A DNA stretch of 63,706 nt, counting the filler, from Reticulomyxa filosa (lineage: Eukaryota > Protista > Foraminifera): the NCBI GenBank assembly GCA_000512085.1. It is 29 parts of 29 records of this genome, joined end to end, with 100 filler letters (N's around TTAATTAATTAA, not from the genome) between each part and the next. Parts side by side here need not be neighbours in the genome. Positions count along the whole stretch, not along the records: positions 52,653 to 58,778 come from ASPP01037484.1; 28 more parts are not named here. One strand, 5' to 3'. The number at the start of each line of letters is the position of its first letter. The first letter of the stretch is position 1. Positions 1 through 63,706 of the stretch are shown here, in pieces. Under the pieces are notes generated by a model. It had not been told where the DNA came from, ran no database searches, and saw nothing but the letters and a program-made list of their open reading frames with translations. A program made the position numbers and the translations under genes.

Positions 1-42
1 TTTTTTTTTTTGTTGTTGTTGGGCCTCGAATTGTGTGTTGGA

Positions 43-1387
<1,345 letters not shown>

Positions 1388-1404
1388 TTAAAAAATAATA
1401 CGTT

Positions 1405-1504
1405 NNNNNNNNNNNNNNNNNNNNNNNNNNNNNNNNNNNNNNNNNNNNTTAATTAATTAANNNNNNNNNNNNNNNNNNNNNNNNNNNNNNNNNNNNNNNN
1501 NNNN
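1405..1504. other. Artificial contig linker (44N-TTAATTAATTAA-44N), first of 28
   Basis: Identical 100-nt spacers start at 1405, 2544, 4861, 5961, 7115, 9007, 10363, 13432, 15314, 16826, 23711, 25210, 26589, 27820, 29284, 30605, 35589, 40692, 43062, 44182, 45330, 46430, 48895, 50853, 52553, 58779, 59879 and 62347. The palindromic core puts TAA stops in all six frames. Confidence 0.99.
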
Positions 1505-1703
1505 GGGCCGGGGCCTGCGCCTGCTCGGGGCCGATGGTGCTGTTCTGCGGCGTGCCGAAGTAGAGGAAGCCGCCGACCAGGGCGACGCCCGCCAGGGCGG
1601 CCAGCAGGATATAACCGGGGCGGCCATTGTTCGGCGCCTCGTAAGGATCGGTGGGATCGTAGCCCGGACGACCCGGACCCAGGTTGGGATCGTAATTGCT
1701 CAT
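1505..1703 (-). CDS. Bacterial small single-pass membrane protein, 3'-truncated
   Basis: AAGGAGG Shine-Dalgarno before the ATG; Pro/Gly-rich N-terminus, then hydrophobic ILLAALAGVALVGGFLYF; GC-rich codons. Confidence 0.6.
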
Positions 1704-1813
1704 CTGGTCCTCCTTTTGCTGTGAACTGCAGGACCAACGACTTCTCGCGCCAGATGGTTTCGCCGGAGGGGGGTGCCTGCTACCCTGCCTTGCAAATTCC
1801 GGAGGTCTAGAAA

Positions 1814-2487
1814 ATGCCCGATTCGCTGCCCTTTTCGGCTCCCCCGAGGAACCGGCGCTGCTCGACGAGGCGGGCGCGCGGGCGCTGGTCGCCTCCTACG
1901 CGCCGGTCAGTGTGACCGCCGCGGTCAAGGACATCGGCCGCATCGATGCGCATATGGGCCGCTTCATCGCCCTGTCGCCGATCTGCCTGATCGCCACCGC
2001 CGATGCCCGGGCAAGCAGGACGTCACCCCGCGCGGCGATCCGCCGGGTTCGTTCAAGGTGCTCGACGAGAAGACGATCGCGCTGGCCGACCGGCCGGGCA
2101 ACAACCGGCTCGATACGCTGCGCAAACCTGCTGGAGAACCCCGAGGTCGCGCTGATCTTCCTGCTGCCCGGCGTCAACGAGACGGTGCGGGTGGCGGGCA
2201 CGGCGCGCCTGTCGGTCGATCCGGCTCTGCTCGACTCGATGGCGGTGCAGGGCAAGGCGCCGAAATGCGCCATCGTCGTCTCGGTGCGCCAGGCCTATCT
2301 GCACTGCGCCAAGGCGCTGCTGCGCTCGCGCCTGTGGTCGCCGGATTACGTCCAGCCCAAGGGCACCTTCCCCTCGATCTCGCGCATGGTCGGCGACCAG
2401 ATCGGCCTCAGCGAGGAGGAGAAGAAGAAGCGCGAGGCCGCCACCGAACACGCGTACAAGGAAGGACTATGGGCGCCTATACCGTAA
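1814..2487 (+). CDS. Bacterial pyridoxamine 5'-phosphate oxidase-like FMN-binding protein (MSMEG_1061 type); 3 apparent frameshifts, probably sequencing errors
   Basis: GGAGG at 1801-1805, ATG at 1814. Joining frames gives FIALSPICLIATADA-GKQDVTPRGDPPGSFKVLDEKTIALADRPGNNRLDTLR-NLLENPEVALIFLLPG...AYLHCAKALLRSRLW. The shifts fall in short C/G/A runs near 1843, 2008 and 2124. Confidence 0.85.
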
Positions 2488-2543
2488 CCGGCCAACGCGC
2501 CCGCCAGATGCGGGTCGTGCCGGCCGAGGTGCTGAAGCGCCTC
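2469..2543 (+). CDS. Possible start of next bacterial gene overlapping the PPOX stop (MGAYTVTGQRARQMRVVPAEVLKRL)
   Basis: AAGGAAGGA just upstream of the ATG at 2469; frame stays open to the contig end. Confidence 0.3.
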
Positions 2544-2750
2544 NNNNNNNNNNNNNNNNNNNNNNNNNNNNNNNNNNNNNNNNNNNNTTAATTAATTAAN
2601 NNNNNNNNNNNNNNNNNNNNNNNNNNNNNNNNNNNNNNNNNNNTGCTTTTGTATATTTATACGTTTTGTGTACACCATCCCGCATTACCAAATCCTCCCC
2701 CCCCTCCCTCCTCCTCCTTCTTTTTCTTCTTCTTCTTCTTCTTGACACAG

Positions 2751-3806
2751 TTAGTGGAGAATCGAAAAGCGATGACGCAGCTGTACTTCAATGGAAGTTC
2801 GAAGGGTGCGATCAGCAACAGTTTTGTTTCGAACAAGCGACCGAGGAAAACGAGTACTACATCAAATGTGTGCACAGTGGAAAATACTTGGATCTTTCTT
2901 GTAAAAGCATTGAAAATGGGACACCTATCCTTCAGCGTGGATTACACAAAGTTTTTATTTCTTTAAAAAAAAAAAAAAAAAGTGTGCACACAAAAGGGGG
3001 GGTAGACTCTTCTTTACTTATATGTGCGTGTGTGTGTTTGTGTGCAAAAGCGTGATTGAAATGACAACCCCAACCCCATTTGTTGTGACTGTGCTCAACA
3101 GGGTAAAACTCAAAAATTCCAGATGAAAATTCAACCAGATGGATCGTTTGAAATTGTGTCAAGCCACAGCGAACAGGTATTGGACATCAATCAAAGGTCG
3201 AAAGAATGTGGTGTGATTGTGCAACAGTGGCCAAGCATCGGCGAAAAAAATCAAAGATTCGAATTGTGTCCGGTATTGCTGCCTCAAAACCATTACAATT
3301 TGGAGCTGTGCCATTCTGGCTTGTTGCTAGATGTGCAAGAAGATACGTCACGTCGATCCAAAAGGGCCGTCCAATGCGCTATGCTCGAAGGAAAAAGTCA
3401 GCTCTTTACAATTGTCATGCTCGATGATGGATATTGTCTTATCAAGCATATTTACTCAGACTCAGCTCTTACTATTCAAAGTGATACCGATACCCCCAAT
3501 GAAGGCGCCAAGGTCATTCTGCGCAAATACAATGCCAATAAAAATAAGAAAAAAAGTTAGTGATTTTTTTTTTTTTTTTTTTGGAAAAGTACGTATCGCT
3601 TGTTCATTTTGTGTTGCTGTGTCATCACAGGAAGCCAACAATTCACTATTGCAGCTGTCGGTGGAGGCTGCTATAAGATTGCGTGTCGACACAACGGGTT
3701 GTGTCTGGGCGTGAGTAACGACGTCATTGAGGAGGGGGCCTTTTTGAGTCTGCTGGTTTGGAAAAATGAAGATAATCAAAAGTTTAAAATCAACCGTGCG
3801 GATTGA
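2751..3806 (+). CDS. Ricin-B (beta-trefoil) lectin repeat protein, 5'-truncated, 3 visible exons
   Basis: Repeated units: LQW..GCDQQQF..YYIKCVHSGKYLDL; HSEQVLDI..VQQW..KNQRF; HSGLLLDV; YKIACRHNGLCLGV..NQKFKI. GT-AG introns near 2951-3100 and 3556-3629; TGA at 3804-3806. Confidence 0.85.
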
Positions 3807-4260
3807 CGTGCATTTTTTTTTTTATTTCTATTTTTATTTGTTTGTTTGAATTGTTGGTATCTTTTTTGTAATTGTGAGCTTTTTTTTTTTTTTTTTTCTT
3901 TGCCTTAACAAAGGTAAAATTTTTTTTCTTTTTATCGGATGCTGTTTGTGTTAGAACATCTTCTGCAAGTGATACATATGCAAGCCATGCTTGCATTCCA
4001 CGTGAGAGTTTATCTCGGCTAAAGAAGGTTTAACACTCCAAACAATTTTATTGCATTTTTTTTAAAGTTACAAATTCACTTTTTTTTTTTTTGGGACGAA
4101 TTTTTATTGTACAATGTAAATAGCAATATTGTGTGCCGTTTTGTGTATTTTTTGGCTTTTATTAAGATGTTTGTGCACATTATAAGATCTTATCCTAAAA
4201 AAAAAAACAAGCTTTTTGTACCCCAAGAGCAAAAAAAAAAAAACACTGAAAGGGGTTTCA

Positions 4261-4723
4261 ATGCAACAAACATCTCGTGGTGGAAAAGCACGTGGGGTTC
4301 CTAGCCCACGAGCGATTACGCCAAGCCCAGATCAAAGCGTTCGAAGTCCAAAAGTTTTGTAATTGATGATATTTCAATCCATGATCCACTAAAGAACAAA
4401 AAACAAACAAACCAGCAATCGAACAATAATGCGGCCAGTCCCCGTGTAGTGCGATCGTTGTCTCCACCAATAAAAACAGGGAGCAAGCCAAACTCACCGC
4501 GACAGACAACACCAACAACAACACCAGTCGGAAAAGAAGCAAACGAAAAGCCATTGGTATGTGTGGAGTTGAATGAAAAATTGAAAGGATTCGATGGAAA
4601 CAATGACGGATATTTAAGTTTTAGCGAATTCAAATCATTTTTACAATCTTTGCAAATTCCAAATAGCCCATATATCACCACCTCTATGATTGAATATTTT
4701 TTCTCTGATTTTTGTACAAACCA
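4261..4723 (+). CDS. EF-hand protein with Ser/Pro-rich N-terminus, 3'-truncated
   Basis: ATG at 4261; intron near 4354-4414; canonical EF loop DGNNDGYLSFSE. Confidence 0.65.
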
Positions 4724-5005
4724 GTTATCGTTTCTTCAAAAAACAAAAGGAGAAAAAAAGGGGGGGATTCCAAAAAAAAAAAAAAAAAAAATATACATAT
4801 ACATATATTGTACATTATTATTTTTTTTTTCAAAAAAAAAAAAAAAAAAAAAAAAAAAAANNNNNNNNNNNNNNNNNNNNNNNNNNNNNNNNNNNNNNNN
4901 NNNNTTAATTAATTAANNNNNNNNNNNNNNNNNNNNNNNNNNNNNNNNNNNNNNNNNNNNTTTATTGCAAACAAAAACAAAACAAACAAATAAATATAAA
5001 AAAAG

Positions 5006-5960
5006 GAAGCAATGACGGCACTGTTTGAAGATCAGGACTTGTACGTCTTGGCGATGAATACTTTGTTGCATTTACTCAAAGACGACAATGAAAATGGCAA
5101 AGTTAATATACATATACACATATATACATATATGCATATATATATGTATATGTACATATATATATTTTTGTTTACATTTGTTATCTCTTGTTCATCATAT
5201 ACATACACGATGATTGGTGGGTGGGAATTGTAAAAGTTGTTTCGACACAAGCGTTGCAACTTTGCCGTATTTGGGCTACTAAAATCTTATGCACACGTGG
5301 AAGCGGCAGCGGAAGTGATAAGCAATCAAGTGGACGAAGAGTCGGTAAGCGACTTGTTATCTGCGTTAAGCGGGGAAAAAGAGTCGTATGAATATCGCAT
5401 GCGCTTATTGGAAGCATTGCAACAGATGATGAATAAATCAAACGGCGCGGCGGCCATCCATATCAAAAACTCTTGGCATAAACTAAGTGGATTCACTGCC
5501 ATACTCAGCTTATTTGCGTCATTCAATTGTCTGTGGCCAAACTGCAATGATGAAACGTCCCAATTGGCCATGAATTTGATCGAAAAAGCATTCGTTGTTA
5601 TCATTTCAATTGTCAAAGATTATCCGAAAAACCGCGCGAATTTGTGGTACTCTTGGAACAACATTGCTGACGCAATCATTGCCACGCGAGTATTGGAGTC
5701 TTCGCATTGCCAGAGAATGTTTCAAATCTTGTTTGATTTGGCTATGGAACAACAGCGTTGTGATGGCCATGAACAACAGTATTGCATCTTCGTTTCAAAG
5801 ACAGGCAGCACCTCGCCTTCCAAATTCCAAAGGGAAGCAAGCATTTGGAACAGTGTCACCAAAACAAGACATAACCCATCGCAAGAGTCAGAGTCGTTCT
5901 TTCTTAAAAATCCCGAGGCCATTTTGATTATTTTGAAAATAGCAAGTGTCTGTCAGGAGC
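5006..5960 (+). CDS. Internal fragment of a large alpha-solenoid protein resembling the N-terminal region of WDFY3/LvsA BEACH proteins
   Basis: Exons 5006-5101 and 5237-5960. LLSAL..RMRLLEAL..KNSWHKLSGFTAILSL..YPKNRANL..NIADAI..LKNPEAILIIL follows the recalled order of WDFY3 segments (RTVFRKVGGF, EPAN, LADAV, HPGAM). The BEACH domain itself is not on this contig. Confidence 0.5.
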
Positions 5961-6060
5961 NNNNNNNNNNNNNNNNNNNNNNNNNNNNNNNNNNNNNNNN
6001 NNNNTTAATTAATTAANNNNNNNNNNNNNNNNNNNNNNNNNNNNNNNNNNNNNNNNNNNN

Positions 6061-6225
6061 ACCTCCACAAATGAGGAGTTCGTGTTTGTGTAGCACACAT
6101 TGAGAATCTCTTAGTATAATGGGCAGCGCCTTCAAAGTTTGAAAGTTAGTAATAAGCTGTTGACTTTGTTTGGCTTGTTCAGTTTCTCTTTCAAAAGATT
6201 TTTGTGTTGTAGTTCGATTACTCAT
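6061..6225 (-). CDS. Kelch-like repeat protein of an expanded family, N-terminal fragment
   Basis: MSNRTTT...FQTLKALPIILRDSQCVLHKHELLICGG; close paralogue of 48995-49135. Confidence 0.7.
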
Positions 6226-6512
6226 ATTGTTAATGTTGCTGAAGTTTTTTAAGTTTGCTTTTTCTAAAAAAGGGGATGTGACCCTTTTAAGAAACAAAAA
6301 AGTGTTAAATTGATTTTTTTTATTTGGTTAATGACAATAAAAGAACTAATTGGTCACGTTTATTTGCTGATAAAATTAGACCAAATTGACTCTATGTTTT
6401 CAAATTATGTCGCACTAATTGGAAATGTCGGTTAATATTGTTACTATAAAAAAAAATAAAAACGAATAGTCAAAGATATGTTATTTAATATATGTTTATG
6501 TACTTGTATTTT

Positions 6513-6650
6513 TACATACTGAAAAAAAAACTGTTAGACATAAATGGCAGATCTATGAAGAGAATCGATTTTCTACATGAAAAATAAACATTTAAACATA
6601 ATTTTTTTAATGACTATTTAAAATGTTGTAGTTTTTAAATATAAAAATTT
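6513..6650 (+). mobile_element. Degenerate copy of the TA-CAGT MITE family
   Basis: Contains GAATCGATTTTCTACATGAAAAATAAACATTTAAACATAATTTTTTT and TGTAGTTTTTAAATAT, matching the copies at 9107, 24992, 48739 and 57549. Confidence 0.55.
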
Positions 6651-7312
6651 TCTTTTTTTTTTTTTAATTGCTATTTTAAAATTTTTTTGAAAAGAAATGC
6701 TAAACTTGGAAGATATTCTATTATCATGCGTTTTGAATTAATAAATATGTTTAAATGTCAGATTGTAGATTATTTTGAAAAATATATTTTTTTGATAAAA
6801 TAAGAATTTATTTATCTAAGTCAAATTAAAAGACTATGTTTAATAAAAACAATATCACGATTTGAATTTACTTGATTCAAAAGGAGTTATGAATGAAATC
6901 AGTTATAGAGTTGATAAAAAATATTAAAGAATGACATGCTAAACATTATGTTTTATTGTTTAGATATAAAAATAACAAAGCTCAAAAATATAAGTAAAAA
7001 TGCAAAAAAATTTACATCAAATAAAACTTCAAAGTTAAAATTTACATTACAAAAAATTTTTAAAACTAAGTTTTTAATTGTTGAGTTTTTTAAAAATTAC
7101 GAAAGATACAATGCNNNNNNNNNNNNNNNNNNNNNNNNNNNNNNNNNNNNNNNNNNNNTTAATTAATTAANNNNNNNNNNNNNNNNNNNNNNNNNNNNNN
7201 NNNNNNNNNNNNNNATAAGAGAGAGAGAGAGAGAGAGAAAGAGTTGTTAACGTTAAAAAAAAAAAAAAAAATTATATTATACACACACATACACACAATA
7301 AGGGGGACATAC

Positions 7313-7941
7313 TTGGATTTGAATTGACTTTGGAAGTGCGCGAGATGTAGGTTTCTTTTTCACTTTGCATTTGCTGAAACTCTTCGTCTCTCGGAAAAAT
7401 TACGCGATCGCTTTCTCCAGACACAAATATCGGGCCATTCCTGTAACGAATCTCGCTTTGCTTTTGCTTGTCCATTCCACATGTCGAAGCACTATACGTC
7501 CATTTCGGTTTATTTTGCATGTTCTGTCAAACACAATTGCATAACGTATACGTATTGTTTGTATGTATGTGCACGCGAGAGAAATATATAAATATATATA
7601 TACATATATTTATATGTATATGTATATTTGTGTATAATAAAATGAAAACCCTTTGTTGTAATTTGTACTCATACCCATCGTGCCATATTAATACCGTTGG
7701 CGTTGGAGCTCGTATTGTAATTTGCCTTTGTTAGTGCAAACAACTCATTATTTTCTTTTTTAGCACGAAAAGAGGGGATCTTTTTCCATATACCTCTTAG
7801 CCATGATAAACACGTTGCTGCTATGGTCAACAGCCACGTACAAAAGGATATCGATATCATTGTCCAAAGTAATGTGCTTTCTGTTTTGTTTTGTTTGTTT
7901 GTTAGATTTATTCAGTTTGTTTACTTTTTACTATTTCTTGT

Positions 7942-7972
<31 letters not shown>

Positions 7973-8238
7973 GCTCTGTTACCGCTGCAAATGTATTCGT
8001 TGTGGATTATCGATATTATCACTAGTTGGACTAATGTCTCTATACTGAACCAGTTGTGTTCAGCAAAAGGCTGTTCAACTCTTGGTTGGGCTATTGACGA
8101 GTAATTGCTTGAATTCGCCAGGTTTCTTTCAATCCATTTTCTACCAAAGCCTGAAAGAAGCCAACCCGTTGTTTTTCGGCGAGGTAATAATTTCAACGTT
8201 GATTTTAGTGACTTGGTTTCTGCGTTTCCATCCATCAT
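7313..8238 (-). CDS. Hypothetical multi-exon protein, 3'-truncated
   Basis: Three protein-like blocks (MMDGNAETK..., ..ITLDNDIDILLYVAVDH.., ..MQNKPKWTY..) separated by microsatellite-rich GT-AG introns; no family recognised. Confidence 0.45.
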
Positions 8239-8632
8239 ACTTTTTTTAATTTCAATTTATTGCGAGATTATATTTATTCAAAAAAAAAAAAGCGGATTTC
8301 GCCCTTTACCTCAACGAGAAAACTTGTGGGAACACTTTCACTTCTGAGAGACGCAACTCTCATACCAGCGTTTTCAGTCTATAGGATAAACTGATTCATA
8401 GACTTTAAAATTGCAAAAATTAAGTGCGGATGAACTTCACAAACATTTGCAGTGCATTGAAAAGATAATTTGATATCAGTGAAGAAAATGCCAATATATT
8501 TTTTTTTCCCGCCAACGATGCGTTTGATTATTTTAAGAGAATTGGTGCAGAACTGGTTTTTTTAAACAGGGTTTTTCCTCTGATAAACCAAGCTTCAAGG
8601 CGAGTGAAGTAAACAGCTTGCACTTTGGTGAA

Positions 8633-8740
8633 ATGGCGAAACAACAGCAATCGACAGAGCATCAAGATCACAAGCAAATGCAACGTGACCTTAAATTCGA
8701 TATGGAGAGATCAAATATGTTGAAGGAACTGGGCGACGCG
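8633..8740 (+). CDS. Putative first exon of a hypothetical protein, divergent from the previous gene
   Basis: MAKQQQSTEHQDHKQMQRDLKFDMERSNMLKELGDA followed by a strong GTGAGT donor at 8741. Confidence 0.35.
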
Positions 8741-9106
8741 GTGAGTTATTTGGAGTTAAGTGTGGTGCGACTAAAACCAAAGAAAAGTAAAAAATTGGAA
8801 CACAAACTAGTGATTCGTGAGGACTTTGTGCCAGTGGTTTACTTTTGCGATTGTTTGGAGCGAGCGTTGATCTTTGGTCTAAGAAGTTGCGAGTAACATT
8901 AATTGGAAAAAAAAGCTTTTGTGTTTTAAGATTGGAAAGTGGCATTGTCTATTTGGGGGGGGGGGGGGGGGGGGTACTGTTAAACATCAAAAAAAAAAAA
9001 AAAAAANNNNNNNNNNNNNNNNNNNNNNNNNNNNNNNNNNNNNNNNNNNNTTAATTAATTAANNNNNNNNNNNNNNNNNNNNNNNNNNNNNNNNNNNNNN
9101 NNNNNN

Positions 9107-9176
9107 ATTAGGTTTAAATCTTTATTTTTCATGGAGAAAATCGATTCTATGGCGGTTTTTTTTGCAATCTACTGTA
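9107..9176 (-). mobile_element. TA-CAGT MITE end at a contig edge
   Basis: Reverse complement reads TACAGTAGATTGCAAAAAAAAACCGCCATAGAATCGATTTTCTCCATGAAAAATAAAGATTTAAACCTAAT. Confidence 0.65.
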
Positions 9177-10463
9177 TTACTTTATTCTTCGTATTTATTT
9201 GTGAAATAGCAACATGCAAAGAAAAAACAGCTGTCGAAATGGGAAAATCAGAGACCGTTAATGATGGTTTACCTTTCGTTGAAAAAAATAAAATATAAAA
9301 ACATTAACAAATTCATAAAGCAAAATTCATTTCTAATTCAAAAATTTTAATTTTTTCTCATTAATAAAAACAACTTTAACCTAAATAAAAAAAAATAAAA
9401 AGTATTTTCTAGTCAATTTTTCGTTGATAATCCAAATAAAAGAAAAAATTCATTTTGGAATATCTATAATAAATAAAAATGCGTTTTTTCATTAAGCTTA
9501 ATTTTTCCATTGGGATAGATTGCAAAAAAAAAAAAATGTAAAAAAAAACCAAAAATTAAAAAATTGGTCGGTTTACATTTTAAATTTTCGTTTTTTTCAC
9601 GTTTTTTTTTTTAATGTATAAGTCCTTTTTTTATTCACTGAGCTATATTTATACGTCGATAAATTTTATGCATTACAGAAAAATTTTTTTTTGTGCAATT
9701 TAATTTACGTTTACTTTTTAATTTTAGTTGCATTTTATTAATAATAGTTGAAAATTGTAGTTTATTATTATTTATTTTAACGTATTTGCACTTATTTGAA
9801 TAACTGATGCATATTGCTGTTGTATTTTAAAAAAATTATAAAAAAGTTATTGAATTGAGCCAAAAAATTTTTAACCCTTGCTTTACAGAAAAAAGATAAA
9901 TAGTTTCCAGTAAATATGTATTCGATTTAAACAAAAAACCCAAAATTACATCTGAAAAATAAATATTTCTTTTTTTCATGTCGCATAAAGAAATCATTGC
10001 AATCTCCAGCATCAAAAAAAAGTGTAACATCAAGTGACAAAGAAACAAACACAAATACATTATAATGGTCACCGTCGTTGTCAAAACAGCTTTTGTTGAA
10101 TTGACCGAAGCAGCACCCAACCCAACCAAGTGTGTATAAACAAAACATAGAATAGTAATGTTTTGAATGTTTCCATCAACAAATTTTGCTATTCTTATTA
10201 TGTAATTTTCATCTAATGGTTGTCAATCAATATTTCGGCAACAAAATAATCGAAATGACAAAAATCAATATCGAACGCCTAAAAAAGGAAAATCTCAAAA
10301 ATCGTTTAAAAAAAGATTGTCAAATTTCATGACTACGAGAAAAACACGATTGTCAACTTTTTNNNNNNNNNNNNNNNNNNNNNNNNNNNNNNNNNNNNNN
10401 NNNNNNTTAATTAATTAANNNNNNNNNNNNNNNNNNNNNNNNNNNNNNNNNNNNNNNNNNNNC

Positions 10464-10499
<36 letters not shown>

Positions 10500-10519
10500 C
10501 TCTGATGAAACGTAAGAAC

Positions 10520-11514
10520 CTGACAAGAATTGGATTGTAGAATATCTTGTTGGTATTGTGCCAATTGTTGTTTCAAAAGTGAAATATCTCGATCTGTTCC
10601 CTCTTTCAATTGTAACTCCAGTTTGAGTTTCTCATTTTCCAAATTCAATTTTTGTATCTCTTCCTATTTGAATATATGACGTATATATATATATATGTAA
10701 ATATATATGTATATATATTCATATATATATGTATATATATTCATATATATACATATATATTTATATATATATGAATATATATACATATATATATACATAT
10801 ATATATACACATATATATACATATATATTTACATATATATGTATATATGTTCATTTCATTCAAATAAAAGAATAAAACCTGATTCTGTTGAATCGTTTGT
10901 TGTAATGCCTCAAATAATTTAATCATCAAATCAAAATGGAATTGCCCTTTTGAAGTCAAGTGATCTTGCAACATGAGCTTTGGACATGTATAACTGCATC
11001 CAAATTGCTTAAACCAACATTCCACCAGTTGTAAACAACAAGAATTTTCCAAATGCTCATGTACATGTTTCATCTTTCCTTTAAAATTGCAACTCATCAC
11101 AATCTCACTTTCTCCTTCTTCGTGTCCTCGTTGTGTCAATATTTGTTCATCTTGTCCTTGTTCAAATTGTCGTGGACATACCACGTCCAATTCTCCAATG
11201 TATCGCTTTGCCAATTTATTTGAAGAATACACGCAATTGTCATGCGGTTCGACTGGACACGAACCTGGATTCTGGACAAGGAATTTATTCAAACAATTCT
11301 CTCCAACGATTAATGTTTCGTCCAGATTCTTGTGTTGGAAACAGTCGATATCTATTGGATTGTTGGCAACTTGTTTACAAATTAAACAGATAAAGTCGTT
11401 AATATCGTCCTGTTTGTTCAACTGCAAAATCCAATCTTTGTCAAAACACTGAGACGACGACATCAAATCAGTATTTACATCTTCTTTGCCTTTTTCGTCT
11501 TCTTCATTACTCAT
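10520..11514 (-). CDS. TRAF-like RING-variant/zinc-finger plus coiled-coil protein (exons 11514-10879, 10663-10520), 3'-truncated
   Basis: [22 protein letters not shown]; then [36 protein letters not shown] (TRAF-type fingers); then a heptad-rich exon. The intron is a (TA)n tract. Confidence 0.75.
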
Positions 11515-12709
11515 TTCTTTCTTAATCTTCCTTTTATGTTTTGGTTTATTATATGCGTATCAATTATCTGGTTTTTTTATTTCATTCATTGGTGGCACCA
11601 TTGAACAAGAAATCTCAAAGTTCTAACTTCAAAATACTTGTATTACATTTATCATTTAAGATTGATTTAATACGTTTGTGAAAACCGGGTACTGCTATTT
11701 TATTCCTTTACCCTTTTCTATAAAATGCATTTATTCAGATCTAAGATACCCTTGCAATGACCAAAGAATATACGCCAATTCGCGCATAATTTTTCATGAT
11801 TTTATCCAGCCCACTCTGAAAAAAATGTTTTTGCATTTCGTTGTGTTTGCAAAAAGGTGAGAACCTTTACTTTTTTTTGATGGTTGATATTACTTTTTTT
11901 CTGATTATTTATATTGGAGACAATCGATTTTCGAATGAAAATAAATGTTTCTTTGATTAAAAGATCTAAAAAAAAATGAATTTTGTTTAATGAAGAAGTA
12001 TCTGTTAGACAAAACGCCGACATATCTTTTTGAAATTTCTTTTTACCTTTTTATGCTCAAACAAGATTTGTTAAACTTTTTCTTTGTACTACAGCCTAAT
12101 AAAAAGTATCATTAATTATGCACTATTTCATCAAAATCTGACATTAGTTTAAAGTAAACTGTTTATTTAAATTTTTCATTGTTGTTTTATCAAAGTAAAC
12201 AATTTAAACAAATAACAGTTTCTGATTCTTTGATTTTTTAAGAAAAGTTTCACACGTAATTTCGCAGTTCCAAAAAATATTATGTGTACGCAGCTTGGTA
12301 TTTAAGTATCAGTCAGTGTCAAAATAGCACTTTCACAAAGATATATTGAAAGATGTTAATAAAACAACTTTCATAGCAAACTTGGAACCTTCGTATGTAT
12401 AAAATAAGACCCTTGAACGTCTAATCCTTAGAATTATAATATTACGAAACATCGGCAATGGCTTCCATCGGACCAAATCTTCTAGAAACGGTTAATTGTC
12501 AATTACTTTTTATTTTACCGCACGGCATAGATTCTTATAGCTATAAATAAAAATATCCTGTTTTTTAATGTGCTCGCAACAAGTACTGCCAGGATTTTTT
12601 CAGAAAACAATAGATAGAAAAATGAGAATGAGCTAAATAAAAAACTTTCCATTGGTACGTAAAGTGCGAGGAGTGTTTGGTCAAAAAAAAAGAGGGAGTT
12701 TGTTTGAAT

Positions 12710-13378
12710 ATGAATATCTCAAGAAGATGGCTACTTTGCATTTCTTTTTCATTGACACTTGTTGCATTGCTTTTCTACACTCAGTTGATTAGCAAAGCGT
12801 CGCTTTTTTTTTTTGATATCACTCAAGACAACAATGTCGATAACGACTACAAAGACGTGGAGCAATGGACAACAGAGTTTTGGGAATCGAGAAAAAAGGA
12901 GGAGAGCACAGTAGTATGGAACAAAGTAAACGTGAGCATAAAATATTTGGATTTGGCGTTATGGCCCTATGTGCAATCAAAGAAAGAGTTGAGTGCATCA
13001 GAATTGACAAAGGTAGTAAATGGCCAATATCCGATCTATATCCACAGTGTGACACTAGACGATCGTTTTGAAGCGAATGAGGATAGCCGCAAACATAGGC
13101 AAAAGAGTACTCTGTCCATTATGCTCATGATCGGCTTACTGCGACAAGTATTCATGCAGTATTACAGTCATTACATGAACCCGCATTCGTTTCGAGTACT
13201 GGACCCCGTTCGATGGCTCCATCTTGCACATACCAGTCAAGGGCTCAATCTCTCGTGTACCCTCCATTTCAAAACCAGAGTCCCTCCTCTACGTATCGAC
13301 AAAGGACTCTGGGATTTTGCACGCAACGACGATATCAAATGGATTCATTCCGCATATCCAGGGCGCGTTTACACTGAA
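12710..13378 (+). CDS. Type II membrane protein, possibly a GT92/DUF23-like glycosyltransferase, 3'-truncated
   Basis: Short basic tail plus signal anchor (RRWLLCISFSLTLVALLFY), then a stem, then IYIHSVTLDDR resembling the VYSAYxDxR segment of GT92 proteins. No catalytic DxD is visible. Confidence 0.4.
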
Positions 13379-13380
13379 GT

Positions 13381-13412
<32 letters not shown>

Positions 13413-13634
13413 TTTTTGAAAAAAAAAAAAANNNNNNNNNNNNNNNNNNNNNNNNNNNNNNNNNNNNNNNNNNNNTTAATTAATTAANNNNNNNNNNNNN
13501 NNNNNNNNNNNNNNNNNNNNNNNNNNNNNNNGAAAAAAAAAAAAAAAAAGAAAAAAAAAAAAAAAAAAAAAAGATCGAAACGATATTATGATGCAAATAT
13601 ACAATGGATTTTTTTTAAAATGGGGGGGCGGTAG

Positions 13635-14275
13635 GTCTGACCAATTTCAAAAAGTGGATACGAGCGTCGACAGCTTACCAGGTAACTTGGACGCCGTCTG
13701 CTGAACCTTACATCATTGTCAAAAGAGAAAACTTGCACTTGTTAAGTGTTGAACATATAATAATTTCTCTTCTTTTAACTTATGGCACGGATTTCGTTTA
13801 TTGTGTGGTTTGCTTTGTTACAGATATGATCCTAGATTTCGAGGTTTGTGCGCGAGTGTTATTGTGTACTATGTATTGTATTATTTCTTGCTCCATGTAA
13901 CACATATAAATGATATGTTCTTAGGCTATGGGATGAATAAAATCGCACAAATTATGTTCCTTGGAAATGTCATGAAATACCAATTCATAGTTTTGCCAGA
14001 TGTCTTTGTCGTCTCCACTCAACATGAACCCTCTCAAGAGCGTCAATCTTATGAAAAAGTTTACCTTTTCATCCCACAAATCAAAACCTATACAAAACTT
14101 TTTTTTTGGTTTAAAAAAAAAAAAAGAACCACTTTAATCTGCTGGGATTGTTTGAATATAGAAAAAATTTTCGCGCTTATGGATAAAAGCACTGAGCTAC
14201 GTTGCAAAGAAAGAAGTTTGGACAAAACATGACTGTTGCGGGCACATTGCTGCGACAAACAATTTCAGCTATTAA
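13635..14275 (+). CDS. LARGE-like (GT49) glucuronyltransferase C-terminal part; exons 13635-13740, 13824-13843, 13925-14058, 14162-14275
   Basis: Spliced product TNFKKWIRASTAYQVTWTPSAEPYIIVKRENLHLYDPRFRGYGMNKIAQIMFLGNVMKYQFIVLPDVFVVSTQHEPS parallels the LARGE C-domain pattern (TNFAKW..PYRVEW..FEPY..YDRRFVGFGWNKVAHI..EFIVLPNAY..PHAPS). Confidence 0.85.
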
Positions 14276-14958
14276 AATCGTCTTCAATCATCGCTTTTTT
14301 TTTTTAATGGCCTTATTGTGTAATTTATTGAACTGGATTGTTTCACCGTGCTTTGTTTTGTTTTATGAACAATTGTGTCATGGTCCATCACAAACATACG
14401 AGAATGCATTTTAGACTATTATTTATTGCCACGAAATATATACAAAAAAAAAAAATTATTAAGATATAAACAGGGTTAGTATTCCGTACGTTGCATTGAC
14501 CACAAATGACCTACTCATACACATGTATATACACACTACGAAAATAAGATGTTGTGGTTGTCCTATTGTCTTAACAAAACGCTTTCAAATGACTGATTTT
14601 TCTCGTTTTTGGTTGAAAACAAACTAACAAACAGACATAAACACAAAAAAAAAAAAAGTGCATATTCATCAATACTACTGTGACTAAACAAGAAAAGGAA
14701 CGTGAGACAACATTAAATTGAACGAGCACAACCAAATTGGAAAAACAATAAGAAAGCGCTTGTGTATGAACGAGCAAGTTTATTTAATGAACATTGCTTT
14801 GTTTTTTGTTTTTTTTAAAAAAAGGAAAAAAAAAAAAAAAAGAGTCTAGTCCGATTCCAAATATCCGCAATTCCAATAGCAGAACAGGCAATCTAAGTTG
14901 ACTCCCTCCCTTTCTTTCGAGTTCCAAGAACAAAAGAAGAGGGAGGGTTGGGAACGAG

Positions 14959-15230
14959 TCAAGGCTTCTTTTGCGTCTTGAGATGTATTTGGGTTGGACA
15001 CACGTGTTGTGGGCACTGTAAAACGAAGCGAATGCAATCGCAAATATCTTCAATTTGGATCATTTCATCACTCCGCAAGTGGGGCTTATCTTGTCTTTTT
15101 GTGCAAGGAGAAGCATGTTTGAAAGAGCCCGATTTCTTTCTGTTCTGTTCTTCTTCTTCTTCTTCCTCCGACATCATTTTGGTCAGGTTATAAGGAACAC
15201 ATTGTTGAGTTTGGTCTGCCAATAAATCGT
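14959..15230 (-). CDS. Last exon of a probable short-chain dehydrogenase/reductase (DHRS11/YdfG-like tail)
   Basis: MIQIEDICDCIRFVLQCPQHVCPTQIHLKTQ fits the typical SDR tail LxPEDIAxAVxFxLxxPxHVxxxEIxIRP. Confidence 0.5.
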
Positions 15231-15231
15231 C

Positions 15232-15263
<32 letters not shown>

Positions 15264-15439
15264 TATTATTTGCATTGTTACGTTAGCTACTTTTTTTTTT
15301 TTTTTTTTAATGANNNNNNNNNNNNNNNNNNNNNNNNNNNNNNNNNNNNNNNNNNNNTTAATTAATTAANNNNNNNNNNNNNNNNNNNNNNNNNNNNNNN
15401 NNNNNNNNNNNNNTTTTTTTCTTATTATCACATTTTTTC

Positions 15440-16659
15440 TCAATTCTCTTTTTTTTCACATCTTTTTTTCCCATCCCTTATTGACAATTTTTTTCCCTCC
15501 CCATTGTTAAAATAGATAACATACTTTGCATGATCTTTGTCGACTGGCACATATCGTTTAATCTTTTTGCCTGTGTGAAAAACACTCACAAAACTTTTTT
15601 TTTTGAAGGATTGAGAATAAATTAAGAAAAACAAACATAGATGTACATATATATATTTTTTTTCTTTGCGATGGGGAATCACTATGACATCAAGTACACA
15701 CAATCACATTGTATAGCAAAAGATTAATCATAAATAAATAATATATACAAACCTTTTTTATTTTTTCACATGCGGGGTAGAGTTCAACCCCAGTTTGTTT
15801 TGTGTGTGTGTGGTACAGGGGCATAAAATGGAACAATCTTTGGTACAGTGGGGGAATCCCTATTCAAACACACAACAAGTTATTATTTTTTAAAAAGAAA
15901 AAATAAAGCAAACCTTATTTTCTCCTTTCGGAGACGGGGTGGTCTTCTACCCCATATCTTCTTTTTTTTTCATCACAGCTGAACCTATTGTAAACCATAC
16001 ACAAGTCATAATGTCACATTTTTTTATTTATGTATACTTTTAAAAATTTATAACTTATATATAAAAAAAAAGAATAGTTTATACCTGGAAAAAATTGTTG
16101 TGGATTCAAGTCGACAGCGTTTGTGAGATGTCATGGGCAAATAAAATATTTTGTTGGAGGATCGATGCTCGAAATTGTGAAGAGAGGGCAATCAGCCTTT
16201 TCATCTGGCAATTTGAATATGTTGGAGGCTTCGATTGCATTGTCAATGTTGTAAGTAGCGTGGGGGCTCCATCATATATATTCACCAACAATATTTTCCA
16301 GTGTTGAGCTCCCCCCAATTATGAAGCCTTTGTTCTTGATTTTCCTCTCCACCAATTGCTCAACGCTTTACATATCATTTTCAACAAGCGGAGCATATTC
16401 CATTTGTTCGAACAGGTCATAGTCTATGTTATGTTTTAAATACAAAATCAACTTTTTTTTTTAATAAAAAAAAAATAATAGATTTCTTTTTTTTTGTTAC
16501 TAACTGGACATTTGTTTCGCCGACGCCATTGTTACATCGCGAAAGATGATGTCGTTTTTGCTGGTACTCCAACAACCCACAAATTTTTCTTTGGTATTTG
16601 TTTTTGCATACCATGTCCATGTATTTTTATCAACGTATTGACCTTGCCCACTATCAAGC
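15440..16659 (-). pseudogene. Multi-exon gene relic with in-frame stops, family unknown
   Basis: Splice-bounded exon 16423-16085 reads YDLFEQMEYAPLVENDM*SVEQLVERKIKNKGFIIGGSSTLENIVGEYI*WSPH...FICP*HLTNAVDLNPQQFFQ, in phase with the upstream exon. Confidence 0.45.
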
Positions 16660-16925
16660 TATTGTACTGTTTTGTTTATTTAAAATAAGTGCTTTTGTGC
16701 TGGTTCTTTTTTCTATGAAAAGATTGATGGTAGTGATAAAATGAAAAAATAGATGACATTGAGAAAATAAAAAAATTACTATTTTGTTAATTACTAGCGC
16801 CAGCCCAATGATAAATGAATTGAAGNNNNNNNNNNNNNNNNNNNNNNNNNNNNNNNNNNNNNNNNNNNNTTAATTAATTAANNNNNNNNNNNNNNNNNNN
16901 NNNNNNNNNNNNNNNNNNNNNNNNN

Positions 16926-18069
16926 TGTTGATGTTGATGTTGGTGCTGCAGCATGACATTAGGTGTGGCATGTCCCACGTCCATTCGTCGGTGTTTCGGA
17001 TGTGAAGACGTTTTTTGCGTCAACATAGGGTCAAACTCGTCTTCGCTATATTGCGAAGGAGGGGTTGCATCGTTGGCCATCGGTTCAAGCCCTGGCTGTC
17101 CTGAGACGTTCAAATTTGAGCCACTATGATTACTGTTGTTGTTATTGTTTGTATGAGCGCCACTACCAGTAGTAGCATTGAGATTAATATTCGAATCATT
17201 CACCAATACTCCTCCTTGTGATTGTACTCCTTCGCGTTTGCTTTGTGACAAGGTCGACGACGACGACGACGAGAAGATGATGACGACTGTCCGACTTCGC
17301 TTTGAACTCCAAAAGCGTGACTACCACCCCTGGTGCTACTGGTTTTGGAGTGCATGTGAGAAGATGGCATTGGCATGTTCGCATTGAACACTCCATGAGC
17401 ACCGACCACGCGGCCCTGTCCACCTTTCACGGCTGCCATCCCGTGATGCGCTCGCGGCATTGTCCCTGCGGACATCTCCGGTCCGTGCACAAGATGATGT
17501 GGCGTCACCACAGCATGTGGGTCTGCACCTTGCATTGGCAAGTGTGTCATTGCCGTGGTGCGTGATTGCGTAGCGTACATTGCTTGCAAATGAGTGGGAT
17601 GAGTTGGATGATGAGCATGGGGATGAGGATGAGGATGACCATGAGGATGACCATGAGGATGACCATGCGCTTGTGCATATGCGTGACCCATTCCCCCCGC
17701 TGTCGTGGCTTTTACCACTTTAGATGGAATTTTTGCCGGGGGCACATATTCTGGACGGGTCGACACTCCCAATGGATGTGCGTATGGATCAATGTTGCTG
17801 TGAGGACCGTAACCTGATATTCCATCAAATTCGGGCGCGTCTGGACGCAGCTTCGGCTCATTTCTTTTCCCTGCTTTACTCCCTTTTGGCGATCCTATTC
17901 CTCCAGCCAACTTTTTCTTCCCTTCTGTCGCACCTTCTCCTTTGCTGCCTTGATTGCCCTTATTTGGAGTCACACCACTTGCCGCTTCTTTACTTCCGTT
18001 GTTTACGTTGTCGTCTCCAGCCGAGAGTTTCGTATGCTTATGCACCATATCTTTTTCTCCTTTGCTCAT
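16926..18069 (-). CDS. Low-complexity His/Pro/Asn-rich protein with a PAM2-like motif, 3'-truncated (one frameshift near 17270)
   Basis: MSKGEKD... ORF with EPKLRPDAPEF and (HGHP)3-HPHPH. A shift within the TCG repeat joins it to the 16874-17251 ORF. Confidence 0.6.
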
Positions 18070-18531
18070 TTTCTTTTTTTTTTCCTTCCTTGCAATAGAG
18101 CAGAACACAAGAAATAGATTTATATGACAAACTGCAAATATTCCGTATTGAAAAGGATGTAGACTTTTTTTGCCGTTTTAACATTCCATTTTTGCGTCTT
18201 TTTTCTATTTAAAAATGCCTTTATTTTTTCTATATTCCAGCTTTTTCGTCGGAATTTGTTGTTTTATATTTTCTTTTTTTTTATTCTTGACGACACTGGA
18301 CAAAAATTTATAGCATTTGTATGGTTTCTTTAAATTAATAATTCAATTGTGTGAATCGATCTTAGTCATTTTGGACTTATTCGTTATTTGTACCTTCTGT
18401 ACAGTTGTCCTCGTCAGGCGTTTGTTTTAACAGAAAAGGAGCCCTTTTTTTTTTTTTTTTCTTTGAAAGCTTGCTTGTTGTTCATTCGTTAATTGGTGAA
18501 AAAAAATTTATTGTTAATCTAAAAAAAAAAA

Positions 18532-21183
18532 ATGAGTGAAAGTAACGAAAACCCACCCGCGCCAACAACAGAAAATGTAAATGAGGAAAAACCTCAACAA
18601 GAGGAAACGGCAGCGGCTTCGACGAACGAAGAGGTCCACAAAAAAACCAAAACCCAAGAAGAAATGGAAGCAAAAGAGCAGTGGAAGTCGAGCCGCGAAG
18701 CTGAGACATTTCAATTTAACGCGGATATCGCACAACTGATGAGGTATTTTTTAAAAAGAAATTTCTTTACACTAAGAGTTCGCAAAAAAAAAAAAACCGT
18801 ATGTATGTATAACTAAAAAAAGTATAAACGTATAACAAAAAAAAAAACAACACCTACGTATGATAAAAAAAAAATAGTTTAATCATCAATGCCGTTTACT
18901 CGAATAAGGAAATTTTTTTGCGAGAGTTAATATCAAATGCGAGTGATGCGCTTGACAAAATAAGATACGTATCGCTGACGAACCCTGAAGTGTTAGAAAA
19001 AGAAAAAGAACTTAAAATTGAGATTATACCCGATCCCGATGAAAAATTGTTAATAATAAGAGATACCGGGATCGGGATGACGAAAGAAGATCTTGTGAAT
19101 AACCTTGGAACAATTGCCCGAAGTGGCACAAAACAATTTATGGAAGCAATATCTGCAGGCGCAGACATTTCAATGATAGGCCAGTTTGGTGTTGGCTTTT
19201 ATAGCGCCTATTTAGTAAGTGAGCGCGTGGTGGTGAGAAGTAAGCACAACGATGACGAACAACATGTGTGGGAAAGTACAGCAAGCGGCACTTTCAGGGT
19301 TCGTAGTGACAGCGATAACCCGTACCAAATAAAACGGGGAACTGAGATTTATTTATACTTAAAAGATGATTGCGCAAACTTTTGTAAGGAAAAAACTGTA
19401 AAAGAAATTGTCAAAAAACACTCGCAATTTGTGGCTTTCCCGATCAATTTGTTAACAATCAAAGAAGAAGAAAAGGTTAGTATTTTTATCTGTTTTGATA
19501 TACGTACATACGGTGGGGGGGGAAGTGTTGATTGTTTTTTTTGAAGACAAGAAAAAAAAGATGTTTAATCCGGTTTAATTTTAGGAAGTAAACGAAGAGG
19601 ATGACGACGATGATGACGAAGATGACAAAGATAAAGATAAGGACAAAGCGGAAGTGGAAGTCAGTGACGACAAGGATAAAAAAAAAGATAAAGAGAAAAA
19701 AAAAAATTAAGGAAAAGAAAGAAGAGTGGGAACTGCTGAACAAGCAGAAGCCCATTTGGACCAGAAAGCCGGAAGAAGTATCAAAGGAGGAATACACGGC
19801 ATTTTATAAGTCCATCAGCAACGATTGGGAGGAGCATTTGGCAGTGAAACATTTCAGTGTCGAGGGCCAGTTGGAATTCTCCGGATTGTTATTTGTGCCA
19901 AAGAAGGCACCCTTTGATTTGTTTGAACCAACGAAGAAAAAGAATAACATTAAGCTCTTCGTTCGAAGAGTTTTCATTATGGATGATTGCAAAGATCTTT
20001 GCCCTGAATATCTTTCGTTTATTCGTGGAGTGGTGGACAGCGAAGATTTGCCATTGAACCTTAGCAGAGAATCGTTGCAGCAAAATAAGATATTAAAAAT
20101 AATCCAGAAAAACATCGTGAAAAAATGTTTGGAGTTATTTGGCGAAATTGCGGAGAACAAGGCTGACTTCAAGACATTCTACGAACAATTCCACAAGAAC
20201 CTCAAACTTGGAATCCATGAAGATTCGAAAAATAGAAATAAATTGGCCGACCTGCTTCGTTATTATTCGACAAAATCGGGTGAAGAACTTACGTCGCTGA
20301 AAGAGTACGTTGGTAGAATGAAAGAAAATCAAAAACATATCTACTACATCACCGGAGAATCGCGAGCAAATGTGGAAGCGTCGCCGTTTTTGGAGGCATT
20401 GAAGAAAAGAGACCTGGAAGTCCTGTTTTTGGTTGATCCTATTGACGAATACGCAGTCCAGCAATTAAGAGAATATGATGGAAAGAAATTGATGTGCGTG
20501 ACCAAAGAAGGCCTGGATTTGCCTTTGAGCGAAGAAGAAAAAAAAGTTATTTTTAAAAGTATACTTTAAGAACAAAATAAGCGTTTACGTATAAATAACG
20601 GTTTTGTTCTCGTACTCTATAGAAACAAGAAGACGAAAAAGCGACTTATGAATCGCTAACGAAAAAAATGAAAGAAATCTTGGGAGACAAGGTAGAAAAA
20701 GTCATTGTCAGCTACAGAATGGTTGACTCGCCATGCTCATTGGTCACCGGAGAATACGGATGGTCGGCGAATATGGAAAGAATTATGAAGGCTCAAGCAT
20801 TAAGAGACAATTCGATGACGCAATACATGCAGTCGAAGAAGACGATGGAAATCAACCCGAACCATGCGATTATTAGTAACTTGAAAGAAAAATTTGCGGC
20901 GGATCCATCAGACAAGACAATCAAAGATTTAGTGTGGCTGTTATTTGAAACAGCCTTGTTGACCAGTGGATTCAGCTTGGAGGAACCAGTAAAATTTGCT
21001 GGCCGTATCCACAAATTGATTAAGCTGGGCCTCAGCATTTTTGATGAAGATGAGGACGACGAGCCTCAAGAAGACGCCGCGAAAGACGCACCGGAAGAAC
21101 AAGCAGCAGACAAACCTGACGCCGGAGCAGAAAAAGCTGACCTGGAAAAAGAAGATATTTCAGCAATGGAGGAAGTTGACTAA
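18532..21183 (+). CDS. HSP90: Cytosolic heat shock protein 90; exons 18532-18742, 18878-19475, 19585-20545, 20623-21183
   Basis: [49 protein letters not shown] and C-terminal MEEVD. One frameshift in the A11 run at 19696-19706 (probable homopolymer error). Confidence 0.98.
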
Positions 21184-21469
21184 TCGAATCTTTTTTGTTT
21201 TAAAAAGGGGACAAAGAAATTGAAAGTCTTCTTGTCCCGCCGCTTTGTTTTTTTTTAATTTTAAAACTTTATCTTTGAAATTCGCATTTTCCGGCATCAT
21301 TCAGCAAACAATTTTAGAAAACATCATAAATACCCTTTTTTCACCTGAGCTGCTTGTGATATGAGATCAAAAGTAGTCTGGCTACCTTTTTTGTGTTCAG
21401 TCCCAAACAAAGTGGAGATAGAAAAGGGGGAGAGAAGCCAAAAAAAATAAAGTAAAAAAAAAAGTGACC

Positions 21470-23583
21470 ATGGCGCGAAAACAACAAACGGAAATGGAGA
21501 GAATTTTTAAAAAAGTACAAGAAGGCCTGGAAGAATATGATAAAATCTGGGATCGTGTGGAGGAAGCGAGTACGTTGACGCAAAAAGAGAAGCACGAAGG
21601 CGACCTAAAAAAAGAGATAAAGCGATTGCAAAGATATCGAGAGTTTATAAAAACATGGATATCGAACGACAGCAACAAAGATAAAACAGCGTTGCGTAAA
21701 TACAAACGTGATATAGAAATTCGAATGGAGAGTTTCAAGAAATGTGAAAAAGAGACAAAAACAAAGGCGTTTAGTAAAGAGGCATTGGAAAGTGGGGGTA
21801 GTCAATTGAAAAGTAAGAATGACCTGTTATCAGAGAGACAAAAGGAAATAAAAAAATGGATTGAGACAGTGAAGAAAAAATTGTCACAGCAAATGAGCGA
21901 AATGAAACGAAATATCGATGAAATCGAGCGTAAAAAAACAAAAAAAGGAAGCAACAAGACGAAGACCATGTCACTTCCATGCAAAATCGAATTAAGCAGC
22001 ATCAATGGCATACTCATCGATTGACCCAAGTTTTTTATATTTGTGTGTTTTGCTTTCACTCTTATTTGTGAATTTTTTTTTTACCCCTTTTTTTTTTTTT
22101 ATATAATATATATGTACATATATAAATAAATAAAAAAAGGTTTGGGAAAAAGTTAGAAGTCGACAATGCTCTGATAAATCAATTAATGAATTGAAAGAAG
22201 AAATGGATTATTATGTTCAAGATGCTTGGCAAAGTGAAGAGTGGCCCGATAATGAATATTTGTATCATCCTTTTGATATCGACGATAATGATCACACTCA
22301 CTTTCAAGGTTTCCTTTCCCTTTCTTATTTGTTGTTGTTTATTTCCTTGCTTTGCATTGCAGTGGTTGTGTTGTGCATAAGAGTCGAAAGACAAGAGGTC
22401 GAGCTCCAACGTTGCGGGAGATATGGATGAATCAATGAGTGATGAGCATGATGATATCGATGGGTCCGACGTCGAACTGGATTCCGACTTTTCTGACTTT
22501 GAACAGCATGATGACACTACTAACAACAGCACTAACAGCAGTAACAACAATAACAATAGCAACACGAATAGCACCAATCACACACAATACAAATATGACA
22601 AAGACAAAGAAAAAGAAAAAGAAAGAGAAAGAGAAAAGAAAGAGAAAGAGAAAAAGAAAGAGAAAGAGAAAAGGAAAAAGAAAAGGAAAAGGAAAAGGAA
22701 AAAAACAAAAAAAAACAAAAGAACAAAAACAAAGGAGGAGGAAGTGAAGATAAAGACAAAGAAAAGGAAAAAGACAAAGAGAGTGAAAGAGGAAAAGAAG
22801 AGACAAATGAAATAGATAACAAAAATGAAGAGACTGTCCAAACTCAAGACAAATATGCGCCGCAAGAGAATAAAAATAACACGAATGTGCCGAAAAATGA
22901 GGACATGAGCCATAAGAATGCGAACAGTGACGGTGGGAAACGCTTCAATGCTAATGCTGCAAGTACAAACAAAAACCCAGCTGTCGCTTCTAACCCACCA
23001 CACAACTCCAAGAAAACAAAGTCCAATAATGCCAACAATTCAAAACCCGAAAAAAAAGACCAGCCCACCAAAGTATGCGCCATACTGCTCAAATAAAAAT
23101 ACACATCATTATATATATGTAACATGTACGTATATATACAAAACAAAACAAAACAAAAAAATGCATTGGTTGGTCGGACAATAGACTCAACAACGCTCGA
23201 AAAACTCAGGAAAAGTGTCTCCAAGTTTGTCGAGTGTTCAATCAGTTCCTTCGACAATAAGCATTGACTCGACGTCGGCGTTGTCCTCGACGACTCTCGG
23301 CGCGGCCTCGCATCGGCTGTCGTCAGGTGCACAGATAGGTGGCGAGAGCAACACCGTCGGAACAAGTGCCAATCGTATAGCTTCGAGTAACGCTGAGAAG
23401 GACAAGGAAAAAGACAAAGCAAAGAGTACTGCCACGGCCACAAAGTCTGGTGCATCAACGGCGGGTGCTTCGAATCCGGATATGTCACCCGCCAAAGGTG
23501 CCACACAACAGCCACACCTCCAATTCAAACCCAACGAAGTCGACCATTCTTTTTCCTCCAATCATTCGACGAATTCGCTCAAA
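21470..23583 (+). CDS. CNOT3: CCR4-NOT subunit NOT3/NOT5-like protein, 3'-truncated
   Basis: MARKQQTEMERIFKKVQEG..QKEKHEGDLKKEIKRLQRYREFIKTW..RMESFKKCEKETKTKAFSKEAL, then HQWHTHRL and ELKEEMDYYV..NEYLY (Not3 N-domain), then a long low-complexity linker. Frameshifts lie in A runs near 21940 and 22680-22730. Confidence 0.9.
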
Positions 23584-23679
23584 GTAATGTAACCAATTCT
23601 ATCCATTATTAATAACTTTATTTTATTTGTTTATTCATTCAAATGCGTGTGCAACACATGGATTGGCAATATGTGTAAA

Positions 23680-23710
<31 letters not shown>

Positions 23711-23845
23711 NNNNNNNNNNNNNNNNNNNNNNNNNNNNNNNNNNNNNNNNNNNNTTAATTAATTAANNNNNNNNNNNNNNNNNNNNNNNNNNNNNNNNNN
23801 NNNNNNNNNNTAAATGTCGTTTAACAAAACTTAAGATGATTTTTT

Positions 23846-24939
23846 TTAATTATCCAAAAAAAAAATTTTGCCATCATTACTACCATAACTTATATTGTAA
23901 TTGTTGTTGTCAGTTAAAGGCAATAATTTAATACAATGTACACCTTCATTTGTTTTGATTTCTTTTACTTCCTTATTTGTTTTGAGATCACAAAATTTGA
24001 TCGTGTTATCTGCTGAATATGAGCATATAATATACCCATTATGCACGTAAGGTAAATATTCAACAGATGTCACATAATGTTTATGTCCTTCAAATTTTTT
24101 TACTTCTTTTTTCGTTCGTAAATACCACAAACGAATAGTTTTATCAGCTGAACCTGGTACTATAGTTGTTGATCCAAAACAAGTATTCGATCATTAGGAC
24201 GAATATTTAATATCATTATATTGTCTGAATGTCATCTAAAAATTGTACTGTTATCTGTTTCAATATCCCAAACACGACACGTATTATCACCTGATCATGA
24301 ACATAATTTATATCTGTTACTATTTTCATAGTTTTGAAGCTGAATGGGTGAAAAATCAATTTTACATACATACTTTTCATACATATTTATGTATAAATTT
24401 GTTTGTAGTTATATCCAAAATATTAATTGTTTTATCAAATGAAGAAATTGCCAAATATTGTCCATCACAAACGGTGATAACGCAATACAAATAATGAACT
24501 TTTTTCCTAATTGAATTTTCGATTGTTTATTATGTTTGATATCCCAAAAGTGGATATTTTCCGTTGATGAAGATATATCAACCATTCTATTACGACGTAT
24601 TAGATCATAACTTGATAATTTGATACTTGATATTGAATCTTTTTGCTTTTTTTGATTAATAATTTTTTTATATCTTAAATCATATATAAGAATTTTACCA
24701 TATCTTGACCCGGACGTTATATAATAATATTTGCCAAATGACAAATAATCTATTTAATTCACTGCACTTTTATGTCCATGAATATAATAACAGCAATTTA
24801 CATTAAATTTCGAAAAATCTAACATTGGAGATTTTAGTTTATCGCTTTCTTCAACAATTTCCTTCTTTACAATTTCTTTATTTACAATTTCCTTCTTTAC
24901 AATTTCTTTCATATAGATATCATCATCTTGCCTTGTCAT
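23846..24939 (-). pseudogene. WD40-repeat gene with frameshifts and stops
   Basis: Pieces in different frames: GHKSAVN*, YITSGSRYGKILIYDL, ENIHFWDI, SADKTIRLWYL, FEGHKHYVTSVEY..SYSADNTIKFCDL, YGSNDGKIFF. A 15-bp tandem repeat (about 4 copies, KEIVK/N) lies at 24854-24912. Confidence 0.75.
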
Positions 24940-24991
24940 TATGATCTGCTTCTTGGTGAAATGTTGAATAAAAAGATTAAATGAACTTTTT

Positions 24992-25145
24992 TACAGTAGG
25001 ATAAAAAAGAAAGTTGACACCTAAAATGCCACTTTATAGAGATTATTTTGTTTCTCCATGAAAAAACGACATTTAATTAAAATTTTTTAAAAAATATCTA
25101 CGAATCGTGTAGTTTTTAAATATCATTTTGGTTTTTTATTAAGTC
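24992..25145 (+). mobile_element. TA-CAGT MITE copy near a contig edge
   Basis: TACAGTAGGATAAAAAAGAAAGTTGACACCTAAAA...TTTCTCCATGAAAAAACGACATTTAA...AAATATCT..TGTAGTTTTTAAATAT, collinear with 48739-48894. Confidence 0.65.
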
Positions 25146-26112
25146 TTTACAATTTTTCAAAAATTTTAATCTTTCATTTACTTTAAAAAAAATTTTTGTG
25201 GTTGCCTGANNNNNNNNNNNNNNNNNNNNNNNNNNNNNNNNNNNNNNNNNNNNTTAATTAATTAANNNNNNNNNNNNNNNNNNNNNNNNNNNNNNNNNNN
25301 NNNNNNNNNTCAAAGAGTAAAGTGGTTTTTATGTTTATGATATTATAATTTAATTGAAAACGTTTCAAATTTGATTTATTTTTTTTCATCACTTGTCAAT
25401 TTTTTGACTTATAATTTAATAATTACTTATTTTTTTACATAATCTATCTTTACTCAAGAGCTCTGTTAATAATAAACAAAATAGAAAAAAATAAGAAAAA
25501 TAATAATATTAAGTAAATTACTAATGAAAGCAATTACTGCAACACTAGTAATTTCACTATCAAGAATATCGCTACACAAAGAAAAACTACAGTCATACTA
25601 TATGTCCTGTTTTTTGGCTAAAAAAATATACGGCAGGTCCACCTACAACCACTTTATTTCAAAAGGGATCACTCTTTTTGCGAATAATTTGACCACCAGC
25701 CGTTAGCTTACATATGAAAATCCGAACACAATCTATGCTGTAAAACAAATTTTTTTTTGAATCCTTAAGTGTTTAAAGTAAAGTATTTTTTTGTTTACTT
25801 TGGAGTATTTTTTTCACCTTATTTCTTTTTTAATTAATTGAAAATTTTCAATTTAAATTCAATTTTTTAATTTTACCTTTTTAACAATTCTAGGAACAGT
25901 GAGGTTAAGTGAACTTAGCTTCAAAAACCAATTTCAATAAAACGAAAGTATTAACACAATAATCACAAAATGAAGAAAATTAAATACATTCAAATACACT
26001 ATCTGACGCCAAAAGAACGTTTGAAGTACTACATTTGTGTGATTCCAAATGAATTCAAGAATACTGGCAGACCAATTACTAAAAAAAAATCTTTAAATTT
26101 TTTTTTGACGAG

Positions 26113-26588
26113 ATGAGCAAAATAGATTATACTGACGTTGATGGTAATGAAGCCGATGAAAACAATACCGAAAAGAAAGAGGTGGGCTATCGTTTAAAAA
26201 TAAGTTCGGAGCATCGGTTGCGTTCCGAGAACTTGGCGTTTGATATAGACGTGTGGTACCCACTGATCGCCGAGTATACATTTGCGTCGGCGTTTCTGCC
26301 ATTTACACGAAGCGAGGCGAAGAGTATAATAAACTACTACCGAAGCCGTTACATGGAAAAGAAGTGTCTGACGCAGGCGAATGTGCGAACATTGAAGGGA
26401 TTGGAAGGGAAGATCGACCGACTGATGCAAAAGAGCGGGTTGAGCAAGAAAGGCGCATACGTACGCCTGTGTGGACGCAGTTGCAAAGACGCGGACGCAT
26501 ACGACTACGACGAGTTGGTGACCACGTACAAGGGCGTCCTAGACTCGTTGTCGAAGCCACCGTACGAATACGATATCAACGACGTCAA
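26113..26588 (+). CDS. CDC123/D123-like (R2K clade) ATP-grasp protein, 3'-truncated
   Basis: FDIDVWYPLIAEYTFASAFLPF..LEGKIDRLM..GAYVRLCGRSCKDA matches the CDC123-like pattern WY..F...T.....IPL / F(V)(R/K)LxxRSPKD. Confidence 0.7.
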
Positions 26589-26688
26589 NNNNNNNNNNNN
26601 NNNNNNNNNNNNNNNNNNNNNNNNNNNNNNNNTTAATTAATTAANNNNNNNNNNNNNNNNNNNNNNNNNNNNNNNNNNNNNNNNNNNN

Positions 26689-27819
26689 GATAAACTTTCA
26701 ATAAACACGACTGATAATTTTGCAAAAAGCTCCAACAATACGGTAAGCAGCGGCAGGAAAACTTGCCGACAAAGCTTTGGGTAAGGATATGATCGCATTG
26801 TTTTTGATACTTGTGATACAACGAATAAATGAATTGCGCTAATATAAAAATGGTTTTGTCAATGACTTCCAGCGTACAGCTTTCCAAGAGTAGCACGTCG
26901 CAGTGTTGGAAAGAGTCACGCATGCGCGCTTTGAAGATTAGCTCTTTGAATAATGCCGTGAATAGTGTTGTCGACGGTGAGGATGGACTATTGTAGAACG
27001 ACGACGACGACGACAAGAAAGAGGAAGAAGAAGAAGAAGAAGAAGAAGAAGAGGAAGGCAATTGGAAATATGCATCACTAGTTAGTCGTGGTGGCCGTCG
27101 CTTTGACGTGAAATCGCGATTGTCCGAATTACAATCCTTCCTGCTTTGCTGCATGTCTTCGAAAGCGAGCAAACTTTTGTATGAGTCGACCACTTCTTTC
27201 ACACACGTATCGAATAAGAAAGACAGCAACTGGCATGCTAGAAAGGGCGCACTTCCTCTCTCCGAACTCGCAGACAAGCCACATTTCAGGGAAGAGCGAT
27301 CAGTGCGTGGGAGCTCCGTAAGTGGGAGCTCCGTAAGTGGGAGCTCCGTAAGAGGGAGCTCCGTAAGAGGGAGCTCCGTAAGAGGGCGCAATGGAAGTGC
27401 TCTCCCATCGCCTAAATCGATAGCCCCTGCATGAGGGCGTGTAACAATATTTCTAGCATGCGTTTGCACTTGTCTTGCTTGTGCTGATGCTTGTACTGGC
27501 GATTGTGCTGGTGATTGTGCTTGTGCTTGTGCTAATACTTGTGCTAATACTTGTACTGATGCTTGTGCTGGTGATTGTGCTTGTGCTTGCGCTGGTGATT
27601 GTGCTGCCACGAATGGTATGGATCTTGGTACGGGTGATTGTGCTGATCGCACTTGACGTGGTATTTGTGTTTGTGCTTGTCCTTGTCCTTGTCCTTGTAT
27701 TTGTATTTGCGGTAATACTGGTATTTGAATTTGTGGCTGCACTTGTGCTTGTATTGAAGGCTGTGCTGGCAATTGAATATATCCCTGTGATTGTGATTGT
27801 GATTGTGATTGTGATTGTG
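26689..27819 (-). CDS. Hypothetical protein with Gln/Ala-rich repeats and a helical C-terminal region, truncated
   Basis: Open frame across the contig with QAQ/QSPA repeats, (PLTEL)5 and a poly-Ser tract. Confidence 0.55.
27309..27383. repeat. Coding minisatellite, 5 x 15 bp GGGAGCTCCGTAAG(T/A)
   Basis: Five tandem units, each containing the palindrome GGAGCTCC; encodes PLTEL on the minus strand. Confidence 0.95.
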
Positions 27820-27981
27820 NNNNNNNNNNNNNNNNNNNNNNNNNNNNNNNNNNNNNNNNNNNNTTAATTAATTAANNNNNNNNNNNNNNNNNNNNNNNNN
27901 NNNNNNNNNNNNNNNNNNNATTTATATATATATTTGTATGTATATGTAATATAATTTGCAATATTTACATATAAGTCAAAC

Positions 27982-29170
27982 CTGTTTTAATGTATTAATG
28001 GCACGTAAGGCTGCCAGTTTAACCTTTTCGTCTTCGTAAACTCCAGGCTCTTTGTTGGCCAAAGGAGGCGAATGGTTTCGGGGGACAATAGAATTGTAAT
28101 GGCTATTGAAATGATAACTCAAACGAATGGGCGGTTTTCCCGTTTGGTTGTGATTGTCATTGAAAGTTCTCATGGGACGATCTGAGTAGGCATAGATGTT
28201 GATGGGTCGGTCGTACATTTCACTAAACGCTTGGATTTCAACATTGCCACCCCACACGCCACTGCGTCGCATGCACTGGCAATACTCGGTGAAATCCATC
28301 ACCACAAAGCTGCTAAAGTAGTCTTTTTGTGACTCCAAGTAATCGACACACTTTTGTCGGATGAGGGTGTGGTAACGTTCAGCTCCGTACATCTGATGCG
28401 AGATACTGCGGAACAAGCAATTGCCATCTTCACCCATATCGACTATGCACATGTTGTGAACCAGCATTTGCCGTCGAAATTGTAGCTTGTATAGTATGTG
28501 CGTGTGTATGCGTGCGTGCGTGCACGTAAACATGTATTTTGCATAAGAAGGAAGCAAAGAAAGTTTCCTCTCTCTCTTTCTCTCTCCCCTCCCTCCTAAA
28601 TCGAGTTTTTCAAAAAAATAAAAAGAACAAAAAATTGAAAGAAACTTCATCTTCGCGAGAGGGTTTGAAGTTGCTTAAATAAGCATTTCGATATTTATCT
28701 TTGTCAGTCATCGTTTCATCAGTATTCAGATCATTGTCTCGTTCTTTTTTTTCACTTTCGTCGTTGTTGGGTGTGTTCGTTTCTGCAATTGTTTCGACCT
28801 TATTTTCGCTATCGCTATCATTATTAGTTTGTCCATTATTATTGTGATTATTATTGGTCATAGTAGTATATTTATCCGGTATCGTGTATGTGCTGTGTCT
28901 ATTGGACTTGTCTGTGCTGTCTTTGCCTCGACCAGTAGTAGTAACTGTTGTCGTCGTACTTGTTTTTGTTTGCATTGCGCTGTCATTGTCTCCGCCTTTC
29001 GTCGGCCCTGTCATGGAGGACATAGTGCTAGTGGATGGCATCATGGGTTGTCGCTCACCTCTGTCCTGCATCTTGCCGACATCGCCCGATATGCCATCTG
29101 TCATCACCACGTCTCGCGACGTGTCATATGACGACTGGTCAGCCACCGTCTTGTGATTTTTATTGCTCAT
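27982..29170 (-). CDS. OTUD5: OTU-domain deubiquitinase, OTUD5-like, 3'-truncated
   Basis: DGNCLFRSISHQMYG, WGGNVEIQAFSEMYDRPI and PIRLSYHFNSHYNSIV (Cys/His/Asn triad); low-complexity first exon; intron near 28645-28486. Confidence 0.88.
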
Positions 29171-29247
29171 TCTACATTTTTTAATTTTTATTTTTTTTAT
29201 TTTTATCCCCGCCCACAACGACGACAAAATTTTGAATACTTTGTATT

Positions 29248-29283
<36 letters not shown>

Positions 29284-29449
29284 NNNNNNNNNNNNNNNNN
29301 NNNNNNNNNNNNNNNNNNNNNNNNNNNTTAATTAATTAANNNNNNNNNNNNNNNNNNNNNNNNNNNNNNNNNNNNNNNNNNNNTTTTTTTTTTTTTTTTT
29401 ATAAATTTATAAAAAAAAAAAAAAAAAAAAATGAAAGGAAATAATAAAA

Positions 29450-30563
29450 TTGAAATCAAAAATCCCAAAAGCAAGTGCAGCTGTAGCAACAATAAACAAT
29501 GGGAACGAAACGAACAAAGACTCGCCCGTGGCAGTGACCACGCCGGCGGCCGACTTGAGCACCATTATGAAAGTCCCGTCGCTGTTAAGTGAGCCTGCGA
29601 TCAGTGAAGACAAACAACAAAACGAGTTCGACACGACTGTGAAAACAGAAGAAAAAGGAGAAGCTAAGAGCAGTGATGATAATGACAATGGCAATGATAA
29701 TGATAATGATGATACAAAGGAGAATAAGAAGAGTCAAACGTGGAACAATCGAGGGAGTGGAATATCGAAACTACATGCGAGTGCACTGAGCAACAAATCA
29801 GTAAATATCCCCTCTCCTATCGAAGAGGCGCCCAATGGCTTGAATTTGGAAACCACCACTCCCGTTCCGATGACCATGGAAGACGACGAAGCTGAAATCG
29901 ATATCGACGTAGCCACCGACTTGGAGTTGGATCCAGACTCGGATCCCGAAACCTCTTCTCTGGCCAAACATGCCAATGCTACAAATACTGTCAATACAGG
30001 CAACGAAGAGAGAAAGCTCTCCTCCATTGTCACCAGTCCTCGCAAAGACACCTTGCAAGTGCAAATCCCAAAAAACAGCACCAAAATCAATCAAGCTCCA
30101 CTCGAATCTCCAAACTCACATTTGAAAAAATCAAGGACCTTACCTAATCAATATGACGGTTCTACAATATCCATCTTTCTATTGCGTTTTTCTTTTGTCA
30201 AATAATACAGATTATGTACCCCCCCCCTCCCTTTTATATATATATATATATGTACATATACACATACATAAAGAGTTGCTACATCGAACGCGGTCGATAA
30301 CAAACACTACAAATGGGAAAGCGTGGGTATATGAAATGAAGTTTGTGGTGGAAATGAAAGTAAGTCATCAGAAATTAGGCCGACACGGGGCCAATCACAA
30401 AAAGGGCATGCACAATAATGACGCGGACGTGCATGCGAAACAAGAAGAACAGGAGAAGCAAGAACTCAAAACGGTCATTGCCAAACTAGTCAATGTCGAA
30501 TTCGACCGCATCTCGTTCATCGAAGTCGAAAAGACTCATGTCGGATATGCCATGGCTTTTAAT
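29450..30563 (+). CDS. Hypothetical low-complexity protein fragment
   Basis: Long Ser/Thr/Asn/Asp-rich exon plus a second exon (ELLHRTRS..WVYEMKFVVEMKV..); no family recognised. Confidence 0.5.
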
Positions 30564-30704
30564 GTACTTTTCACTAATTTGAGTTACTTTACATATATAT
30601 ATATNNNNNNNNNNNNNNNNNNNNNNNNNNNNNNNNNNNNNNNNNNNNTTAATTAATTAANNNNNNNNNNNNNNNNNNNNNNNNNNNNNNNNNNNNNNNN
30701 NNNN

Positions 30705-31450
30705 ATTGGAATTGGAATTGGAATTAGCATTGACATTGAAATTGGTACCAACACCAATACTAGTACTAGTACTAGTACTGGCACTAGCACTGGCATTGCC
30801 ACCGAGAATCTCTTCATGTCGTGCAATATTTGACGGAGACAATTCCACAGCTTTGCCACCAGAAACATTAACAAAAGGTGTCATTAATGAAACCACTTTG
30901 TCAATTTGTGGATCTGCATGCACATGTCACACATGCACACAATTAAAACAGACAGCCGCTTTGTTGTTATTGTTATTGTTGTTGTTTTTTTTTTTTTTGG
31001 TGTGTGTATATGTGTGTTGGAGAGATTCCTTAACTTGCAATGCCTTGTTGGCGATATAACTGCTGTTGCAAATGTAAAATGTTGAAATTTGCAGCGGTGA
31101 GTGTATGGGACAGTTCATGCACTGCTTCGGAGAGCTGTGACACCTGCGAATCCAACTCGTTTCTTTCGTGCGTGACCATGTCATATTCACTTTTATTGAC
31201 CATTTCAGGTTGTTGAGATTGGGATTGCCGCTGTTGTTGTTGTTGCTGTTGTTGTTGTTGTTGTTGTTGTGTATTGTATGGATAGTTGTCCATATAAGTG
31301 TCACTTCGATGGTGCGCATTGTCTTCAGCATCAACAGAGCATTGAGAAAGGTCATTGCTATTGATTAAAGACACTTTGTTTTTATGATGACCAGTATTTC
31401 CAACTCCACTGCTATTGTTACCATTGCTATTATTATTGCTATTATTATTA

Positions 31451-31488
<38 letters not shown>

Positions 31489-32658
31489 GTTATTATTGTT
31501 ATTGTGATGATTATTGCTCGCATTGTTACTGTGGCTGATATTGTTGCTGCCACTGCTATTGTTATTACTATTACCATTGCTAGTGCTGCTATTTTGTGAT
31601 TGGTGTGGCTGTGGTGGATTGGATTGTTGAATAAGACTATGCTGTTGCTTCTCCTCCATTTGTTGTGCACACTTTTGCAAAAGTGTGTCGTAATTGTTTT
31701 TCAACAGCTGGTTTTCTTGTAGCAACTCGGTGAGACGGCTTTGGCATTTCAACCAATCCTCGTGGGCGTGCTTGCTTCGTTCTCGATTGCGCACATTCTG
31801 ATCTTCCACAATGGCGTTCATCAATTGAAATCGGGCTTCCTCTTCTTGTTGTTTACGTACACGCTCAATATTTTCCATTCCTTTCAATGTCATCTCTTCC
31901 AATTCTTTTTTCAAATGATTGAACTGGTCTTGAAATATCAAGTTATTTTTGCGCAACTCGTTGCATTCCATTTGTTTGGCCGAATATTGTGTATATATTT
32001 GTGTCGCTAGTAGCCACAGCTGATGATTTTGCTTAATACCACACATACACACACACAAACAAATACACTAAATAAACAAATCAATAATAAATACAAGGGT
32101 AAACAAACAAAAAAAACTTGTGTTTTCTTTTGATTCTTTTGTGCATATCCTTTGAGTTCACATTGAAGTTTATGAATCTTATTTTTAAACTCGAACTTTT
32201 CATGGACCGAGTTTTTTTGCAGTTCTTGCAACTTTGACAATTCCATTTCATTTTTTTGTAGAGTTTGTTCCATTTCCTCCTTTTCTTTTTTATGTACTTC
32301 ATTGTTTTTCTTCATTTCTTGATGCTCCAATTCCAGTGCCTTTTTTTTTGTTGTTGTTTGTTTGTTTGTTTGTTTCGCTTCTTCGGATTGGAGCGTTGTG
32401 GTATGCATGCATGTTTAACACATTCGCTTATCCAAAAAAAAAAAAAAAAAAAAAAGATAATTTTTTTTACAAAACAAAACATGTAGTTTGTTGAGCAGTG
32501 ATTTGAGATCTGCACTTCGAGAAACCAATTCATTTATCAGGAATTGTAATTCATTGAATGTGTACGTTCTGTTGTGAAAATCAAAGCCCTTTAGTTTGTT
32601 TTCGGGGTTGACAGATAGATGGTCATTTATCCAAGTTTCCATTGTAATATTGCCATTG

Positions 32659-32702
<44 letters not shown>

Positions 32703-33889
32703 GTTATTATTGGAATTGGATTCACAGTGTTCGATACTATTGTTCTGAGATATAATTTGTCTGATTGTTGCAAAAATTGCTTGATAAGTGTTTATTTCTT
32801 TTTCAATGTTTTTGATGTAATATAATGCATTATCCAATTGCCGCTCTTCATTCGTTGTCTCCACTGTCTATTGATCCAACAAGAGGGAGAGAAAAAAGGA
32901 GACGTTTCATACGATATAAGAACAGACCCAGAGAAAGTAAAAAAAAAAAAAAAAGGGGCCATTAGGGAGACAAGAGCAAAAAAAAAAAAAAAAAAAACCT
33001 TGTGCAAAATTTCTGTCAAATTCTTTTTTTGTTGTTGCAATTGGCTGTGGCATTCTTGTTGAAACAATTTAAGAGAGAATTGTCGTTGATCCAACTTGTT
33101 CTTCGTCCGTTCGTAGTGTTGTTTCATTCTATTGGAAGAGAAAAGAAACACTTTTTTAAAACAATAATAATAATAATAATAAAACATTTCCAAAAGTATT
33201 GAGAAAGATTGTCGTAGATATATGTACATATACATATATATGTATGGTATGGTATGAGAGAAATTTTTTTTTTTTGCCCTTGTCTCTCATCATCAATTTT
33301 GAGTCAGTTATTACATTCTATATTCAGCATCAACCAATTCAAGTTGTGTTTGGTGTTGTATTACCGAGGTTCGGTATTTGTTTATTGTATTTTCTAAGTC
33401 TACGTTTCCGGATTTCAACTCGGGATAGTCCAATGATAATCTATTCCTAATCAATGCCACACACATACACACATACCCGATAATTTTTTTTTTTTTTTTT
33501 TAATGCGTGTAGTAGATTCCACGTGTGTTGTTGTAGCATTTTGGAGAGTGCGATATTACGAGATGAAAAGGATAGATTTTTTCACACACCACCCCTCTCC
33601 TCTTTTTTTTTCTCATTTGAACTCTTAAAAAAAAAAAAAAACAGCAAAAAAAAAACCTTTGACAGTTGTTATGCTTTTTCGCTGAAGCTTGAGAATGCAT
33701 TTTGTTGTGGGGTGAACAAGTCTCATGTACTCGAGGTTTCGAACCCACTCCCAATCCCATTTCAATTTTTGTCAAATCCTCTTCCATTTCAGGTTGACTC
33801 AAGCCAGCACATTGGGTCAACTCGTCAAAAAAAAAGCGCTTACGCCTAGGGCCGGACTGACCAGTCCTTGAGTTATTTGACTTTGACAT
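30705..33889 (-). CDS. Large multi-exon coiled-coil protein with poly-Asn and poly-Gln tracts, 3'-truncated
   Basis: Starts MSKSNNSRTGQSGP; successive heptad-rich exons separated by GT-AG introns; (AAT)n near 31430-31505 and 32660-32710. Confidence 0.6.
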
Positions 33890-34130
33890 GGTAGATGTAT
33901 TTTTTATTGTTATTATAGTTTTTTTTTTTGAACCATAACTGCAAAAAAATGCCAAAGAGTGAAAATGTAATATCGTCTGGAATCAAATCTGAACTATATA
34001 TTTTTTTTATCCGTTTTTTAAAATTTTAAAAAAACATTTCTTGGATGACGTAGTGAAAACAGCGAAATTTTTGTTGGGAATTTTTCCCACGAAATTTATC
34101 GATCTTTCTTTCCATTGCGCCGATTTCTTG

Positions 34131-35328
34131 ATGGATCAAGTATATTCAAATCAATTTCGTTCGTTCGAGTTGTCACCAGAAAGATATGGTGAGCTATCGT
34201 TCGGGACATCGTCAAATGGCGGAGGTACAGTAGTTCACAACTCAACGACGGCAATGGTACCTTCGACAACGATGGTGACAATGTCAACCCGAGGAGGTAA
34301 CACAAGCAATCAGTTACTAATAGCGACAGAAGTTCCGTCACCATCATCGTCATTGTTAGTGCAGCCACTGACATTGCCAGTGACTAATGGGAGTGCAAAT
34401 AACGTGATGTTATCTGCGACAAGAAATATAATAATTCCAGGGAACACAAACTTGCCATTGTATCCAATGAATGGGATTGGGTCCAACAGCAACATTAATT
34501 CAGTAAATGGGCATTATTATTACACACCAGCAACGCCATCACAGCAATCGCTGCAAGGGCCACCAAAGGGACTTCAAACCCCAACAGCGAGTATCACTTC
34601 GAATTTTCCAATGAGTCCGACGACGACAAGTCAGACCCAATCTCATCCTCACTTGCAATCTCAATTGCAATCTCAATTACAATCTCAATCGCAAGTCCAA
34701 AGTCAAGCCCAGTCGCAATTGCATAACCAAATGCAAGGGCCGTCGTCATCGTCATCGTCATCGAATCTTCGAAGACTCCCCAATTATTGCACTCCTACAC
34801 ATAACAACCCGTTCCAAGATACTGGGTCCGAGAACGCGCTTGGAACGACTTATCACATGTCCAGAACAGATGCTTCGCCACCGTCGTCGACGCGAGTCAT
34901 CAGTGCCGAATTGGCTCAGACTTTGGCCAGAAACAAATTTCTCCGACAAAAGTGTGAAAATTCATTTCAATCATTGGTAATGTTTTTTTTTTTAAATCTG
35001 TTTGTTTGTTTGTTTGTTTGTTTGTTTGTTTGTGTGAGATTCGAAACATTGCAAATATTTAAAACCTACAAACAAACAAACAAACAAACAATCAAAAAAC
35101 AATTTATATACACAAGAAACGAGAACCAATTCATAGAAACTTGGTAAAAGACTTGGAAAGTGCGTTCAGTCCAGCCAAACGTGGCCGCGTTGTGTCAATC
35201 CGTAGGTTAGAAGGAAGCAAAGACAAAATGGAAATCACTTACCAACATGCCAACACATTCACACAAGAAATTGTCACCTTTGAAGAAGGTGATATCATCA
35301 TTGCCGGTGATTACATTGGCTTTTTGAG
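34131..35328 (+). CDS. Hypothetical Ser/Pro/Gln-rich protein, divergent from the previous gene, 3'-truncated (exons 34131-34976, 35117-35328)
   Basis: ATG at 34131; the phase-0 GT-AG intron 34977-35116 joins to KREPIHRNLVKDLESAF. Confidence 0.55.
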
Positions 35329-35548
35329 GTTGCAATCTCTCTCTTTCTCTGTACACATATACATATATACATATATATGTATATATGTATATATGTATAT
35401 ATGTATACATTTATATATTTATGTGAATGTGTGGATAAATTATTTTTTTTTAAAGACGTACATACGTATACAAAAGTAGGATAAAAAAAAAAAAAAATTA
35501 ATAAATAATAATAATAATAATAATGTGTGACCATTCTTTTGCTCTTTT

Positions 35549-35588
<40 letters not shown>

Positions 35589-35710
35589 NNNNNNNNNNNN
35601 NNNNNNNNNNNNNNNNNNNNNNNNNNNNNNNNTTAATTAATTAANNNNNNNNNNNNNNNNNNNNNNNNNNNNNNNNNNNNNNNNNNNNAAAAAAAAAAAA
35701 AAAAAAACAG

Positions 35711-37266
35711 GCCCTTACGTATACAAAATCTACACGTCATTCGGCTATAATAAAGAGCAAATTGCGTTGTTACATATGACAGGATTTATCTCTTCATTTA
35801 TGTGTGGCGTGATCACAGGAGGCATAGCAGACCGTTTTGGTCGAAAATTGATGTGTTGTGGATATTGCATCGTGCACGGATTGGCGATATACCCATTTCT
35901 TCATAACGGACATAATTACCTGTGTTTGATAGCACAGAAGATATGCACGGGAATAGGGACTAGTTTGCTGCATAGCTGTTTCGAGGCATGGTATGTAACC
36001 GAGCATCAAAAGCATGGCTTTTCAGCGACACAATTGAAGGAGACGATCCATTATAGCCATAGCATCAATAGTGTGATGGCAGTCTGTGGAGGGGTAATCT
36101 CCTCAGTCATCGTGTCCTTGTCCTATCAATATTATCCCATCGCTTCGACACATAACAAATTTCCGCACGAATTGCTTGTTTTTGATTGCGGCGGAATGAT
36201 CCTGCTCGTTGCTTTGCTTGTCATCATCTTTCGATGGCAAGAAAATTACGGAAATTCCCGGTCCAATGTTTTCTCTACTATCCAACATGCTTTGCAAGTG
36301 TTAGCTCGCAATCATAGGCTTTGGTGGCTCGGCATTTGGCAATCCTGCTTTAACTCTGCCGTTTATATTTTTGTTTTTTTGTATGTAATCGTCATCTGTC
36401 TATCTCTTTAGTTTGTTTGTTTTTTTTTCTTTCACATCATTGCCAATACCTTTTATGTTTTTTTTTTTTAAAAAAAAAAAAAAAAGATGGACTCCAGCAT
36501 TGGTATGTCATGATCTCGCCATTTATTTTTTTTCCACAATTTTCTGATCTTATTCATTATCATACATTACATATATGTATATACACATATATACACATAT
36601 ATACATATATATATATATATATATAACATATATATGCAGTGTGTGGCAATGGCACTGAATGGCAATAACACTTTGGCTTTATATAGAATGCAAGGAAAAA
36701 AGATCTTGATCATGGCTGGATATTTGCGGATATGATGTATGCATGTTCTATTCTGCACATTTGTTTTGATTACTATGCACTTTCTTTTGTTGTTGTTGTT
36801 GTTTGTACATGCATTCAACAGGTTGAGCTGCATGTTGGGAACCATTGTTCAACATAACGCATGTAGCGAATATGGCTCCAAAATGTTGTCCTTTTTGCCA
36901 TTGAAACAAGAGCAAATCATCATTTGGGAATGCCTCTTCAGTATTTTGGCATTGATATCAGTCAAAATGTTCTCCCTATATGAAATGCGGCTGATTAGCT
37001 TTTTGCTATTCGAGGTTTGTGTTGGCTCGTATTGGTGCTCGTCTAGTACTCTGCGAAGCATTTACATACCTAATGAAGTTCGTGTTACTATTGTCACTAT
37101 ATTTCGGATGCCATTAAATCTTATTGTCTTGACTGTTTTGTATGGGGTCAATGCTTACAAGTCCTTTGACGCGTGGATTGTCACGTACTTACTTCTTCTT
37201 TTGGCTATGTTTGCTGCCTTTCGGCTGTATACTCTCTCTCCCAATGAGGGAAAAAAGGCAGAGTAG
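35711..37266 (+). CDS. MFSD5: MFSD5/MOT2-type molybdate-anion transporter (DUF791 MFS), 5'-truncated
   Basis: PYVYKIYTSFGY..IALL..GFISS..GGIADRFGRK..GIGTSLLHSCFEAWYVTEH, WQENYG, FLLFEVCVGSYW..LRSIYIPNEVRVTIVTIFRMPLNLIV. Confidence 0.9.
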
Positions 37267-37611
37267 TTTACTTTAAATTCGCAAACACAGTATTATATTC
37301 ACATCCATACAAGTGAAAGATATTGTGTTAAGTTTATGTTTTCCGTTGTTAGATTTGGAAACGTTTGATTTCCTATTTTTGACGAAATGTTGAATATTAT
37401 TTAAGCTCAAAGATGCAAAAGTAGTAATTTTATTTATAAATTAACATTTGCATTTGTTTGTTTCCAAAAATACTTGATACAATTTTGGAAGGAAACCTTT
37501 TGTCGAAAACACGACCGAATTGCAAAATTTGTCTTCAAAAAATTTTTAGCTTCAAGTCATTTTTGTTTGATATTCTCGCTACATTCGAAAAAGGACAGCT
37601 TCATTCGAAAA

Positions 37612-38655
37612 ATGACAGCATATGATATGACCCCATTGGACGTGGCAGACCAAATCGTTGTGCGCGTTCAAGTGACAAGTTCGATCGGCACCCAAACCGG
37701 TGAAATTAGGATGCACAGACAAGGGACAGTGTCTGAATTGCGTGAAGAAATATATGGCAAGCTCGGGATACCAGTGGAAAAGCAATCTTTGGAATTTGAC
37801 GGAATAAATTTGAATGAAGCAGACAAGACAACGGTATTGTCACAATTAGGATTAAAGGAAAGATCGATAATAAAGCTAGCACGACTTGATGGTGAAGAGG
37901 TCATTTTAGATCCATCCATGAGTGAATTGTCCCCAGCAAAGAATTTGAACGAGACCCAAAAAATGATCAATCCGGATCGTGACGTGGTTCCTGTAGATTT
38001 CGTGCAAGAGGTTGTCAACGAGAACGATTTGGTTGAAGAGCAACCACAAATCACTGCAATCGAAGTGCAGGCACCCCCTCCCGAAGTGAACATGGTCATG
38101 ATCAAGTATCTGCAAGGATGGAGTTTGATACAGTGTCGCTGTGTAATAGTCTTCATGGTCAGCAATCTTATTTTATATATACATATATGTACATATATGT
38201 ACATACATTAATTTATTTATTTTCTTTTTTTTTTTTTTACATAGCTACAAATATGATATTTGCATCATATATACACATATACACACGCAAAGGTGGCTTC
38301 GTTTTTTTTCTTTGCTGTTCAATGGGGACATTTGGATATGCTATTTTATTTGTTTGCATTCCTTTGTGGGTTTATTGGGTGGCTTGGGTGTCGCCAATTG
38401 TCTGTTCCTGCCGTTGTCATCTTTTCGCTTTTCTTGCTACTCCATTTCACTATCCTCCTCATCAGCTTCATTCAACATACTGGTAAACATGATCGCGCTC
38501 TCGTTTTCTTACGCGTCGTCGAGCTGATTGCCATTTCTGTTTGGGTTCTGTCCTTATGGAGATTTATTTTCGTTATTATTACCGCAAGAAATATCTCCCC
38601 TTCCACTGTTATTCAGGCCGCTAGTAAGTGTCAGGGCATGGTCATCTGCATTTGA
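37612..38655 (+). CDS. Ubiquitin-like domain plus multi-pass membrane protein (intron 38158-38292)
   Basis: TVSELREEIYGKLGIPVEKQSLEFDGINL..TVLSQLGLKERSIIKL (Ubl), an acidic linker, then about 4 hydrophobic segments. Confidence 0.7.
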
Positions 38656-39552
38656 GAAATGAGATATTGCAAGTTTTTCTGTTGTAAAGAAGGAGAAAAA
38701 CTTTATACCACATAAAATATGTTTACAAAAAATGTGCAGCAAACATTATTTCAAAAAAAAAAGGGTATGTAAAGAACGATTTTTTTTGATGAAGTTCAAA
38801 TGTTACCGCTTTTGATTGATCGATTTAAGAAAATTGTTCATTGCAAGAATATTTCAATTGTGATCCTTTTTTAGCATTTTCCATTTTAATACTTTAAGCC
38901 ACTTGAAGACACTTTGGAAAAACCGGTATAGTATCATATTAAAAAAATTAAAGTGTCACATTTATAATCCTTCATGGAACTTTCCAAAAAGTAAAGAATA
39001 CTCGTAATGTCAAAACTTTATTAAACCATTTTTAGATCAACCAGAACGCATAGATCTATTCAAAATTTTTAAAAAGATGCCATTTTCCATAAAAAATTTG
39101 CAAGTGATTATAAAAATCTTTTTAGAGATCTTTTTTGCAGTTATTGTAGATTGTTACCCAGAGGATGGAATAGGATACGGCTGGCAAATGCAATACAAAA
39201 AGTTTAGTTACTTCAGTCATTGCAAAATAAAATGCAACAATTTCAATCAAAGATAGCATTGATTCAAGTTCAATTTAATTGAAATTGTTTCTTTAACTTT
39301 TATTGTTTTGTTACAATTTGATATCAATTGTCCTAAAAAAAAATTGTTAGGTTTTGATAATATTTCAATTGGAACAAGAAATCTTTGGAGTCTCATTGAA
39401 GTTTTACATTTTTGTTTGTCCATTACTCAAGATAAATAACAGTGACAAAATTTATAAAGTTCCGATCCCCTTTTCCCTCTAAAAGTTCCTTAAATAAGGT
39501 GTCTCAAAATTTCGCGTGCAATTGTGATGGCTAGTATTGTCAGCATCATAAA

Positions 39553-40600
39553 TCATCCAATACGTCTCTGTGAACGTCTACGTCTCTCAGTACTTTCATT
39601 TCCGCCTCTGTTTCTGCGTCTCTCTTGATTTCTGCTTGAGCTGTTAGCTCTACCTCTGACTCTCCGAGTACTCCTCCGATATCCGCTGCGTTCGGTCCTA
39701 TATCTTCTTTGTCTCTGTGATCGTGATCGTGATCGCGATCGCGATCGTGACCGCGGCCGTGATCGTGATCGATCAGTGTGATTTCGGCGCATTCCACGAA
39801 CGTTAGGAATATAATCTTCATCGTCATCATCATCAGTTTCTCTATGGGATTGTTTCTCTTCATTGCCCTTTGCCTCTTCACGTGGGTTTGTATTTGTTGG
39901 TTCCTATATATATACATATATGTATATACATACATATATGCATATATTTTTATTATTATTATGTGTTTGATTGGGTTGTAAACCTACAAAATTGCATACA
40001 TCAAATATAATATAGGGGTATCCAAAAGTAAAAACAAAACAAAAAAAAAAAACAAATAAACAAATAAAAAAATGTTACTTGTCCATGTGGAATTTGTCGT
40101 TCATTGTTCGATGTGGAGAGATCAATAATGATGAAAGCACTTGGAAGCAATCTTGCAAAGGTGGTGCTGTGTTCATTTATTCTTTGTGTCCCCTCTTGGC
40201 GATCGATAGTAATTTGCAATTGGGAAGCTGTAATATAGTCAGACGACTCGGCACGTCGCTTTTCATAAGCCAAAGTCTCGAGCACTCCGCCTTTGGCGCA
40301 TAAGTCGCGAACGTATTGATTGACTTTGTCTTGCATATCTTTGTTAATCTCTGCGTGCACAATTGCGATTTTGGATAATATCTTTCGACAATGGGGACAA
40401 GACTCGTGCTCCCATAGCCAGCAAATTATACATTCATGACATAACACTTGCTTGCAGCAATACAATGTGATTGGGTGCACGATCAAGTCCGAACAAATCA
40501 TACACGACAACTCGCTTTCCAATTTTGACTTCTCTTTGGACTTGCTTAATGTTTCTGTTTCTTTCTTCTTTTTTTCATTTTCCGTACTTCCGTCTGTTGT
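39553..40600 (-). CDS. RING-finger protein with an RS-dipeptide tail, 5'-truncated
   Basis: CMICSDLIVHPITLYCCKQVLCHECIICWLWEHESCPHCR; the last exon carries RSRSRPRSRSRSRSRSRS. Confidence 0.8.
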
Positions 40601-40791
40601 CTTTTTTTTTTTTTTTTTTACATACACAAAACCATGTTGTTCATATACAATAGTCTTTTTGATGTGATACACAAAATCACTTTTTTTTTTTNNNNNNNNN
40701 NNNNNNNNNNNNNNNNNNNNNNNNNNNNNNNNNNNTTAATTAATTAANNNNNNNNNNNNNNNNNNNNNNNNNNNNNNNNNNNNNNNNNNNN

Positions 40792-41329
40792 TACATTTCC
40801 CAATATTTTATTCCAACTTTATAATGTTTATTTTTATTGCATTCGCTTATTAATGTATTAAATGATGATGCATTTGGTATTATTTTATAATATTTCATTT
40901 CGTTAAATAACTATTCATTTTTTATTTATTTTACAATATTATTATACACAAGTATATATAAACATAAACATATACATATTATACCTCAATAATCTTATAC
41001 AGTTTTGCAATTGACATCATTTCCACATAAATTTCTACATTTAAAATTTTTTGAATTTTACTTTGCTTGTATATTTCCCAACATTTTTTATATTCTCCTA
41101 ATTCTTTACATCTTCTAATACTTAATCGATATATATTTTCATTGGATAGGTTTGATTCTTTTCTCCATTTTCGTAAATTTGCTATTACTTGATCACCACT
41201 TAAACACGTTTGCAAAGCAGAATCAAAGGCTCCTTTTGATAAGTCTTTTTGAAGCGTTAAAGAAGAAAAGCTCCAATTTGTTACACGTAAAGTTGTTTTA
41301 GGAAGTAATGTACGAAGAGCTAGGAACAT
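40792..41329 (-). CDS. Pentatricopeptide-repeat protein with a probable mitochondrial presequence, 3'-truncated
   Basis: MFLALRTLLPKTTLR N-terminus; YRLSIRRCKELGEYKKCWEIYKQ; next exon LFNEMKYYKIIPNASSFNTLISECNK. Confidence 0.75.
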
Positions 41330-41535
41330 GGAAGTGAGTTTATTACGCTATTAATATTATTATTATTATTTTGTAAGTTTTTTGGTCCCTTTTCTCTTTT
41401 CTTTTTATTAATTCTTGGTCATACGAAAAGATTTAAGTATTTGATTTCGAGAGAGAGTTGTTCATGATGTTTTTTTAGAATTAAATTTTTTTAAACAAAC
41501 AAATCATACAAAATAATACTTTTTAAAAAAAAAAA

Positions 41536-42377
41536 TCAAGGGCGAACTAATTTGAAATTAATATCTGGATACCATTGTTTAAGAGATCTCCAAAACATGG
41601 AAGATTTATTACTATTCATGACATAAATCCATTGTTCGCTTTCATTAAATTTAAATACATTCCATGTTACTCTTACCATATCTGTGGCCAAATGTTGTCT
41701 TTGAAAATTCGGAAAAACAACTAATGCCACTTCTTTTTTTTTAAATTTTTTTGTTGTCCAAAAGGTTCATTACAGTCAAATAAAACAATTTGTGATTTAA
41801 TTCGGATTAGTTCATCATGATCTTTTAAATTTTCTTCATTTATTGTATCATTATTTTCATTTGCATTTGGATTTTCATCTTCATTTGGATTTTCATCTTC
41901 ATTTGGTTTTTCTTTTGTTATTACAAATCCAATTAAATATGAATGTATGTCTATGTCAATTCTTTTTGTAATATCTGGATGCCATCCATATCTTTCATAT
42001 ATTACTTCAGAATATTTAGTTAACGTTTCATGATATTTTTTTAAATGTTTCATTAATGTTTCATTCTTTTCATGTATTTGTGTTCCAATAAAAAATATCA
42101 TTTCATTTTTATGATATATCAATTTTACACATTCTTTATTTTCAATATCTATTGTTTCTATTGATTTTGACATATTTATGTCTGCACTCATATCCTCACT
42201 TTCATTTGTATTTATTGATGTTTTGGATTCTTCTTCTTTTTTTGTGCGTTTATATTCTGAGTCAACTGAAGCAGGCAGCCAGTCAAGTACCTTTTCACGC
42301 AAGTTCATTAGAGATTTGGTACGAGAAGCATACATTGGTGGTTTAGTGTCTGATTTTTTGGGGGAAGCGATTGACAT
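41536..42377 (-). CDS. GNAT-like acetyltransferase (frameshift in the A run at 41734-41742)
   Basis: EVALVVFPNFQRQHLATDMV resembles GNAT motif A and is followed by the N..S..FW motif (MNSNKSSMFW); short NPNEDE repeat in the N-terminal half. Confidence 0.55.
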
Positions 42378-44281
42378 GGCGAAAGGGGGGGGAGTAAGTT
42401 TCTCACAAGTTTTTTTTTATGCAAAGACTTAAACAATCTACTTTGCCGAACGAACAAAAAACACTCAAAGCAGTTAGAATTTGCCATAGTCTTTATTTTT
42501 GAATAGTTAAATAGTATTTGGTGTTTCTTTTAGAAAAATATTCGAGAAAAATTCTGGTGTGATATAGCACATATGTATTACAACTGTATGGTGACTGTTG
42601 ATTTGCTGTTTATCAAAACAAGCAAAAAAAAAAAGAGGAAGAAGAACAAATCATATAAAAGCGACAAAGAAAGCAAGTACTTTCTCTTCCCCACTATTGC
42701 TTTTGACAATTGGAGATATTTAGACATATGACAAGTTGATGATCTTTGAGGTGCTCTTTACCACAAGTATGCAAATAGGCCAATGACAAATGTGTTTATG
42801 AAACCAGGGAAGAAGAGGAGTGAATGTGCCGCAACAAGCAACAGCTCCATCAACTGTTGGTAGATCTTGGTGTATTTCCAAATGAATGTTGAACCTGTTT
42901 AACATCCTGCTGCGTCTTCTCTACATTTCCTGGTTGGTCGATCCATCGAGTGTACCGGAGCATATTCGCAACTTGCACTTCACTGGTCTTGAACTTTGCG
43001 GCAATTTCGTTTGCAGGGAGTTTTTCTCTATTGAACGTTCGTTCATTTAAATATTTTTTTTNNNNNNNNNNNNNNNNNNNNNNNNNNNNNNNNNNNNNNN
43101 NNNNNTTAATTAATTAANNNNNNNNNNNNNNNNNNNNNNNNNNNNNNNNNNNNNNNNNNNNTAAGGAACTATGATTATATTTAATTTGCGTTTGTTCATC
43201 ATTGTTTGAAGTGAACATCGAAGTAGGTTTTGATTGGATCATGAATGCATCAGAGCAATTTTTACTTGAAATCACTGTTACAGGCTTTTTGTCTTTTTCA
43301 TGGCCTGGGAACTGAGACTGAACTAAGCCAAATTGTTCAAGTCTTTGATAAGTATTTGTAGAGACACGTTCCAGTCTTTTCAATTTCAGCATGTGAATTG
43401 TTTTGAATATCTAGGGTAAGCCTTTATTATACAAGTTCAAGTAAAGGAAACCTTCTTACCAACACAACTCACTTTGTTTTAGTTTCTTTCATTGTGTTGT
43501 AATTATTTTCGTTAATTCACTTTCCTTTTCCTTAAAAAAAATCACCATCTATTATTTGATAATATATTGCTAACAGTAATATAGTTTGGACGATTTTGGC
43601 GATGTAAATCCTCAATGGATATAAAGTGTCCAGAGTTGTTTACATTGCTTTTTGTAAGTTTTTCTTAGAGAAGGAATTGATTTTGAGGTTATAATCTTAC
43701 CTCTTTACCAAGTGGTACTGTTTTAAAAGTCATTTGCACCAGAACAAATGATCGGAAAAAAAAAAATGTTAATGTCTCATGATCTATTAGAAAGAAAAGT
43801 GCTCGATTTTATTTCCTTTTAGCCAAGAAAAGCATTACAAAAGTTTTTTTTTATTACTGTTCCCCTTCCCTTTTTTTTAATTTTTTATTTTTTAAGTATA
43901 ACATGTTTGATCAGGGTACGATGGATCTCGTCTGTCTTTGAAACTAATCCAAAATCAATACATTTCTGATACTACTTTTAATAAAAAGCAAGTAAATCAT
44001 TATATCTATTAATGATAAATACTTCATCATCATCCTTTTTCTTCTTCTTCGACGAACAACTGTCTTGAGTTGTCAAAGTGTTAAACTCATGAACAGCACT
44101 AAAGTAGCCATATTCATAATACAGCTATGCGAAAAGAGAGTTTCCAATCTTTCAATTCGGTTTTATTTCCTTGCACAATGTNNNNNNNNNNNNNNNNNNN
44201 NNNNNNNNNNNNNNNNNNNNNNNNNTTAATTAATTAANNNNNNNNNNNNNNNNNNNNNNNNNNNNNNNNNNNNNNNNNNNN

Positions 44282-45329
44282 CATTAGCCGACGTTGCCGA
44301 AGACTACGGTGATGCCCGGCGTGCAGCGTTGATGTTTCTCAGTGAGCGTGACAGCAGCCGCTGGCCGGCCATGTCGCACACTTTCCGCCAAGAAGTCGCG
44401 GCAACCCAGGCGGGGCTGGACCGCTACCTGGCCATGACCCGTGACGCCGCCGAGCAGCAGCGTATCCAGGCTGCCAAAGCCGATATGGGGCGTTACGAGT
44501 CGGCGGTGTTGCAGGCGTTTGCTTACCAGGAGCAAGGCGATCTGCAACGGGTGCAGCAGATAGTCCATGCCATCCGTCCGGTGGGTAATCAGCTCACTGC
44601 CTTCACCAAGGCCCTTAAGGCGGCCAATCTGGAAAAGATCAATCAGCACAACGGCAGCTTGTTTGCCGCGATCGACCTCGCCGTGCAGTGGAGTGGTGTC
44701 ATTGTGGCGTTCTGCTTGCTATTGCTGCTGGTTTGCGCTGTGCTGCTGGGCCGCAGCATCAGCCGGCCTTTGCTATTGATGCGGCAGGCGGTGCGTCACG
44801 TTGGCGACAATCTCGATCTGGGCCACCGCGCCAGCCATCCGGCCCGGGACGAAGTGGGCGAAGTATTCACCTCTTTCCATGGCCTGCTGGATGTGTTGGG
44901 TGCCAATCTGCGCGACATGCAGCAAGTGGGCGTCAGCATAGGCGGTACCGCCGGCCAGCTGAAGGTTTCCTCGCAAAGCCTGTACGAAAAGGCCAGCGCT
45001 ACCAGCCAGGCCAGCACCAGCATGGCCGCCACGGTGGAAGAAGTGGCGGCCAGTATCCGCCTGGTGGCCGAGCACGCGCAGGGCGTGGACGGTGTGGCGC
45101 AGCGTGCGGGTGAGGAGGCGCAGCAGGGCAGCATGGTGATCGAGGAAACCATTGTCTGCATCAACGACATGGCGGCGCAGGTGCACCAGACCGCCGGTGA
45201 CCTGCAACGCCTGCAGGGCAGTACCGAGCAGATCAACCATGCAGTGGCCATGATCCAGGACATTGCCGACCAGACCAACCTGTTGGCGCTGAATGCGGCC
45301 ATTGAAGCTGCACGTGCCGGAGAGAGCGG
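44282..45329 (+). CDS. Bacterial methyl-accepting chemotaxis protein, internal fragment
   Basis: Helical sensor region, TM segment, HAMP (SISRPLL..RDEVGEV) and the signalling hairpin IADQTNLLALNAAIEAARAGES. Confidence 0.95.
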
Positions 45330-46841
45330 NNNNNNNNNNNNNNNNNNNNNNNNNNNNNNNNNNNNNNNNNNNNTTAATTAATTAANNNNNNNNNNNNNNN
45401 NNNNNNNNNNNNNNNNNNNNNNNNNNNNNCGATTGAGTTTCACTTGCTCATTGCAGTTCGACACAATCTTTGTGAACAATTGTTGGTATGGCAAAGCACA
45501 GAAACTTGTGTCCACATACGTTGATGACAAACAAGTTCTTTGACGACTTTGGTATGGAAGAACGCAAAGTCAATAAAGCCGGCCGACTGATTGTTGTTTT
45601 TTTTTCCTTTTAAACAAATCATTGTCATCCTAATCATCTTTCTCTTTCTTGTCCTGTGATTGTCGAACTAAATTGAACCACTCTTGAATCATAATGTCCA
45701 AAGTCTTCTTTCTTTCTTATTGGTGAGCTTTCTTTCATATTTGGCGGCACCATTGTCTGCGATTGATATGATAGAATCTTGCCAACTGTTCCAACTACAT
45801 ATCGTGCTATTTTCCAACTACAAGCTCATCTTCTCTTGTCTCCGTTGTGATGAGAACTACTTTGGCCTGATGCAATGAGTGACTGACAATTTCCATATTC
45901 CTTTTTACTATTAGACTTAGATCGCATTTCGACTCTATCTTTGATGCTTTGCCAAGCCAAGAGTTCTCTGCAACTTTTGCTCACCTAAGTTGATGGCAAG
46001 CATTCTAATGTTTGTCCAATTGCCAGACATTTCCAAACTCATATGTAGTTTCAATTGGGGCGCGATGTGTGAAATTTGTCCAAGTCTGCAAGTGGCGGAT
46101 TTGCGTGTTTCCGGACATAAAGATCATTTCACCAAATTTAACTAAGACGGCGTGCTTGTTGTTTTTTTTCTTTCAAACATAACGTGATACTTACTTGTTT
46201 TTTTCTTTTTTTTCGCTTTTTTATTTTTTTTTCTCTTTTGCATTTTTTTTAATCTTTTTTTATTTTATTTTTCTTTTAAATTTTTCAACACTTTATTTTA
46301 TTTTCAATATTTTTTTCATTTTTTTCCATTCATTTTTATTTTCTTTAATTTTCTTAAATAAAAATTTTTCAAAATAATTTTCCCACTTCATTTCTACTTT
46401 TTCCCCATTTGTTTTCCCCTTTATTTTCCNNNNNNNNNNNNNNNNNNNNNNNNNNNNNNNNNNNNNNNNNNNNTTAATTAATTAANNNNNNNNNNNNNNN
46501 NNNNNNNNNNNNNNNNNNNNNNNNNNNNNTTTTTTTTTTTATTAAAATAACGTTGTTAGTTTTTTTGAAACTTGTAAAATATTATTTCACATTATCACTT
46601 TTTTAATTTCTTTTCATCTTTAAAGAATGCTACCAAAACCATTGTCTAGGCTGTGCCATTAAGTACGTCACAATCTGTATTTCTTAAACATCAATACAAA
46701 TAACTAATTAACGTGTTACTGGTAATTAAATAAAAAAATAGTTAAATCAAACAATTTTTAGAAAAAGTAGAAACAGTAATCTAATTTCTCTAATTTACTA
46801 AAGTTCAATGATAGTTATACAAACGTTCAAAAAAAAAAAAA

Positions 46842-48119
46842 ATGGCAGAAATTAGCGACACAGCAAAAGAGGACAAAATATACGAAATAATAAATAAAGG
46901 AAATGGCAAAATAATATATTGTCCTTGCAATGCAAAAGAGAAGAAAAATGTACAAATAATATCTCCTAACGAAAGACTACCAACTCAACCAAAGGACAGT
47001 ATTCGAGTTGTAGCCCTAGGCTGCACACACGATGAGCATCAACAAGTGTGGCTGCCTCCAGGAGATATATTAATTCACAGTGGTGATATATGCAGATGGT
47101 CAAGACCAAATGAAAAAGTATATGGGTATAAATGGCGTGAGAAAAGTGATAAGGTTTGGTATGATTTCATAACGAGATATTTATTATATTACAACGATAA
47201 ATATTATTACAAATATGGCATTTATGTGATCCCAGGAAATCATGATAGCTATTTGTATGAAGATGACAGAAACTTTTTTAGGATTCAATCATTGTTGAAG
47301 AGGACATTTGAAAGAGATAGAAAGAATGACCACAATAGCCATCATCATAAGACACCACCCACCAAAGCATATCTTTGCTATGATAAATTAATTACATTGT
47401 CAATACCAAGCCAATCAAATTCAAACAAAATTCTTCGTATATTTGCATCCCCCATTTCTTGGTTTCGAGGAAAACCGAGCAACGCGTTTCAAGTGCATAG
47501 ACACGAGCAAATCGATGACTATCCCAATATCGATTTATGGAAAATGGATAAAAGACCACACAACATGAAATGGACTGTCAAAGATTATATTCACAAATAC
47601 TTTCCTTTGCAAAAGTATTTTTTGTTTGTATATTATTATTTGGTAAATATTCATATACACATATATATATATAGACCAATTGATATTTTAATAACACATG
47701 GACCATGCCACAATTATGGCGATTCTGTCGATCATCGATTGGGGTCTGTTATTGGAAGTAAGGATCTATATCAGTATATTACACATAATAAAATTAAGTT
47801 TCATGTTTGCAGTGACTATCACGGAGATGACAATATTGCTGACTTTGGCTACGGAGTCAAATTTCTGTCGTTAGAATCCTCATCCAAGTACACATCCACC
47901 ACAGAAGAAGAAGAAGCTAAGGCTTGCAACGATAAAACTGACTCCTCAATGCCTCCCACTCAGGAAGCCAACACACATACTCAAAGTCATTGTATTGTTA
48001 TGAATGTTGCTATTTCACATTGTCCAGCAAAGCAATTGGATGTCGTCAAGCGAGGTGTAACTATTTTTGATATTGACATAAAATCTCTTTCTGACGACAT
48101 CTCTCCAAACAAAAAATAA
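46842..48119 (+). CDS. Calcineurin-like metallophosphoesterase (MPPED-like) with altered motifs; probable in-frame intron 47615-47674
   Basis: IRVVALGCTH, GDILIHSGD, VIPGNHD, DILITHGP, GSKDL, HVCSDYHG. Confidence 0.85.
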   Translation: MAEISDTAKEDKIYEIINKGNGKIIYCPCNAKEKKNVQIISPNERLPTQPKDSIRVVALGCTHDEHQQVWLPPGDILIHSGDICRWSRPNEKVYGYKWREKSDKVWYDFITRYLLYYNDKYYYKYGIYVIPGNHDSYLYEDDRNFFRIQSLLKRTFERDRKNDHNSHHHKTPPTKAYLCYDKLITLSIPSQSNSNKILRIFASPISWFRGKPSNAFQVHRHEQIDDYPNIDLWKMDKRPHNMKWTVKDYIHKYFPLQKYFLFVYYYLVNIHIHIYIYRPIDILITHGPCHNYGDSVDHRLGSVIGSKDLYQYITHNKIKFHVCSDYHGDDNIADFGYGVKFLSLESSSKYTSTTEEEEAKACNDKTDSSMPPTQEANTHTQSHCIVMNVAISHCPAKQLDVVKRGVTIFDIDIKSLSDDISPNKK

Positions 48120-48738
48120 TTCAGATCTATTAATAAATTAAAAAAATTATCGAATTTTTTTTCTCACTAAATTAATTTTTTTTAATCATATGCGTTAGTA
48201 ATCTTGTTATTACTACTGCTTTCGTACTTAAATAAAACCATCTAATGAATTAATGATATTCTAAGTTTGAACAAAATGAACTATTGAACCAAATATTGAT
48301 TAAACTTTGTTAACGAGACAGCAAAGCTTTTTGCTTTGTTTTGACGTTTTCTTTGTTATATTGTCTACTTATTTAATCTAAATTTAAGTTTTTTTAACTT
48401 TGTCAACGTTGTTCTAAGTTAATTTTTTCTTATTATGATAAGTCTTTTTAATATTTTTTAATTAAAAAAATTTATAAACTTTCATGTTTGATATTAATTA
48501 TTCATATATTCGTTATAAATTATAAAAGTATTTCAAATATTTTTTTTTAACAACTTAAATTATTAAAAATTTTTTTAAAATAAAAAAAATAAAAATTATA
48601 ATATTTTGAGGCCTCAGCAGGAGGGTCTTAAACAATTACAATCTTCAACAGTAGTTTGGATGTAGCGCCCGTACAACTTTGAGTTAGTAATTTGATCCAT
48701 AATGTTGTTAAAAAAAAAAGTTTAATTTATAATTAAAC

Positions 48739-48894
48739 TACAGTATGTTGCAAAGAAAATTGAACGCCTAAAACATATCTTATGATGATAATTGATTTTA
48801 TCAATGAAAAATCAACATTCAGACCTAATTTTTTTTTTAAGAAATATCTGCAAGTCTTGTAGTTTTTAAATATGATATTGATTTTTTAATAACT
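48739..48894 (+). mobile_element. TA-CAGT MITE copy running into a contig end
   Basis: TACAGTATGTTGCAAAGAAAATTGAACGCCTAAAACATATC...ATGAAAAATCAACATTCAGACCTAATTTTTT...TCTTGTAGTTTTTAAATAT. Confidence 0.7.
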
Positions 48895-48994
48895 NNNNNN
48901 NNNNNNNNNNNNNNNNNNNNNNNNNNNNNNNNNNNNNNTTAATTAATTAANNNNNNNNNNNNNNNNNNNNNNNNNNNNNNNNNNNNNNNNNNNN

Positions 48995-49135
48995 AGTATG
49001 ATAGGAATAACAGTCGTTAGTTTCAAAGCCTCCACAAATAAGGAGTTCATCCTTGAGCAAAAGACATTGTGAATTTGTGAATTGCTTGGGTAATTCAGGC
49101 AAAGTTTGAAAGATGTTGTTAAGCTGAGCAGACAT
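48995..49135 (-). CDS. Kelch-like repeat protein of an expanded family, N-terminal fragment
   Basis: MSAQLNNIFQTLPELPKQFTNSQCLLLKDELLICGGFETNDCYSYHT. Confidence 0.72.
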
Positions 49136-50952
49136 ATCAGAGTTGCTTTTTTTTTTTTTTGAAGTGAGTATTTGGATATGACAAGTCAACAATCTGCTTA
49201 AAATGAAAGACAAATTTCAACGCAGCCAGAATTGGTAACTTCATTCTAGTTTTCACAAAATCTATTTTATTGAATAAAAATGATTATGGTTGTGATATTA
49301 GTTTATGTTATGGTTTAGTACATTATGTTCGTATTTGGAGATAGTATCTTTTTTTTTATTGATGTGCTTTGAGGAATATCACTACATTTTGTTTTATTTA
49401 TAACAAGATCTGAAGTATGTGTGTATTTATCTCCCAAGTGTGAGATGTTTTTTAAAGTACAAATTGCATTTAGATTAATATTAATTGTATCAGTCAAATG
49501 TTGATTTTGAAGTAAATTAATTCAAAGGCAATTCAATTGTGCAAATTAAATCTCCCTTTTAGATTTTTTAAAGCTCTAATTTCAAAAAAAAAAACCACTC
49601 CAAATTCTAAAATGAAAAACCGGAGAAACAAATTTTATCCATGTCTTTTCAAAAAAAAAAAAAATTATTAATTGTGTTCATCCCAAACGCAAATGAGATT
49701 GCCTGAGCCATAAAATAAATAGAGCCATCTAACGTTTGCTCATTGTTCTTTCCTTTCTTTTGCAATGATACAAATTTAAGACGTCTTATTTCATTTAATG
49801 CAACAATCATCCATTGAATCGCTGGAAACAATAAAAAAATCATCCAGCTAATGCTTACAACAACCAAATCTATTTATCTCAAGCAATACAATAAACTTTT
49901 TTTTTAGCCAGCCCCTCAGCTTAAACAAGACTCATTTGTAACTTTGATATGTACTGGCATTTGAAACTTATTGGAAATGCTTGATGTAAATAAATTTAAC
50001 ATACCAAATTGGCAATGTTCAAAATGTATATTATTCAAAGATTTTTTAAACAAATTAAAAAGGTCAAACAAACAATTTTCGTACTTTAACATTTCTTTTT
50101 TGCGATTCATGAAAAAAGAAGAAAATTTTTTATAAAGTTTGGTTGGCTAAATTTTTCAAAAAAAATTTTAAAAAGCTGAAAATAGATTTATTGGGACACA
50201 AAAGAAAACAAGCTGTTTTAACCAAAAAGAGAAGCATTCTGGGGGATTCACCTTTTTGGTTTTCAGGCGTTCTTAAAACTACAAAAATTAAAATTTTTTT
50301 AAAAATTCCTTTTCTTCATTGAAAAGAAATCACATGTATTGTTAACTCCGTTTTGCATATTGGACCTCCTTCATCGTTCTTGACAGAAAAAAAGCTCAAA
50401 AAAAACATATCATATCTTTCGAATGATAGTTTCTAATTATAAATTAACTCTGGACACTATTTATTTGAATTCCTTTAAAAGTCAAAAAAGGTCAATTATT
50501 TACGCAGTAACACTTATGAAGAAAGTAAGTTAAATCATATTGCAGTACTCAACAATGATTATGCAAATCGAAATTTTACATTTTATACTATCTTTTTTTA
50601 CAAAATTTTTGCTATGTTTATGTCGACTTTATTGAACTAAATTACCAAAAATTTGGGGACATTTAAATATTTTGGAGTAAGGACAAAAATATTGTTTGAT
50701 AATTGGGACAAAATAATGATGTGGTGAATTTTTATTTCACCGGTGATACCTAGAGATACTGCAATACTAGGATCACCACTTCCACTAGCCCAAACAAATC
50801 GAAATTCGTTTGAGTTGTAAATCTACAAAAGAGCAAGCCCTTTTGTATGTAGNNNNNNNNNNNNNNNNNNNNNNNNNNNNNNNNNNNNNNNNNNNNTTAA
50901 TTAATTAANNNNNNNNNNNNNNNNNNNNNNNNNNNNNNNNNNNNNNNNNNNN

Positions 50953-51361
50953 TACCCATGCCTGGGTCTTCGAGGGCGTGAAGGACGAGTTGTTCGGCGG
51001 TTACGGCTTCTCCGGCGGCGGCGCGGCGGGCTTCGAACTCGACCGGCTCGACCATCGCCTCGGCAGCCCGCTCAACGCCGTGGTGCTGGCTTCGTCGGAA
51101 GGCCACGACAGAAAGAACTTCGTTGTCGTGCACGAGGAGCGGCTGGGCTTCACCACGACCATTCCCGGCCAGACGCTGGAGCAGCTCATCCGCGCCGACA
51201 TGACCTATATCGAGAAGCCCAAGGGAGGCGCGGTCTTCTCGGTGGGCTCGATCACTTATTGCGGCAGCCTGCCGCACAATAAATTCGACAACGACGTGTC
51301 GCGGCTCACCTTCAACGTGCTGAACCGCTTCGGGGAACTCGGCCTCAAATGGCCTTTTTGA
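50953..51361 (+). CDS. Bacterial N,N-dimethylformamidase large (beta) subunit family protein, C-terminal fragment
   Basis: WVFEGV..FGGYGFSGGGAAGFELDR..GSPLNAVVLASS..IRADMTY..GGAVFSVGSITYCGSL..DNDVSRLTFNVLNRF. Confidence 0.85.
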
Positions 51362-51830
51362 CCTCGGGCGTCAGCCGCGCGAGCAGCCCTCGCGTGGCGG
51401 CCTCGATCATGCCGATGGCCCGTTCGTAATCGTCGGCCGTGCCGCCGAACGGGTCAGGAATGTCGGAGATGCCCAGCGGCGGGGCGTAGCTCATCAGGAG
51501 CTGCGGCTTGCCGGCGAGATCCCGCGGCGCCAGCCAGCGCATCTCGACGAGATGGCCGCGGGTCATCGCCAGCACGTGATCGAAGTGCTCGATATCCTTG
51601 CCCGTGATCTGGCGGGCGCGGATGCCGGTGATGTCGTAACCGCGTGCCGCCGCGGCATCGATGGCAGGCTTCGTCGGAGGCTGCCCGACATGGCTGGCGC
51701 CGGTACCGGCCGAATCGATCTCAAAGGCGTCGGCGAGTCCCGCCCTCGTGGCCAGCGAGCGGAACACGCCCTCGGCCGTGGGCGAACGGCAGAGATTGGC
51801 GGTGCAGACGAACAGGATGCCGATGGTCAT
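51345..51830 (-). CDS. Low-molecular-weight protein-tyrosine phosphatase
   Basis: ILFVCTANLCRSPTAEG (CX5R), DSAGT, RARQI, DIPDPFGG. Its 3' end overlaps the convergent dimethylformamidase gene. Confidence 0.93.
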   Translation of the reverse strand: MTIGILFVCTANLCRSPTAEGVFRSLATRAGLADAFEIDSAGTGASHVGQPPTKPAIDAAAARGYDITGIRARQITGKDIEHFDHVLAMTRGHLVEMRWLAPRDLAGKPQLLMSYAPPLGISDIPDPFGGTADDYERAIGMIEAATRGLLARLTPEVKKAI

Positions 51831-51865
51831 GGTCGCGGACCCTAGCACGGCGCTAGATTGGCGGC
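51831..51865. promoter_or_regulatory. Putative back-to-back (near-)leaderless promoters between LMW-PTP and cobB
   Basis: 35-bp gap with no Shine-Dalgarno. Plus strand: GC-TAGATT with the T exactly 12 nt before the cobB ATG. Minus strand: GC-TAGGGT with the T 14 nt before the PTP ATG. Confidence 0.5.
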
Positions 51866-52552
51866 ATGCATCAGGATTTCTTCCCGCCCGGCATTGCGGT
51901 GCTGACCCGGCGCCGGCATCTCCAAGGAAAGCGGGATCGATACGTTCCGCGACGCGGACGGGCTGTGGAACCGCGTCAACCTCGAGGACGTCGCGACGAT
52001 CGAGGCCTGGCACCGCGACAAGAAGAAGGTGCTCGACTTCTATAATAGGACTCGCGGCATGTTCCGCGCGGCCGGTATCCACCCGAACGATGCCCACAAG
52101 GCGCTGGCCCGGCTCGAGCGCGACTATGAAGGTGAAGTGACCATCATCACCCAGAACATCGATCCGCTGCACGAGCAGGCCGGATCGAAGCGGGTCATCC
52201 ACATGCACGGGCGCGACGGCGAGATCCGCTGCATGGCCTGCAAGACGGTGTTCGAATCGGACCAGGACCTCACGCCCGCATCCATCTGCCCCAACTGCAA
52301 TTCCGTCGGCGAGCTGCGGCCCAACATCGTCTGGTTCGGCGAGATGCCCATGCATCTCGAGGAGATCTACGAGGTGCTGGAGCGCTGCGGCCTCTTCCTG
52401 GCGATCGGCACGTCGGGCGAGGTCTATCCCGCCGCAGGCTTCGTGCTGCATGTTCGCCGCCACATGCCACGCGCCCGCACGGTTGAGCTCAACCTCGAAC
52501 CGACCGACAGCAAGAGCCTGTTCCATGAGCACATCTATGGCCCTGCCACACA
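51866..52552 (+). CDS. cobB: NAD-dependent protein deacylase (Sir2 family), 3'-truncated; one extra C near 51906
   Basis: IAVLT/GAGISKESGIDTFR..GLW, PNDAHKAL, IITQNIDPLHEQAG, HMHG..C..C..C..C, LRPNIVWFGE, IGTSGEVYPAAGF. Confidence 0.92.
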
Positions 52553-52652
52553 NNNNNNNNNNNNNNNNNNNNNNNNNNNNNNNNNNNNNNNNNNNNTTAA
52601 TTAATTAANNNNNNNNNNNNNNNNNNNNNNNNNNNNNNNNNNNNNNNNNNNN

Positions 52653-52695
52653 TGATATCGTTTTAGGCGTTCAGTTTTCTTTGCAGCCTACTGTA
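52653..52695 (-). mobile_element. TA-CAGT MITE end at a contig edge
   Basis: Reverse complement TACAGTAGGCTGCAAAGAAAACTGAACGCCTAAAACGATATCA is near-identical to 48739-48779. Confidence 0.7.
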
Positions 52696-53593
52696 TAAAT
52701 GGTGATATAACCAATAATCATTTATAATTAAAAAAAAGAAAAACTAAAATTTCACAAAAAAAAAAAATAGTTGGAGAATGTGTGAACATAATCAATTACG
52801 GATCTATATTATTATCAAGAAAAGAAATATGAGTTGAAGATCAAGTCGCATTTTGCAAAAGCATAAAAAAATAATTTAAGAAAAATATTTTAAATTTGAA
52901 GTTGTTGCACCGAAAATGAAAAATGCTTAACATGATGTGAATTGACAAAACTCTTAGTGATGCATGTCAGTGTTGATTATGTGGAAAAGTTTGGTCCTGG
53001 TTTGTGTGATGTCAGCGTTCCAAGAAAGGTATGGCCAAATTCCCATAATAACATTGACACGACCAGAGTAACAAAACATCAATCAACAACTAGCATTAGA
53101 GACACTTAGTAACAACAAACACTGTCAACAACAATAATGTGATTAAATGTGACAACTCTAGGGCTTTTCTTAAAGAAAAATAATGTTTTGTTAGCTATAC
53201 AACTCAAAAACTGCAAAGACAAAATATGAAGTTGTCTGTTGATTTTTGGTGTTTAAAATGTACGTGATTTGTTTTGATTATTCATAGCTTTGCTTAGCTT
53301 TATATGTTACGAACAATTTGGTTGGAAGATTAGATTTGTACATTAGCATAGTAGTAGTTGTGTTATACGCATTTTTAATGAAAACATTTTTGGTATTTTT
53401 ATCAATAGATTTTTTATACTTATTTGCAATGGTGCAAGGTGCCACATTAGATTATCTATTTTGTGTTATATGTTAATTGATAGAGGTAGAAAATGAAATT
53501 CATAATGGCATTATTGTGATTGGCTTTTGGCTTCAATTGCTGCATTTATTCACATTACACCAACTTTATTTCTTGTAAACAAAAATAAACAAT

Positions 53594-56034
53594 TTACACA
53601 GATTTTCTTTGTTGAAAAATGATATCATAATCTGTAGTATCTTGACTTTCCACACAATACCATTCACTACTTTTATTGTCTCGAATTTTTGTCCTAATTT
53701 CTTGCAACATTTGTTTGAATGGATAACCGCTCTTATATTTTGATGTGATAATATTTTTCATACATTCACTCAATAATGACAAATCAGCTACTTGATGTCC
53801 TTTTGTAGTTGACCAAATCGTTAAAAATCCATCATCATTATGACCATAGGATGTATCATTTCCTCTCTTTACAATTTCATGAGCCTTTGGAATATTTTCA
53901 CCACGACAAGCATCAATGATAAAAATTTTAGGTAAATCTTTGAACGATTCCATTTTATAGCAATTAAACGATGTACGCATTTCGTCAATTGATATATATT
54001 TTCCATCGCTTGCCACCAACATATTCTCATTTTCTCCATGTCCACAAATAATCATTATTAGTCCATCATAATCATAAGCATTTTTGCGTAGTTTAAAATC
54101 AATCACTAGTTGATCCATGAAATCCTGGACATCGCCTTTTGCCATCTTTGGAGATGGATTGCATACAATTTTATAATTTAATTCTTGTTCAAACAATTGT
54201 TTGAAATTTGTAATGTCCTTTTCTTTCACATTTTTAAGATTTTTCCATTTGCTGTTGTCATCATATTCACTGATAGCAATCATTATTACCAATGCATTTT
54301 TTATGGTTTTTGTTTTCCCAAGTATTATTGGCTGTTGAAATGGAGTCAAAATAATTTTAAATATAGGCTCTTTACTTTCAAATTCTTTCATAACAGCTTC
54401 ATCTGATTCAATAATACTATCTTTCATATTGGCAAATTCAAGCTTTAAATTTTCATTTATCATTTTTTGCACGTCCTTCCATTCTAGACAGTTATGGACT
54501 TGACGAAAAAGTTCTTCGAATGTCACTACGTTCAATTTTATTAATTTTTTTCTTTCATCTACAATCACGTACGCGTTCCACTGTTTTTTAAATTTTCTTT
54601 ATCGTAATTTGAATCAAAAATAAAAACAAAAGTTAGTTAATTAACTACTTCTTTTTCTTCTTTTTCTTCTTTTTCTTCTTTTTGGTTTTTTCTGATCTAT
54701 TCAATGAAGTGATATCAATTATAATTGATTAAATTTTGTAATTGTTAAAAAAAAAAAAAAAAGAAACAAAACATCATCGGAATGAAAATGAATGTAAGCG
54801 TCAATTGCAAAACAAATTGCAGGTATATTTTCATTCTTTACAACATATTTCCATTCACTTTGATTCAATAGCCACTTTCCAAAGTCATGACGTGATAATT
54901 GTTCAAACTTTTCAATCATTTCTTGTTTTTCCTTTTCATTTCTATCTTTCCACCATTTCATCCATTTCTTTTTCTCTTCTTTTTCCTATTTTTATTTTCA
55001 CAATTACAAAGCAATAATCCTTTAGATATAGCCTTAGTTTAAAAAAGACAACTTAACATTGACATCTTCGTCTACTTTCTTTTGTTCATCATTTTCATCA
55101 TTTTCCTCTTTTTTCGTCAGTGCTTTGGTAACTTTTTCATTTGTTCGTTCCCACCATTTCGTCCATTTGCTTCTTTTCTTTGGCTTTTCTTTTAGCTTTT
55201 GTTTTTTGTTTATTATTTTTGTGTTGTTTTATTTTCAAAATATTTAACGATACATACAACCAACAATTTCTTCAAATTCATCTTCTTCATCTTTATTTTC
55301 CTCTCTTTTTTTTCTTAATTGTCGAACAATTTCAAAAAAACACTCTCTATTATTAATGCGTTCTTTTCCACTTGTTTCAAAAAACACTGTTGTTACTCCT
55401 TCTTTTGTCCATTGTTCTGCCAACGCTTGTCCTTGCTCCTTTGACACTACTCTTTGTTCCACTAAGTCGCATTGATTTCCTTTTTTTTTTCAAAACATTA
55501 CCAAACAAATTTTTTTTTTTTTTTTTTAGTTGATCAAAAACAAAAAAAAAAAACCTGCTAAAACAATGACAATTCGATTCAATTCTTTATTTTTAACGCG
55601 GCGAATTTCTTCATAAATTTCTTGAATACGTCGAAATGTCTCATCCGAAGTTATTGCGTAAACTAATAAAAATGATTCCGCATATTGTATATATGTGAAA
55701 TAGGACTCTCCGAAATACGTCACTCGCATCTGCTATGTCCAGTCGTGCCGAAATTCCGTCTACTTGCGTCGTCTTCATACAGAATCCTTTATCCTTTTTT
55801 TTTAGATCAAATTATTAGTTTTAAAAAAGTATTTTCATGAACATTTTTTTTTGCTACGTAACTATTTCACCATATTCATAATTATCATCAATAAAACGCT
55901 TGATCAGCCAACTCTTGCCAGTCACTATTTTTTGAAAAATAATGCAAAGGTCTTATAATTTTTTTTTGATTTAATTATTTCTTACCTCCGCCCAGCACAA
56001 CAATTCTATACGGTTTTTCTTTTGTATTATCCAT
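53594..56034 (-). CDS. Ras-like domain - WxKWW modules - PB1-like - caspase-like (peptidase C14) fusion; exons 56034-55986, 55924-55863, 55793-55555, 55479-55265, 55195-55058, 54985-54773, 54696-54649, 54580-53594
   Basis: Ras part: YRIVVLGGVTGKS, LDIAD, FLLVYAITS, GNQCDL..RVVS, FFETSGK..N..ECFFEIVRQ. Protease part: NALVIMIAISEY, IICGHG, KDLPKIFIIDACRG, DGFLTIWSTTKG. Four phase-0 GT-AG introns of 68-76 nt link the Ras exon to the caspase exon with no stop. One frameshift (or alternative acceptor) near 55718. Confidence 0.75.
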
Positions 56035-57159
56035 TATTATTAATTTTTGATTGAAAAAAAAACTTTTTTTTTAAGTTGGCAGAAGAACCTGTTTACGCAA
56101 CACAAAAAAATTTTACAAAAATTGTACCAATCAAACATTGTATTCTAAATTCTTCAAAATGAAGGTTTTATCATCGAACAAGATACACCAGAAGTCGATA
56201 TTTTTAAATGAAAAAAGATAAACTTATCTGTGTTGTTAGTTGTTAAAATTTTGCTCAAAAAATTGTTTAAAAAGAGATGAAACGAGACAAAAAAAGTTGA
56301 GATGTAGCGAATTTAATGCATTGTTATTAATTGCCTTGATGTAAGCAAAATCAAACATTTTCATTTTTTTCTTTGCATTAAAGCAACGGACAATTAATTT
56401 TTAACCTTGTCTTTTTTTTTTTCTTTATTGCAGAGATATTTTTGGTTGACATTTTACTTCAAAAATAAAAAATGAAAAAAAAATCAAAGGGTGAAAGTTG
56501 ATGCTTTATGTCGACGTATGCAAAATGGGAAATAGTTTCTCAGCCAATCGGTTCAAGTGCAAGTCGGCACTCAAAGCGCGCAAATTATCTTATGTACTAT
56601 TGAGTATTGATTCAACTTTACTCATTTGGAAATAGAGAGACGCTAAGATATTTCGAGATTGTACTTTCCTCAGGGTAATATCTGCTCATGGACACATGTA
56701 AGCAGCCAGGGTACAAGCAAGAATGATACCACAGAGAGCATTTGCGATGGTATTATTATTACAGTAGGATAAAAAAAGAATTGATAGTCATCAGTTTTAG
56801 AAAGAAAATGAAAACAAATCCATGAGTAAGTATTGATTTCATTTTTCCTTTTTGCAAGATTATCGAAATTGTCACTCAATAGATTTTTTCCTTTGCAAAC
56901 TCAAACAAATAACTTTAATTTGGTATGCTTTGTTTTTGGAAAAAGGGTTCAAAATATCAAGGAATATCTAAATGTTATCTCAACAATATATTTAACAAAT
57001 AACCAAATTTCTTCTTTGTTGTATTTTTCTAAGTTGGGTCGTTCCAAAAAATTTAGTATTCTTTTTTACTTTAAAAGAGCTTTTTTTAATCTTATTCTTC
57101 GTTTAAAAAAATTTAAACTATTTCAAAGTCCACTATCCCCAAATACGAATTAAACCACT

Positions 57160-57380
57160 GTTTGAACCATAACATAAATTAATACTACAACAAATGTTAT
57201 TATTGCTCTTTTCTTCCTAATGTAAAAATTTGAAACAAATTATTCCATTATCTTCCTTTTTATCTCCTTTGACATATACAATTTATTCTTATTTGATTGA
57301 ATATCCCAAAAATGAATTGTATTATTACATGATCCAGAATATGTCACATTCGAATTACCAATAATTGAACTTTTTTTTTT
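57160..57380 (-). pseudogene. WD40-repeat relic
   Basis: GNSNVTYSGSCNNTIHFWDIQSNKNKLY followed by stops and frame changes. Confidence 0.6.
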
Positions 57381-57548
57381 AAGACCGACATTGTGACAAT
57401 TATCGCGATATCCTATTGTACAAGTACAATATTTCATATCGCGTCTATCCTTCAATAGTCAGTTTGGATCCAGTTGCATCCTCGATATGACCTCATTCTG
57501 CGAGACATCTTCATCTTCGCGTCTTTTCTCAAATTTTATGACGCCTAG

Positions 57549-57725
57549 TACAGTGGTTTGCAAAAATGTTTATATTTAAAATTACAAGATTTGGAAATAT
57601 TCTTTTTAAAATGAAAAAAAAATTAGGTTTAAATGTTTATATTTCCGAGAAAATCTGTCCTCTTTTACAAGTGCGCCAAATTACAGATCTTTTTTGAATA
57701 AAATTTAAACATTTTTGTTGCTGTA
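57549..57725. mobile_element. Apparently complete 177-bp MITE with terminal inverted repeats and flanking TA
   Basis: Left end TA-CAGTGGTTTGCAAAAATGTTTATATTT; right end (reverse complement) TA-CAGCAACAAAAATGTTTAAATTT. The interior matches the other copies in reverse orientation. Confidence 0.7.
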
Positions 57726-57799
57726 TTCATTATTTTTTAAAATTTGTCCATGAATGAGCAATTCTGTATCAATTTTTTTTTAAATACAGAAAATTTTCT

Positions 57800-58778
57800 T
57801 TAGCTATTGTATTTCATAATAATTTTGTCAAAATCATCGATCCATCCTAATTTTATCTTTAAAGTTCGAATCCAATATTCGATAATATATTTTATTTCTT
57901 TTTTTGACTATTCATTATTTGTCCATCAGCTTTATACAATACAATTTATTTGTATTTCATCAAAATAAATAAACAAATCATTACCAACTGTAAAGGATCC
58001 CATACACGCACTTTAGTCTTCATATGAGTTGATACTTCTGTATTTTTATCGTCTAATCCTCCAATGATGTGTATATGATTGTCTTCTTCACTCCATATTG
58101 CAACACAATGACACAATGGACTGAATAAAGTTTTTTGGAATGTCATCCATTTGTTTTCTCGAATTGAATACTTGTGCACTGATTGTGAAACAACATTTAG
58201 ATTCCATCCACCAAAAAACAAAATGATATCATTTATGCATACATATGCATAACTTCTGAGTGATGTAACAGATAGTTTATGAAATTGAAAAGTGTTGTTA
58301 TCTTCATTATATTTAATTAATAATCCTGTATCTTCACAAAATAACAGCATTTTATAGTTTTGTTTATTTGTTTTCATCATTTCTTGTCCTTGTCCATTTT
58401 CTGAATTTGATACAAAGCAGTGATCTTGGATATAATTACCAGTTGGTAAAGTATCATGTTTAATAAATTGAAATGTATTTAAATCAAACACACTAATGTT
58501 TTTTTGAAAATAAGTTATAAATAACAAATGATTGTTGACTCCACCAATCACTGCACGTGCTCCATTATATTTGTGATTTTCATCTCTTCCAATGATAATT
58601 GGATGATTGTGATTGTCTGTGAAAGGGATCCACTGATTGTAATTGTTGAATTTATTTGATATATCACTCCAAACACTTGCATATTTCATCACCAATGTGT
58701 GTTTATATTTATATCCACCAAAAGACAACAAAGTGATTTCATTATTGTTTTTGTTGCCTATCCTTGTCTATCAGTTTC
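57800..58778 (-). CDS. Kelch-like beta-propeller protein of an expanded family, 5'-truncated, with a short terminal exon 57907-57800
   Basis: LSFGG, AVIGG, ILFFGG..VHKYSIRENKW, IHIIGG; last exon SKKEIKYIIEYWIRTLKIKLGWIDDFDKIIMKYNS*. Confidence 0.82.
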
Positions 58779-61700
58779 NNNNNNNNNNNNNNNNNNNNNN
58801 NNNNNNNNNNNNNNNNNNNNNNTTAATTAATTAANNNNNNNNNNNNNNNNNNNNNNNNNNNNNNNNNNNNNNNNNNNNTTTTTTTAAAAAAGAAGAAATG
58901 TTTGTTTGCCAAGTTTTTTTGACTCAACCCTTGGAAGGTTTTTTTTTTAAAAAAAAAAGAAACAAAAAGTCCAGCTTCCAAAATTTGTAAATTTAGTGGC
59001 AAACGAATTTGTGAAGTACTGGTGAGATGGATGAACCTATTTTGGTGGACAGCAACACGAAGCAAAAGCCAGTAACAATTGTCCGGCAGTGTGGTGTTGT
59101 TCCAAATTGTATCAATTTTATCACCAGAGCACTTAGACCTCAGGAGTATTGCGTCGACACCACAAAGTGGTTTTTGCCAAGATTGGCAACATGAAGAAGA
59201 AGCTAAAGGAGCCCCAGAATGTCTTTGTACGAAAGTTGTGAACAATGGTCTGTTTTTCAAAAATTACATTGATCAGGCAGTGCTGGCATTTGACCGACAA
59301 ACATTGATGTATAATTTTTAAAAAATTATTTTTTAATGAACAAAAGATTTTATTAAAAAAAATCATCAATAACAAAAACAAATAACTCCGAAATATATTT
59401 TATGTTGTCAATGAACGTAGTGTTATTATTGGTAGCAACAAAGTCCGAGGTCAGTGAAAAAGCGGCTGGAAAAATATTAAAGTTGGACGAATCGGACAAA
59501 GTGTTTTGGTGCGGATTTTGAACGGCTTGATAGCACACAATGTTTTGGTTGGTCTGAATAACGATGTCATGAATGACGATGTTGGTTCCGCTTGCCATGA
59601 AGAATAGTAATGTCGCAATATCAAATCGAGTGCGAACAATTGTATAATTTTTGTGTGTTTTTTTTATCGGTGTTATTGCTAATAACAATTTTTTTTGTAA
59701 GTTTTTTTTAATAGAAGGACAGATCCATTGAAGTAGCGCATTGTTGGGGAAAACAATGTAAGTTGTTCTGCAAGAGGATAAAACGATTATGAAATGACAA
59801 TTCGCATCTTGATAAGCTGACTAAATAGTTTGCGCAACTGGGATCGTTGAGTATGTCATACAAATCCGAATGAATTGTNNNNNNNNNNNNNNNNNNNNNN
59901 NNNNNNNNNNNNNNNNNNNNNNTTAATTAATTAANNNNNNNNNNNNNNNNNNNNNNNNNNNNNNNNNNNNNNNNNNNNTTTTTTTTTTTTTTTTTTTTTT
60001 TTGGTCTGATTATTGCATTGGTCAATCAACAAAAAAAACCCCTTTGATGTTTCTGAATGTTAAGACAAACGAAACTCAAATCAGCTATGACGTGTTAAAT
60101 GATGCTTTTGAAGGCGATGTTCAAAGCCTGAAAACTTGTTATGGAGTGTTCGACGATGCCTTTGAAGAAATTTTGAACCTAATCAGCGACACACTCTCCA
60201 GTTCTCTTATTTCTGGCTCTAATCCGTTTGTGTACTTTTGAAAGAGGTTCAATTTTCAAGTTGGTTTGGGTTAATAACATGTACACATGTGTGCACGATG
60301 TAACATAGGATTTTTCGTAAGTGAGCTCGTCCATATCGAGTCTGTCACTGTAGAACCACAACACGATCACGATAGGATACGCGAGTAAGTCAATTGATTT
60401 TTAATCTTATTTTTTTTTTTTTTTTTATTCGCGGTTTCAAAGCAGTGTCAGGTTGGAATTACTTCATTGGAAGTGAGAAAAAAAAGAGGTGGTTAGCGTT
60501 TTTTTTTTTTTTTTTTATTTTTATTCTATTTTATTTTGTTGTTTTCATTATTATTGATTTTTTTTTTATCTTTTTGCGTATGGTGCTTCGAGGGTGTTTT
60601 TGAGTTTTGTGTTTTGTTCCCAGAAGTTTTTATCCGCTGCACACAACAGATACTATCTACACAATTATAATTTTCGTGGTCCTCGATTTGTAAAATCGAG
60701 GCGAAATCACATTGTGCCTTATGGTTTGTGCAAACACTGTTTTGTGTTTGCCTAGTTTTTTTTCTTTTGGTAGAATGTTCTGTGAGGAAAAATGGTCATG
60801 TGCTCTTTTTTTTTTGTTTGTTTGCTTGTTTTTTCATGTAGTGGTATCCCTCTTATCCTTTTGATTTCGTTTTTTTCTTTTGTTTTTGCTTTGTCATTAA
60901 TTCTAATTTTTGAGGGACGGATGTATAACATTTTTTAATTGTTCGGTAAAAATTGTAAAATTCTGTGCAAGCTTTGGATTGCAACGTAAAAAAATTCTGG
61001 ATTAAAGTTGATGCATTTTTTTATTTTCAAATTGACGCTCGGGATTGTTAGCTTATTGTATCCTTATTCATATACGACATAAAGTTATCTCAGTTGACTA
61101 TCATTGTTGTATCAACGATAAGATCAATGCCACCGAAATTCAGCTGTATTATTACTGCAAAATTATTTAGATTATCTTAGTTATTGTCATTTTTTAACAA
61201 GTCGATATGCCGTTTATCGAAAACAACATTGTACCTTGTGTAAGAATCTAACGTATTTGCGCAACTACGCATACATGTGGTCAATTAGAATGGCAATGAA
61301 AAAATAACAATAATGCTAATAAACAACAAAAAAATTGACTTATTGTATGTTTAATTATAGTTAAAACAGTTTTTCTGAATTATAACATCAACTTTGTCAT
61401 CTTTCAACAGTTATCTTTATAATCGTATCAAATGCAACCACAAAGGTACTTCTTGCAAATGACAAAATGATATTCACGTGTAAGTAGAACTGAGAAGACG
61501 TAATGTTATACAAAAGTATAAGCAGTTTTGTATACGTGTTTTAATTTTATTTCTATTGAAGACTTGCTTTATGTATTTTTCACTTGTGCCACATAAAAAT
61601 TGTACATCTTGCTTTTTCATGAAAGATCAAGAATATTGATTGGTACTATGAGATTTGCGATTCTACCTTTTTTAAAATTTTTTCAAGATGATTATTATTA

Positions 61701-61838
61701 ACATTTTTTCTTGTTACATGCAATATCAAAAAGTATCGCAATAATAAGACATAACTACTATCTACAGCAAAAAATCTTGTTAGTCTTTAAGCCCGTTTTC
61801 GAAAGGGGTAGAATTAAAAAGAAAAAAAAAAAAAAAAA

Positions 61839-62292
61839 ATGATGCAAGCCTCAACCGAGGTGTTACCAATGAAACAATGCGATCCATTGGATTATGCACA
61901 ATCACAATCAACTATAATAGAAAAGCAAATAGGGGAAAAATTGGAGTCAACAGTGGCGACAACAATCCACGAGGGACTGTGTGACTACATTTCGTATCTT
62001 CTAGCAACAAAAAAAGCGGCAGAGCCGCCACTGCTCTCCAAAGTGCTCCAATTCATGAGTCATCCCCATCTCGACGTGAAGCGATATGTATATTTGGCGC
62101 TGCTTTTAATTGTAGATGAATGGCCAGAGATCGGATTGCTTTCCATCCAAAATAGTTTACGGAGTACAATTGATGAAACGGTATCAGAGCATTTGAGATC
62201 AATTGTGCTGCGTACATTTTTTTCGTTTGGAATTGATGTTTCCAATAAGGTCTGGGAATACTTTATTAAGCCATGTCTTTCATTCTTACAAG
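61839..62292 (+). CDS. Divergent beta-adaptin-like (Adaptin_N; AP-3 beta-like) N-terminal exon
   Basis: LLSKVLQFMSHPHLDVKRYVYLALLLIVDEWPEIGLLSIQ..HLRSIVLRTFFSF parallels the beta-adaptin pattern (VVKNV..EIKKLVYVYL..DLALLSI..LIRASALRVLSS). Confidence 0.6.
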
Positions 62293-62446
62293 TTGAGAGC
62301 AAATTCAATATTTCTTTGTTCTGTCTGTCCTCCCCCCCTCCCCCCCNNNNNNNNNNNNNNNNNNNNNNNNNNNNNNNNNNNNNNNNNNNNTTAATTAATT
62401 AANNNNNNNNNNNNNNNNNNNNNNNNNNNNNNNNNNNNNNNNNNNN

Positions 62447-63706
62447 TTCAAATTGTACAAAACCACAATTTTTCCCATTTCCATACAGTTAATGATCTTT
62501 TGTAAATGATCATAATTGGTCATTGTAGTGTGTCAGCTGCAAATTTTCTTTCAAACAAATAGACAGTGTTGGTATATTGCAATACATTATGATCTAGTAG
62601 CATTTGCCATGAACTTGGTGTTTTGCAAATCAACATGCAATGTCTACAATCAAAATCTTTTAAATTTAATTCCACACACTTCATTGGCGTATATTTATTC
62701 ATAAAAAACAAAATTTCATTCTTGGGTATTCTTTTTACACGTGCAAGCGCGGCTCTTAAGGCTTTTTGAAATCTCCTTTCTTTGTATTCTTCCCAAGTTA
62801 CGCATAATGCCTTCAAAAAATTCTCCTTGTTTCTTGAATAAAAAATGATAAAAATAGAGCATAACAGTCCTTCCCAAAAGATTGTCTTTCCAGCAGAATT
62901 ATGCACTAGAACCTAGATAATCTCTTAATTGAAGAAACACTTGTACAAGTTGAGCGTCTATTTCTGGTGAGTATTCTTCAATGGCAAAAATACTTTTTTC
63001 CTAATATCTTCTAACTCTTTTGAATTCGGATTTGGAAATGCATTACTACGCGATTCATTTTGGACGCATCCAAGGGTCAATTTGGTAATCTCACAAATGA
63101 AATGTCTGGATTTTTTAATAAGTGATGCAATATTTTTAATGAAGAATGAGAAGGTTTCATCATAGTGTTCAGTAGTAGTATAAGTATTAGCAAACCAAAT
63201 AAATATTTTAAGACATCTTTCAATATCTCGTAAAGATACCACAGCTCTATCTTGTAATTTTCTACAAACAAAATCTTGAGATTTACAAATTTGTTCAGTA
63301 ATACCATTTACTTCTTTGTCAAATATTTCATGAATATTTTAATGTAAATGTTGTTTTTCCAATTTTTTGTCATTTCCAAAATATATTGTTGTTCATCCAA
63401 ATTGGATAAGGATCCAAACTGCCAAATATGAAATTTCACTGTTTCACTCAATGAAAAACACAATATACAAATATGCTCAATTTATCATCTCGGAGCCATC
63501 CAATATCTGGTGATGTATTAAATTCATCTAAAAATAGCCATACGTCTTTGGATTTAGTTTTTTTATCCATGTTTTCTTTTGAATCTGTAATATCAAAACC
63601 ATCATTACCATTAATTTCTATCAATTTTTCTTCGCATTCCTCAATTGCTTGAAGAGTATGAATTCTTTCAAATCCTCCATGAATTTCCACTGCTATTAAT
63701 TCAACA
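62447..63706 (-). pseudogene. RNF213/mysterin-like AAA+ ATPase relic with stops, frameshifts and internal deletions
   Basis: Ordered segments VEIHGG, VWLFLDEFNTS (Walker B), FVYCVFH*..IWQFGSL..EQQYI, VSLRDIERCLKIFIWF, CRHCMLI and KIINCMEMGKIVVL follow the RNF213 AAA core (VHGG, FFDEANT, LVYRV..VWDFGQL, VSLRDVERC, CMETGKMVLL). Confidence 0.78.

What the first reader, a model, noticed from the sequence alone, without database searches (positions are those of the whole stretch)
53594..56034. Ras-like GTPase domain fused in-frame to a caspase-like protease: candidate switch-coupled protease system in a protist
Seen: the ORF track shows separate fragments, but GT-AG introns at 55264-55196, 55057-54986, 54772-54697 and 54648-54581 are all phase 0 and 68-76 nt long. 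They join the Ras C-terminal exon (..FFEIVRQLRKK..EEI) through three exons to a peptidase-C14 domain with intact CGHG and DACRG, all within one contig. Known: animal caspases are activated through CARD/DED prodomains, and caspase-like genes have been noted in Reticulomyxa; I do not know of a characterised small-GTPase-caspase fusion. Inference: the Ras fold acts as a sensor or decoy prodomain (for example bait for GTPase-targeting bacterial effectors) that triggers proteolysis, which would suit local death or sealing in a multinucleate cell.
Basis: partly seen in the sequence, partly recalled or inferred. Interest (0 to 1): 0.9.

Follow-up and report, generated by a model that had tools for sequence, protein, structure and literature searches.

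The report
Degenerate Ras copy beside caspase gene
In the foraminifer Reticulomyxa filosa, a worn-out copy of a Ras gene sits directly upstream of an intact caspase-like protease gene and can be read in frame with it, but the Ras part has lost the residues a GTP switch needs, so this is probably a one-off gene rearrangement and not a switch-coupled protease.

Summary
The piece is R. filosa contig ASPP01037484.1. In detail: the four GT-AG phase-0 introns exist, and the C14 domain is intact and under purifying selection (own-branch dN/dS 0.15).

The switch or sensor reading is not supported:
- **Motifs.** All five G motifs are altered, while the closest homologues are canonical.
- **Frame.** The reading frame breaks at 55712.
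- **Own end.** The copy keeps its own stop codon, with a Cys at the CaaX position.
- **Rarity.** Only P0194 carries Ras among the roughly 80 R. filosa C14 models recovered.

The usual gene in this family is Kelch (or TPR, WD40 and others), a K/E-rich linker, a helical module, a PB1-like beta-grasp domain, then the caspase. Here a homologous Kelch ORF lies upstream. About 2.8-2.9 kb of extra DNA (a WD40 gene remnant plus the Ras copy) fills what paralogues encode as one linker exon and a 67-nt intron.

A fused transcript is plausible: the L1 exon has no start codon, in-frame paths exceed chance, and there is little room for a terminator. It is unproven, because no RNA run was listed. Interest is modest. 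The family's cassette architecture is the more notable result.

The parts
57946..58767 (-). Kelch beta-propeller ORF, cut by the contig edge. It is homologous to the N-terminal Kelch domain of Kelch-caspase paralogues and ends in a short novel tail after ..HMKTKVRVW.
   Evidence: Pfam Kelch_1 4.3e-6. 48-57% identity to the Kelch parts of P0081, P0058, P0111, P0047, P0064 and P0062. DNA blocks 58756-58000 match L002, L003 and L006. Own-branch dN/dS is 0.38, like the paralogues. A separate 296-aa NCBI model covers it.
57106..57886 (-). Decayed remnant of a WD40-repeat gene: two short blocks in the right order and orientation.
   Evidence: blastn: 57886-57810 and 57364-57106 match the WD40 genes of L002 (4746-4670, 3741-3493) and L004 (8994-9132) at 72-79% (gene tables). 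No Pfam hit remains.
55984..56034 (-). Ras exon 1 (start codon at 56034, beta-1 strand, start of the P-loop). The GT at 55985-55984 begins the first intron, so the exon proper ends at 55986.
   Evidence: tblastn of P0208 and P0212; sequence.
55863..55924 (-). Ras exon 2 (..TGKS.., alpha-1 helix). The joined P-loop reads LGGVTGKS, one residue shorter than GGGGVGKS.
   Evidence: Identity to P0208 is 7 of 20.
55556..55793 (-). Ras exon 3. Bases 55793-55713 are in one frame (beta-2/beta-3, DIAD in place of DTAG). There is one extra base at 55712. Bases 55711-55556 are in another frame (switch II remnant to beta-5). The last base of the exon (55555) starts a split Gly codon.
   Evidence: Frames differ within one uninterrupted stretch. 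The stretch is 5 nt shorter than homologue L007 between the DG and FLLV anchors. Pfam Ras 3.6e-7 on the second part. The NCBI model skips the first part with an atypical 133-nt intron.
55244..55479 (-). Ras exon 4 (NQCD, ETSGK, alpha-5 helix, acidic tail). Its own stop is at 55246-55244 after ..IVGCMYR, with Cys at the -4 position.
   Evidence: Pfam Ras 6.5e-9. 41 of 58 identical to P0208. The terminus aligns codon for codon with the CCKML-stop of L007.
55058..55195 (-). Linker exon L1. It is K/E-rich, carries a KWTKWW..NEK motif, and has no ATG in its 57-codon open frame. It is a partial copy of the start of L2 followed by linker-like sequence.
   Evidence: 59-nt direct repeat 55110-55168 against 54909-54967 at 71%. 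Open frame. GTTAAGT donor at 55057.
54773..54985 (-). L2 exon: a conserved helical module (KWMKWW...WLL..S.WK...I.AI) shared by family members with Kelch, TPR, ARM-like and other N-termini. The acceptor at 54986 is at a conserved intron position.
   Evidence: 33 paralogue hits. Alignment A1. Intron at the same position in L002 and L004. Four helices in the AF2 model with pLDDT about 90. No Pfam or fold match.
54649..54696 (-). Short K/E-rich spacer exon of variable length in the family.
   Evidence: the spacer column block varies between paralogues.
54293..54580 (-). PB1/CIDE-N-like beta-grasp domain, the first ~96 codons of the last exon.
   Evidence: AF2 pLDDT about 90. VIA-align top hits are PB1 domains at Z 8.0-8.3 and CIDE-N at Z 7.6-7.8. 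Foldseek shows PB1, CIDE-N and RBD weakly. ESM Atlas neighbours are mostly PF00564 PB1. No Pfam hit.
53594..54292 (-). Caspase-like Peptidase_C14 domain (p20 + p10). His codon 54040-54038, Cys codon 53908-53906, stop 53596-53594.
   Evidence: Pfam 4.2e-19. Profile against PDB: caspase-3, 3e-11. Foldseek: caspase-8, -3, CED-3 and -9 at 1e-11 to 1e-10. Own-branch dN/dS 0.15.

Best explanation
This is a rearranged member of R. filosa's large family of caspase-like genes. The family's normal gene has four parts: an N-terminal repeat domain (usually a Kelch propeller), a K/E-rich linker, a conserved cassette, and within that cassette a helical L2 module, a PB1-like beta-grasp domain and a caspase-3-like protease.

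In this copy, about 2.8-2.9 kb of foreign DNA lies inside what was the linker exon. That DNA carries a decayed WD40 gene piece and a complete, intron-containing Ras/Rap-type gene. It separates the Kelch part from the cassette.

The cassette is intact and selectively constrained. The Ras copy is not a working GTPase: its nucleotide-binding and switch motifs are lost, its frame is broken in the assembly, and the prenylation box at its retained ancestral stop is spoiled.

The 637-aa Ras-caspase protein is the public ab initio model. A chimeric transcript that starts at the Ras promoter and splices out the Ras stop codon is plausible. It would be the simplest way to give the start-less L1 and L2 exons an initiation codon (inference). 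If it is made, the Ras-derived part acts as a GTPase-dead leader or appendage, not as a GTP switch.

The protease would then be controlled as in its paralogues, presumably by PB1-like-driven oligomerisation. This last step is inferred from the fold only.
For: **Identity and model:**

**Family architecture.**
- Kelch in 16 and TPR in 5 of 53 long homologues; TRAF zinc finger, HSP70, MATH and kinase domains occur as well. Ras occurs only in P0194.
- No Ras similarity in 188 family proteins.

**Insertion.**
- The Kelch block 58756-58000 and the L2 block from 55030 are about 100 nt apart in L002 but about 2970 nt apart here.
- WD40 gene fragments lie in between.
- In P0058 the Kelch exon and the L2 exon are joined by a 67-nt intron.

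**Ras decay.**
- The motifs differ from the canonical homologues P0208-P0216.
- Identity to P0208 by exon is 50, 35, 37, 46 and 71%.
- The frame changes within exon 3.
- There is a net 5-nt length difference between anchors, and the stop and Cys are positionally conserved.

**Cassette constraint:** dN/dS is 0.15 on its own branch, with no stop in 328 codons.

**Plausibility of fusion.**
- L1 has a 57-codon open frame without ATG and contains an L2-like repeat.
- The acceptor before L2 is conserved.
- There are 24 in-frame paths, against 7% of shuffles with any.
- Donor-like GT sites at 55253 and 55248 overlap the Ras terminus.

**PB1-like fold:**
Against: - No RNA data could be obtained, so neither the chimeric transcript nor its absence is shown.
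- The frame break could be a one-base assembly error on top of a true two-codon deletion. In that case the Ras ORF would be continuous.
- The Ras N-terminal half has diverged a great deal without acquiring a stop codon. That fits a translated pseudo-GTPase better than free decay (my estimate, not a formal test).
- The timing of the insertion relative to the constraint measured on the Kelch and C14 branches is unknown.
- The R. filosa genome could not be searched for other copies of this Ras or of the inserted segment.
Confidence: 0.5

Rival explanations
1. There are two separate genes, and the fusion is an annotation artefact. The Ras copy (gene or pseudogene) ends at its own stop at 55244. 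The caspase gene is transcribed on its own and starts at the ATG at 54961 inside the L2 exon, or is no longer expressed. The in-frame link exists only because L1 is a relic of the old linker exon.
For: - The ancestral stop and the CaaX-position Cys are retained.
- The frame break prevents translation from the Ras ATG from reaching the cassette.
- Several paralogue models start at the equivalent Met (P0002, P0009, P0060, P0025).
- The predictor also mis-split what is probably one Kelch-caspase gene in L003, so its gene boundaries in this family are unreliable.
Against: - The Met in the KW[MTILV]KWW motif is not conserved: it is T, I, L or V in other members.
- The intron before L2 is conserved, so L2 is normally an internal exon.
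- Only about 55 nt separate the Ras stop from the L1 open frame, which leaves little room for a terminator and a promoter.
- L1 has stayed open for 57 codons in an AT-rich genome.
Confidence: 0.27
2. One reading: a translated Ras-derived pseudo-GTPase domain replaces the Kelch sensor. It acts as a binding module or an integrated decoy, for example for effectors that target Ras/Rap proteins, and triggers the PB1-like-caspase cassette.
For: - The family swaps N-terminal domains on a constant cassette, so a new N-terminal domain is in character.
- The C-terminal lobe is well kept (71% identity) while the N-terminal lobe has diverged strongly without any stop codon. This is the reverse of normal Ras conservation and unlike uniform decay.
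- In-frame splicing paths exceed chance.
Against: - The frame break at 55712.
- It is a singleton with no paralogue or orthologue.
- The stop and the Cys at -4 are retained.
- There is no transcript or protein evidence.
- Nothing here tests binding.
Confidence: 0.13
3. The contig is mis-assembled: parts of different paralogous loci were joined through low-complexity or repeated cassette sequence, so the Ras-caspase adjacency does not exist in the genome.
For: - The family has many copies at 70-83% DNA identity, plus K/E-coding low-complexity repeats.
- The contig is short (6126 bp) and comes from a draft assembly.
Against: - The L1/L2 repeat is only 71% identical over 59 nt, too weak to mislead an assembler.
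- No near-identical repeat lies at the proposed junctions.
- Reads could not be examined.
Confidence: 0.07

Closest known systems
R. filosa Kelch-caspase paralogues, e.g. RFI_21820 (P0058, 781 aa) and RFI_35630 (P0189)
   Same: They share the same cassette. It comprises the L2 exon(s) with the conserved upstream intron, the PB1-like beta-grasp domain, and a C14 domain 60-77% identical. A homologous Kelch ORF lies upstream in the window.
   Different: In the paralogues the Kelch exon is spliced directly to L2 through a 67-nt intron. In the window about 2.9 kb holding a WD40 remnant and a Ras copy intervenes, and the public model starts at the Ras ATG.
Canonical Ras/Rap-type small GTPases, nearest P0208-P0210 (202 aa, JGI metatranscriptome, CaaX CCKML)
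   Same: PF00071 fold. The C-terminal lobe is 71% identical. Total length, stop position and the Cys at -4 correspond.
   Different: Key residues of all five G motifs are changed, there is a frame break in switch II, and the CaaX box is spoiled (CMYR).
Animal initiator caspases (caspase-8, caspase-9, CED-3)
   Same: They are the best sequence and structure matches for the protease domain, with the His-Cys dyad and the ACRG motif. Both have an N-terminal interaction domain next to the protease.
   Different: - There is no CARD or DED. A PB1/CIDE-N-like beta-grasp domain sits in that place.
- The Asp-binding residues of caspase-3 (R64, Q161, R207) have no conserved counterpart. The position of Q161 holds a conserved Asp, as in metacaspases (read from the alignment; the role of these residues is established knowledge). 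Asp specificity is therefore doubtful.
Multidomain bacterial orthocaspases/metacaspases and STAND-type death or immunity proteins with WD40/TPR sensors (Kaur et al. 2021, PMC8195603)
   Same: The logic is the same: a variable repeat sensor coupled to a C14 effector in a lineage-specific expansion. An nSTAND3-like gene and WD40 genes lie next to family members.
   Different: No STAND NTPase lies in the same polypeptide, and the coupling module is a PB1-like domain. The relation is one of analogy only.
ROCO / AP-GTPase (ROC-COR) death-associated proteins such as DAPK1
   Same: A Ras-like GTPase domain sits in one chain with a cell-death effector (PMC8195603).
   Different: There is no COR domain. 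The GTPase here belongs to the classical Ras/Rap branch and is degenerate.

Membership tests
Ras family small GTPase (PF00071) | Significant match to the family profile | tested here: met
   P0194 scores 5.5e-22, but only over profile positions 67-161. Single exons score 3.6e-7 and 6.5e-9.
Ras family small GTPase (PF00071) | G1 P-loop GxxxxGK[ST] | tested here: not met
   The joined exons read LGGVTGKS, one residue shorter than GGGGVGKS of P0208, and the first Gly is replaced.
Ras family small GTPase (PF00071) | G2 switch-I Thr and G3 DxxG (with the catalytic Gln) | tested here: not met
   YDPTIEDSY corresponds to a diverged YEYGEIDKGF with no Thr at that position. DTAGQ corresponds to DASDV, preceded by DIAD.
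Ras family small GTPase (PF00071) | G4 NKxD and G5 SAK | tested here: inconclusive
   NQCD and ETSGK each carry one change. Asn and Asp are kept.
Ras family small GTPase (PF00071) | Continuous reading frame through the G domain | tested here: not met
   The frame changes at 55712 within one exon, and the stretch is 5 nt shorter than the homologue between anchors. A sequencing error cannot be excluded.
Ras family small GTPase (PF00071) | C-terminal CaaX prenylation box | tested here: inconclusive
   The Cys is kept at -4, but the box reads CMYR against CKML/CTML in the homologues.
Caspases (Peptidase C14A) | C14 profile match and caspase-hemoglobinase fold with p20 and p10 | tested here: met
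   Pfam 4.2e-19. AF2 pLDDT 83. Foldseek finds caspase-8, -3 and CED-3 at about 1e-11.
Caspases (Peptidase C14A) | Catalytic His-Cys dyad | tested here: met
   GHG and ACRG are present. H181 and C225 are at least 90% conserved in 34 paralogues.
Caspases (Peptidase C14A) | S1 pocket for Asp (caspase-3 R64, Q161, R207) | tested here: not met
   In the profile alignment to 1nmq_A, Q161 aligns with a conserved Asp, the YSWR segment with R207 is a gap, and the R64 position is variable. The role of these residues is established knowledge.
Caspases (Peptidase C14A) | Death-fold prodomain (CARD/DED) in initiators | tested here: not met
   The N-terminal neighbour of the protease domain is a beta-grasp domain. 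The L2 helices match no death fold.
PB1 domain (PF00564) | Beta-grasp fold of PB1 type | tested here: met
   The top VIA-align hits are the MEKK3, MAP2K5, Bem1 and Par6 PB1 domains at Z 8.0-8.3, rmsd 2.4-4.0. Most ESM Atlas neighbours carry PF00564. CIDE-N and RA domains score within 1 Z unit, so the subtype is open.
PB1 domain (PF00564) | Profile match, and the OPCA acidic motif or the conserved beta-1 Lys | tested here: inconclusive
   No Pfam hit at E<=1. Only an ..ESDE(D/A)V.. segment resembles the second half of OPCA.
ROCO (ROC-COR) proteins | COR domain following the GTPase | tested here: not met
   Pfam finds only Ras and Peptidase_C14 in P0194.

The most novel reading that the evidence does not exclude
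The frame break is an assembly error, and the locus encodes a translated pseudo-GTPase. This Ras/Rap-derived domain has been freed from nucleotide cycling and integrated as bait in place of the usual Kelch sensor, on a PB1-like-caspase cassette. It would be a protist counterpart of the integrated decoys of plant NLRs, guarding Ras/Rap proteins against effectors of intracellular bacteria.
Probability: 0.1. Interest if true: 0.8.

Novelty: new variant of a known kind. Interest (0 to 1): 0.35.

Why it matters
As a GTP-switched caspase this would have been a new regulatory principle, but the evidence here speaks against that.

Two things remain of value. First, the locus is a clear example of how this foraminifer reshuffles N-terminal domains onto a constant protease cassette, through symmetric exons and K/E-rich linkers. 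Second, the cassette itself has not been described in the papers I could search. It consists of a helical module, a PB1-like domain and a caspase-3-like protease with a non-caspase S1 pocket. It is attached to Kelch, TPR, WD40, TRAF, MATH, kinase or HSP70 domains in about 80 gene models or more.

That family bears on the origin of caspase activation platforms and on possible cell-death or immunity systems in giant syncytial protists.

Tried and rejected
- **RNA evidence.** The look-up of sequencing runs (kind rna) listed no run, so read laying could not be used.
- **Relatives elsewhere.** Scans of metagenome contigs with the cassette alignments A1 and A2 found no relative.
- **Sequence and fold searches.** Pfam gives nothing for L1, L2, the beta-grasp domain or the WD40 remnant. 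Foldseek on the L2 + beta-grasp model gave only weak rows with E >= 0.01. The ESM Atlas gave no fold for L2.
- **Donor matrix.** A small donor matrix does not discriminate well: 49 of 275 GT sites score at least as high as the site at 55248.
- **Literature.** The R. filosa genome paper is not in the held library. One literature search was too broad to be useful.
- **Single Kelch-Ras-caspase gene.** I considered and rejected one gene with a 1.9-kb intron, because the introns in these models are 28-133 nt.
- **Retrocopy origin of the Ras.** Rejected, because the copy keeps three introns.
- **Joined model.** I did not search with a spliced model of my own. Exons were searched one by one by reference, and the public model P0194 was used by its id.
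Full report
**Identity of the piece.** The 6126-bp piece (52653-58778) is contig ASPP01037484.1 of the Reticulomyxa filosa assembly GCA_000512085.1. NCBI annotates two genes on the minus strand. One is a 296-aa Kelch protein (58767-57800). The other is a 637-aa protein, P0194, named "ras-related protein Rap-1A", which carries PF00071 and PF00656. The fusion is therefore already a public ab initio gene model. I found no paper that discusses it. The four papers that mention Reticulomyxa caspases treat only the protease domain.

**Observation.** Pfam finds Ras on two exons and Peptidase_C14 on the last exon. The His of CGHG and the Cys of DACRG are present and nearly invariant in 34 paralogues.

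As a chance control, I enumerated all two-intron GT-AG paths (introns of 50-120 nt) from the Ras frame to the conserved acceptor at 54986. The real sequence has 24. Only 7% of 1000 dinucleotide shuffles have any. The link is therefore more than chance, mainly because the intervening L1 segment is a 57-codon open frame.

**The Ras part.** tblastn with the nearest homologues places four exons at 56034-55986, 55924-55863, 55793-55555 and 55479-55244. The nearest homologues are 202-aa stand-alone GTPases from a JGI metatranscriptome (P0208-P0210). One of their contigs (L007) shares a perfect 24-nt stretch with the window, so it comes from a close relative. These homologues have canonical motifs: GGGGVGKS, YDPTIEDSY, DTAGQ, NKCD, ETSAK and a CaaX box. 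The window copy differs in each:
- The P-loop reads LGGVTGKS.
- No Thr remains in the diverged switch I.
- DIAD/DASDV replaces DTAGQ.
- NKCD has become NQCD, and ETSAK has become ETSGK.

Identity to P0208 by exon is 50, 35, 37 and 46%, and 71% for the core of exon 4. The normally most conserved N-terminal lobe is thus the most diverged.

Within exon 3 the reading frame changes at 55712. Between two firm anchors (DG and FLLV) the window is 5 nt shorter than L007. The NCBI model avoids the break by skipping 27 codons (beta-2/beta-3 and G3) with a 133-nt intron, twice the usual length.

The copy keeps its own stop at 55246-55244. The last six codons align one to one with those of L007, including the Cys four codons before the stop, but the box now reads CMYR. 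On any reading, this is not a working GTP switch. Whether the frame break is real or a one-base assembly error on top of a two-codon deletion cannot be decided without reads.

**The protease part and its family.** The last exon (54580-53594) is 75-77% identical to the closest paralogues. On its own branch it shows 48.5 synonymous against 32.5 non-synonymous changes, a dN/dS of 0.15, the same as its relatives. It is therefore a constrained gene.

Its best solved relatives are animal caspases, by sequence profile (caspase-3, 3e-11) and by fold (caspase-8, -3, CED-3, -9). This agrees with Klim et al. 2018 (PMC5982838). In the profile alignment, however, the caspase-3 residues that bind the P1 Asp have no conserved counterpart. 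The position of Q161 holds a conserved Asp, as in metacaspases (together with established knowledge of these residues). Asp specificity should therefore not be assumed.

Upstream of the protease lie two conserved modules without Pfam matches:
- **A beta-grasp domain of about 95 aa.** It is modelled confidently. Its best structural neighbours are PB1 domains (Z 8.0-8.3), closely followed by CIDE-N and RA-type domains.
- **A four-helix module of about 65 aa (L2).** It has the signature KW[MTILV]KWW...WLL...WK and no recognisable fold match.

L2 is encoded by a symmetric exon of 71-76 codons. The intron at its 5' end is conserved, and some members have two L2 copies.

R. filosa has at least about 80 annotated models of this family. 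Among 53 long homologues, 16 carry Kelch propellers and 5 carry TPR arrays. TRAF zinc finger, MATH, protein kinase, HSP70 and ARM-like domains occur as well. Ras occurs only in P0194. None of 188 family proteins has similarity to the Ras exons.

**History of the locus.** The Kelch ORF upstream in the window (58767-57946) is 48-57% identical to the Kelch domains of the Kelch-caspase paralogues. It evolves at the same rate ratio as they do (0.38 against 0.36).

At the DNA level, the Kelch block (58756-58000) and the L2 block (from 55030) are about 100 nt apart in paralogue L002 but about 2970 nt apart in the window. In P0058 the Kelch exon runs through a K/E-rich linker and is joined to L2 by a 67-nt intron.

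The extra DNA in the window contains three things. Two fragments of a WD40 gene lie in the correct order and orientation (57886-57810, 57364-57106). The Ras copy follows with its start codon, three introns and stop. Last comes L1, which holds a 59-nt, 71%-identical repeat of the start of L2, followed by linker-like sequence.

Homology to the paralogues' Kelch exon stops right after ..HMKTKV.., and the ORF then ends in a short unrelated tail. The simplest reading is that a Kelch-cassette gene was split in its linker exon by an insertion or a more complex rearrangement. No terminal repeats or target duplications were found.

**Is the fusion expressed?**

Evidence for:
- L2 is normally an internal exon, and its frame is closed just upstream.
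- The Met in its motif is not conserved in the family.
- L1 is open for 57 codons and has no ATG.
- The L1-L2 intron has the local consensus donor GTTAAG and is partly homologous to the paralogue intron.
- Only about 55 nt separate the Ras stop from the L1 frame.
- Donor-like sites at 55253 and 55248 (the latter is GTTAAATA and includes the stop codon) give in-frame introns of 60-84 nt.

Evidence against:
- The frame break keeps the Ras start codon from reaching the cassette.
- The ancestral stop is retained.
- The predictor's gene boundaries in this family are unreliable. In L003 it splits a probable Kelch-caspase gene at a 147-nt gap.
- No RNA run was listed.

I put the chance of a chimeric transcript near one half, and the chance of a GTP-regulated protease at a few per cent.

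**Mechanism.** Three things are shown: the domain content, the catalytic dyad and the selective constraint on the cassette. The rest is inferred. In the family, a variable repeat domain would recognise a ligand, the PB1-like domain (PB1 and CIDE-N domains form head-to-tail oligomers) would bring protease domains together, and proximity would activate them, as CARD or DED assemblies do for initiator caspases. In this copy the sensor has been uncoupled. The Ras-derived sequence most likely supplies a promoter, a start codon and an inert or newly binding N-terminal appendage.

**Comparison and novelty.**
- The Ras part fails most defining tests of an active Ras GTPase.
- The protease passes the fold and dyad tests of C14A caspases but fails the S1-pocket and death-fold-prodomain tests.
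- ROCO membership fails for lack of a COR domain.

The architecture is a singleton variant within a family of multidomain caspase-like proteins, so I rate it a new variant of a known kind, of modest interest. The family-level cassette deserves its own follow-up.

Exons were searched singly by reference, and the public model P0194 was used by its id. Earlier findings were not open.

Noticed in passing
window 53594-54985; loci L002-L006: R. filosa has about 80 or more caspase-like gene models built from one cassette: helical L2 exon(s), a PB1/CIDE-N-like beta-grasp domain, and a caspase-3-like C14 domain. The cassette is attached to Kelch, TPR, WD40, TRAF zinc-finger, MATH, kinase, HSP70 or ARM-like N-termini. 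The papers I could search do not describe this architecture.
   Followed up: partly
window 53906-53914 (DACRG) and the p10 region 53800-53850: The caspase-3 Asp-binding residues R64, Q161 and R207 are not conserved in the family. A conserved Asp sits two residues before the catalytic Cys, as in metacaspases. A conserved ..RG..GHNDDGF.. segment lies in the low-confidence p20-p10 linker. P1 specificity may therefore be basic, not Asp.
   Followed up: partly
L003 4951-6277 and 6424-7681: A Kelch gene model and a caspase model (P0002) are separated by only 147 nt on the same strand. This is probably one Kelch-caspase gene split by the predictor.
   Followed up: no
L004 108-3181 and 6540-9481; L002 3518-4886: Family members sit next to an nSTAND3-like gene (weak Pfam hit) and large WD40 genes. 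This hints at clusters of immunity-like genes.
   Followed up: no
L007 (JGI sample 3300030741, 942-nt contig): This is an intron-less transcript of a canonical Ras with a CaaX box. It has 35% GC and a perfect 24-nt match to window 55330-55307. A close relative of R. filosa was therefore present in that metatranscriptome.
   Followed up: partly
L005 56-259 (P0001) and window 54963-54949, 55164-55150: The annotated start MDEMV.. of P0001 is the KWMKWW motif read one base out of frame. The same out-of-frame ATG occurs at both motif copies in the window, so some family models probably begin at false starts.
   Followed up: no
P0098 (666 aa): An HSP70 ATPase domain (residues 1-476) is followed by the start of the beta-grasp domain at 577-666, where the model ends. 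This may be an HSP70-cassette fusion or a merged model.
   Followed up: no
window 56035-57105: About 1 kb between the WD40 remnant and the Ras start has no ORF with a Pfam match on either strand. It is presumably the promoter region that came with the Ras copy.
   Followed up: partly
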